The notes: generated by a model from the sequence alone, not told the origin. Shown: positions 1 to 64,000, counted from the first letter of the stretch. The stretch is 64,000 bases of DNA from Auanema rhodensis (GCA_964057225.1 OZ059894.1:5890001-5954000); one strand, 5' to 3'. Made by a program: numbers and translations.

Positions 1-646
1 GCACTATCGACCTTGGGATTAATTTTCCCTGTTTCCTCACTGGCTGAAGATTTCGCTTCAAATCTTTTATCTGATTTTGGTTAGTGAAATATTTGATCGA
101 TTAATATAAGTTTTTAACATTTTCAGATTTTGTTTCAAATTTCCATGAAACTAAAAATCAGCGCATTCACTCACATTACAAATTTGTAATTAGAAATCTA
201 GAAGCACTAAATCTCAACTATATTACAGCTACTTCCGGATTTTTTGTTCTTGTTGATTTCAGACAGGTAATAGTAGAAATTGTTTTTTTATATTTATATG
301 TTATACCTATATATTCTTACTTTTAGAAATTAAATGCTCCTACTTTTGAAGAGGAAACAAAGTTATGGCACAAACTAATTTCTCATGGATTATACCTGAC
401 AAGAGGGAAAGATATGAGATGTTCTGAACCAGGATGGATGCGTCTTGTCTTTGGTTGCGATAAAGAACAAGTCGAAGAAGGTAAACAGTTATTTTTCTTC
501 TGTTAACCAGAAAAAAATCCTTAATACTTTAATAATTTTAAAAAATCGTTCATGTTTTATCTATTAGTTTTATCTTTTCAGGAATCAGAAGGCTACATAG
601 CGTTTTTGGTTCAACCACATCTGTGCTTGGCTCTATTGAGTACTAG
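1..646 (+). CDS. PLP-dependent class I/II aminotransferase, ACC-synthase-like (5'-truncated; last 4 exons)
   Basis: Exons ~1-79, 128-266, 327-480, 582-646 splice in phase to ...TSGFFVLVDFRQKLNAPTFEEETKLWHKLISHGLYLTRGKDMRCSEPGWMRLVFG...GIRRL...IEY*. GFFxxVD and EPGWxRLxF are typical ACCS-family C-terminal motifs. AATAAA follows at ~691. Confidence 0.85.
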
Positions 647-1381
647 ATTGGAGATAAATATTAGAATTAATTATTATTTTAATAGTGTAAAATAAAATGT
701 TCATATTCGTTCATATTTGTATTACCTTTAAGTTATCGTTCTCCTTCATGTTCTATCATTTTTCATAGTTTTCATATACATATATCCACACAAAATGAAG
801 AATTTTCTAGCACATGGCATTCATCTTTTCATACAAAAAGTGCAATTTGGAGAAAAAAATTGATTATAAATCTTCATTTTTAATTCAAACATAACTAATT
901 CAAATATAAATTGTTTCCTGAATATTTCGTCCTTATTCATTGGGCTGCGAAACGTTGACCACTGAAGTATGAGAGAGAAAAAAAGAGAAAGAAATTTTTG
1001 AAAGTTGCACTGATATTATACATTAATTATCTAGTTGGGAATTGAATTTAAATATTTTTCAGCTTTATTTATATATAATCTTAATTGAATCTATATTTTG
1101 TATCGTATTGTCTATACAAATTTAAATTTTAAAAAATAAGAAGAAAAAAATATTCATACCAGTAACAAATTAAAAATATTATTGCCTTTTAACCATACTG
1201 TAATAATCGAAAAAAATTCCTAATTTAAAAAATATAAAACATGACAATAATAGAGAAACTATGTTTTAGATAAAGTTTCTAAAACGAATTAAGCTTGAAT
1301 GCAAACTAAGATGTGAAGAGCGCATTGATGGCACTTGGCTCATTCAATGATTCAATTCAATGATTCTTATTGTTCCGATTT

Positions 1382-3697
1382 CTATTGCTTACGGGCACAA
1401 ACCATGAACATGCCATTGATTTCATACATTATACATTTTTTATCGTCTTCAACTTGTAGACCAGCTGCTTCCAGAGCTTCAAGCATGGTCTCTCGAGTGA
1501 TGAAGAGACAACTGAATCTGCGGCCACCAAAAGAGCACCACGTTTCTTCGAGGATTCCGCCCATTATGAAAAATCCTGAAATTTTAAAGTTAAGAAAATT
1601 AAATGATTAGTGTCAAATGCAACCGGTTAATTATCTCACATATCTTCAAAATGAATCATTTTGTTCACGTGTATTTTCACGTCCCTCTTACTATTCATCA
1701 GTATCATATGCTAATTTATGTTGAGCTACGATTTGTTTAAGACTTCAGATTTTTTTAAAGAGCGTTAAGAAGTTGTAAACACATAACAATAAGCAAAATT
1801 CTATTTGTTTTAGTTTTTTCGTTTTTCACAAAATCTTGTATGTGAGAGTCAGATGTTCATCTGTGACATATGTTGTTGGAAAGTGTATCTTCTTCTGCAA
1901 TTTTTTTCCGCATTTGACGTCATTCTTGTGAGATATGGCTGGGGAATGTACTCAAAGCATTCAATTGCCATGAATTCAAAGCGAATGATCGTTTAAAAAC
2001 GAAGAGAGACCTATGAGAATTCAGGTAGCCAACAAAATTAACGTTGGCAATTGTCTGGTCAACTGTTAAGAAAGAATTAGAAAAAATCCGTGTCTATAAC
2101 ATAGACTAAGAACTAAAGTTTAAGATTGAAGATAACAAAAATGGAACATATAATCTGCTTCTACTTTTCATAAACAAATCGAGTTAGATTTGTTTGTGGA
2201 CAAATCATTCGCAAGCGAAATAATCGACAGCGAATATTATCCGAAACCTTTTTTCCCAAATTTTCTTTTCATTTTCTTTGTTTGTCTGTTGAACTGTTTT
2301 ACTTTGAGATGTTCAAAAGAAATTTCAAGATGAAGTTGTTCATATATCGAATGTTTGTGAAGAAAATGAAGTTATTCGACAAACCTCCGGGCTTGATTTG
2401 ATCCACAATGTTTTGAATGGCAGCTCTGTACTCCGCAAGCGTGTTACAGCAGTATTCAATACAAAAGATTGTGACAACAACCTGCAGACAAATAACAATT
2501 ATTTTCACTCAATTTTCAAAATAATTTAGAGTGATGTTGAAACTTACGTCAAATGTTCCTTGAAGCTCTTTGGGAGCTTCGAGCGCCGGATTGGCAAAGC
2601 AATCACAGTGATGAATAGATTTAACCTGAAAACAAGTTGTTTTAACATAAAGTTGACACATGGAATTCATACGATGGAACAATTTTCAATTTTTAATGTC
2701 ATGTTATCTCTTGTACTTTCGCGAAATTTCTTTTCATATCTTTTATCAATTTCTTTTGCCGTTTTCACTTAACGCTAGCACCCTGCTCATCCCTCTTTTT
2801 ATAACGATGCTCTCGAACCTTCTGTCTGGTCAACGGCTGCATATCTTGAAGAGTTGACCAGTCTTGCCCCTCTTGGGTGAGGATTATTTTCAATGGTGTA
2901 GACCAATCGAAATTCGATTCCTCTGCTTTCCATCGTAGCAATTCTTCCCGATTCTGAGGAAGATAGTCAGCTAAGTAAATCTGTAATATGAAAAATTGAT
3001 GAAACAGAATAGATTTAAACTCGTACTATGTTTTTTGTTGACAAAAACTGAACAACAATTTCAGTTTTATTTACTTTGTTTTTTTTTTAAGTTTTAAATC
3101 AAAAAATAAAGCTTCTTAATCAAAAATATAAATTACAAGAAATTCCAAAACGAAGGAAAACATATGTTTTTCTAGTATTGTCAATCTGCTTTTTTCTCTA
3201 TAGCAACTTCTTTTTTTCATTTCCTTTCTTCTCATACTTATATACCTCTTGAGCTGTTTCACGAAAGCAAGCAGCAACATGAATAGTCGGTCCAGCACCA
3301 AAATCCAGCAAACGTTGTATCGGTCCAATGCGTGCAACGATGTTAGGAAGAAATTTCAGAACCATTTGCATGGCAGGTTCATCAACTTTGGTGTAAAAAT
3401 CCTGAATTCTCATTTATAACAAAGAATCTTCAAACCTCCTTACTAAACCTCATTACTAAAACTTCTCTTACTCTATCTTTACAAATATATTTTTAATTCA
3501 CTTTTCTCTTTCTCACTTTCTAGCTCTCATATTGCTGATGAATTCAAGCTTGGTCTAACCTGCAGATACGCATCGGTTTTGAACTCCTCCAAGAAGGTGG
3601 ATCGGTCCAAGACTTCATTTTGTAGCTTATCCTTCTTACCTACATTCGGTAATGCTTGGATTTCATAAATAAACACAGAAGTGGAGTTGATTTCCAT
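1382..3697 (-). CDS. NNMT/PNMT/TEMT-family amine N-methyltransferase (anmt-like), 6 exons
   Basis: Spliced product MEINSTSVFIYEIQ...DAYLQ/DFYTKVDEPAMQ...RLLDFGAGPTIH.../IYLADYLPQNREEL...FDWS.../VKSIHHCDCF...FD/VVVTIFCIEY...IKPGG/FFIMGGILEETWCSFGGRRFS...ARKQ*. It contains the SAM-binding LDxGAGPT, DYxxxNREEL and KPGG motifs. Confidence 0.92.
1618..1682 (+). other. Dispersed CAACCG...ATGAATCAT...(ACGT)2 element, in an intron of the methyltransferase gene
   Basis: CAACCG at 1620; ACGT at 1667 and 1679. Confidence 0.55.
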
Positions 3698-5352
3698 TAT
3701 TCTTCAGATGAGACGGAAGGAACGATGACGGTGTAAAAAAATAAATTTTATCCGTTTAAAGTTAAAAATGATCTTGCTGTCTTCAGGAACTTCGCGTTCC
3801 TGATTCGGCTGTAATCCAGATGAAGTGCGGTATTAAAACCTTATGAAGGAAGTCTACTGTGACTTCTATAGAAAAGGCAGGAAACAGGAGAAAGTTCGCA
3901 CTGGCTGAGCTCTAAAGATGAAACTGACTAATCAACAGCACGAGAAGTTGTAGAGAAAACGAAATAGATGACGGAGAAACAAAGAAAACGAAATATTATT
4001 GGAACGTCGAGAGATAGGATATGAGAGTCATCTAACAACCTGAGGAGTAGACAGTTAAAAAGAGAGAAAACTGGGGTTTAAAGAGGGAGGAGCCATATCA
4101 CAGCCTTCGAGACACTTGACGGCCTGTCCCGTTCTTCGGGCCCTCTACACCAGATTGAGAAGCTCTTATTTCTTTTTATCTCTGTCTGTTAGTATACAGT
4201 GAAACTCAATTTCAAAGTGATAACATCAATAAAATATTGAGAAACAAACAAAGCTTTCGGTAAAATACAAGAAAATAATGCAAATGTTAAAGAAATTTTG
4301 TGATTCTTGAGAAAGTCCGAGCTGAGTTGTGAAATTAACAGAGAGAATTTTAAATGTTTGCTAAAAGGCGCCATAAAGCTTATAAGCAGAGTAACGATAT
4401 ATCTTGTCAGCTTGTGTGAATGATCGCTGGTTAAGAAAAGTGGTTGAGTAAATAAAACACTGAATTATCTATTTTCTAGAAAAATATCACTGAAATAATA
4501 TGCTTCATATCTCAAAAAAAACGTGAAAATCATCAATTTTCAGCATGAACATCCAACTACTTTTTTCTATTTTCTAGACAGCGCTCAACTCAATTGATCA
4601 AGAACTGCTGATATTACAATAAACATTTTTCACAAAGAAAAACAAAAAAAATCTAAAAGATTAAATATTTTGATTTTAGATTTTTGAGAATATTTGAACT
4701 TCACTTCTCAATTAAATTTTTTTTGTAAAATATAGTTCTGACTGAAGAGCACCAAAATATAGACCCAAACTTTCCAGCTCATGTACAACTTTTACATTTT
4801 GAACCTAAAAAAAACTGAAACTTAACTGTGTCAACTCAGATATGTAAGTAATTCTTTTGAAATAAATACATTTATCTATAAATAATTTTCTTCTAAAAAG
4901 TAGTACAAACAAATTGATATAAATATATTTATATAAATATGTGTTTTATATATATATTTATAATAAATGTGATCTAGCGTAGCGCAAATGGACGGGGCTT
5001 TTTTTCTAGACAAAAACGAAGATGAAACTATTTTGTGAATTATTGAAAAGTAGAAGACTTTTTGGAAAATTAAATTATACAATTTAAGAATACATATAAT
5101 ATAACTATACAAAATAGTAAGAAATGAGACCAATAGTATTAAGATAAGAATGTTTCAGGATACCTGTATATTTTCATAAAAAATTAAATACACATGTTTG
5201 TGAACCACCCAACAGCTCACCGAGAATTAATTATTAATCGCGTATAAAAAGGAATAAAAGAACAACGAGATCCGAATAAAACTGTGCTTAACTGAAATAC
5301 AATATTACAACAAAATACATAATTAGCTGAAGACAATTTTACCTATCATAAA

Positions 5353-6706
5353 TTATGTTTTGGATTCTTTAGACCCAAACTGGCAATCGAATAGCACACG
5401 AGAAATTTCTAGGCGAGCCAAAGCGAACGTTCTTGCGTCCATACCGGACAGAGTTTTGTGAATTGAGCGTACAAAAAGGGAAACCTAGTAGAAAAAACAA
5501 TTGAATTTCAAGTTATTTAAGTGGATATTAACCTCTGTATCTTCAGGCTCATCTTCACCCTCCTCAAGTTTTCGCTTACGCAGTGATTGGCAAGATGTTG
5601 TTGGAGTTGCAACGGGCGGAGATGGTTTTGAAACTTCGCTGTCTACTTTGGGTATTAACTGAAAAAAATGACAAAATGAGAAAAAAATAAAAATTAGTAA
5701 GAAATATAGTATGTGAAATGTCTATCATTTCTGAATATTAAAACGGACCTCAGAAGCGCCATTCACCAAAAGGCCACCACCCGTATTCGCACTAAGAAAA
5801 GAGGCATAGAATCCTTTTAAAGGATCTATTTCGGTTTCTCCTTCGCCGGAATCACTACCATCTTCTTCTTGTCGATCTATAAACAATTCAATAATAATTT
5901 ATTTTTTGTTTTTTTTTAATTTCAGTACTAAACAATCCAAAAAATACCTGGTTGAAGATTTCCGTCACGCTCGGGATTAGAAATATTTGTTAGCAATTCA
6001 CCACGCTTCCGACGGTTTCGATGTTCGACATAAGGATCCAAAAATGACATTTTTTGATAATAATAAAACCTTAACAGACATTCAATGTTAAAAAAAAATA
6101 AAAAAAGAAAAAATATACCATTTATCAGATTTTTTTAAAGGCTGTGTTGTTTTAACAACTTTACGTAACCGGACGTATCGATCTCTCATATGCCTCCATT
6201 TACGCTCCAATTCCACGGGTGGTCCTGAACAAAAGACATAAATTCAATATTAGGAAAAATACAATATTTATACTAATTTCCTACAGGAAATTAAAAATTT
6301 TCAAAAATTACTTGCCTGCGTAATTGACTTCTTTAGCCACCTGACTCCAAACATGTGCTTTGTAATCTGCCATTTTATGAAGGGGATGGCATCTTAAGAA
6401 TAAAATATATAATATATATATATTATTTTAATGTACAATTACCTATTATATATACATTGATTTTTCTCTACAGCATCGATCAGACGAATTTCAAATAAAT
6501 CATCTGCATTGCACGGATACTGTGGAGCCTACAATAAGCATAGCTTTGAAAACGAAAACGCAAAATAAAAATTTCAGTAAAATAAATAGAATATAAAAAC
6601 ATACTCCCTGAGGGTCATCTTCCATGCCTACAGTTTCAAACTCCATAGCGGGTTTACGATCTTCTAACTCATTGAGTACAATATTAGGGTTACTCTCCAA
6701 TGGCAT
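5353..6706 (-). CDS. MADF-domain DNA-binding protein with C-terminal BESS-like motif, 8 coding exons
   Basis: MPLESNPN.../APQYPCNADDLFEIRLIDAVEKNQCIYNR/CHPLHKMADYKAHVWSQVAKEVNYA/GPPVELERKWRHMRDRYVRLRK.../WFYYYQKMSFLDPY (MADF), ending VSLFVRSIHKTLSGMDARTFALARLEISRVLFDCQF (BESS-like). The model needs a GC donor at 6315. Upstream non-coding exons are likely (acceptor ~6732, donor ~9394). Confidence 0.88.
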
Positions 6707-8639
6707 CTCAATGTAGCACTGCTATAAACATCTGAAACTAATAACTATAATAAACCATATATTGTATGAGTATTCTGCAACAATTTTAAAGAAACATAGA
6801 TATTTTCCAAGAAAAAAAACTGGAGTCAAGAGCAAAAATCAATAAAATATCGATGAATACGTGTGGCTTAAATTGTGGACAGATGTGCGCATGGCCTGTT
6901 GCTTATTCACAAATATTTCTATAAAAACAATGTAATTTTAACGAAATCATCGATTTTTCCAAAATGTATATGTATAAATAGAAATGTCTCCACACCAAAA
7001 CAATGATAGAAATAAGCGAATGTGAACGATAGACAAGAAAAGGTACACACCATATTTGTAGAGTGATACGTATGATGCGTAAAACGAATGACATCATAAT
7101 CAATGGAGTAATTATAATTAGAATATAAATAGTTAGTTTGAATGTTGCAATCAATATGTTAACTGCGTTCTTACTCATCTGAAATCGGTGAAAACGACGT
7201 TGCTATGTATTCGTAATTCCTATTTCCATGTAAGGAATGAAAAGGAAAAAAAAGAGAGAAAAGGCGCGCAATTCAAGCAACAACACGGTTTTGATGGTAA
7301 TGATGGGACATGAATGCAACATTCCGTTAAGAAAGTAAGAAAATGGGAAAGAGATATAGCAAAGAAAAAAAGATAAGAGACTAGTTTGATAAAAATAGTT
7401 TTTTTTTTTCATTCAAATTTATATAAGTTTAATAGAACAAAAGTATCATAAGAGAACATGATTTTGTGAAGTCGTACCGTAGGAAAATAAAATTTGGAAA
7501 AAATGACCATTTGTAAATGAGGTTCGAGTCAAATTTCTGTTAAGTATTATAAAAGATTTTCATCAAAAAATTAATTTCATTATTCGTGATATTTGAATAT
7601 ATTCTTCGGAAATATTACGGAATGGTACGCGAACGAAAAAGTGTCGTAATCGCAATAGATATGGAAGAAGGTAGAAAAACGATAACGCAAGATAAGGAAA
7701 AAAAACGTAAAAAAATTGCATAGATCAATGAAGTTATACGTATTTATGTTTATAATTTTAAGCTAAAACAAAAAAGGTATGCTTGAAGATTGAGAAACAA
7801 AGAAAGCAAAGATATGCGACGAGGTCGAACGAAGGCCGTCGATAGCTGATGGCATAGTTGCTGTTGTTGTTGGTATGATGGGGAGGTGTGTGCTGTGGGG
7901 CTTGTCGTGCGTTCAGTTGGTATGTGTATCTATCTCTCTCGCAATATGCTATCGTTTTTTTTATTATTTTAGTGGTCTTAGTATGAATCAATGCGTATGA
8001 AGTCGGAATTTCATTGAGCTTTCGCTACTATATAACTACGACGAAACCGAGCACAACGACAACTGGAATATTTTAAAGGTAGATGATAGCTAGATAGTGA
8101 TAAGGATGATGACTATGGAAATTGTGGCACGATTTGATAGCTTGCTTGCTAGCTAGCTGGTTAGTTGGTTAGTTGGCGTGGGTTTGACTGGCGCTGTGTG
8201 TCTGTCTCCGCGTCTGGCGAGGCAGTAGTGGTGGTAGGGATGACGACGATGTGGTGGAGACTGCAGTAGAGTTGTGTGTGTGTATATATGTCTGTTGGGT
8301 CTGGTGCGTTACGACGGATCGATAGCGTCGTCGGGCAGAGAGCGAAAACAGCTGGGGTAGTCGCGTGGTCGACTAAAAGAGAGAAAGAGAGAAAAAAAGA
8401 AAAAAAGGAAAAGGAATGAGAAATAGGGAGAGGTAGAAATGAAAGCCGTTTGAAAGAGAGGAGGGTGAGAGAGAAAAAAGAGAAAATGTCAGTCGTTCAG
8501 TGCTAGAAGAGAGGGAAGAAAAAAAGAAAGCTATGCAGATAACGAGAAAAGAAAAGAGGGGGAAAGGAAAAATAGAAAAGAGAACGAAGATGGAAAAAGA
8601 AAAAACATAGAGAGAGATAGAGAAGTTTAAAAAGAAAAA

Positions 8640-8735
8640 GAGTTGAGACGGCGAAGAGAGACGGGCGGCATCCCATCTCGGCGCTCAACGTAGCCGCATC
8701 GATTGCGCGCAACCGACAATGCGCGGGGCACACCA
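8640..8735. promoter_or_regulatory. CpG-rich patch with a TTGCGCGCAA palindrome, probable promoter/enhancer upstream of the MADF gene
   Basis: A local GC/CpG island in an otherwise AT-rich background, flanked by GA-rich tracts, about 2 kb upstream of the MADF start codon. Confidence 0.3.
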
Positions 8736-10111
8736 ACTTACATCGAAGTCAAGTTTGAACAGGAACAAATGATCGTGAAATTGCTGGTGACATTTAAAAA
8801 TCTTGAAAACTTTGAGTTGAACAGTTGAAATAGTTGCGGTAATCTCTTACCATTCTTAGTTAGCAACCTCCAGGAATTGCTATAGAATTCTTGTCAAGCT
8901 GTAGAAACAAACTTCATATTTGAAGAGCTAACTTTCGCAAATGTAAGGCTTGAAAGATAAAGAGGAAGAAACAAAAAACCGTGAATAGTTGAAGTCGAGA
9001 GTTTCAGAAAGTAGTAGAAAGGCAGGATAGAAGCACCATATAACAGCAACAGCATTAGTAGCAGCCTGTGCAATAGCATAAAGAATGGGCTGACGAAAAA
9101 TGCGTCGCGAATCGCTAATTGACGCAAATATAGGCGTCATCGGAAGTTTCTATTGCTTCAAATCTTATGAGAAAAGTTCAAGAGGAAAAGTTAGTGGAAA
9201 AAACAAGGCAATGACAAGATATAGAGAAAAGGTGGTGAAATAAAGAGAGCCAGAGAGAGCCACGGAGAGCACGAATAACGAAATAAAATCTTTTGATTTG
9301 GCGTAATATTTTAGCAAAACAAGTATAATTTTTTTTCCGTCAACCTCTCGTTGCGTTAGAAATAGTTAGCAACTTGGCCAGCTGGAAACATTACCTGCAG
9401 CTGAGTTGTGTTGGTGGTCGGTCCTAACCCAACCCCGAAAACGACAACTACCACAACCCAACCAGCAACGACACTAGCAATACCGAAAATTCGATAGCCT
9501 TTTTAGGAATGAGATGAAGACCGAATAAAACATTGAAAAAGCAGAGAGGGAGCAAAGTAGAGAGAAACAGCCAAAGATAAAAAGAGAAAGAGGGTAACAT
9601 TTGAAGTGAGTAAAAAGAGAAAATAGAATTGACGGAGTAGAAGATAGTGTTGAAGATCGGGGTAAAACTAAAACGTAGAGAGAGAAAAAAGGAGGAAAAG
9701 GATAGAAGTCGGAGAACGAAAAGAGAGTTATAGAGAGAAAGACAAAAAAAGAGAGGAAAGAGTTTAGGAAATAAAACGTTCTGACATCTAAACATTGGAG
9801 CAAGCTTAAAGCTTCTATAAGCAAAAAAGTTTCACCTAGTATTCGAATGATGTCACAAAACTGAGCTAAAAAGAAATTAAAATTTTCAAAAAAGTTTAGT
9901 TCTATGCTTAGATGAAATGACATACATAAGTGTACTTTAAAAAAAGAAAATTTATTCAAAAATGCCGAGATTATCTGGTAGTATGTGTTTTTTGGTGTGG
10001 GAAAAAAGTGTTCACATTGTTCAAGTAATGATCATGAATTCTCAATCCTTTTTCTTTTCCTATTTACTATACTATAAGCATACATCTGATCTGTATCTCT
10101 TAGTGTAGACA

Positions 10112-10120
10112 TTTCTCTCT

Positions 10121-10168
<48 letters not shown>

Positions 10169-10546
10169 GTCTTACTACTTATTCCTAATAACTTCTTGTT
10201 ATAAGATAACTAACTGATACTAAAGAAATATTATGCATATGCATGTTATTTTAAACAAATGTAGATAACGTAAACCATATCTGATGTACTAAACTACAAA
10301 CATAGTATATAGCTTTTAGAGAAAAAACGAATAACTGAATCATAACCTGTTAGTATATTAATAATAGCAATTTATAATAATGTTATATAATTCGAAATTA
10401 ATTTTTCTGTAATCTCATGTTAAACCAGGTTATTTGTTGTCTTCTATCTTTTACAATTCAAGCCATTGAGAGAGAACATTTTGAGATGAAGACAGGTAAG
10501 GATGAAACTTTAGAAGAGACAAAGAGAGAAACGAAGAGAAAGAAAT

Positions 10547-10599
<53 letters not shown>

Positions 10600-10612
10600 A
10601 TCTGAGAGAGAT
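10112..10612. repeat. (CT)n microsatellite at ~10128-10161 and (GA)n microsatellite at ~10553-10594, in inverted orientation
   Basis: Both dinucleotide runs are directly visible. Confidence 0.9.
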
Positions 10613-11211
10613 AGAATTGTCTTAAAAATGGAAAAACTGTGCTTCAATACTTGTCATTCTTTGCTTTTATTCTTCAATTTTCTGTTTGTCATAAAGCCAG
10701 CGTTATTTAGGTCCTTTATTGCCGTTTCCGGCCGTTCTCATTTCTTGTTTTATCTGAAATTGTTGCGATTTCAGAAAAAAGTTGAAAAGCTCCTTTTCTT
10801 CTTTTCTGTTGTTGTATTTTTTCTCACTTTGAACAGTTTCTCAGGTTCTCTACATCTTCTCCTCTCTACTGGCTTCTACTCTTTTTGCTCATTTTTCTTT
10901 TTTCGTCTTGGTGGATGATAGTTGCATAAACATTGGCTGACCGCTCTTTTTGTTTTCTTCCAAATGATGTTAGTCATCATTTTTTCAATCAAAATTTTTT
11001 TATCAAAATGACGGTCGAAGTTATCAAATCTGGCGTCAATGCGATTGTTGAAAAGTTTTCACATTGTTGTTCATTCTTCGTTAAATTCTCATGATAGATA
11101 ATTGTTTTTCAAATAACTGTTTATATCAAAGCAGAATATTTCAATAAAAATTCATTTGTAATGAGTTCTATATATACAAATATCAATCAAGTCAATGATT
11201 GCCGGTCCACT

Positions 11212-12692
11212 TTACTTGCGGCAGCACTGTCCGTTGTTTCCACATGGGCTATAGTTTGGTTTACATTGACACTGAAAATAAAAAGTTGAACAACTTCATC
11301 GATAAATTCCAAATTCTTACGGTTGTTGTGGAAACTTGGGGTTCACATGGTATGACTTGTGGTTGCTGTTGAACACATGAAGTGTTGCAGGTTTGTTGAC
11401 AGGCTGGTACGCACTGTACAGGATTTTGTTGTTGTTGGACACATTGTTGCTGGCAGGCTTGTTGGCACAAGGGTTGGCATTGAGGTGATTGGACAATGCT
11501 GCTCAGAAGTTGTACCTGATGAAGACATGTTAATTAAAAAAAGATTGATAAAAGCCACCTTAATTTGGACTTGGGTGCTGGTTGGTGTTGATGGAGCACA
11601 TGATGATTGACATTGCTGGCATTGTTGGACTGGCTGAGATGGAGTACAAGCTTGCTGGCATTGTTGAGTGCATGAGCTCTGCTAAAAAGTTTAAAAAAAT
11701 TATATAAAAAACGTTTGAACGTCAAACCTGGACCATTACACAAATTGGTTCGCAAGCTGGTTGACAAGCTGGAAGACATTGGTTCAAGATAACTGGAGCC
11801 ATTGTGGTGGTTACTGGAGCACAAATTGGAGCACACTGAATCTGGCACTGATTTTGACATTGAACTGGATTTTGTTGGCCACAAGATTGCTGACATTGCT
11901 GTTGGCATGGTTGACACTGTGGAACTGTAGGCTGTTGGCATGAAGCTTGACATTGCTGTTGGCATTGTGGAAGACAGATGGAGATGGAAATGCTCTGTTG
12001 CACACAGGATGTTTGACACTGCTGAATACACTGTGGTTCACATGCTGGAGGGTTGATGACGGGTGGAAGAGTGACTGGAGGTTGGGTAACAGCAGGCATG
12101 CAGGAAACCTGACATGTCTGAACGCAGATTGGTTCACAGCTAGGGGTTTGGATAGGCTGACACTGTTGGCGACATGATTCCTGACAGGCTGGCACGCACT
12201 GAGTGGTTGGAACCTTAAATTTTAAAAAAATTATTTTCTAATACTGTTTCCAATACCTGATAAACAATTGGAGCTGGAGTTGTGGGAGCACATCCACATG
12301 AACTTGGAGATTGTTGCTGTTGACAAGAGCAAGACATTTGTTGCTGTGGAGCTGAAGGAACACAGGAGCATTGAGCAACTTGGGGCTGAGCACAATTACA
12401 TTGTCTCTTCTCTCTCAAAGCAGTAGCCTAAAAAATGAATTAATAATTTTGTTCTTAAACATATAAAACTTCAAAAGCATGAGAATTTTTAAATTACATG
12501 CTTGTTTCAAAATAAATGGGAAAATGTTAGAAAAAATGTAAAGTTTCTCATAGAATTGTTTTGAAACTTGTTAAGCAGAAGATTGTTGAATTATATCAAA
12601 ATTATTAAAAATTAGGTAATTATGTAGTTTAAACTTACAGATGTTAAAAGAAGACAGCTAGATAACACAGCTATAGCCAAAGTATACTTCAT
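11212..12692 (-). CDS. Secreted Cys/Gln/Pro-rich ABU/PQN-family protein (pharyngeal cuticle type), 6 exons
   Basis: Signal peptide MKYTLAIAVLSSCLLLTSATA, then LREKR/QCNCAQ, many CQQQCQxSC and CxPACQ repeats, and C-terminus CQCKPNYSPCGNNGQCCRK*. All introns are phase 0 GT-AG. Confidence 0.9.
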
Positions 12693-14215
12693 AATTATGC
12701 TCAATAACGCTTAGAGTAGATGATTCAAGACTGAACAACTCAGCAAGTGTCGGTTCTGTTATGTTTTCTGGATTATATACGTTTTTGAACGACAATTAGA
12801 TTGTCTGAGGACCGGTGCCGAGAAGAAGATTCTTGTGCCGATCACTACTTTAATCCATGTAAAAAGAGTCCGTTCTGTTTGTTTTACCTGGGACTCATGA
12901 ATGCTTGAATGTTTTTTGGGGCAATCGACCACCAAAACGCCAGTTTGTGTTGTTTGTCTTCTTTTCTAGTTTCGCAGATTATGATATCAATTTTTGAAAA
13001 TTAACGTTTTCAAGACTGGATTAATAAGCTTTTCCGCGTTTTTTATAGTTAAGCACAGTTAACTATTCAATTTATGAGACGAGGATGAAGATCATGTAGG
13101 AAGCACTAGCTGTCTATTCTCTCTGATATTGAAAACTCTACCATGCCCTTTCAAAATATTAAATTCAAATTCAGTTATAATTCAGATATAGAGTAATCTG
13201 ATATCTTTAAAAAGAAAAATGAGTTCTGATTTATAATTTATATAAAACTGAAGATGAGTCACTTTTCCTAAAATCTTACACGTAGTTTTGCAAAAATATT
13301 TTAACAAATAAACAAAAAAGGATAATCAATCCTATTATCTAAGACAAAGTTATTATTTTCTATAAAAGTTTATTATGTATGATGTGAAATCAATTAAAAG
13401 TTTGCTGATTACAATCCATTTTTTGCAACACAAATCCACAAATATCATAAACAACTAGATATTCTTTATAATTAATCATTGAATAACTACATAACATATC
13501 TGATCTCAGTAATAATCTAGGATATATTATATAATTCAAAATCAAAATACATGAAATAAAATTCCAAATTTTAACTTTTCTTATGTAAAAAAAATTAAAT
13601 AATTTGCTCTTTATGTACAAATTTTACATATTTTTTTAAAATTATAAATACGATATCTTAACTAATTCAAACTTTTTCTGTTTTTGTGCTTTGTACACAA
13701 CTGTTCAAAAAAATTGCTTGTTGAAGTTTTTTATTGTAGTTTGAGCCCACCCTTTTGAGTTAAGTGTTCCTTTCAAACAGGATTGTCGGTAGTATCATCT
13801 TCGATCAACAACTTTTCAAACTTGGAAAATGAAAGATTTTGAATATAATTTCCAAAGAAATGATGTACTTTCGTGAAAATTTCCATAAATTCGTAACAAA
13901 TTAATTAGACACACAACATTTCTGAGTAATTTGTCTAATTTTACAGACACCAAATAACAGTTCTAGATTTCTGAAGTATATTCCAGAACAGATTTACCTT
14001 GATTAATTGGAGTCATTCGTATCAAATTAAATATTCCCAAATATTTTTCTCATTTATTAATATTTATTCTATTAATATATATTTAAACTATCATACTATT
14101 CCTAGATTATTTAATAATATTGTATTTCGGTTAAAGCAACTTACTGTAAAGATTTTCTAATGGAAAAAACATATTTTGAATTCTCTCATATTAATTTTCA
14201 GTTTCTAATAGTATA

Positions 14216-15619
14216 ATGACATTCTTAATTTTAGAATGTTTCATAATATTTATTGTAAGATAATCAGAGACTTTTAATTTTTTTTCATAATTATATCTCT
14301 TTAGATATGTTTTCCTGGTCTTGTAACAAATGCTTTATCATTATATGTTCTTCAGACACATAAATCTTTCAAGTAATAATTTTAATAATATTTATTATTT
14401 TCATAATTGAAAAAATAAATTTAAAAAATGAAAATTAAGGAATACGTTCGGACGACTTGTAGCATTACAAGCTTTGTGCAATAGTATATTTTCTTTCATT
14501 TTTATCGCTTGGATTATTCCTATAAGACTATTGTAAGACATTTCTATTCATTTTTCTACAATATAAAAATAATTTTTTTTTTGAAGTAATGCAGAAGGAG
14601 ATGCTTTTATGGAATTTAACCGTCTTATTGGTCAAATTGTTCTATTTTTGACTGAAACAGCATATGCCGCTTGTTTGTTAATATCCATCAACAGGTATAT
14701 TGACCATTAGTTTGAATATTGTAAAAATATGCTTTGAAATTTGAACATGCGCAACTTTGAGTCAACTTTTTTTTCAATCTTGGTGTTTTTCATTATTAAA
14801 AGTTAGATATTTTTAAATTTAGATTTACAACTATTGGCATGCCAGAAGCTTCAAAGCAAATCTTCTCTCATCAAAGAACAACTACTGCAATTTGTATTAT
14901 CTCATTATTAAGTTTTCTGTATTCTTCTCTCTATTTTATTCGTAAGTTGTAGAAATAATTTATTTTCTCTAATGATGATTTATTCATTTTAGCTAGTTGT
15001 GCGTTTTATTTAGAAGTTGTAAGAGGTGTATGGATGTTTACAAGAACAGAATGTGGAATGATTATGGCCAGATTTGACTTCTTCTATAATATGGGAATAA
15101 TGGGTTTTATATGCTTTATTGATTCTATAACATTATATTTGTTAAAAGGAGCAAATAGAGTATTAATATAATTAATAAAAATTTTAATAAAGTTTTGTTC
15201 AGCGTATTAGGCCAAGTATTACTTCCGGAATCGATACTCGCAGAAGATATCTACAAGAAGTTCGGTTCTTCTTCCAAGTTATACTTCATAGTAATTAGTC
15301 GAGAGAATATTGAGATTTCAGGCTATTTTACATACGATTCTTTATATTATCATGATATGCTCATTTCATGTGATTAGTGAATTTTCACATAATTCTTTTT
15401 TTGTTTTTATGTTCACAACTGCTAGCTGGGCTGGTGCACATAGTCTATCAGGGTAAAGCCTTATCTTCCTAAAAATTATATTTTTTCAATTAATTCAGAT
15501 TTGTTGTATTCTTCTGTAATGTAGAAATTCGTAAATATTATAACAATAAGCTTTGCATAAAGATGTCATCTCTCCAACAGAAAACGGCAACAACTGTAGC
15601 ATTTGTGAGATTATTTTAA
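14216..15619 (+). CDS. Serpentine chemoreceptor, Srx class (7TM GPCR), 9 exons, apparently intact
   Basis: MTFLILECFIIFI/ICFPGLVTNALSLYVLQTHKSFK/NTFGRLVALQALCN...LIGQIVLF...LLISINR/FTTI...C...W.FTRTECG...FDFFYN...EVRFFFQ/A...TTASWAGAHSLSG/FVVFFCNVEIR. The NxFGxL, ISxNRF, ExRFFxQ and WxxxHxxxG motifs match Srx. A TTTTCAG trans-splice-type acceptor lies just before the ATG. Confidence 0.88.
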
Positions 15620-16486
15620 ATGTCTTTTTATTCAGAAAAACTCAGAATAACATGAATACTATTACTGTTTTTATTTTAATAAAATTGTGTTTGGTATTTT
15701 ATGCAAAAGCTTCTATCGAAGCAAAGAAATAGTTTTCAGTTTAGAGGACAGAGAAAGAACTACTCTTGAATGACATAATAATTCAAATTCACTTTTAAAT
15801 TTTTCTAGTTAATAAATAAAAAATAGTAAATTTAAAACTTCACATAACAAAGATACATAATCTTTTATTACTTAATCTAATCAATTCCAGAGAAAGGGGC
15901 CGAGTTGTTCAATATTGTATTGAATCAAACTTGTTTATTTTCAAATAGTTCAGACTTGTTCAGAACTCATTAGCTTCTCCTTTAATGTACTAAATATTAA
16001 ATAATTTGTACTTCTTTCTACTTTTTCAATAATTGTTATGATAAACAAAAATTAATAAATAAATTGAAGAAATAAAACTTTTGAACGTTTATTCATTAGT
16101 CGTGTTCGTAACTATTTGTCAAATTAATTGAACAAATGATTAATAATAATTTAAAGATTTCAATAAAATATTTTTGGAAACATCACATTAATACCCAAAC
16201 AATTAAAAAATATAATTATTATATGACTAGAAAGATAAGATAAAATATATATATACTATATGTATGGATGTGAATAAGGAAGAGTTTGCTAATTTTTTTC
16301 AGAAAAAAATTGAAAAGTTTGTAATAATTGTGACAATTTTTCATAAACCAAAATAAATTTTTCTTTACTCCGATCGACTCTAGGGAGTTTTTAAAAAATT
16401 AATTACATATAAGAAATTTAATTCTCTAGTTCATAAAGGAAACAGCATGATGACAAGAAGAGGGAAGGAGATTTGAGGTGGATCAA

Positions 16487-19400
16487 TCAATCATGGCTGT
16501 CTACCCAATTTGACGGAACCCAGTGAGGTTCTGTGTCCAATCGTCGGACGATAGCTTTGAGCTCTGTTAATGAACGTTCGTAATCCGTATTCACGATAAT
16601 AGCATCAAAGAGGTGACCATATTTCTAAACAAAAAAAGTTTTGTTGAAATATATACGATTGTAATTAACCTGTTCAATGAGTTTTCCTTGACTAAGAATA
16701 GATTTCAGCTGCTGATCTTTTACATCAAACTGGCCCTGATGTTCTCGTTGTTTTCGCAGAACTACAAGTGATGGAGGAGCTATGAATGCAATATATGGCA
16801 TGATTTCTTTGATTCTTACAAGAACAAGAGACTAAACAGGATAATGTTTTTGTTGCATAGTCATAGAAACACAATGTACCTCCGGTTTCAATGTAAAAAC
16901 ACACGTTTTTCCTCGTGTTATCACATTGATAATGTCCTGTTTAGCAGTACCATACATATGCTTTTGATATTCACCAAATTCCACAAATTTTCCAGCCTAT
17001 TAAAATACCAATGTCGGGTACAACATGTTGTGAAGCTCTTTACTCTAGAATATTCCATAAACTGCTGTTTTGTAACAAAATGGTAGTGAACTCCATCTAT
17101 TTCCCCATCGCGAGGTTCTCGTGTTGTATCTGAATAACATAAAAGTTCCAAAATTCACACATTTGAAATTGGAAGAACATTCAACGTACAAGGCACTGGA
17201 CTAGCAAGTCGTTGCGTGTCAGACTCTAACAGACGTTGTCGCAATAAAAGACATCCTACACCTTCAGGCCCACACAAAACAAGTGGACGATGATGATCAG
17301 ACCGAGACAAATGATAAACTACTTCCTCATAAGTTAGCAAATCTAAATGTGTACATACTTAAGTAACAAATTGAAAAAAAAGAACTTACCCGAGTGATAT
17401 CCATAGTTAGATGTTCCTTCATCAACACTTCTTTGTATATCTCTAGCAGATTTTCGTCCCAACGTTCGAATAACCTTAACGAATCACGACTTGCATTAAT
17501 CAAAAAACAATTGACAAACCTCTGGAATCAGCTTATTTGTGGTTTTTTTTTTTGGTCGAGAATCTTTATCAATTTCTTCAGTATACATTACAACTCTGTA
17601 AAGTACATTATAACTAGTCGTATTGAATATGAATAATAATCAAATATAAATTGATCATTAATGTCAATTATTTAATATTATATACATTCTATTCATAAAT
17701 TCATGAGATATGAAATTGCAAAACATCAACTTCTTTGCGAGTTTGAAATCATTCAAATTCACGTGAAATACCTTAGGATCAAAGTTATTAAGAAAACGTG
17801 AGCTTTCAAAGCAAATATTTTGTTCAAAGTTCAGACTTTAATTTGTGTACAAAGCTGAGAAATAAGAAATGTTTAAATGATTATTTCAAGAATTTCAAAT
17901 CAAGCAAATTTGGGATATTTATTTTAAAATTTTTTTCATTTTTGAAAACTCGAATATAAATTGTAAAAACACTTACTGTTGATGGAATGAGCTGCTAGGT
18001 ATCAAACCGGCTAACTGATGAATTGTATCCTCGCCTTCACGATAAGCCTGCCACCAGTTTTCGTCAGTTCGGTTCAGAACATGGAGAATATCGCCGCGTT
18101 CAAATTTTAAAGCCAACTCCTTACAAGGAATATATTTGTCATCCTTTTAATGAGAATAATTACATTTTCTTAGTGTAATTAAGAGAGTACCTCTGGATCA
18201 TAATCAAATAAAGCCCGAAAATGTTGAATTGTAGCTGGTCCAGTCTGTTTTTCTTCGCCATTCTCCGTGGAAGATGCAACAACGAAACGAACTTCGCCAC
18301 TCAAATTTCTCTGCAAATCCAGGAAAAAAATGAACTTCAAGCACTAAGAATTTAAGAAGACAAAAAAATTGAATTTCGAAACAATTTTAGAAAAAAAAAC
18401 CCACCAAAAGCTCGCAGACTTCTCCAACCTTTTTTCCACGTAACTGAGTTCCATTCATTTCCAATAGTTCATCACCTAATTTGACACAAATTTACACAAA
18501 AAGAAAGAAAACCAATTCAAAAGGTTAGAAAGGACAATTCATTATGTTTTAAAGAAAAAATTAAAATTATTCTCATTTTCAAACTCAAAATTCATTATTA
18601 ATAAGGTTACGAGGTAACACATCAAAGCTAGGCTTTAACCAAGTATTTGTCGAGTACATACCTTGGCGGAAAAGCCCTGTTTTCTCAACAATTCCTCCTT
18701 GCACTACACGACCTACGATGATCCGATTATCTTCATTTCGAACAGTTGCACCCTTTAAGCGTTAAATTATCACACGAAATTCACACATAATTAATCTTTA
18801 ACAACATGCGTTGAATATAAATGGGAAAAATCTCAAGTTAAACATATAGCTTAAGATTTAAAAATCATCTTTTAATATAATTAGCTATAACTTACTAGGT
18901 ATGTGTCTTCCTCTTTATGAAATGTTACAACACGCACACTACTGTCGCTAGATGTTACATGTGGCTCGGTTGGAATGTTAACAGCATTAGAAGCAATATT
19001 CACAAGTTGTTTCTATAAAAATAAACACATCAAAACACACAAGCACAGCAACAATAAAGCTAAGATGAATTTTTATTTTTGGCAGCGTCAATGAACTAAG
19101 CTGATGATTAGCGGCCTAACTATTATTCAAGGAAATTAATGAAAAAATTATCAAAAGAAAGATATTTATTGGATTTTTCAAATATTATAATATGCTATGT
19201 ACATAGAGAAGCAAGTAAAGTGTTTTATAATGTATCTATTGAATAGTTTAAGGATTGAAAAAAAGTGAAATATTGTAGATGTTTCTTTGATAACAAATGT
19301 GTCAGATTAAGCATTTTAAATCTGGCAATTATGGCAGAGAAATATGTTGGAAAGCAAATTGAGAGCGTGCTTTGAAAAGAACACAAGACTAAAAAGAAAA

Positions 19401-22400
19401 AATGATTTTTTTTTTAAATTGAGTAGCATGCAAAATGCAAGAGATAATCTAGAAAGTTGAAAATTAAAAAAACTACTAGAATAAAGAAAAAAATTTGAAT
19501 TAAGTTAATCATTGATCTACCGTATTATCTCCTCCTCGTCGATTAGCAGTTTCTTCTATAGCAGCCTGAATAGGTTGAGACTGGAAGAAATCTCGAAGCA
19601 CTTTGGCATCATCTTCCTTGCCTGTCATACGTGACAAATGATCTGTTAGTCTATCAACTGATACTATGACTTGATTCAAAGCTGAAATAATACTACTGAG
19701 AAGAAATCTTTTGAAATGATAATACTGAAGGAACTGTAGAAAATAAATATCTATGAGATGTAATAGTTATACAACTAGTTCATTAAAAATTTAGTAAAAA
19801 TAAAGTAAAGTAAGCAAAAAATCGAAGATTTGGTTAAAGAGATATGACAATATCTCATTTCATCGGCTATTTAAAAGAAGAAAAATGTTTAAAAAAGAAG
19901 GAAAGAAAAGAACATACGTATGGCCTCGTTGTTATTATCCTCTTTTTCATCACATGATTCATTGACATAGCTTTTACCAGCTACATCAGTAAAATCATGT
20001 GGAATATTGGGACTATTTTCCTTAGATATGGCAAGTGATTTAAGCTTTTTTGATGATCTCAAAGATTTTCTGAAGCGATTATGTAAACAGTAGACTATAC
20101 AACAGAGAGCTGGCAAACCGTAAAAAATCATTTTCTTTCTGTCTTTGAATTTTGGTATTGATGCGTTCTTGTCTTTCAGCCTCATACTGTTTTAAACGTT
20201 TTTCTTCGGGTACCGAACTTCCCTAAAAAGTTTTGTGAATATAGATATTCGTAGTTGTGAAATAAAAAAAGTTTTTACTTGTATAGATGACAGCGGTTTA
20301 CCTACCGCAATGGTTTCCATATCAAACGTCCTTATCGATGGATAAAGCCTGAAAGAAAGCAATGTCAATAGGGTAAAAAATGAAACAAAAATATTTGAAT
20401 CGATGATATTCATAACTTTCTTTAAAAAAATTAGAGTGGAGAGACCAAAACGACCAAAACAAAACACTTCCTAATAATGCGGGAACGATGGGAGAACGAC
20501 TGAGGGGGGAACGAGAAATCAACAACGGTACGTCTATACCTGTTGTTCTCATTAAAGATCATTGATGATCATTCCTGATCATAGAAAAACACAAACAACA
20601 TAGACAATACAACCAGAAATATGCAAAATTGCTCCCGAACAGCTTTAAAAATCGGAAAAGATGGGATGATCAGCGTCTTTCAAAACCGCAAAAAGAAGAT
20701 TAACAAGGTTAAGAAAACAAATCGTAAGCGTTCAAGCAACAAGCTAGAGAGAACAAAAATACAAAACGATATGTAAAGCAATTTTGTACTCATCATCAAC
20801 TAACTATACGATATTGTAATTTCAAACTATGAGGAACAAGACATTAAACCTTTCCATTCTTGTACTTGCTCAAGTTGATTCGAAATGTTTACTTGTCACG
20901 ACCGAAATATGACCGAGACGCTCTTCAGAAGCTACGGAGATGGTCAAAGTTGCAAGTTTAGTCAAACACAACGCGAGAATAAGCTTCTATCTTTCATAAA
21001 CGACAAGTTAGTTGGAAAGAAATTGAGATGAGAAAATGACAAATTGAAGGAATACTGAGATAGAGAATAAAAGATGACAATGTAAAGACGATAGATAGTT
21101 GGCGTTCATTCAAGAGTAGTTAAGAAATTATTAAGAATGAGTATAATACCTCTTTACATGCTTTGGTGTAAATTCGATCTAGGACATTATAATAAAATTT
21201 CGAATTATGATCATTTATAAAAATGAGTCATTAAAATATTTTCATCGTCCCCTTTTTTGGGGGGAATATACTCAAGTTCACAGAGCTAATTTTTCTTATC
21301 GATAATGGTTATATGGTTGATCTGAGTACTATAAAACAAGAGCATTGATATAGTGATTCATTAAAAACATGAAAAAATAAGAAAAATTTAGAAAGAAGAG
21401 GAAGTGAGAAATGAAGCGAAAAGACTGGAGAAAGTGAGTGTAGAACAATCTGTTTAATTCCGGAAAGAATGAAAAGAAAAAACATTCAGAACTATCTAAT
21501 AAGACGCACAAAGAAGAGAGAGATCTAAAATGGAAAAAGTCTGTGACTCAAATGCCATGAGAGATAATGTACAGAAGAAATGTTCCGCAGAAACAAATAA
21601 GAGAAAGTAAGAAGAAGTGAGGGAGAAGTACATAATAATAAACAATATGATATACAAGATAATTCTTTATATTTGAATAGAAGATCATTATGAATAATGA
21701 AAAGTGGAAACATCTGGATGAATGCTTATCAGGTGCGGATAAGAAACAGTGCTACTATTGAAAAGAAAAAAATGTCTATAATAAACAATAAAATAGAAAA
21801 TTTTAGACGAAAACGACCAATTTCTAAAAGAAAAACAATGAAGTAGTGCTATAATAATCGATCAAAGTGAGAAATGAACTTTATGATTTGATAGGCTAAG
21901 TAAAGAATTCAAATCAAATATAACAACAATAATACTTAAATGTATAATTATATACAGGAATAATCAAAAAATGATGTTGATAAGGTTTTTGCAACAACAA
22001 AAAAACGATTTAATGACTTCAAGACTTTTATATGAAACTAACCCGTTCATCACTACAGTTCTTGACTAACGGGAAGGAAATCTAATTCCAAATTATAAAT
22101 ATATATTTAATAAAAAATCAAATAAGGAAAGAGAACATCTTGAAAAAAAATAACAGAAAAAAGGAATATATTTTAATGTTACTGGATGGAAAATGATGAG
22201 AAACCATTGTCGACAAAAATAATAAAATAAAATAAAAAAATGCAACCGCTCTATGACTTTGGTTGAAAAAGAATCAGTATTTCACGTCAAGCTCACGTGA
22301 AGGTCATGTGAAGCTCACGCAAAGCGACATGGTGTAAAAGGTGTAAACAGAGATGTACATCAGTTCAAATAGATATCACGTGGTAATAACTAGAAAATAT

Positions 22401-25400
22401 GTTAATGTAGATAGAGAGATGGCGGATATAAACAAGAGTACGATGGAATAGGTTGAGGGATTAAATGATGGGGAAATTGAAGGCGTAGTGGTCAGGTAGC
22501 CATGAACCACATAAAAGATGAAGGTCATTATCGATAGGCAATTTTCCTCTAATCATGAGGTAATTCCTGTTCTAATATGGTCTTCCACGGCATATATAAC
22601 AGGAACATAATATTAAAATTATAGAAAATATATTGAGTGAACCATAAGTTCACCAAAGGGAGAGAGGAATACTACATCGAAATAAATGGAACTAAATAAA
22701 TTAATATGGAACAAGCTAGAAGTAGTATGAAGTAGCGAAAACATTTAGTTGCAAAAAATAAATCTTCAATGGAAAAAAGGACAATAGAACAAAATAGTGA
22801 ATAAACGGCTGATTTGAAAAAGAGTGTTTTTGTTTTATTATGTTTGAAAATAAAAGTGGATAGAAGAACTCTTGGAAATATATTTGAACATCTATGAAAG
22901 TTGTTATAGTTCAGTAAAATAAAGAAAAAAAGAATTGTATCAGAATGGAAGATAGGAAAATAAGGAGAAAAATCCAAAATACTAGGAAAAGGGAAAAGAT
23001 ATTGATAATGAAAAGAAGAATATAAGAGAGAAAGAACAAAAGAGGGAGAGGGAGAGAGAGAGAGAGAGGGGGGAGATTTAAGAAAGATAGAAAGTGAAAT
23101 AAGAAAAATGAAATATTGAAAGAGTAAAAGGAAGTGAGAGCAACTAAAACAGAAAGATAAAGATGTAAAAGAAGAAAAAGAAAACGAGAAACAGAGAGCA
23201 ATGTGTACCATTTCGGGAGAAATATAAAAAAATCCAGAAGTGATAGATGACTATCCACGGAGGACTGAAAACTTTTACGTTTAGACCCATAGTTTCCAAC
23301 GTCTTCAATTTTCTATTATGGCTCGTCGGGCTGGCTAATTGTCTTTTCAATTTCTTTTTGTTTCACGGTGGATGGTCAAAGATGGAATAACAAGGATTGG
23401 AGAATCGGAAGAAGGGTATTCGAGCTAAAAAAAAGTAAAATGTAACTGAGAAATAGAAAAAGAAATGTAAAAGAGAAAAAGGGTAAAGTGAAGAGACTTA
23501 GAGAGAGAAATGAAGAGGAAGGGGAACTATAGGACAAGAGGATATTCTAAAAGGACTACGAAGAAGCTATATGGCCGTTAGGTTCATTTGATTAATTTAA
23601 AACGAGCAGCTTACTTAGTCGGTAAGATATGGAAATGAGATGAAGGTCAGAAAATGTTTTGAACAACAAAAGGACAAATAATTATCTAATATATGGTAAG
23701 AAATAAAACAATTAATGATAAAGTATGGTATATTGTAAATGAGTTATATAGAAAAAAACACATAATAATGAATTTCTTTCTTAGCATTCTCATTTATTCT
23801 AATATCTAAGTTCAATTGTTAATAACCGAAAACTTTGAAATAAAATTGATAAAAGAGAGGATACAGAAGAATCGAGAAATTCCAGAAAATGTTGTGGTTT
23901 GGGTAAAAAAAGCGAAAACATTGCCTTCTTTTTTCTTTTATTTTTCAAAAAAAAATGAACTGGAAAAACGGTAAGAAAATGCGTAATACATACAATTATA
24001 GAATTATTATTCAAATAGAGTTCTCAGTCAACTGCAGGCATGCATGTTAGTTTAAGGTCACATTTTCATTAAAAAACCGAATTATAGAGAATAAGAGAAA
24101 TGAAAAGCAGTGGAGGATAAGAGAAATAGAATAATCCATGGCATCAAAGAATAGAGAGATATAGAGAAAATGAGAGAGAGAGGGTGGATGAATGAGAGAA
24201 AAGAACGAAAAAAGGGCGGTATCCCTATCTTCCTCCATTTATGAACACACATCCTTCCTCACCTCATTGTCTCTTATATTCACATATTATATCCTTGTTC
24301 AACTCTCATTGATTCAGTTATGTTTCTAATAATTGTGAACAATTTGTATTTTAAACAAAAAAAAATATATATACTGTAGTATAGTAAAGATAATTAGAAA
24401 ATCGATTAGTAAATATAGGGAATAGACATTCTCATAACATGCGTGATCTTATGAATTGGAGAAACAACGAAATTCTTAATCATGTATACAGGTACAAGGT
24501 CATGAATGTTTTTGGGTGAACCCCTGGTATAAAACATAAATATATCTATTGTTTTTCTAAATACTTGTACTAGATTTCTTTGTTTTTATTATATAATTAT
24601 GAAAAGAAATTAAGAAAAAGAAAATCCATGATGGTTTTTTTTAAAGGTTAGTGAAAAGTAGATGTTTGCGGTAAGTACAAAGAAAATATCTGGCTAGATG
24701 GTTATCAATAAGATTTAAATCTCGTTCTTTCTGTTCTTTTCAGAAAAAAAGAACAATTGGTGGTGTCTGACTTCTGACAAAACAAATTGTTTTAAAAAAT
24801 ACATCCAGAACTACAGCTTTACTGGATATGTACAACTAAGTTACAAATAAAATTATGTATTCACGACAATAGGATAAGAAATGATATTTAATGAGAAAAA
24901 TTATTTAAAACAAAACAATTCAAACGTACTTTTGTAACTTGTCAATAAGTTCTTTGGTATTTTCTTTGTCCACAGATACCAAAAAAGCATCAGTGATGAT
25001 TGGATTTGAAGTTGATGGACCTTTAATTAGTCGGTTAAATTATGATATTCATGTAGTAAATGATGTCAATGTTACCTACCTTCTGTAACGGGAATTGATA
25101 AACGACGACGTATCTTTAATTGAATAACTTTCTTCCGTATACACTATAATTTGAAAAAAAAATGGTATGAAATGGATAAACTAATGTTTTCTGTTCAATA
25201 GAATATGTACAATAAATAGAAAACATACCTCTTGAACATATTCAAGAACATCTTCGCGTTTTTTGCCAACAATCTATAAACATATGAAATGTTCGGAAAT
25301 GTCAAAAACTTCCATTTGAACTTTTCAAGTTGATTTTAATTTCTTGGAAAGCAATAACACACATGAGATTTTACATACCTGCATATCATTGATACCAATA

Positions 25401-25973
25401 ATTTCATCTCCGATCTCCAAATTTGGTGTACCACCTAAATATAATTTTTATATAATCTATTTTTGCAAACATAATCTGTGCTATTCTACATGATTATTCA
25501 TATTATATTTTTCAATCACTTTTTCATAGATGGATTTAAGATTTAATTCTAAAGTAAATCTTTTTTTTCTAGTTTGAAGGACAAAACGGAAAGAAAATAA
25601 ATAGCGGATAGTCATTATAGAATATAACTGTTTGCATGTCAAAAACTAGACACCTTCAAAATTCCGGTATAGCTTAGGATTATGGTAGAAAGATATCCAT
25701 TATCCAGAGCTTACAATTTCTGTTTAACTTTTAAAAATTATTCGCTTTAATCGATAGTCAGCGTTATCTCGATTCAACAAAACATCAGCCCAACTTACTA
25801 TATAATCGAACTTTATCTTTACTTGTCTCCTGAACCAATAAAACAAATCTTCCAATAGCCATGTCCGAAGGTTGTTTTTTTTCTTCTTGTTTTAGTTTTT
25901 TGGAACTCATTCGTTGGAACGAAGTTCGTTTTAGTTCGCTTAAGGCAATTGGAATCGAAACAGATTTCGGCAT
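16487..25973 (-). CDS. magu-2: MAGUK p55-subfamily scaffold, PALS1/MPP5/Stardust-like (PDZ-SH3-GuK); the long form has an extra N-terminal PDZ-like segment
   Basis: The spliced product contains [21 protein letters not shown] (Stardust/PALS1-like), an L27N-like helix (19521-19682), PDZ ([31 protein letters not shown]), SH3 ([28 protein letters not shown]) and GuK ([44 protein letters not shown]). The 5' exons at 24930-25973 join in phase but are less certain. Confidence 0.88.
22241..22320 (+). other. Dispersed CAACCG...GAATCAGT...(ACGT)n element, in a magu-2 intron
   Basis: CAACCG at 22243; ACGT at 22284 and 22295, followed by degenerate 11-bp units. Confidence 0.6.
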
Positions 25974-26543
25974 TTCTGTAAAACTTCATACATTTTTCAT
26001 ATAATGTTATATTTAATTAGAATCTAAGAAAAGCGATCATTTCAATATAGAAACCATTAGTTAAAAACATTAAGGAGTGTTGATTAAAGTCCAGTTTTTT
26101 TTAATTTCTAATTTTATTTATTCAAAATAAAAACTATAAACTGATGAAGTTGAGCTTAGATGCTAAAAGTGAAAATACAACTGAAAGGAGCATTCAAATA
26201 GTATTTGTTTTTAAATCGATTAACATACAAAATACTTAAACTTCCTTATTTTAATAATTTGTATATTCCAAGTTCCTCTTCACTAATTATTTCATTTATT
26301 TCAAATTTTTATTTAAACTTTTCGATTCTTATCTCAAATGTAAAACATCAAGTTCTGAACTATATTATGGCGGAAATGATATGAGTGCGGTTAAACAAGA
26401 TGTGTTTGTGCTTATCACTGTAAAAACAATTTAATTTTTAATTTTTATTATAATTTGATGTAATTATTCAAATAAATAATTGTTTAATATGACGTGATTC
26501 AGAATATGACGTGTTTCTTCTATTACGACATTGCATGTGAATG

Positions 26544-26610
26544 TTGTGCAATCGCTATTATATCAACAAAAATATAAAAAGAGAAGAGAAGATAAGAGAA
26601 GGAGTATAGA
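26544..26610 (+). promoter_or_regulatory. TTGTGCAAT (C/EBP-like) site plus GAGTATA TATA-like box upstream of copy 1; the same pair occurs at 28996/~29045 and 31669/~31707
   Basis: The motif pair appears in the same order in all three otherwise unalignable promoters. Confidence 0.45.
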
Positions 26611-26780
26611 ATAAATGTTGATATTTTTCTGATATTTATTATTTTCAATTTATATTCAATTCTATTATATTCTATATATTTCTAGCTTTATCTTTTTATT
26701 TTTTTTATATATTTTTTAAATTTATTTTATTTATCAATTATGACTCAAAAATTTCTTTTTTTTCAGTTTATTAAGTCAAA

Positions 26781-28476
26781 ATGTGGAAACCACTTTCATC
26801 TCTTTATAGACCAGAAGAATATTTTCACAGTACTTATTACCCATTTGTTCCCATTGAAAAAGATGAGCATATCAAGTTAAAAGATGCATCGAAACGGGTA
26901 ATAAAAGAATATTTTGATTGGAAAGGCCTTCTTTCAGCAGCAGAATTAGCAAAAATAGGTTAAAAAATAGAAATATCTGAGAATATATTTTGAATTTAAA
27001 GGTGATTTGGTGGACAAAGAGAACAAGCGAGTATTTTTTTATCATTACTTTAACTACCGAGTTTATAGTTTTCCAAGGTAATATCAGTATTTACCACAAA
27101 AGCTCAAGTTCATTTTCAGAAATGTTGCACTACATGTAAGATGTAAATGCGATGATACAGGGTCCTATCTCAAGTTAGGGTTTATGGATTGTCTTATAGT
27201 TATTATATCTGGAGATGATGTATCCATGGGAATATATCTTGAGTAACATAATATTTATAATTTTTGTTTTGATAAAAATGTTTAAGTGACGAATTAGTTG
27301 CACATAAGTGTATGAGCTACTATATAACTAGACGAGGAGGACATGTACAGTCACATCATGATAAAAAAAGTGGATGCTCTCCTGGAAGTTCTGGAGCAAT
27401 CTTGAGAAGGTATCATATTGTTATTTTTATAACTAGAACAATTTTCCGATTTTTCCAGACATAATGAACAAAAATTACAATCAGAAATACAAAAATATAT
27501 TAAACTTTGGAAAGAACATCTTGATAAAATTTCTGTTGTTTATTTCCAAGGAGAATCTGATATGAAGAACTTGTTCAAGCAAATGTTGGGAAGAATGCAT
27601 ATTCCTATTGAGTAGAAACTCTTAATGAACTGCTTGTCATATTTAACATTCATTTTAGGAAAATAGGATTCGACGCTGGAAAACCATCTCTTAACTCTGT
27701 TAAGAAAACATATCAGGATTTACAAAGCCCATTATGCCATGGCACTCTAGGCCAGTTCCTTGATGATATCATTCAAATGGACATTCATCGAGATTGTTTT
27801 CCTCGAAAGGTAAGAAATTAAAGTTTGTTGATGAAATATATGATGATGTTTATAGGTTGAAACTCCATGTTCATTCATTTCATCAATAAAATCAGAAAGA
27901 AGATTAGAAAAACAGAAATATCCATCATTACATCCAGAATTAAAAGAAAATCTTCATGATTCAATAGCTCAAAATGATTATGAAGCTTTAATGGATTTAT
28001 ATGAAAATCATAATGTGAAACAAGAGGTAAATTAATGATTTTGAATTCAAAAAACTATTTTTTTCTAGTTTATCGATTATCTATCCGAAGTTCATCCAAA
28101 GTTAGGTTCTCAAACTTTTTTACATTATGCTGTAAAGAATAATTTGGATGAAACAACCAAAGCTTTACTTGAAATTGGATCTGATCCAAGAGTTAAAGAT
28201 AGAGAAGGAAAAGTTCCTTATGCTTATGCTGATTCTGAAATGTGTGAAATCTTTATGAACTTCCGACTAGAAAATCCATCTCGTTATAACTGGACAAAGT
28301 AAGAATTCATGTTAAGGTATTTCATTCTTATTTTTAATTTCAGATGTCACATTCCTGCTCCAATGATAATAGAAGAAGTTCATAGGAAAAAGTTGGTAGA
28401 GGATCTTGATGCTCACCGAAGAAAACGGAAGGAACATCGAAAAATGAAGAAAGAATCCAGAAAGATTTCTGATTAA
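26781..28476 (+). CDS. Vms1/ANKZF1-like protein, copy 1 (VLRF1 domain + ankyrin module; catalytic-type Gln retained)
   Basis: Nine exons in phase: ...DCLIVIISGDDVSMGIYLD/DELVAHKCMSYYITRRGGHVQSHHDKKSGCSPGSSGAILRR/HNEQKLQSEIQKYIKLWKEHL...GFDAGKPS... (VLRF1), then TFLHYAVKNN..LLEIGSDPRVKDREGKVPY..FMNFRLENPSRYNWTKCHIPAP (ANKZF1-type ankyrin and downstream segment) and a basic tail. Confidence 0.88.
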
Positions 28477-28742
28477 ACTTGTAAATACAACTTATTTGTA
28501 TTAATAAATTATTATTTCTTCAAATCTCTGTTCATGCAACCGCTCCTGATGTCAAATATTTCAAGAAATGAATTATAAATTACGTCAAAGTTTACGTCAA
28601 AAGTCACGTCAAAAGTCACGTCAAAATTTACGTCAAAATTTTACTTTCCTTCAATGAACATTGATTCATGGCTAAACCATCATTATAAATAGTAATAGCT
28701 AGGATTTTATTCAATTTATTCAAACAAATCAAATATATATTG
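27822..28742 (+). repeat. Shared 3' cassette, copy 1 (ankyrin exons, 2 introns, 3' UTR and flank)
   Basis: By eye it is identical to 30560-31261 and 33336-34037 over ~700 bp (offsets 2738 and 5514). It stays near-identical to copy 2 until ~28742/31468. Confidence 0.95.
28535..28635 (+). repeat. CAACCG...ATGAATTAT element with an ACGTCAAA 12-bp minisatellite (also 31273-31362 and 34049-34149)
   Basis: CAACCG at 28537; ACGT from 28582 repeating every 12 bp (5, 4 and 5 units in the three copies). Confidence 0.75.
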
Positions 28743-29391
28743 TAAAATATTGAGTTAAAGATTTCTGGATAAAATATTTTGTTCTTTGTTGTTGATGCGA
28801 TTCAAAAAAAAATTGAAACCGTTATTACCGAACGAAATCGCTATGCTTTTTATAGTTGGATTTTCCTAGCTACCTTGACTACTCCATTTGGAAAAGAAAG
28901 AAAAATAAATTGCAAGTGGTCAGTCATTAAGGACTGCAGATTGTCTGTTGTCGCGTGCATTCCTCACTCTGTACATACGATATAGCATTGACATGTTGTG
29001 CAATATTACATAGAATTGCAGCATAGACATGTATATGAAGAACCGAGTATAATAGAAAAATGAAGAATGGGATTCCTTCTCACATCATTTATTTTTCATT
29101 TAGAGATTTTTATTTTTATTTTTTTTAGTTTTATATTTAAATTTGTTTTCATACAAGTATAATTATTATGTTAATGTTTGGATCTTAGAAGACAAACTGA
29201 AATAGGATAATAATACAACTAAAAACATCAGAATTTTCTATGAGATATCGAAACATGAAAATAAGATATGTATTTGTATATTATTGCTCATCTGCTTCCT
29301 ATTTAACTACATGTATATTTGCTTCATTACAATTTTTTTCAGAAGCTCATTTATATATTAACGGGTTTTCTATTATACATTTATAATAATA

Positions 29392-31214
29392 ATGTCGTCA
29401 ACATTTAAAGCTAAGGTACTAATGTTTGTTTATTAATCTATTTTATTCGTATTTTTTACAGACATATGTTCCCATAAAAGAAATAGTAAATTATTCATAT
29501 CTTGATCCCACTGATCCAGACAGCAATCAACGAATAATCACGGATTATGTTAGAAAATGGGATATTCCCAAATGGTTCATAGATAATAAGCTAATTGAAG
29601 TAATATGTAAGTAATCGTAAACTAAATTATACAATGTATATAATGGAAAAATATTGATAATTTCTTTTTTTCCATTAGAATATTTAAAATATTGTCAAAT
29701 ATGTCATGACAAGTTGATAATATTATCATTTTAGGTAAATCTTTGGAAGAAGTAGATGAATTGTCTCTATTCATAAACTGTTATCACAAAACCTTATTTA
29801 CAATTCCTAAGTAAGAATATTCATTATAGACAATATTCTAAATAAAAATACATTTTTTCAGATCAGTTTACAGATATTTGCAACCGACAATACCTGATTG
29901 TAATTGGAGCCACACAGAATCTATTGACTGTTTAATAGTGTTAGTATCAGAATATGATATAGCAATGGGAATATTTAATAAGTTAGTTTTCTTTTTATAT
30001 TTTATTCAAATATTGAAAATTAATTTGAGATATTGTATTAATTTTAGACAAGAAATGATTGAGCACAAATGTATTAACATCTATTCTAAAACTGGTGGAA
30101 AAGGTGCTATAAATACGAATAATTTTCAGTTAACTCAAAAAAAGTTAGAAAGGTACTGTATATAATTTTGGATATTCATTAAAGATATTTTAATAATTTT
30201 AGAGAAATTGAAAGAAAAATAGAATCAGAATTCAAACGCTATTTATATATTTGGAAAAATCTTCTTACAAAAATTGATGTTGTATTTTACAAAGGCTTAC
30301 AAAGTCACAAAAATAGTTTGAGGAATATAATACCAAGTCATATCCCAATTGAGTGAGTTATATCATTTTTAATTCTGAGATATCAGTTCATTTTTTTAGA
30401 AATATTACTTTTAATGCTGGTAAACCAAGCTTTTTAACTTTGAAAGATACCTATGATCGCTTACTTAGTGCATTCTGTATTGGAACGTTTAGCCAATACA
30501 TAAATGAACTATTGGAGAGTGAGCTTCCGAATGGAAAACTTAAAAATGTATGATACATGAGTTTGTTGATGAAATATATGATGATGTTTATAGGTTGAAA
30601 CTCCATGTTCATTCATTTCATCAATAAAATCAGAAAGAAGATTAGAAAAACAGAAATATCCATCATTACATCCAGAATTAAAAGAAAATCTTCATGATTC
30701 AATAGCTCAAAATGATTATGAAGCTTTAATGGATTTATATGAAAATCATAATGTGAAACAAGAGGTAAATTAATGATTTTGAATTCAAAAAACTATTTTT
30801 TTCTAGTTTATCGATTATCTATCCGAAGTTCATCCAAAGTTAGGTTCTCAAACTTTTTTACATTATGCTGTAAAGAATAATTTGGATGAAACAACCAAAG
30901 CTTTACTTGAAATTGGATCTGATCCAAGAGTTAAAGATAGAGAAGGAAAAGTTCCTTATGCTTATGCTGATTCTGAAATGTGTGAAATCTTTATGAACTT
31001 CCGACTAGAAAATCCATCTCGTTATAACTGGACAAAGTAAGAATTCATGTTAAGGTATTTCATTCTTATTTTTAATTTCAGATGTCACATTCCTGCTCCA
31101 ATGATAATAGAAGAAGTTCATAGGAAAAAGTTGGTAGAGGATCTTGATGCTCACCGAAGAAAACGGAAGGAACATCGAAAAATGAAGAAAGAATCCAGAA
31201 AGATTTCTGATTAA
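29392..31214 (+). CDS. Vms1/ANKZF1-like protein, copy 2 (degenerate catalytic loop; probable pseudo-enzyme, ORF intact)
   Basis: Ten exons in phase: MSSTFKAK/TYVPIKE.../...FTIPK/...DCLIVLVSEYDIAMGIFNK/QEMIEHKCINIYSKTGGKGAINTNNFQLTQKKLER/EIERK..IWKNLL../NITFNAGKPS...KLKN/ followed by the identical ankyrin exons. Confidence 0.82.
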
Positions 31215-31468
31215 ACTTGTAAATACAACTTATTTGTATTAATAAATTATTATTTCTTCAACTTTCTGTTCATGCAACCGCTCCTGATGTCAAATATTTC
31301 AAGAAATGAATTATAAATTACGTCAAAGTTTACGTCAAAGTTTACGTCAAAAGTCACGTCAAAATTTTACTTTCCTTCAATGAACATTGATTCATGGCTA
31401 AACCATCATTATAAACAGTAATTGCTAGGATTTCATTCAATTTATTCAAACAAATCAAATATATATTG
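30560..31468 (+). repeat. Shared 3' cassette, copy 2
   Basis: Direct repeat of 27822-28742. Differences appear only in the 3' flank: a few SNPs and 4 rather than 5 ACGT units. Confidence 0.95.
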
Positions 31469-31850
31469 ATTTAATTTCGATAATTTGTAGAAAATAGTAT
31501 CAATCAAGAATAAATTATTGTACATCATTTGTTAAAATGACAACTACTGATTGATATCAGAAGATGTTTCATAATTTCCTTTCGGTGGTTTCTACTGCGA
31601 ACGTTTCTATTATGATTCATCAATAGAGAACCCATGTTTGCCTAGTTTTTCACCATGACATCATGCGATTGTGCAATCTTGCATTGGTATTTAGCCATAG
31701 CAAGGGGAGTATATATAGGATTTTGAAAATGAATGAATTAACTAACAATACAAATGAAAGTAATCTTTTCTTTTCTATATGAATTATATTTTTCTTTTTT
31801 GTTTATATTAATTATATAATATTATAAACTTTTTCAGTTATCTGTATATA

Positions 31851-33990
31851 ATGTCGATAATAAAATCATCCATCAGCAATCCGGTAATAATTAATTTTTA
31901 AAACTTATTCCTAATATATACATTAATGGTTTTAATAACTTCCTTACTTTTAGAAGCACGAACGCTTTAATAGCGATATATTTGATCATTGCTTGCTTCT
32001 TGGGCCTGAAGAATCTTGTAGATATCTCGGCAATTATACAATTTTAAGAACATACAAGAAAAAGTTCGATTTCTTGAAACCAGAGATATTATTTCAATCT
32101 GGTAAGTACATAAAATTATATATATATATATATATATTATGATTAGTGATTTGAAGTATAGTTTATATCAAACAATTATTTTAGGAAAAAAGGATAATTA
32201 TGGTAATGAAGTAGAATTTCTTTATAATAATGCAGATCAAAATATGTATAGTATTCCTAAGTAAGTATTCAATATTATAAAAAAAAAGAGAAATGATCAA
32301 GTTTAATATAAAAATTTTTTTAGAGCAATTCTCTCTCACACAATTCGAGACTATTCTATTAAAGACCCCTCAGAACCTAATGTTTTCATCGATTGTTTAT
32401 TATTTATGATATCAGGAAATCATGTAGCTATGGGATGTTATATTCAGTAAGTTAATTACATAGTAAAAACTAATTTTTTAAAATTGCTTTTAGTGTTAAA
32501 AAGTATTTCAAAAATGTTTTTAAGCAATATAAAGTTTCAAAAAGTTAAATTATAAACAAAATATCAGCAATTGTTGTGAAAATAATTGATATATCTCCAA
32601 AATTTCTGCATATTTAAATAGTTTCTTTTCTATCAATCATCATAATTAATATAATGTTTTCTCAAATGCATGTAATTCTGTTCTGTTTCATTGAATTTCA
32701 AATCCTAATTAGCCTTTCACCAAGTTTTTATGTGCCATATGAAGAAAAAAATACGAGAAAGAAATAGCAAACTTCGAATTGAATTTACGATATCATGCTA
32801 TTTATATATAATTTCAGTGGAAAATTAGTTGCACATAAATGCCTTAACATCTATGTAGTTCGAGGTGGTGGTAAAACACAATCACGTCATGAAAGCCGAA
32901 GTGGAACATGTGGTAGTGCAGGTTCTAACTTGAGACGGTAAGCTAAGTTTAGACTTACAAGTTTAAATTTTGCTTCAGGCATAATGAGCAATTTATGAAA
33001 TCCGAAGTCAAAAAATATCTGGAATCTTGGAAAAATTATCTCGAAAGTGTTACTGTAATTTACTATCAGGGATCAGTTGAGAACAAAAGCTTGCTACGTC
33101 AAACTCTTGACAAGTACAATTTGCCTATTGAGTGAGTTGAAATAACAAGATTCATAGAAAACCATAATATTGCTTTAGGAAATTTTCGTTTGATGCTGGA
33201 AAGCCTGGTTATACATCACTGAAAGAAGCTTACAACCGTTTACTCGTTCCTAATTCTCATGGAAAAATAGAAAATTATCTCCAAGATGTTCTTGATGATA
33301 AAATATTCCTAAAGAAATATAAGGTAAAAAATTAAAGTTTGTTGATGAAATATATGATGATGTTTATAGGTTGAAACTCCATGTTCATTCATTTCATCAA
33401 TAAAATCAGAAAGAAGATTAGAAAAACAGAAATATCCATCATTACATCCAGAATTAAAAGAAAATCTTCATGATTCAATAGCTCAAAATGATTATGAAGC
33501 TTTAATGGATTTATATGAAAATCATAATGTGAAACAAGAGGTAAATTAATGATTTTGAATTCAAAAAACTATTTTTTTCTAGTTTATCGATTATCTATCC
33601 GAAGTTCATCCAAAGTTAGGTTCTCAAACTTTTTTACATTATGCTGTAAAGAATAATTTGGATGAAACAACCAAAGCTTTACTTGAAATTGGATCTGATC
33701 CAAGAGTTAAAGATAGAGAAGGAAAAGTTCCTTATGCTTATGCTGATTCTGAAATGTGTGAAATCTTTATGAACTTCCGACTAGAAAATCCATCTCGTTA
33801 TAACTGGACAAAGTAAGAATTCATGTTAAGGTATTTCATTCTTATTTTTAATTTCAGATGTCACATTCCTGCTCCAATGATAATAGAAGAAGTTCATAGG
33901 AAAAAGTTGGTAGAGGATCTTGATGCTCACCGAAGAAAACGGAAGGAACATCGAAAAATGAAGAAAGAATCCAGAAAGATTTCTGATTAA
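31851..33990 (+). CDS. Vms1/ANKZF1-like protein, copy 3 (best-conserved VLRF1 loop)
   Basis: Ten exons in phase: MSIIKSSISNP/.../...MYSIPK/...DCLLFMISGNHVAMGCYIH/GKLVAHKCLNIYVVRGGGKTQSRHESRSGTCGSAGSNLRR/HNEQFMKSEVKKYLESWKNYL../KFSFDAGKPG.. followed by the identical ankyrin exons. SAGSNLRRHNE matches the VLRF1 SAGxxLRRYNE signature. Confidence 0.88.
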
Positions 33991-34149
33991 ACTTGTAAAT
34001 ACAACTTATTTGTATTAATAAATTATTATTTCTTCAAATCTCTGTTCATGCAACCGCTCCTGATGTCAAATATTTCAAGAAATGAATTATAAATTACGTC
34101 AAAGTTTACGTCAAAATTTACGTCAAAAGTCACGTCAAAAGTCACGTCA
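33336..34149 (+). repeat. Shared 3' cassette, copy 3
   Basis: Direct repeat of copy 1. Similarity ends at the end of the ACGTCAAA minisatellite. Confidence 0.95.
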
Positions 34150-36383
34150 TAAATCTAAAAAATTACTTTTTTTATATATATTTTTTGAATAGTATAATAT
34201 GAACCTTCTCCCCACTATATTTATAGAATTTATATTTCAATTTTAGACCTAATGAGTAATCTAAACAACCGATGGAAATACATGTTCATCTATGATTATG
34301 TAGAACCAAGGACTAAAGATTATTTAAAGGATAAATGTATTTGCTGTACTGAGTAATTATTTTATAAGCAATTATTTACTATATAGACCAGTAATGCTAG
34401 GAGAAAACCCAAATAGCAACAAGTTAACTGGCTGTTATTTCGTATTACTTGCCATTTTAATACTTTTCTTTCATTCAAAATATGTTTTGTGTGGTAAGAA
34501 CCATTCAGAAAACAAACGGAAGAGAGAGAGAGAGAGGGAGAGAGAGAATATGGGTTCAATGAAAAGTCAGAGCATTAGTTAAGACAAGAGCTGGCTTGTG
34601 CTTGTGGATGCGATAGATTTTTTGTCTATATATTCATCTTCCAACGCCATTGTTCGGAAGACCATTGAGCGTATGTTTATCGAAAAACCAAAAGAAGCTC
34701 CCAAAAATCCTTAAATTGCAGATAGATGTCAATTTTTCTCTTTTTTTTTGTTACTTCATGACTTCAAATGCTAAACCACTTTTAATGCTTGATTTCGAAA
34801 TTTAGATGAAATTGTGACAGCAGAAGATGAAAAGTATTATCTTGAAAGATCGTGCTTTCAAGAGAGAAATTATACTTTAGTATATATGAGATAAAAAATC
34901 GATTTAAAGAGTAACATACAAACTTGAAACAAAGAAAACATTTAATGAGTGAATAGCAATCAAAGCGTAAATGAAGAGAAGTTTCACAAAATAAGATATG
35001 GAAAGCTGTTTGAAAGAAATTATTCAAAAGTAAATGGATGAGAAAAATTTTTTAAGTTATTGGGAAGGTTACATATAGAACGGATGAATTATATTGGGGT
35101 TGGTACTGCACACTCCAACAAACAAGTGGATTTGAAAAACACCAGTGGTTCGGATTATCATAACACATTCAGAAAATGAACCAGAACATCAATAACTGGT
35201 TCGTAATTTTCCTCATTTAATACATAAAGTAATGTATTTTATAATATTTATTTAAAATTAATGTATTGATAAATTAATGTATTAAATTATAGATATTGTT
35301 TTTTTCTTTCAGAAAAGTAAGCAATAAAAATAATGAATGAGTTCATTTTTATTTCAATTTATTATATAAGTAGATAAAAACTATTTAGTTTTAAAAATAT
35401 GAATACTTTCCCAAATAAGAGTTGCGTTTAGAGGGTTAAGCACATTATTTGTGTGGGCAATTTTCTCATAAAAATATTTATAATAGAAAAAATAAATTAT
35501 GTATAATGTTTTCAAGAAAATTTAGCAAAAATGAAGACAATCAAAGAGCCAAAAGACAAAAAATTACGTAGTAGGAGTTCCAGAAAAATGCGGTGAAAAC
35601 GAATTTCGGCTTGACTTTTCAGTTTTTTCCGTTTTTGAAGACAAGATCGAAATATAAATTAACTGCTTGACATGGGCTACTGGACGGTTGAATTTGTTGC
35701 TCGTGAAAACACAGCAAAATATGGAAGTCATCGGAATTCAAATTACACAACTAAATTGGCAGAAAATTTGGATGAATTAATAGTCCAAGACGAGAAAAAA
35801 AATTAGACTTGCATAGCAGTTGTTCAAATGTTGAACTGATTTAAGCTGGTGGCCAAGTGAGCAACGGAATTCTGCCCCCATGGGCTCCGTTTTACACAAT
35901 TAAAACACAGAGGACAGAGAAGCAGAGAATAAGAGATGGAAGATTTTCAAAACGAGTTGCCTAAACGATGAAGAAGAGTATATTGCTAAAAGGGGTGTTG
36001 GGAGAGAAACAATAGAAGAAGAAAACATAAATATTTTCAAACATTCTGAATCGGTACTATACTTAAAGAGTGTTTAACAAAGAATGAGAAAGAATGAGCT
36101 GTATTTTTGTTTCATGATTATAAGATGACTAGAGATGTTGGAAATATCATTTGAAACAAAATCGAAAAGAGAGGAAGAAACACATAACATTTGGATTTAA
36201 CTATGACTCTTGGGAATAAACATATAACGTTAATAGAAGATAAAAAAGAAGATGTTGTATTTAGAAAGATTTAAAACAAAAAAGATTGAAGTTGGTAGTA
36301 ATAGTATATACAAAGAAAAAGAAAAGTATAGAAAATTCTTCAACTTTGAGCTTTCCTTCCCTTTTCAGCATTGTAAAATAAAT

Positions 36384-36835
36384 TCATTTAGGAAGGTCAA
36401 CGATACCTGTTGTACACTCTTGAAATATTGTTGGATGAAAGAATGTTGGTACCCATCCAAGATTTTCATAAAGCTCACTTGAAAGTTCATTTTTCGAAGC
36501 TTCCTGAAGTTTGAAGAACACTTTATATCAAAAATTTTTAATTAAAACCATTTCTTTCTTTTTTTTTGGTTCTTTTCTATTGTCAGACCATAAAATTGGC
36601 CTAGAAATAGATAATACAGAAGATTATTAAAACATTTTCTTACCATAAATGATTTATTTTTGGATTTTTGAACGTTGTCATGGGTTCTTTCTTGACATAT
36701 CCTTCTGATATATTCTGTGTCTACAGAAAGTCATAGTTAAGAAATTACTTAAAAGAAGTAGCTTTCAAAGCTCACCGTCTTGCGAAAATGTTGCTGATTA
36801 TTCAAAAAAGAAGATATTTTGACATAATTACTCAT
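36384..36835 (-). CDS. Probable small uncharacterised protein (~100 aa), 4 exons; termini uncertain
   Basis: Exons 36835-36776, 36720-36644, 36600-36549 and 36503-36384 are separated by GT-AG introns of 55, 43 and 45 nt that all keep frame: MSNYVKISSFLNNQQHFRKT/TQNISEGYVKKEPMTTFKNPKINHLW/PILWSDNRKEPKKKKEM/EASKNELSSELYENLGWVPTFF... Confidence 0.55.
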
Positions 36836-37113
36836 GTCTTCTGGTGGAAAATAGAAATATTAGATGTTCACAGCGAAATGACGACTAGGGAATTTATGCC
36901 GCCTAGAACGGGGACGATGAAAAAAAAGATTACATTTTCATTCACAGCATGCTAGCTTTTTCGCATATCACGTAGTCATTATTCAATAAAATCGTTTCAA
37001 ATTCAAATGATGTTTTACTTAAATTTCATTCGAATCAATCTGAAAACTTTACAATACAATTTGAACATTAAAACTAGTTAGTATTGTACCAAGTTTATAA
37101 CATTGGTAATTGT

Positions 37114-37195
37114 GATCAGGTGGCCGAGTGGTTAAGGCGATGGACTGCTAATCCATTGGGGTTTCCCCGCGTGAGTTCGAATCTCATCCTGATCG
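37114..37195 (+). tRNA. trnS-GCT: tRNA-Ser (anticodon GCT)
   Basis: Acceptor stem GATCAGG/CCTGATC, A box TGGCCGAGTGG, anticodon arm ATGGA-CTGCTAA-TCCAT, long variable arm GGGG-TTT-CCCC, T loop GTTCGAATC, and a downstream oligo-T Pol III terminator. Confidence 0.97.
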
Positions 37196-37496
37196 AAATT
37201 TTTTGCCTTTTCATTTTTAGATGTTCATGAAGTAATTCAATCATCGATGTCATTTAAGGGTCAAATATTTAAAAAAAAGATGAATGTGTAGATAAAACGG
37301 TTTGTATAAATATACTAAAAAGATAAAATTTATAATAGAATCTATGTCCCACCGGGGGAACTAACCAGATCTCTTATATAATACAAACAGTAAAACAATA
37401 AAACAACGAAACGCGATATGAGCAAGGAATGAAAGATTTAGATTCCACAAAGGGTTAATTATGTATAGAAAAGACTAGTCCTGCTTCTAATACATT

Positions 37497-39819
37497 TTAC
37501 TGCGTAATGTATTTACCTTGAGGTGTTCTTTGTATACTTGAAGTGATTAGAAAAGCTGAAAGAAAATGCTTTTTAGAAAACGTATATCAATCCAACATAC
37601 CAAGGAAAGGGAAGATCGAAGTAATGATAAACATCCAATTATAGCCTATAGATGGTAAGTAATATTGAGATACAGCTGCTAATAATACACCACTGAGAGT
37701 CTAAGAATACAAACATATTTTTAAAAATAAATAAAAAATCGCACCGTTGAGAATGTTAAAAATCCATAGTTAGACGCTTTAAACTTAGAGCCAAAACATT
37801 TTACAGTTGCAGTAATGAACAGAGCATGAGTTGCTCCCATACAAGTAAAAATTCCACAAAGCTATAAGGCGAAGTGTTACATAAATCTGATTCTCAAAAT
37901 CTTGGCACATACCCAAATCAAATAGAAAACTTTTCCGAAGGAATGAATCATGGGCATAGTAAAAAGGAAAATAGAAGCTATACATGTAGCAGTGGAGACA
38001 GCAAACTATACAAAGTTTAATTTCAAAAAACTGAATATATGATCTTACTTGAAAATTGGTTTTATCAGTTATATAACCCCAAGTAACTCTTGCAATCGCG
38101 TTTACTACGGAACCGATACTGAAGGCATTGGCAAGGAAGAAGTCATCATCAATAAAGGTTTCACCGTAAGTCTGAAAGAAAAGAATAGTGTAGGGGGTAT
38201 GATTGATATGGTACAAACCTTGTATAAGTTATAAAACATGTTGGCATAAAATGAACAACAAAACAAAGCTCCAAATAAGAAGAAGAAAGTGCTCGATTTC
38301 AACATTTCAGTTGGTGGCATACTTCGCTCATTTTTACTGAAAAATGAGAAAAATCACAAAATGTATGAGTTCTTCTGCAATTGAGTAAATTTTCAAACAT
38401 ACTTTGGAATACCATCATTCTCAAATACATCGCCTTCAGAACTGCAATCCGAATCAGAATCGGAGTCAGAACCTCTTGAACGAGAACGCCGTCTTTGCTC
38501 ATTATCACTTCTTTCGATCTTGAAAAAGAGTAATAAACTGAAGTGATAAACACAAAAAAGCAATTAATAGCACCAAAGGTTACAACAAACATGCTGAAAG
38601 TATACAATCATCGAAGCAGAAGGTTATGCACAGGACACATGCAATTTGCACTATAACTACTAAAGGATACAACATTATGTATACCATTATCTCATCAGCA
38701 TTTCGAACAGGCTTATAGCGAACACCAGAATATCGAGTCTCATTTAAACCGGAGCGGAAAGATGACAAAAATTCGGACACAGAGCCGAGTCCAGATGCAT
38801 GAATCTGATGATTCAAAATAATTATTTGAGAGAATTAGAAGAATTATCATATGTTAACAATTCAATTCATTCGTGCGTTTGCAGCTAACAAAACAAGATT
38901 TTTGAGCTCACCTTCTCGGGAGGATCACATATCACTATTAATGCTATCATCTGCAGTGTGCCGTAAACCCAGGCTAGTGTTATGAATACGTCCGGCACTC
39001 GTTCCAAAAGTTCTTGTTGCAGAAAATAGCTGGAAAGGGAAAATTAATTTGGCGAGTGAGTATTAATTCACAAACCCATCTTTAGTTGAGGGAAGATTAG
39101 AAGGATTGACTAATTTTGTCTGAATTGGTGCGAAAATTGAGGAAGATAGTCCAAAACCAGCGGCAACAATTCCACTAACAACGCCAACTTTATCTGGAGC
39201 CCACTGAAATTTCATTTTTAATTATTACACTATGAACTTTCTAAGCATGGAAGCTCACATTGATAACAGTGGAAACAGCTGTTACGTAAGCTATTCCCAT
39301 TCCCAAGCCAAAAAGAAGGCCATAGCACACAAAAAATGCGTAAAACGAATGTTTAATAGCGATCGAAGACATGGCAACGCTGGACCTAATCATAAATTTT
39401 TATATTCGTTTACTTATTTCCAAGAAACTTACGTAGCTAAAAAGCATCCGATAAATGTTGTCAACCGAGGTCCTATTCGTAAATTTATAGCTCCACCAAT
39501 AACCATGGCAAAGGGAAAGCATCCTGCAATATGGTGTCAAAAACAAGCATGCTTACGAAACATACCTTGAAAAGTTGGAATCCACATTAAATGCTCCACT
39601 CTCACAGAAGAATCAGTATAATTTCTCATGTACGATGCCATATAGGGTAGCATGTTACCTAAAATATATTGAATTATGGATTAAAAAATAGATTGCAAAC
39701 ATACCAAAGGTGTGATAAGTGCCAATTGTTAAATGTATTAAAACTGCCCCAGCTAGAACAATACCTACACGAACTGGTGCAGATTGTCTATATAGAAGAA
39801 TTGATACAATATCCTGCAT
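37497..39819 (-). CDS. Major facilitator superfamily transporter, oxalate:formate antiporter (OFA)-like
   Basis: MQDIVSILLY..IVLAGAVLIHLTIGTYHTFG/NMLPYMASY..WIPTFQG/CFPFAMVIGG..IGPRLT..YGLLFGLGMGIAYV../WAPDKVGVVSGIVAAGFGLSSSIF..VNP..; the second half has YKTYGETFIDDDFFL..NAIARVTWGYITDK and ends TPQGKYITQ*. Confidence 0.9.
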
Positions 39820-42800
39820 GTTCAGTTGAGTATGAGAGAATATGCAACTGAAACATAAGATTATGATAGGAGGAGAGAAGGCATAAAAACCGTTGTTTAA
39901 TGTGGATTTGAGCAAGTTCTTCAGCCGATATACCACCTTTTCTTCACAGAAGAAAAAAACAAATGAGACTTCGTGGCCCAGATAATGTTAATTTTCTGTT
40001 TCAACAAGAATTGGCTGAAGAAACTTCGTAGTTCCCATTATTAGCACATTGTGTCGAACATTCTAAAACTTGGCGAATAGTTAGTTAGCGAATTTAGTAA
40101 AATAAACTAAAATGTCACATGATGATGAAGCGTTGCAAAGGAAAAATACTTTTTTTTATTTCAAAAGCAGGATATATTTAAAAGCATAACAAATGATAAT
40201 GTAAGAAGTGTTAACTGATATATGAAAAGTAGAAACGTCAGCTGTTATTTAATTCGAAAACAATAACAACTACACTAATTTTACGGAAAAACAGGTAATC
40301 ACAAAGAAAATGTTCTTTCCAATTTATTATTTCTGTGACAAATTGAACGAATTGATTTTTCTTGCAAATTTGACGCGGTCTATACGAAATTCAACATTTT
40401 TTTGTTTGATTTAAGTACTGCAAATTTATATCTAATTAAAATTCAATAGAAAGATAAATATCAATAAGTAAATAAATAATTTTCATAGTAAATTAATGAT
40501 TAAAATAGTGGTTTATTATTTTGTGCCTATGAAGAATGAGTTAATGAAACCCTTCCAAACGGGAAGGAGTCCAATCGATATCTTCTTATGTATGTTAGTT
40601 GTGCACAAAACTCTCAGCCTAATGTGTTTCAAAATATTATATATGAGCTAAATAAATAAATATCAAATTTGCGTGACAATGAAGATAATATTTTACTATT
40701 AATTTAATGATAATATCTATAAATAGATAATGTTTTGTTGAAAAATGTGTATATAGCTCGACCAAGATATTGGCTATCGAAAGACAAGAATAAGGGTTAG
40801 AAGATGAAGAAAACACCACGGAACCCTAAAGAATGAATAGAAGGGATATGACTAACAAAATTCTAGGTCAATCTATACTTATATGTTTGAAGTTGAAACA
40901 ATGTAGAAAATTATATTTCATCTTCACATGTTAATTGCATCAATATTTCGATGTTCCTTCTCGTTGTCATAACTAAGGAAAGTGTGATATGTGACAATGA
41001 TAATTCATTTTTATTTTAAAGTGAATATTTCCATATGATCAAAAACTTGTTTGCATCCTTTGAATTTAATAATGTATAATTCTCTCTTATAAAACAGTTT
41101 TTAAGAAAATTATGTGTGGTCGATTATTGACATAAGAGTAAACCTTAATTTGCATGCTTTTCCGCTTTTTAACAGAACAAGTAAATATATGGCAAGAAAG
41201 CGGAAATCTGTAATTTCCTGTGGAGAGATTGTGGAAGTCAATTAATAGGACATGCATAAGATTCAAATTATACAACATGTACCCTCCCTTTACTACGTCT
41301 CACTTCAGCTCAACATGTAAGCTTTACTGTGTTTTTATTTAAAAAAACGAAAAAGAGAAAGAATAAGGAAAGTTAAACAACTGAAGTGAAGAAACATATA
41401 AAGAATACTTGAAAAGAAGAAATGAATACTAATTTGCCTGTTGAATATTGGACAAGACCACCCATTATCATTTTCAAACAACCGCTCTTTCAAACATTTT
41501 TGAAAAAATGAGTTGTTTTTTTACTATTTTGTTCACGAGAACCGGTGTCGAACAATTAATCCTCATTCTTTTGGTATAATATGTTAATCAAATAAATTTG
41601 TAACCTTGCATACTTTTCCCATGAAAATAATTTTAATATTTTCAACATCTTCAACATTTTCCAATGAAGCCTAATAAAATTTTGATGAATACGTTGATTT
41701 TGAAACAGATTAATTTGTTTATACGACTTCTTCGAAAATTAGTTTAAGTGGACTATTTGGTGAATATTCGTACTTTTTCCTTGATATTCATATACCAAAC
41801 AAGATATAAAACTGAGTTTTTTGGCTATATTTCAGCTGCTTCAATAATAGAAAATTAGATTCTAATAGAATAATAGTTTCATTAAGAATTCATGAATCTG
41901 AATTCTGGTATCATTATGTCAAAATTTCTACACATTGAGCTCTTTTAGAACTCGTGAGAAACGAACGTATGCTCTATTAGTAGTTATATTCATATGATTA
42001 TATTGATTTATCTATTCATCTTTTACGATAACTATGATATTTTCATTTAATTCACCTCTACATTATTTTATATTCTTTATTAAAATTATACTCGAGTAAT
42101 AGCTTGAAGAAGGAGTTGTTATTTGCACTGAGATCCCTCTTGAAAGACAATGGGCATGTTAACTCCCTCAATTTATCCCTACATTTCTTCAACATCAAGT
42201 AAATTTATTAGCGATTTTTTGGCAGAAAAAAGATTTGTTCATCTTAAGTAGAAGATTAATCGAGAAATTCACAAACTGAACATAGAGATAATCGGAGGTG
42301 GCGGAAACAGCTTGTTCTGAGCTCATCGCATATCTGCTAATCCAATCGATCTCCAAAAATGGACAAGATGTAAGATAAATATTCATTCACATCCATTTTA
42401 ACTTTTTTTTATTCGTTATCTAATCTTACTATCTTTTTTTTTTCATTTAACAAACTATTTTAACAAAAATTGGAATTATACTAGATGTAGAATAGTTTTA
42501 CTTAATAATGGAGCATAGATTCATCTTTTTGCCAAGTAATCAAATTATCTTACGCTGCTAACACTCACTATTTCTTTCCATTTGGGTTTTGAGTAAAATT
42601 TCCCAAACTGATCAATTTTTTTCCCATTTTCCTCATTTTTCCTTATTTCTGTCACTTTCTGTAACCCGATTCTCTTTTTAGGTAGCATAATCTTTATTTT
42701 TCTTCAAGTTATGCAGTATTCGAATAAAGCTGCTTCAAAGATAAAAATGCTCTGTTATTTCTATTCAATCTGCCTATATATTTTTCTCAAATGAAGTTCA

Positions 42801-43183
42801 AAAATATTATAAAACGATTGTAACAAATCGTCTTGTAAGCATTGCATGTAAATGGTTGATCATCATTTTGTTCAGACTATCAAATAAGAACATGAGCTGT
42901 TTTGAATCGTGATATATTCAAATTAGTTAATAATCTTTATATAAATATATGAAAGCTGATTCAGGATATGAATAATTGTACGAATTATTGATGATTATTG
43001 AGATATCTGTAGAAAATAGACAGAGAAAGCGGTAGACGATAGCAGCTTATGACATATGTATGTACAAAGTCATATTGAGAGATATAGGATACACGACCCA
43101 TAAAGAAGATGGAGAAATAGAAGAAGAAGGCGATGAATATGAATCAGGAGGAGAAGGAGGAGAAGGAGGAGAACGCTCATAAT

Positions 43184-43227
43184 GATTATGATGATGATGA
43201 TGATGATGATGACTATGATGATGATGC
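43184..43227. repeat. (GAT)n trinucleotide microsatellite
   Basis: An imperfect GAT run is directly visible. Confidence 0.85.
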
Positions 43228-46200
43228 TGTAAACGAGGATGACAACGAAGTCGATGTCATCCACCAAGACGAGGCGAAGCATGATGCTGCTGAGATGTCA
43301 AAGTCAAATTTATTTTAATTTTTAAAGAATTATATTAAAACTTGGTCGGACCTAGTCTAGTTTTTTCCGCTTCCTTAGATTTTATGCCTTTTCTCTTATG
43401 ATTTCTATATACTTATACATAGTAAATACATGTGTTTACATGTGTTTACATGAAACTTTAGTAAGAAAACAACCCAAAAGTTATAATATTTTAATATTTT
43501 AATACATGTTTTCTTGATCTTTGAGAGTTTTTTTTAACAATATATTCCAATATGAATAAATGTTCTATTTCTTTTTCCTATTAATACGCTGCTTCTAATT
43601 ATTTTTAAAATTTTGCTTGAATTTCAGGAAACTCAAGTTTTATTCAAGTGTCAAGAGTGAGAAGGAGGGAGAGAGAATAAGAAACGTCATTCCAGTTATA
43701 AAGAAAGGCATCATCACCCCAACTAACAAAATGTTATTTTCAGAGCAAAAACTTTTACATATCTGTGGCATCTTTCGAAATATGGTGAATTTCAACATTA
43801 AAAGGTAATGCTTTCAAGATTTTCATTTTCTTTATTCTTTTTATTTGAATTCATAGCTAACTTTGTATTAAATTCAAGTGAACTTTGTGAAAATCTCCAT
43901 TTTGATAAATTTGGTTTTAATGTAAAAGAAGTAGAAAAAGTTATATTGCTCGAACTACCGCACTAAAGTTGCTCACTCAATGGTTTGTTGCCCTTCTCAA
44001 TCTGGGAGGATGATTCCCAACGGCATAAACCTGGGAATTTCTAGAAAACTTCAGCTTAAGCCCAGCTCTTGATGATGAAAAAAGTAGATTTATTTTTTTC
44101 GAGCTTGTTTACGAAAATTTCGATTGTTTCATACATCAACAAACTATTACTATTTTTTGTTTTAATTTTCAAATTATGAATGTTGAATATAATTAAACAA
44201 TATGTATTTTGAAACCATACATGAAGCCAGATCATAGATATGTTAAATGAATCGGATGATTTAATGATTATGAACTACTATGTTTTATTAGATTTTCAAT
44301 CTCCACTGTTAGTATTCGATATGTATATGTATATGTACATATATTTATATCTATAAATATATATAGTTAATTCTAATATCCGTAAAAAGAACAAAATGAA
44401 ACCTTGCAAAAGAATAGACAACGAATCTACGGAGGAAAGAATTCGTTTTTAGGAATTATAGCAGTTGCTTTATCTGCTTCATCACATACAACATCTCTCA
44501 GCATCCCCCAGATTTACTACATCATCATCACCATCAGCCTTAGTCCTGAGAGTCTTCTTCCTTCCTGATAAATCCTTTAGCAGAAATAGTTCATACATAT
44601 AGACTCACACACCTTCTGCTCTTTCCCATCTTGCGATCAGCTTTAGTTTTCTGCTCCTCCCTTTTCTTCCTTCTATACCTTCTTTATTTGATGTTTTTAG
44701 GCTTTGCTTCTACCACACCAATATGTCTATTCTATTCCTTTTTTTACATCTCACACCAATCCTCCTGTTTCCACATATATATAATTTTTTTTCAGTATTA
44801 TAGATTCTGTTAACTATATATATCTAATTAACATATGCAATTTTATTTTTCTAATAATCATATTACTTGAATACATGTATATACTTACATATATTTTTTT
44901 AAATTTCAATTTTTTAAATTCTAATTAATTTTTAATTTCATCTTAAATTTGTTTCTCTTCATCGAACATTTAACTGATTTCAAGTTGAAAATTGAAATTA
45001 AGAAAAGATGATGATGATGATTGAGATCTTCTTCATCATCTATTGTCATCTTCTTATGCTAACACTTAATTTTTATTTCAAAGTGTGGATGACATATCAA
45101 ATTTCTAGAAGAAGTAGAGCGAAGATGTCATACAAACAGATCACTGTGCATTTCATTCTCAAATCCTCCTATTATAAACTTTTTTTCTCATCTCATTTTC
45201 TGAGCCTGTTGGTGGAAAAAACACACCAAATTCAGCAAAATACAAAGAGCTTCCTTATTTGAATTTACTCCAAGCCAAGAATTTTTTTTAGCTCAAACAA
45301 TACTAAATACTACTGCCTTCTCATATTCTCACTGTTCTTACTAACTCTGATTGAAGTAAATTTTAAAAACTTGAAAAGAGACAAAGAACGATTCTGAACA
45401 TTTTTCTAAAACAATTAAAAAACAAAAAAGCGTACCACGGACTGCTCTTGTCACTTATTCATTTATGTATAAAGGTACTGCACAAATATTATGATCATTT
45501 TGTGATATATACTAACGAATATTCTTACAAGTGACTATTTTTATTTCCAAAATTTAATAAAGGAAAACTAGTATAACATCGATGAACATACTCAAGACGT
45601 TGTCGAAATGAAAGTCATAGCCTGCGGGGTCTCTCAGTTTCCTATTAAGTACTACATATCTATCCCTCCAGCTTTTCTTCATGTTCTTCTCTTTTCAATG
45701 ACTTCGGGTTAGCTAACATATGAATTCTATAAATGATAGTTAAGCTGCAAGTCCGAGAAGTTAGAATTTCAGGATCTGAAGCCGTTTTCAGATCAGATTA
45801 GATAATTCACATTGACGTCAAAAAACATTATTGTTACAGAGTTTACATAGCTACCTTTACTCTAGTATAACGTAGTACTTGTTTTGATGACATCTACGTC
45901 CAATAAGCAATGGTTTGACTTTCATCCTTCTCACTACCCATCTCAATACACATACGCAGAGGCGTGCTTCTTCCTTTTCAACTCCAACTACGCTCTTGCA
46001 TCACTTCTATTTTATATCTTGGATATTCACTTTGCTATCTTTCTATCCAATGAAAAAGACCTACTTCGGTTACATACGCTCTCATCTCGTCATCGCTTTG
46101 ACTGAAAGCTAATGTGTTCCGTGGCCATCTCAACTATACATGACGGGCTGTTTACCGTTTGCCATATATAGAATAAACGTGCACCTTATTCTTACGATGA

Positions 46201-46959
46201 GTTCAGTTCGTACCTTCTCTCTAAGTCTTTATTACAATAGCTTTCTGTCTACTCATATTTGCGACTTGGCTATTTTACTTTTATTTTCACCCGAAGCTGT
46301 GTCCCATTTCAAACAACCTCTGCATTTGTAGATTGATACCAATATATGAAATCTAAATTGTCACAGTTGAAAAACCTTTGTAGTATTGTCTAATGCTTCA
46401 CTTCCTGATAAATGAATGATTACTTCACTTGTAGAAACAAATAGAAGTTTTTGTGCTCTGACTCAACTTGTGAAATTCCTTGATGGTGATCTCAGAGTAA
46501 TATTCTCACGAATTGGATTTCATTAGCTTTTTAATTTGCTGATCAGATGTAAATCATGAAAAAATCAAACATTCAATTCATTTCATCGGTCTACTATTTT
46601 TTCAAATTTGAAAAATAACTATTATATAACTAACAACGTACTTATATTCCATATAGATATATTCATATTCTTAATGCTATCTATTTATTCTTATTTAACT
46701 AATAAAATGTAAAAATTCAATGCATAATTTCATATACTTTAAAAACTCATATCTCAACAATCCCATCAAGTAAAAGTTGATCAATCGGTCGATCTATACA
46801 TATACAACATTTCTTCATATAGTTCTATTCTATTTCTTTACATTTCTAATCTTGTACTCTGCGTTTTGTTGTGTTTTTTGTACATTTCAATTTAACTGTT
46901 TTCTTGCAGTCTTACTGATTATGACAGCATCTCGGTTTTGAAGAAATGCGCCTAATGCT

Positions 46960-47020
46960 ATGCCTGCTTCGCACCGCCAGAGAGATTCTCTGAGAACAGC
47001 CGGCCGACACGGCAGGCAAG
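46960..47020 (+). CDS. che-7: Putative distal alternative first coding exon of che-7 (MPASHRQRDSLRTAGRHGRQG)
   Basis: A GC-rich exon follows a TTGCAG acceptor (~46909). Its CAAG/GTAATG donor is phase 1, matching the phase-1 acceptor at 58403. Confidence 0.55.
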
Positions 47021-47509
47021 GTAATGTTTTAACATTCATTTTTAAAAACTTAACTAGATGCTGCTAAATTTTGAAAAAAGTACTTTATTTCTGAATAAAA
47101 GTCAAACTTTTTCAAAATAATTGTGAGTAAGAGAGCCATTTCATGTTCAGAAGTTGTGTGAGCGGAAGTTGTTTCATAGATTTTACTTCAAAAAGCTTTG
47201 AAGTTCATTTCCATACAAACTATTATCGAAAGATGTAGATATAAGCCATTAACTAAAAGCTTTCCTAATCAATCTTTACATAAGTTTTTTAGCTTTCGAG
47301 CATTTTCTTCATGTATATATATAAATATGTATATATTTGTGTATATATAATACATGCATACTTCTTGATCTGTGATGTGATCTAGTTATTATGTTTCCAA
47401 AAATATTAGTTAAATAATATCACTTATAATATTTAAAATATGTGTATTTATTTGATATTAATGTGGTCACTCTAAGATTAAAAACAATATTTAACAATTT
47501 TTTTTAAAA

Positions 47510-47571
47510 TACAACCGCACGCAATGCACCTGCATTAAAAAATAATTTATACTTAACGTGAGATTTCACGT
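47510..47571 (+). other. Dispersed CAACCG...(ACGT)2 element, upstream che-7 intron
   Basis: CAACCG at 47512; ACGT at 47556 and 47568. Confidence 0.5.
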
Positions 47572-50500
47572 GGATTTAGCAACTTTAATGATACTTAAGT
47601 TTGAGAGAGCAGAAGCAAGAGATAGAAAAAGGTGCAAAAAAATTTGAAAAATATTCATAAAATGAACTTCTGCTAACTTTGTAAAATTATTTTTACGCTT
47701 ACATCATCGTCGATAAATAATAACATATATAGTTATTTATATATTTTTTGCCGTTTTTTTCATAAAATATTACATATATAACATTGTTTATATACATATG
47801 TCTTGATTACAAATCCATTATTAATATCCTGCCGGACTAATACATCAACACAATTCTGAAATCTTTCACTTTTACATTCATCATTAAGGTTACCAACGGG
47901 GGCAGTTTTTTGGTTTTCCTACATAAAAAATATCTTTTTATTATTATTATTCTCATTGTTTTTAAGAAGATTACCAAATTGCTCAGGTGGTCTTCAAACT
48001 CCCAAAGCATTTCTATCGACCGAAGCAAAAAAACCCATATTTTTAATCTTATAAATAAGCTTTGCTGTATAGTTTATCATATATAACTTCATGTATCATG
48101 ACATTTTGAGCAAAGACATTGCCTGATATAATCCAATATTTCCAATTTTCAAGACAAAAAACATAAGAATTTCTTTGTGAAATATAACCAATAGTAAAAA
48201 AGATATATTTAGTTACCAGATTAGTGGAAGTGTACTCAATGAACGTTAGACTGAACATTTTAAGGCAAAATGCAGAAGAACATGACGAAAACATTGAAGA
48301 ACATAAAGCTAAAGGATATAGAGATAGTAGTGTATACCATGGCATATGAAGAGAACTGGTAACGGTTAAAGAGAAAGAGAAAACGAAAGATAAAGCAAGC
48401 AAGTCTAAACGCCAGAGGTTTAGGAAGAATGAGATTTAGGAGGATGAGAAAGGAGAACGAGGGGGAGAGGTGCTTCACGCCATCTTCTGCAATATGTGAG
48501 AGAAAACAAGAGTATACAGTAAAAAGCTCTGACTCAATGCTGAATGCAGAATTCTTCATTTTTCCTTTTCCCACTTTTTTGATTTCATTTTATTTATTTC
48601 TTTGTACTCTATTTTCTTTTTTCTGCTCATTTTTCAATTTTCTTTCTTGTTATTATATTTATAAACAAACATTTTTTTTGTCAATTTTTTTTGATATTTT
48701 AGCATCGTCAAGACTTCAAATTTTACTTTTTTCTTCAATTTTATATCTTTGTCCAACTATATAACTTTCTTTAATATAGTAAAATTATATATTTAATGCT
48801 ATAAAATTTTGAACGATACAAACCTCTTTTTCTGTAATTTTTCCTCAAGATTTCATTGCACTTAAGATAATGTGTGAGTGAACAATTACCATAGTTTTGC
48901 TCATTATTGGATTTAGTGATTTCAAACTTGAGCTTGTCCGAATCTACAGCACATATCATAACTACTATATCATTACCCTTTAATTCTATAATTCATTTTT
49001 TGATACAAATTGTATGATATTTTATAAAGAATCTCATGAATATTATTCGTTCAAAAGTATGTATATAAATCTAATATATAATACATATTCTCTATGTATA
49101 TATTAAGCTATGCTATATAGTTTAGTATATAAAATTTTTCTTTTGTGACCCATTGTATTAGTTACTATTAAGAAGTGATTTATCTACCAATATAAAGCAA
49201 GCTAACCATGTGCACCTCAAGTACTAAGCTTAGCTTAATTCTCACCTGCTTCTTTATTTAGTGATCAGTGAAGAAAATGTAGTATATACATTTGTATAAC
49301 CTAAAACAATATAATTAACAGTTTTTGAGTTAAAACATGTTTTTATATTGATTTTTAAAAAAAAATTTTATTTGAAAAAAAAGTTTTTTTTTCTTTTTAG
49401 TTGTTTCTTTTGAATTAATTTTCTAACCTAGTTCAATACTGAGTATGCTCCTTTTCTTTGTCGTTTGATTGATGAACTTAAACATTCAAAACAATAAAAT
49501 TATAGTTTAGTTGGAAAGAACATAAAATCTGACAAGCTATGCTAATCCACTAAATGATGTTATATATGTGAATATATACATATGTATATATAATAAAATA
49601 TATTTCTAAATAGCCAATTATTAAAGGAACAAGTTAAATTTACGCTATTTAAACTCTTCAACATCTATAATAGTTCACTCACAATTATCAGTGAATTCAT
49701 TCAATTGCATTGACTCTCCTTTTTCCGATTTCCCGTTCAAATAGCTTGAAATATAAATATAAATGCAGTTGTATATTTTCAAATATGTATGAAGAATTAT
49801 ATCCTCGTTCATTTGACTATCCACAACTTATCAACTGATAGTCACAGCCGTTTATTTTTATTCTGTTTAAAAAAAAACGATTTCTATTTATAACTTCATA
49901 TTTCTCACAAAAAGCAAACGTGCTCATAAAACGTGAGTTTATAACTATCTTTTTTTAATAGTTAAAGAGTGAAAAATGGTGTAAAATTTAATTTAGTTGA
50001 AAAACTTTGTTGCAAATATCGGAGGCGTATAATTAAAGCTGAAAATATCTTGCACACATTAGATTAGCTTATACATCTATCGTCTGCAATCGTTTTACTT
50101 TGAATTTATCCTTCTTTTTTTTTAATTTAGAAAGTATATAAAGGACAGGACATCGTTATTTTGGTATTGATTGAAAAATTTTAGTCAATTTTATCTTTTC
50201 TATTGAGTGAAATGAAAGAAAATTCTTCAACTGTCACCACATCATTTGAGCTTGAATGATCTAAGAAATGATATGTTTGCCTATCTGAGACAACACCTCC
50301 GCGAGACATTTTCGATCAAGATTTCACAGATATTATTGTTGCCAGAAGAGGTCTTCTGTCTGCGTCTTCTGAGTTCATATTCTTCCTGACATTTCCTCAG
50401 ATACTGTCAGGCTTCTTCTATCGACATCTAAACAGTTGGCTACCTTGCTAAGAATCGCATGAACTCCTTTCGTAGACGTATAAGTTGGTTTCAAGGTTTT

Positions 50501-53234
50501 TTTACTTCAAAACTATAATTTTTATAAGAAAATAGATTTTCTTAATATTTCTACATTTTTCTCATTTTCTCTACTTCTATCGTTTACTGCTGAAGCTATA
50601 TCTTTCAATGATATTCCGTGAGGCGTGAACTAGGTAATAGCATCTGCCAAAGAGAGAATGAAATTTTTGAAATATTTTCATCTACAACACCACATATAGT
50701 AACTCAAGATAATACTTAACTTCAAAACTAAAGCTGCATCTTAAATAGAACCCGGAATATACGTGAACATGTAGAGAAGCATTTTTTCATAAAAATTGAG
50801 CCAGCTAGCAAAAGCTCTCAAAGTAAAGCGTTGAAGTATTTTGATTAATTTTTGAAATTGAGCTCATGAATCTACGAGTAACGGAACAATTATATCTATA
50901 CTATATGTGTATAATATAATATTATATTATATGTTATATTACCTGTTCTCATGATGAGGCAACTGCTACTAGTCATAATCATTTAATGTTTCTGAACATA
51001 TTCCCTCCCTCACTTTCTCTTTTTCTTTCCCTTCCTCTCGCTTTAGAAATTTACTCATTTCCTTACCTTCTATGATCATTCATTTTCATTTAGTTCTAGC
51101 TTTTTCTTCCTTCCCTTTTTCTCCCTCCTACTCTCTCTCTTTCTGCTGCGCTTTCGACTTCCTTATATCATGTGTTACCTCCACATCCCTCACCTCTCCC
51201 ACCCTCATTCACCTTAACCTCATGTCACTCTAGTTTGTCATTACCTTTTTAGATTGTTCTCTCACTATCTCGTATTCTAAATATTATACATGATCGTCAT
51301 TCTTTCTAAACTTTATCATATTGCTATGTCATAATATGATTGGGGGAACTGAGTTTTCTGCGTCTCCACCCGATGCTAGCCTAAAGACATTTGCAAGCCT
51401 CGTTCCATGATCATCTCCTTTACTCCGTTCCCCCTTTCTCGTCATTTCTCTCTCTCGTCCTCACCCTCCTACATTCCCTTTGTATTGCGTGCATGTTCTC
51501 ACTACCCCTCCCACTACTACTCTCTTTCTCGCTCCCTCTTTACTTCTCTCTCCCTTTTCCTAGCTGTTTCCCTCTCTCTATCTATTTCCGTTCTCACACC
51601 TTCCAATTAAATTTCAACTTCTCTATCAATCTCGCCTCTTGTGTTTCAATTTTTGCTCCACATTGACTCACTTCTTATCACAATGTATTCTACCCATAGC
51701 CTAAAAAATGTTTTCTTGTTGTCTCCTAAGGCAGCCTAATCATCTCATCAACAATTCAATCTTGATCGTTTGAACATCAATTGTTTCAAACTCAAGATTA
51801 CATATAATCCCTCTTCTAAATCCAGGAATTCTTCTTTTCAAGAACTCACATTAATTTTTGTTCTAGTTTTACCGACAACTTTTATGAGAATTTTGAATTT
51901 TTTCTTTTTTTCTCATTTCTCGCAACACATTGGCATCTGTCTCCTACCCTATCAAGCTCTTTCACATTCTTCTTAATTACTTTGATGAAACACTTGACTA
52001 CATGAGCTCTAACGTCATTGGTCCACAACAGACTTGTCATCTTTCCTGCGTTTTTTCAATTTTACTGACCTTTTCTATTTCATTTTTGTATAAATTTTTA
52101 ACAATTTTATTTTAGTTCTTTTTCAATTTATTATTCGTTTTAATTGTTTTTGACGGAGGAGTTCATCGTTTTCACCGAATTCACCGAATTCATTTTCACT
52201 CGTTGTACCTGTTGCTTTATTTTCTCAGTTTTGCATTCAGATTTTTTTCTATTTGCTGTTATTTTCTTTTTCTCTTCTTCCAATTGTGTATCATTTCATT
52301 AGAAACCAGGGCCATGTTGTAGCCTTCTGTGTTTTTTGAATAAGTAGTGTCTGTTTACAAATTTAGCAACAAATTAACAACAGCTATGATGACGAGTTAG
52401 AAAACTAAAACTAAAGCTCAGCATATTATATTATTTTTTAAGTATAATAGCATTTTTAGTCTTGAGAACCATAGCTATTTCATTTTTTGTCGTCTCCTCC
52501 TTTTATGGTCAAGTAACCAACTCTTTCTCTATCTTTTCTTCTTTCTCTTTCTCTTTCTCTCTCCTTCTCTCTCTCCTTCTCCCTCTCTAGTTCTCTATTT
52601 CGTTTTTTATTCCATTCCCTTCAGTTGAAAAAAATAAGAGTATAAAAGTCCATTTACCTATAAAAACTAAAACAAATCATCAGGGGGCTTCTCATACGTT
52701 TTTCCGTCCACGTACTTTTCATTCTCGATGTACTCCCGAGATTTTTTCCTTCCTCAAATCTTAATTGGTTCAAAAGTTGATATTTGACTCTTTTTTGGAT
52801 TACGTATACCTTAATTTGAGAAATATTCTAAGAATTCTTGATACAAGAATCTTTACTCATATTTTACGACCAACAGCTTTTCCACTTGAGCAATCTTTTG
52901 GCTAAGGGTGGCTCAACAAAGTTCAACTTCAAGCTCGGCAAGTCCATTTAATTTGTTTCAATTTTATTATTTTCCATATGGAAATCATCAGTTCAACAAT
53001 GCATATCGTGGAATTTATCAATTATGTCTACAATAATATTTATATTCATATAAATTCTTGATTGATTATATGCCCTTTCCATGTATGTACGTACATATGT
53101 ATGTATGTAAGCTCAAATTAGTTTCTTGTTCATTACTCTCCCCTTCTTCTAGTTTTGCTATCCTCATTTCATTTTCTACTGTTCAACTCTTTCAACGTTT
53201 CTTCCTTTTTAATTTTCATCCAATTCACTATGCT

Positions 53235-53337
53235 ACGTAATCCAATCATTTAATATCACCTTCCACGTATACACGGAAATTACGTGAACTCATGCCACAT
53301 TTTTATTTTTCTTGTATATTCTTCCTGAACGGTTGTA
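53235..53337 (-). other. Dispersed CAACCG...(ACGT)n element, minus strand
   Basis: CGGTTG at 53330-53335; ACGT at 53282, 53265 and 53235. Confidence 0.45.
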
Positions 53338-53802
53338 TTTTAGATTATTCTATAGTTTCATTTTTACTTTTTCTTTTATATAATCAGATCATTCAATCGT
53401 TTCAATACCATTATCACAATGTTTCTTTCTTTAATAAAATCCTCTCACCCGAAATATACATTGGAACTCACCCAAATGAAGTTTATTATGCATGTGTGAG
53501 GTGTCTCGAGTACGCATGTTGTAATGTATGTTTTCTACCTGACTGAACGTTGTGTCATAAGTCTTCAGAACATCCGAGACCACATACTATGTGTACACCA
53601 ACATACCCCCACAGGTATACGGATGGAGTAGATAGACATGCATACATACATACATCAAGCATATCCTATAAGTACGACTAATTTGCTTTCAAAGGTTCAT
53701 AAACTTCACTTCATCCTTCTCTATCAATTTCATTGTTCACCTACTGTCCCTCCTTCTCTCTCTATGTCTCTCGTTTGATCACATTTCCTTTTTGATTTGA
53801 CA

Positions 53803-53864
53803 AACGTTTTATACTATATATATATATATATATAGTATAAAACGTTATAAGTATATAAGTTTTA

Positions 53865-53922
<58 letters not shown>

Positions 53923-53935
53923 TAAAACTTATATA
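53803..53935. repeat. Two adjacent perfect palindromes with (TA)n cores
   Basis: AACGTTTTATAC(TA)nGTATAAAACGTT at 53803-53846 and TATATAAGTTTTATAC(TA)nGTATAAAACTTATATA at 53852-53935. Confidence 0.9.
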
Positions 53936-56900
53936 TTATATATTATAAAGCGTTTGTTCTTTATAAAAATTTACTTAGTATACATGTATATACGTATGTA
54001 TGTATATAGTAACAGAACAAGATAGAACAAGTCTATAAATTTAAAGTGGATTTTGCAAGTATCTTTAAATATATTTTGTCTAACACATCCCTTCTAACTA
54101 AATGGTTGCGAACACTGCTGTTACAAGTTTAAAAACTAAATTGAGAATTGTTCATATGGAGTTCAGTTGTCAGCATTTCATCAGGGATCTTCGAAACCAA
54201 CATGTCAAAATCTCAGTCAGTTCATCAGTCTTCGTTATGAATGCATATAATAAATTGACGAAAATGCTAATTTTTTCAGACTTCTTCCATCTTTTGCTTC
54301 TAATTTTTTAAAACAACTTGAGAAGCAGCTTTCAAGCATCTTAGTTTACTTCTCCTTTTCTCAACTATAAACTTTAAGTCAAAAATGCTTCAAAAACTTC
54401 AAGCTTATTAGGGAAATTTATTTCTTAAGCTAACTAGATAAACAACTTGATTGTATCAATAACGTGATAAATTAGACCATATGTACATACATATGTATAC
54501 TATATAATCCATAGTATCTACAATTATTTTGTTATTTCTTTTGCTGAGAGATAGCCACTGACAACCATGGCAACCGATTTGCAATCATTCTCTTTCCTAC
54601 TATTTCTTTCTCTCTCTCTATCTTCCTTGCTTTCACTCATTCTCTCTCTTTCTCTTTGTCCTTGTCTCTTTCGAATTTATTAATTTCATCTTTCTCTATA
54701 TATTCCTTCTTTTTCATTCTGTTTCCTCTACTTTAACGAAAATCAAAAGAACTATTTTCTAAATTGTGTTTACCTATACTAACAGTTCATTTGTATCTTC
54801 TGGCTTTTTGTATTCGAAATCTTTTTTTTTTGATAATTTTGAAAAATATATTAATACACTCCCCCAATTTCTTTGATTATGTTTGAATACTATATGGAAT
54901 AGGTAACGCTTTCGAAGAAAAAATACTCGAAAATTCACATCTGAACGAAAGTGAATGCTTGTGAAAACTTCTTTAAGATTAACTTATTTAAAAATTTTGT
55001 CATAACAGAAAAAAGTGAATAATATGTTGTAAATAAAAGAGACAAGAGAGAAAAAAGAAGAAAAAGAATGGCAGAACGATGTTTTCGTCAATTCTGACCA
55101 GTCAGATTAAGAATGGATTACATCTTGAGTTCCAAAAACATAACTTCAAGAAAAGACTCATAAGACAAAGACGTCGAAAAGAAGATGACCAACGACATGT
55201 ACGATATGGCATTTTGAATATGATTGTCTAAATGATAAAGTGGAGAAAGATCCTGCCATCCAAAAGGATGAAGTTGATAATTGTTAGAGTCATTAAAGAT
55301 AATATAAATAATGTGTAAATGTTTTTGCTTTTGTGCTATTTGAAAAGAATGAGAATAGCAACTAAACGTAATGCTTCCTTGTCATCTATGTATATCATCA
55401 CTATATATGTTGAAAGTGAAGTTTCTATGAAACTAATTGCATAATACAAACTTTAATTTAACCAAAATTAATCTGTCATTTATCGCCTATAAAGAAATGT
55501 TCATCATGGGCTTGATCAAGGAGATGCTGATGATGAGAAAATCCATCAATGACCATGTACTGCAAGGTCAAATAACTCAAATCTTCAACTTTGGCATGAA
55601 ACCCATTCAACATTCATCGTACTCTTCTATTAATCTTTTTCTCTCATTCTCTCTGAATGCATTATCCGTCTTTTTACTACCTTTACAATTTTGAACTCCC
55701 TCTGTTCTTTCAATATTCCATTTAGCTCTCTAGATTCAAATGACTTCAGAAGCACTGAAACAAAAATTTCAGTGAGAGATGACACGAACTAATCGTTCAG
55801 GAAGTCCTGTTCTCTCTGTTTTTTATCCATTAAATTTAAAATACAGATAGAGAAGTTCATTGTTTGGTGTTTCGAAATAAGATATCTGTATATATTAAAT
55901 ATTTTTTGCCTTTTCTCGGAATTACGATGGAATTTCAAACTTTTTTTTTAGTTTTTTTTTGTTGTGAAATTAAGGAGGATGCAATTAAACTAGTGAGTTG
56001 AGACTATTTAGTTTTTCTTCTTTTTTTTTGAGTGCTTTAGGATGATATAGTAAATCTTTTAGAGAGAATTAGATGAGAGAATGGAAAAGCAAAAGAAGAA
56101 GAGAGATAACTCTACAAATTCTCAGCTAAGGAAATGCCCCTTCTTCTTCTTGTTGAAAGAAAATTGAGACTTCTTTTACTTTTTCTCTCACAAAACTGAC
56201 AAATTAACTAACTTTTAACAAAACCTCATTATATATAATCCTCAGTTTATATAATTCATGTAGACAATACACATAAGTGGACAACTTTTCAAAATGCTTT
56301 AACGGATTTTCTATTATGCTTCTAAACTATTCAACTAAAAATCAATAAATATATATATATAATTTTTGTTATATATATATATATATGTATATAACGGATA
56401 CTAGATGACTAAAATTGCTAAAAATCTCAAAGAGGGTCATGCTGGTGAAAATAGCTAAAAGAAGCTATCCTCATTTGGGATAGGATTACTATTACCAGAC
56501 AGCAATCGATCTAATATTCTTTCTAAAGAACCTCTTTCCTTACTAATTTTAATTATGTATCAACTATAATCATTTCAATTTTATTGTGAAGGACTTATTA
56601 TATTTATTCATTTTATTTGTAGTTTATTATAAAAAATATATCCATAATCGGTGAAAATTTGGATATCCTGTAATTCTCCTTCAGCAGCAAAAGAATTTCG
56701 TTTTTTAACTGTTTGTGCCACAGTTGAATTTTTCATATTTTTTCAATTCCAAATATTTGTGAATTTTCATTTAACAATTTATTTATGGAACGTTCTACTA
56801 AATTTGATCCTTACTTTGAACTTTTGATCAAAAATAGAACAAAGCTAAACAGACAGATAAGTTGTAAAACGACAAAAATACATTTAGAAATAATTTTAAT

Positions 56901-57288
56901 CGAAAATCATTACGAATATATAAAAAATATTTTTTTCACTTTCAAATTTTTGATCTACAAAATCTTCAACAAAAAGAAATTTCTTTTTTTTTTATTTTCC
57001 TCTGTGCATATCCAAGTTTCTCCACATCATTGACTACAACAATCTTTCCCTCTTATTCCAAAAAAAAAGCCGAATTAGTTGCTATTTCAACATCTTCAGC
57101 TCGTTATTTATTTGCTTTTCATAACTTTTATGTTCTTTCTGTGAGCCAATCTTAATCTTATACTTCTAAAGCCTTGTCTATTCGTCTTTTCATAAATCTC
57201 AGGAACGAAAAAAATTTTTTAAGCAAAGATAAGGCTCATCTCTGTGTGCTCTCAACTGGAGTAAGTGATATGACCGAATGACCGCGCA

Positions 57289-57346
57289 ATGCAGTCACTT
57301 CGGTCAACCTCTTACTATCGAAAACGACGGGAAACAGCTTTTTCCA
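57289..57346 (+). CDS. che-7: Putative proximal alternative first coding exon of che-7 (MQSLRSTSYYRKRRETAFS)
   Basis: An ATG-initiated 58-nt exon ends at a perfect GTAAGT donor in phase 1, compatible with the 58403 acceptor. Confidence 0.5.
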
Positions 57347-58402
57347 GTAAGTCTCCGGAATTCTGCTAAAAAAAAGAAGAAAACTCATTTTTTTATCTTT
57401 GAAATTCTCATGAAAATGACTATTTGATAGCTATTTTCCAATCTTATAAACAGCCAAAAAAAGGAAAAAATTCTCAATCTTAACTTTTTGACTACATTCA
57501 CCTTACTTAGTTCTTGTTATCTTGATTACGAACTTGCTGAGTAACTACCTAGTTGAAATCTATTATTTACATAGTATATCATGCTATTTAAGCTAATATT
57601 TATATATTTTTAAATTTTTATTCTAAAGTTCTAAGATATTTAAGTCGGTTGAATATTTAATGAATTACACGTCTTCGTACATTTTAATGATTACTTAACC
57701 GCATAGTTTCAAAATTCAGATTATCATTTGAAATGAGTTATGAGTACAAGAATCACACTTTACAATAACAATAATTTCTTATTTATACTTATAAATATTC
57801 CATTTTGCCTAAGGTCAAAATCTTTTAATAGCTTAAGGAAAACCAAACTAAAAAATTTCCTCAATAGTAAGCGTTAATTTTGTCTTTGAAATAATTTCAC
57901 TGTTTCATATTGTTTTAACAAAAAGTTTAGCTAAAATTTTTATTTATTTTAAATAAAATATGAATGAATTTGTTTCTCAGATTTATCATTTATTTTGTTT
58001 GACTTTTATTATTTTTAAAAGAAAATCTGACGAAAGTAAGTACATACATACATTCTGAGAAACTATTGTTTTAACTCATTTTGTTTAGTTGAAAAAGAAG
58101 TCATTGAAATGTCTTTGTACATGTATATCGTAGAATATTTATATTTAAACTCAGCTGTAATAGGAAAATTAATTAGATTTTTGATTTAAAGCTAATAATG
58201 CTAAAGCCGGTGAGTGTTGGTGTGTGTGTGTGTGTGAGCAATAAGCTTTATTAAAAAATTAGCAAGTATCTAAGGAATATGATATGTTGCTGATTAAAGT
58301 CAAAACGGAAGAGAAAAGGGGCATTCTCTTTCTTGCCAACCAAAATTGTTGTCTAATATAGATTTTACTTATATACATAGGTATTTATATGAAACCTTTT
58401 AG

Positions 58403-61400
58403 GACACGGTCGCGACACTTCGTCTATCCACCACGCGGCGGTGGTCGAGGTTGGAGCCATGGTGCTCCAAAATATGTTCAGGTAACCTACTATAATTAAT
58501 AATTAATTTGCAACCGATTATCATTTATCTTCAACATCAAATAATATTCCCCCACGTTTTGACGTGAAAATGTGAAACTAAACTTATCATTTTATACTAA
58601 TTAGACATGCCATTGAATTAAAACAAAAGCAAATTGCATTTTGGAAATTGCTTCACTGAACTTTTCAAAAATAAGACAAAATTATAAAATTTCTACAGCT
58701 TCTAAAGGTAATAGAAATTCTTTTTTTCGTTGTCATGAAGTTAATGAATTGAATATTATTCAATACCATCATTATACATTTTATTATAATTTTTTGATAT
58801 TTATTGTAAAAAATTTAAGATGCTGCTTAGAAATCTTAATTTGCTGTCAGTTGCGTGAGATTGTCTGAAATTTTTCAATTAAAAGCAATGAATTTCTTAT
58901 ATTACATTTCTATGTAAATTGAATGAATGCACTTAAGATTATTCAAAATTCGGTTATTTTAATGTATGCAACAGGCTTAAGATCTATGCTTTACCGAAGA
59001 ACATTCATGTCTTTAAACTACAATTCCTTAGCGTATGATTTATAAATTTTTATCATTTTTATCATAAAAGTTCAGTACAGAATAATCTGTATGGATGCAT
59101 CTTACAATTGAAAAATATAATTTAAAAAACATTAAAAAAACAAAATATAAATATAATAAATAAACACATAAATTACTTAATGGTGTCTAATTATTTTTAT
59201 TATTTACAGTGCTCTTTCTTTTTTACATTACCGAAAAGATGATGATTTCGTTGATAGACTTTCGTATTTCTATACTTCATCTTTCCTTATAATGATGGCC
59301 GTTCTAGTTAGCTTCAAACAGGTAGGTCCAACATGAATTGATTTTACTACATCTTCAAATTCTTTCACAAGATATTTTTATCGTTTTTGTATCTACATCT
59401 TATAGTTCGGTGGACGGCCACTGGAATGCTGGGTTCCAGCACAATTCACAGCTAGTTGGGAAGCATACACAGAAATGTATTGCTGGGCTCAGAATACTTA
59501 TTGGGTTCCGATAGAACAAGTAAGTAGTAGTAAACATTAAGTTTTTTTTTTTAAAAGAAAATATTTAAAAATTATCGTTTAAGGATATTCCTGTGGATAT
59601 ATCTGAAAGAGAATATCGCCAAATCTCTTATTACCAATGGGTTCCATTTTTCCTATTAATACAAGCTTTTCTCTATTATATCCCATGCCTCATGTGGAGA
59701 TTAATGAGTGATAAGTCTGGTAAGCTAATATTGTTTTCTTTAAAATATTATTAAAGTATAAAATAAATTTAGGTATTCGTTTGAATGATATAGTTCAAAT
59801 GGCAACTGAAAAGGAAAATATTGAGCCAGATTATCGAATACGAACCATAGAAAGCCTTTCTAGACATATCGAATCTGCTCTTAGGTATGTAATTGCTAGA
59901 AGCTTTATTTCAAAATATACGAAACTATTTCTAAAAAATTAAAAATTAGTTTTTTATTCAGGTATCAACATACTGCAACATCAAGAACAGAATATACACT
60001 TCATAGAGTTTTTAAATGCTTTAATATGCGATACTATGAAAGCTATGTAACTGGAATGTATTTGGTATAAATTTATGAGTAAACTTTTTGTTTGAGTATA
60101 CACTTGATTTCAGGCTACAAAGATTATGTATGTGGGAAATATATTAACTAATCTTGTACTGGTTAATAAATTTCTTGAAACTGATGAGTATAGTGTTTAT
60201 GGTCTCGGAGTATTACGAGACTTATTGTTTGGCCGTACATGGATGGAAAGTGGCAATTTTCCTAGAGTAACATTGGTAAGACTTAAAGAAAATTCTTAAT
60301 TCTAATGATATGATTGTTACAGTGTGATTTTGAAGTTCGAGTGTTAGGAAATAACCAAAGACATTCTGTGCAATGTGTTCTAGTTATTAATATTTTTAAT
60401 GAAAAAATCTTTATTCTTATATGGTTATGGTTTACGCTATTATTCGTTGCATCTACATTGGATATGTTGTATTGGTTCAGTATCAGTATGTTTCACAGGT
60501 AACACATCCCAGCTTGATTTCATTTTCTAATCTTTTTTTTTATTTTTAGAGATCGATTACGATTTGTCTTACGACATCTTGAATTAACGACAGATCCTGA
60601 TAAACCTGAATTATTCCGAAAAGAGAAAAGAAAACAAGTAGAACATTTTCTTAGAACATATTTAAAGGTTTAATACTTATTGGTCAAATATTTAAACATC
60701 TTTATCTTAGGTGGATGGTGTACTAGTATTACGTATGATTGCTATGCATGCTGGTGTCATGTTTTGCACCGAAATTACTGATGCGCTATGGAAAAGATAT
60801 CTATCTCAACATCCAGAAAACTTAATTGATGAAGATTCGTCTTTAATCACATTTGCTAGGTAAAAAACATATTTTATATAAGCATTACTATATATTTGAA
60901 TCAACATTGATCAATGTTTGTGTTTTAGAGCCCAATCTATTCGCCGTAAACGACATGATAGCAGCAATTCAGATGGCCATCAACGGTTAGGAAGAATTCT
61001 TTCTCACAGGTGAAGAGAGGAACGAACAAAACTCGTCTCATAGCACGTTGACACGTCTGCGCATGTCCAAATCACACTTGAGTTTGCATAATTCACAGTG
61101 TTGCAATCACTATGTGCCTAATCCTAAAATTTACCCTCATAAATGCTTGAAAATGACTTACGTTTTTTGTTTTTTTTTTTACTCCAAAAATTGTTTTTGT
61201 TTTGTGTAATTCAGAGTCCGTTGTGGCTGACTGTTTCTGTCCTCTCCACATGTCCCCTTTCTCCTACTTTTATGTTTTTGATACTGTCAAGTCAAATGCC
61301 GATTGAAGTTAAAGTATTTGAAAATCTTAATGTCGTGCAGCGTGGTGACAAGCTTTGTTGGTTCGTCTTGTATGATTGAGGAAGATACAAAATATGCAAA

Positions 61401-62024
61401 AGTAATGAAAACAAAAAATTTTTCTTTTTTTCGCTGTCACTTTCTGTTGCTCTTTCCAATCTTCTTTTCTATCAGTATCAAGAACACGTATAACACAACG
61501 TGCATATCGTTCCCTATTTTCTTTAGTTTGCTAGTTAACTATATCTATATAGTTTTTTTACTTTGCATGCACATGCTTACTGTTTTTTTCATTTTAAGGA
61601 GTACGGGTGGAAGCTTCCGACTTAATCGAACACAATCTACCAATCGTTCATTACACACTGATCACAAGGGAAATCCACAACAAACACCTGTCGGCAGTAC
61701 AACAGCTATATCAAGGTTTGCTTAACAAATTTTCCTCCTACCTCTATTTTCAGCAACTTATTGCTCTTTCCTAACTCTTCTATCCTCTAAGCTTATTTAA
61801 AACGTTAAAATCAATTAATGTTTTCATTTGTTAACAACCAAACATATGCGTTTAAAGTTCTTTTTTCAATAAGTTATTTAAGATTTGGTAAAGTTCGAGC
61901 TGGGATTGTTACTACAACACCAACAAAGGTTGTTATCAACAGTCCACCCACAGAATCGTCAGAAACAGCAAATAATGGAGATCCTTTGAAAGAAAAAAGG
62001 GAAAATGTTCCATTAGCTGTATAA
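58403..62024 (+). CDS. che-7: Innexin (gap-junction subunit), CHE-7/INX-4 orthologue; shared exons (internal ATG at 58459)
   Basis: [125 protein letters not shown], near-identical to my recollection of C. elegans CHE-7. The product ends ENVPLAV*. Confidence 0.93.
58509..58566 (+). other. Dispersed CAACCG...(ACGT)2 element, che-7 intron
   Basis: CAACCG at 58511; ACGT at 58554 and 58562. Confidence 0.5.
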
Positions 62025-62933
62025 TGTTTTCAAACATTACAAGCTGTTAGCTGCAATTATTTTTCATTTTTCTATTCAAAAGAATTTTAAATTTTTTGTA
62101 CTCGAACTGTACTTTTACGGGTATAATAATATAATTTTATGTATTTCTTACATGATTCTGTCTTCTTTTTCATATATGTTATTCTTGAAGTTTCTTAAAT
62201 ATTTTATTCTACAAAATATTTAAGAAACTTATATATTTTTGTCAATATATGTCTTTATATTATATTTTTATTTGAATCTCTTACTCCCAAACTTAATTTG
62301 TGTCAATTATGTACGCCTCATTTGATGTTTTATGTTTTTTTTTGTACTTCAAAACGATACTTCTTTCAACTATTTTTGTTTCAAGTAATAGTTCAAATAT
62401 TTTTTTTACATGTTGTCCTCTACTTTCTTTGTGATGCCATATGTCTTCTCTTTTTTCATTTTATATGTCTTTATTCATATTTTTATTCTTAAGTACCATT
62501 TTCTCTTCAATTTTCATAATTTTTTAAATATATGAAACTTTGTCAATACGAAAATCAAAACTGAATATGCGCGAAAAATGTTTTACTTATTAGATTAATT
62601 CCGGAAATCTCTTATTTCTTTCTATTATTTCAAATATGACATATCCGGAAACGTCCAACGTTTTGACTTTTCACTATTCTTTCATATGTTTATATAAATT
62701 TCTTTTATTTTTTAGACTGACGAATGAAATAGTATCAGTTTAGGCGTAACATTATGAAAGATATATATTGTGCTCAATTTATTTTTTCTTGAAAAAAAAA
62801 TGTTTTATTAGATTGTTGTTTGATGGATCTTAAATAAAAACTACGTTTTTCAATTTTTAAAATTTTTTTTTGTATACTTTCTAAAGTATTATATCTGTGA
62901 ATTATTTGCATACGGAATTGACATAAGTGTGTA

Positions 62934-63001
62934 ACGTACAAGTGATATATCTGACGTATTCATAATCATTTCCATGCATGTATTTGACAAAATCGGTTGC
63001 T
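62934..63001 (-). other. Dispersed CAACCG...ATGATTAT...(ACGT)2 element, between che-7 and the Ly6-like gene
   Basis: CGGTTG at 62994-62999; ACGT at 62954 and 62934. Confidence 0.55.
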
Positions 63002-63227
63002 TTCATTTTTTAAAAAAGATACTTTCCATTGAAAAAGCTGATGAAGTATTTTTTTTGTAATAAATTTCAGAATACAATATAAGAATATAATAATTAATAT
63101 GATTAACAATAATAATATATTTTAATATGAATATGTATATACATATATATGTATATGTTCTTTATATACAAGTAAACGTTAATGATAACATCTTTATAGA
63201 CAGAAAACAAAGAAAAGAACATGATTG

Positions 63228-63995
63228 TTAGAAGTGTAATAAAATAATTGAAAGAATCACAAATGTCTGACTGAAAGTTGCCAGATATGAACCTGTATTC
63301 CGATATCTCCATCCGTTACCGCCATACGAAGAGTACTGTAATCGTTTAGCTATATATGAGTTTGCATAATCATATGATCCAAATGGGCTGGAGAAGCATT
63401 TTTGTGTATTACACTTATCTGTAGCACAGAAACACCAATGTTCAGTAATTTCCATCTGAAAAGAAGTATTGATAGTAAACCTTTAAGAGTTACATACATT
63501 ATTAGCTTATTATATCAAAATTCTAATGAATAGCTTTCATTTTTGATTTACCTTATCAAAATCATGAGGAAGATAATCGCCAATTTCAGAAATTTTGGAA
63601 TTTGTACCCAATCCTAAGTGCATATGCTGTTCATCAGTTAAGAAATGTGAAGAACATCCTCTCCCAACTCCTGAAACATTTATGAATTATATTTTTTATT
63701 TTTTTAAATTAAAAAAATATTTATTCTGTTCTCTTTTTTCTTTCTTATACTTTTTTTTTCTAATACTAATATGTATTCATTTTACCTAAATTTTTCGTAT
63801 ATCCAGTCTCTTTATGTGTTCCATTAATATACAAAATAAAACAGCTTGAATGGCAAGATTGAAAAGAGTCTGGTTTATAATCTCTGAAACAATTTTTCAA
63901 TTTTTTGTCCACAAAGGAAACACCAACTTGTGAACACATTCAGCATCACTAGCCGTTACTTCATAATTTCGTTTTAAGAATAGATGGCGCCATTG
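63228..63995 (-). CDS. Ly6/uPAR three-finger-like, probably GPI-anchored protein (5'-truncated; last 4 exons)
   Basis: QWRHLFLKRNYEVTASDAECVHK/DYKPDSFQSCHSSCFILYING../GVGRGCSS../MEITEHWCFCATDKCN..., with a hydrophobic C-terminus FVILSIILLHF*. RGC and CxxDxCN are Ly6/QVR hallmarks. Confidence 0.8.
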
Positions 63996-64000
63996 CTGAA

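Follow-up and report, generated by a model that had tools for sequence, protein, structure and literature searches.

We identified three multi-exon genes (g1, g2 and g3), all on the (+) strand, in a window of Auanema rhodensis DNA, the window being the whole 64,000-nucleotide stretch that was analyzed. Judged by sequence, g1-g3 are paralogs, and not the orthologue, of Vms1/ANKZF1. The protein known as Vms1 in yeast, ANKZF1 in humans and VMS-1 is an RQC peptidyl-tRNA release factor and a CCA-cleaving nuclease. Our preferred reading, to which we assign a probability of about 0.62, is that the trio is part of an old tandem family of truncated Vms1 paralogs, that the 3' part of each gene has been homogenized by conversion, and that the products function as proposed below.

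A separate canonical vms-1, which the first-pass annotation of this DNA had recommended looking for, was found on another contig (G000:C6, about 4.637-4.639 Mb). This region contains the best family match in the genome (G000:C6:4638003-4638535, 85.9 + 50.1 bits); the window genes reach about 30 bits. Canonical vms-1 scored 63 + 32 bits against bVLRF1 and 30.1 bits, above the cut-off, against VATC (PF18716), and its model includes a C2H2 finger (CTSC...HYQSPWH), a VIM-like REKRALAAEAR segment and ankyrin. Its catalytic exon matches the yeast Vms1 structures 5WHG and 6R84 (E 5e-11) at the GGSQ loop. A fourth short paralog, g4, is dispersed, 2.5 Mb from the trio. The earlier description of Vms1/ANKZF1 as normally single-copy therefore needs a qualifier in this genome, which has canonical vms-1 and g4 besides the trio.

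Four intron positions, with their phases, are common to the short paralogs and canonical vms-1. As in Vms1/ANKZF1, an ankyrin module follows the VLRF1 domain in the short paralogs; exon 8, in the numbering of g1, shares 45% identity with its canonical counterpart and scored slightly below the cut-off against each of Ank_5 (25.5 bits), Ank_2 (21 bits) and Ank (19.7 bits). Besides this module, the short proteins contain only a VLRF1-like domain and a basic tail, and they stop about 40 residues past the module. In the alignment with the canonical protein, the Rei1-type C2H2 zinc finger, VIM and VATC were not found in g1-g4. Further differences from Vms1/ANKZF1 are the missing acidic linker, an identity of just 23-32% with the canonical VLRF1 core, and the occurrence of the short paralogs in multiple copies, three of them in tandem. 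No signal peptide was seen by eye in the g1-g3 proteins.

In the gene models, g1 (26781..28476) has nine exons encoding 445 amino acids and g3 (31851..33990) has ten exons encoding 443; both have an ATG and a complete open reading frame. The g2 gene (29462..31214) has nine recognizable coding exons with 425 codons, all open, and no in-frame ATG was found in the first of these exons. All 25 introns of the three genes are bounded by GT-AG, exon lengths and phases agree among the genes, and the tandem repeat spacing from g1 to g2 to g3 is 2738 and then 2776 bp. Direct reading of the DNA upstream of g2 revealed a vestigial start exon (29392..29416, (+) strand) that begins ATGTCG and is homologous to the start exon of g3; its sixth codon is a stop, its length is not a multiple of three and its phase is wrong. 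The reading frame of g2 has clearly been maintained despite the missing usable start codon in the model, and that start codon may have been lost only just now. These models agree with the first-pass annotation in the same-strand, multi-exon triplet about 2.75 kb apart and in the shared 5' intron positions. Its phrase "three intact genes" suits g1 and g3 but is an overstatement for the trio because the g2 model offers no usable start codon; g2 also lacks the catalytic loop and the LRRHNE motif discussed below. The genes flanking the trio have the look of ordinary housekeeping genes. Four presumed-RNA runs contain 35-39% of the region's 31-mers, a weak hint of expression.

VLRF1 domains were detected with the Pfam bVLRF1 profile (PF18826), applied to exons and in a genome scan, where window genes exceeded the cut-off. 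Exons 4 and 5 of g1 (26.5 + 23.1 bits) and exons 5 and 6 of g3 (26.7 + 24.3 bits) matched collinearly, each pair covering profile positions 22-60 and 62-102. No bVLRF1 match was obtained for g2, in the exon search or in the genome scan, nor for g4; alignment shows both to be homologues of g1 and g3 (g2 to g1 and g3 exon 5, E 5e-5 and 4e-4). The profile thus recovers the VLRF1 assignment made earlier for the whole trio in g1 and g3 and not in g2. The catalytic loop lies in exon 4 of g1 (27287..27409, (+) strand), which aligns with the canonical vms-1 exon, and in exon 5 of g3 (32818..32937, (+) strand). In the loop alignment, both genes keep the R...GxxQ loop, as RRGGHVQS in g1 and RGGGKTQS in g3, and both keep LRRHNE; R..GxxQS and LRRHNE have persisted in them despite a divergence of about one amino-acid substitution per site. 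By alignment, g2 and g4 are without either. In g2 the loop has been replaced and shortened: exon 4 (30048..30152, (+) strand) has no Gln at the GxxQ position and is 18 nt (six codons) shorter than that of g1, and LEREIE is read in place of LRRHNE, a motif that had been listed as shared by all three genes.

In yeast Vms1, R288, G292 and Q295 are essential, and delta-S294, a one-residue deletion inside the loop, abolishes function (PMC5989216). The position of yeast G293 is His in g1 and Lys in g3, and the stretch from Arg to GxxQ is one residue shorter in both than in the canonical protein. Since a loss of that size inactivates yeast Vms1, catalysis by g1 and g3 is not assured.

The 5' halves of g1, g2 and g3 gave no blastn match to one another, as their description as hardly alignable DNA had implied. 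Protein identity among the three is 28-34% across the entire 5' part and 37-45% within the VLRF1 core. Synonymous sites in the VLRF1 module are saturated (pairwise dS at least 1.1 within the trio), and the pairwise dN/dS of 0.28-0.50 is therefore rough. Ratios of about 0.3-0.5 give no sign of diversifying selection and indicate that the VLRF1 modules have evolved under purifying or relaxed selection, although single sites may have been under positive selection. They run counter to the first-pass suggestion that the catalytic domain is being diversified. The accompanying label of "variable nuclease" modules is right about the divergence but too uniform, the loop being gone from two of the four short paralogs. 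Evolution in these paralogs has been faster in the VLRF1 module than in the ankyrin module; canonical vms-1, with its strongly conserved catalytic exon, suggests the reverse tendency.

A 702-bp cassette at the 3' end of the genes is 100% identical in g1 (27822..28523), g2 (30560..31261) and g3 (33336..34037, all on the (+) strand), a perfect three-copy identity that assembly polishing might have slightly inflated. In g1, the cassette begins 34 bp before the end of intron 6, includes exons 7-9 and introns 7-8, and continues past the stop codon for 47 bp of 3' UTR; it codes for the ankyrin module and basic tail. It occurs three times in the 181-Mb genome and nowhere else. Its dS is 0, whereas that of the VLRF1 module is 1.1 or more, and these values, together with the identity of introns and UTR, bear out the earlier observation by eye of 3' halves without differences over about 700 bp and the idea of a homogenized 3' module beside a divergent 5' one. 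The 5' endpoints are pair-specific, with identity between g1 and g3 beginning at 27807 and identity with g2 at 27822. The 3' endpoints are near 28640 and 28742, the similarity of g1 and g2 reaching 28742 at 93%, and the repeat numbers in the 3' flanks differ. In the ankyrin/tail module, the unconverted g4 reaches only 46-57% identity.

Concerted evolution leaves a tract of identity that takes in non-coding DNA, lies between diverged flanks and has pair-specific endpoints, which is the pattern seen here. Such a sharp boundary against anciently diverged parts is the expected product of homology-dependent gene conversion among genes duplicated in tandem long ago, which is, from the sequence, the best explanation of the 3' identity. 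Concerted evolution confined to part of a tandemly duplicated gene is similar in its identical block with non-coding DNA and its varied tract ends; here, however, three copies are homogenized together, and the boundary is a domain boundary of a translation factor. As a result of this position, enzyme-like and loop-less heads bear an identical, predicted ribosome-contact tail.

The 181-Mb genome contains exactly three instances of a promoter module consisting of TTGTGCAAT, a spacer of 25-55 nt and GAGTATA. They lie upstream of g1 (26544..26608, 49-nt spacer), g2 (28996..29051, 40 nt) and g3 (31669..31713, 29 nt), in each case on the (+) strand; the reversed control gave none. The module is kept amid upstream DNA that is otherwise unalignable, and the 9-mer TTGTGCAAT is present upstream of g4 as well. 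Arrays of ACGTCA with 12-bp spacing, also on the (+) strand, lie between g1 and g2 (five copies, 28582..28635), between g2 and g3 (four copies, 31320..31361) and downstream of g3 (five copies, 34096..34149). Given that this private module with bZIP-type sites has been kept in all three genes, g1-g3 are probably co-regulated, perhaps by stress. Sites of the bZIP type are common in the promoters of stress or immune genes.

We propose that DNA duplication of canonical vms-1 gave rise to three tandem truncated paralogs. At the N terminus these would have lost the Rei1-type zinc finger, and at the C terminus VATC and the p97-binding VIM; the eRF1-like VLRF1 domain would have been retained, along with the ankyrin module and the basic tail. 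The 5' modules would have diverged over a long time, with selection ranging from purifying to relaxed. Gene conversion or unequal crossing-over between the copies would have overwritten the final 700-900 bp of each gene very recently and probably more than once, and concerted evolution would end at the junction of exon 6 and intron 6, where homology ends.

Vms1 contacts the 60S subunit through three parts, the release-factor-like, finger and ankyrin domains (PMC7026593), and the short paralogs are predicted from their sequences to retain two of the three. Loss of the zinc finger may weaken their 60S binding. From motif retention and loss we infer two kinds of product. The g1 and g3 proteins, which resemble Vms1/ANKZF1 in having a VLRF1 domain with the Arg...GxxQ loop and then an ankyrin module, are probably active, p97-independent factors that release or cleave peptidyl-tRNA on 60S subunits. 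The g2 and g4 proteins are probably non-catalytic A-site binders, pseudoenzymes that would act as competitors or regulators. Dom34/Pelota, an eRF1 paralog without the catalytic GGQ, makes a non-hydrolyzing A-site binder a precedented outcome for g2 and g4, which are likewise release-factor-fold paralogs with the catalytic Gln loop gone and the open reading frame maintained. Dom34 is ancient and universal, has Hbs1 and ABCE1 as partners and acts on 80S ribosomes, whereas g2 and g4 are lineage-restricted and Vms1-derived, and their ribosome binding is putative.

The complete absence of differences across 702 bp in three copies is extreme, and it could have been caused by a very recent triplication with targeted hyper-diversification of the 5' ends, or by an assembly artefact in which three genes were given the 3' end of one. 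We consider either highly improbable. The 5' introns, promoters and synonymous sites have diverged to saturation, which speaks for age and not for targeted mutation, and the pair-specific endpoints and varying 3' repeat numbers are not expected of simple copying. Moreover, eight DNA runs from two studies contain 94-96% of the region's 31-mers, and each cassette copy sits in unique flanks on a single 24.7-Mb contig with no additional haplotig copy. The trio could also be functionless, or nearly so, with g2 already dead and the 3' identity a mechanical by-product of conversion. The loss of both start codon and catalytic loop in g2, the three parental domains missing from the paralogs and a dN/dS above that expected for a core translation factor are consistent with such decay, which we nevertheless regard as unlikely. 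It does not account for the complete reading frames of g1 and g3, the intact splice sites across the trio, the persistence of catalytic motifs in g1 and g3 against saturated synonymous divergence, or a promoter module conserved within unalignable DNA. The frame unique to g2, 741 nt of AT-rich coding sequence, would itself be unlikely to stay free of stops beyond about 0.05 neutral substitutions per site (P<0.07 in a simulation of ORF maintenance).

A genetic conflict, in which g1 and/or g3 would be toxic tRNA 3'-CCA nucleases or translation-shutdown effectors (anti-pathogen or a selfish toxin) and the loop-less g2 an antidote that would use the identical ankyrin module to compete with them for one ribosomal site, seems to us improbable. 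It would fit the adjacency of loop-bearing and loop-less copies with one predicted ribosome-contact module, the maintained loop-less reading frames, the family promoter module still present at g2, the bZIP-type sites, and a VLRF1 module that outpaces the ankyrin module in the paralogs, opposite to the conserved canonical catalytic exon. Known nematode toxin-antidote elements of the peel-1/zeel-1 and sup-35/pha-1 type similarly consist of lineage-restricted genes in tight linkage in nematodes of rhabditid type, a likeness seen here at the level of sequence, and one member of the trio could in principle neutralize another; to our knowledge, none of them is built from Vms1. Against a conflict are the dN/dS far below 1, the lack of a usable start codon in the g2 model, the position of the loop-less g4 2.5 Mb away and unlinked to any "toxin", and the ordinary housekeeping appearance of the neighboring genes. 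As far as sequence can indicate, nothing found at the trio points to a toxin-antidote element or an immune weapon.

Vms1/ANKZF1 is usually regarded as a single, conserved RQC factor. With little confidence, one may imagine that it has here been duplicated into a set of enzymes (g1, g3) and pseudoenzymes (g2, g4) whose competition for the same site is preserved by tail homogenization, forming a switchable translation-shutdown or tRNA-cleaving defense or a toxin-antidote pair; if true, this would represent a translation-targeting system of a new kind. The locus in any case illustrates domain-bounded concerted evolution very cleanly, a single gene combining a dS of 0 in one part with a dS above 1 in another. 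The four extra short copies are a natural dissection of Vms1, a head and ankyrin module without the finger or the p97-binding part. They could reveal what head and ankyrin are capable of without p97, and g2 and g4 could reveal whether release on 60S subunits is regulated by loop-less forms.

A separate canonical vms-1, raised as a possibility in the first-pass annotation, is present on contig G000:C6 of the assembly (181 Mb, 112 contigs), at about 4636795-4639230 (stretch L011) on the minus strand. It was modelled as 15 exons encoding 587 aa, with the exon 10 donor uncertain. The model contains a C2H2 finger, an acidic linker, a VLRF1 domain (the eRF1-like release-factor domain) with GGAQ, ankyrin repeats, a lysine-rich coiled-coil stretch, and a VIM-like REKRALAAEAR, together with a VATC treble clef (PF18716) that scores 30.1 bits, above the cut-off. 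In a whole-genome scan the strongest locus for bVLRF1 (PF18826) was G000:C6:4638003-4638535, with 85.9 + 50.1 bits. The canonical catalytic exon matched the yeast Vms1 structures 5WHG and 6R84/6R86 in a PDB search (E 5e-11). On the basis of the domain set and the match to the yeast Vms1 structures, we assign the G000:C6 gene as the vms-1 orthologue.

The three tandem Vms1/ANKZF1-like genes, g1 to g3, were modelled by hand from sequence, on the same strand, over 26781-34149 of the window (G000:C1:5890001-5954000). The g1 gene (26781-28476) has 9 exons and encodes 445 aa, g2 (29462-31214) has 9 recognisable coding exons and 425 codons, and g3 (31851-33990) has 10 exons and encodes 443 aa; a repeat finder put their starts 2738 and 2776 bp apart. 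Every modelled intron is GT-AG, the intron phases agree across the trio, and the exon lengths correspond (e.g. 76, 120-123, 105-123, 150-153, and 145-151 nt), with the last three exons being 171, 230, and 133 nt in all three genes. Four intron positions, with their phases, are common to the trio and the canonical gene (before the DC motif exon, before HK, after LRR, and before IPF/IGF), and the trio are therefore DNA-level duplicates of that gene. The locus is AT-rich (27-30% GC) with short introns of the nematode type. The genes flanking the trio look ordinary: judged by eye from ORF translations only, there is a guanylate-kinase-like exon at 16921-17151 and a set of exons resembling a multi-pass MFS-type transporter at 37785-39936, both on the minus strand. 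A (GA)n microsatellite lies at 34515-34550, about 0.5 kb downstream of g3. No further decayed copies were found in the window by tblastn with all five family proteins.

A genome search with ankyrin exon 8 found the three trio copies, the canonical gene (45% identity), and a fourth short Vms1-like paralog, g4 (57%), 2.5 Mb from the trio on the plus strand at G000:C1:8430151-8431683 (L012:5152-6684). The 8 exons modelled for this gene hold at least 397 open codons and follow the exon logic of the trio. A candidate start, ATGTCT, is at L012:4695. With exons of g1, g2, and g4 as queries, no other family members were found in the genome. In a protein search with exon 8, the best 150 matches were giant multi-ankyrin proteins, with no self match or orthologue among them, and neither exon 8 nor the 149-aa open frame of g4 found homologous proteins at 0.55-1.75 of its length, a result that bears on proteins of that size rather than on full-length nematode proteins.

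Domain calls were made exon by exon with Pfam models. With the bVLRF1 model, g1 and g3 were each matched at two successive exons (26.5 and 23.1 bits in g1, 26.7 and 24.3 bits in g3), on adjoining parts of the profile (22-60 and 62-102). The VLRF1 identity proposed for these genes is thus supported for g1 and g3, at scores far below those of the canonical gene; g4 has no match. Against ankyrin models, exon 8 scored slightly below the cut-offs, and the 40-aa loop exon of g1 gave only a chance match in the PDB. A weak bVLRF1 match (18.5 bits) elsewhere in the genome (L007, G000:C7:11178452-11181643) lies inside a 2584-aa open frame that is a giant single exon, and is probably due to chance. In a five-way alignment with the canonical protein, all four short paralogs lack the C2H2 finger, linker, VIM, and VATC, and they stop about 40 residues past the ankyrin module, in a basic tail. 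According to a review that cites cryo-EM work (PMC7026593), three parts of Vms1 contact the 60S subunit, namely its zinc finger, its ankyrin domain, and its release-factor-like domain. Compared with Vms1, the short paralogs retain two of these three parts, the zinc finger being gone.

The paralogs differ at the catalytic loop. Yeast Vms1 depends for its function on R288, G292/G293, and Q295 in its RRKQGGSQ loop, and deletion of S294 likewise inactivates the protein (PMC5989216). The canonical gene has RAKQGGAQS followed by LRRYNE. In g1 the loop is RRGGHVQS, followed by LRRHNE; the Arg, the first Gly, the Gln, and the GxxQ spacing are kept, the second Gly is replaced by His, and the distance from Arg to Gly is one residue less. 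The g3 loop (RGGGKTQS, then LRRHNE) is like that of g1, but with the second Gly replaced by Lys. In g2 a shorter, unrelated stretch without Gln at the GxxQ position precedes LEREIE, and in g4 nearly all of the loop is deleted. Two members of the family thus bear the loop (g1 and g3) and two are loop-less (g2 and g4).

The trio had been described as three intact genes, which is accurate except for the middle one. In g2 the first recognisable coding exon lacks an in-frame ATG and is directly preceded by a splice acceptor (29461/29462). The counterpart of the g3 start exon is a vestigial exon at 29392-29416, which opens with ATGTCG as in g3 (the g4 counterpart being ATGTCT), but reads M-S-S-N-I-stop and is 25 nt long, in the wrong phase. 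An acceptor-like TTTTTTTCAG is found at 29335-29344, 47 nt upstream of the vestigial exon, and a candidate alternative start exon has its ATG at 29241 and a phase-0 donor at 29270. The remainder of g2 is not decaying. All 16 of its splice sites are canonical, and its unique coding part of 741 nt is free of stops. At synonymous sites g2 is separated from g1 and g3 by a distance of at least 1.1. In a simulation of AT-biased substitution, a frame like that of g2 stayed open with a probability of 0.32 at 0.02 substitutions per site, 0.065 at 0.05, and 0.0075 at 0.10. Given the splice sites, the open frame, this simulation, and the retention of the trio promoter module (described below), g2 has been coding for nearly all of its history. 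Either its start was lost very recently, in which case g2 may be a newly inactivated gene, or the start lies elsewhere.

The first-pass annotation also proposed a lineage-specific family with a homogenised tail, and this idea is supported. In a column-by-column alignment, the segments 27822-28523, 30560-31261, and 33336-34037 are 702 bp long with no differences among the three copies. From the final 34 bp of intron 6, this cassette runs through exons 7-9 and the two introns between them (7 and 8) to the stop codon and 47 bp of 3' UTR, and a DNA search of the whole genome found exactly these three copies. In a self-blastn of the trio only the 3' parts matched (97.8-99.6% over 805-921 bp), with no similarity among the 5' parts. 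The endpoints are specific to each pair: the likeness of g1 and g3 begins at 27807, the junction of exon 6 and intron 6, while g1 and g2 remain 93% alike downstream to 28742 and g3 departs after about 34150. The g4 gene serves as an unconverted relative, with the same module only 46-57% identical. The converted tract shows no GC bias (0.283, as compared with 0.255-0.317 in the 5' parts). Because 5' parts whose synonymous sites, introns, and promoters have all diverged to saturation adjoin 702 identical bp that include two introns, and because the endpoints are pair-specific, the identical 3' ends carry the signature of recent gene conversion or unequal exchange between tandem copies, which was probably repeated. 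The tract stops where the homology stops; the boundary is therefore self-perpetuating, and selection is not required to maintain it. An AATAAA lies at about 28505, and the identical tract stops about 15 nt later, at 28523, near the expected poly(A) cleavage site; past this point there are only two g2-specific differences (28524 and 28526) before identity resumes to about 28601, and the nearness is probably a coincidence.

Identical cassettes could also arise as an artefact of assembly, and a few genuine differences between copies could have been lost in polishing. An artefact is unlikely, however, as the cassettes lie in unique flanks on a single large contig, the number of repeats varies among the 3' flanks, and 94-96% of the sampled 31-mers of the region are present in each of eight DNA runs from two studies. 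In three runs of one study under a second organism label, C (X9, X11, and X15), the shares of the locus were 0.83, 0.37, and 0.07, a spread that could reflect coverage or presence/absence variation. The other proposal, that the genes form a conflict, effector, or toxin-antidote system, has no support yet, and the rates of substitution are mildly against it. Within the trio, pairwise Nei-Gojobori estimates for the VLRF1 module were pS 0.58-0.71, dN 0.47-0.59, and dS 1.1-2.1, the last being saturated, so that the dN/dS values of 0.28-0.50 are upper-leaning estimates; they show no sign of pervasive positive selection. The cassette has a dN and a dS of 0. Amino acid identity in the VLRF1 core is 45% for g1-g3, 38% for g1-g2, and 37% for g2-g3, with the ankyrin module 100% identical in each pair; between the trio and g4 the values are 26% and 46%, and between the trio and the canonical protein 23-32% and 36%. 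A maximum-likelihood tree of the VLRF1 core placed the trio together with weak support, g2 having the longest branch. The pattern is that of old duplicates under purifying to relaxed constraint.

The regions upstream of the trio are unalignable apart from one short block. Each promoter carries an exact TTGTGCAAT with the TATA-like GAGTATA 29-49 nt after it (26544-26608 in g1, 28996-29051 in g2, and 31669-31713 in g3). The 9-mer TTGTGCAAT, which we take to fit the classical C/EBP-type bZIP consensus, starts at 26544, 28996, and 31669, 180-400 bp before the ATG (the vestigial ATG in the case of g2); its count in the window is four, where 1.06 would be expected. Across the 181-Mb genome there are exactly three instances of TTGTGCAAT-N(25-55)-GAGTATA, those in the trio promoters, with none for the reversed control; the arrangement is a family-private promoter module conserved in otherwise unalignable DNA. 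An exact TTGTGCAAT also lies at L012:4455, 240 bp upstream of the candidate g4 start, and none was found upstream of the canonical gene. In addition, arrays of four or five ACGTCA motifs (CRE half-sites) with an exact 12-bp spacing occur at 28582-28635, 31320-31361, and 34096-34149, each just beyond the poly(A) signal of a trio gene and hence before g2 and g3; of the 24 ACGTCA in the window (64 kb), 14 fall within these arrays. There are two TGACGTG before g1 (26490-26513) and ACGTG/ACGTCA before g4. The arrays may be enhancers for the next downstream gene, and no paralog follows the array after g3. These elements suggest a shared, family-specific control, possibly stress-responsive. Of the words sampled from 26700-34200, 35-39% are present in four putative RNA runs, about the share of the exons of two trio genes plus the shared cassette words, which hints at expression.

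Full-text literature searches turned up no account of nematode Vms1/ANKZF1 paralog families or of short or loop-less forms, and the architecture variants that a comparative review of release factors gives for protists include nothing resembling the trio (PMC6514570). Jlp2 (bioRxiv 2025.09.04.673968) is an unrelated release factor. The g2 and g4 proteins are probably non-catalytic binders at the site used by g1 and g3, where they would act as competitors or regulators; by analogy only, they could be likened to Dom34/Pelota, a loop-less binder, in relation to eRF1. The g1 and g3 proteins are probably 60S-binding, p97-independent factors that release or cleave peptidyl-tRNA, and as such would back up or specialise the canonical VMS-1.
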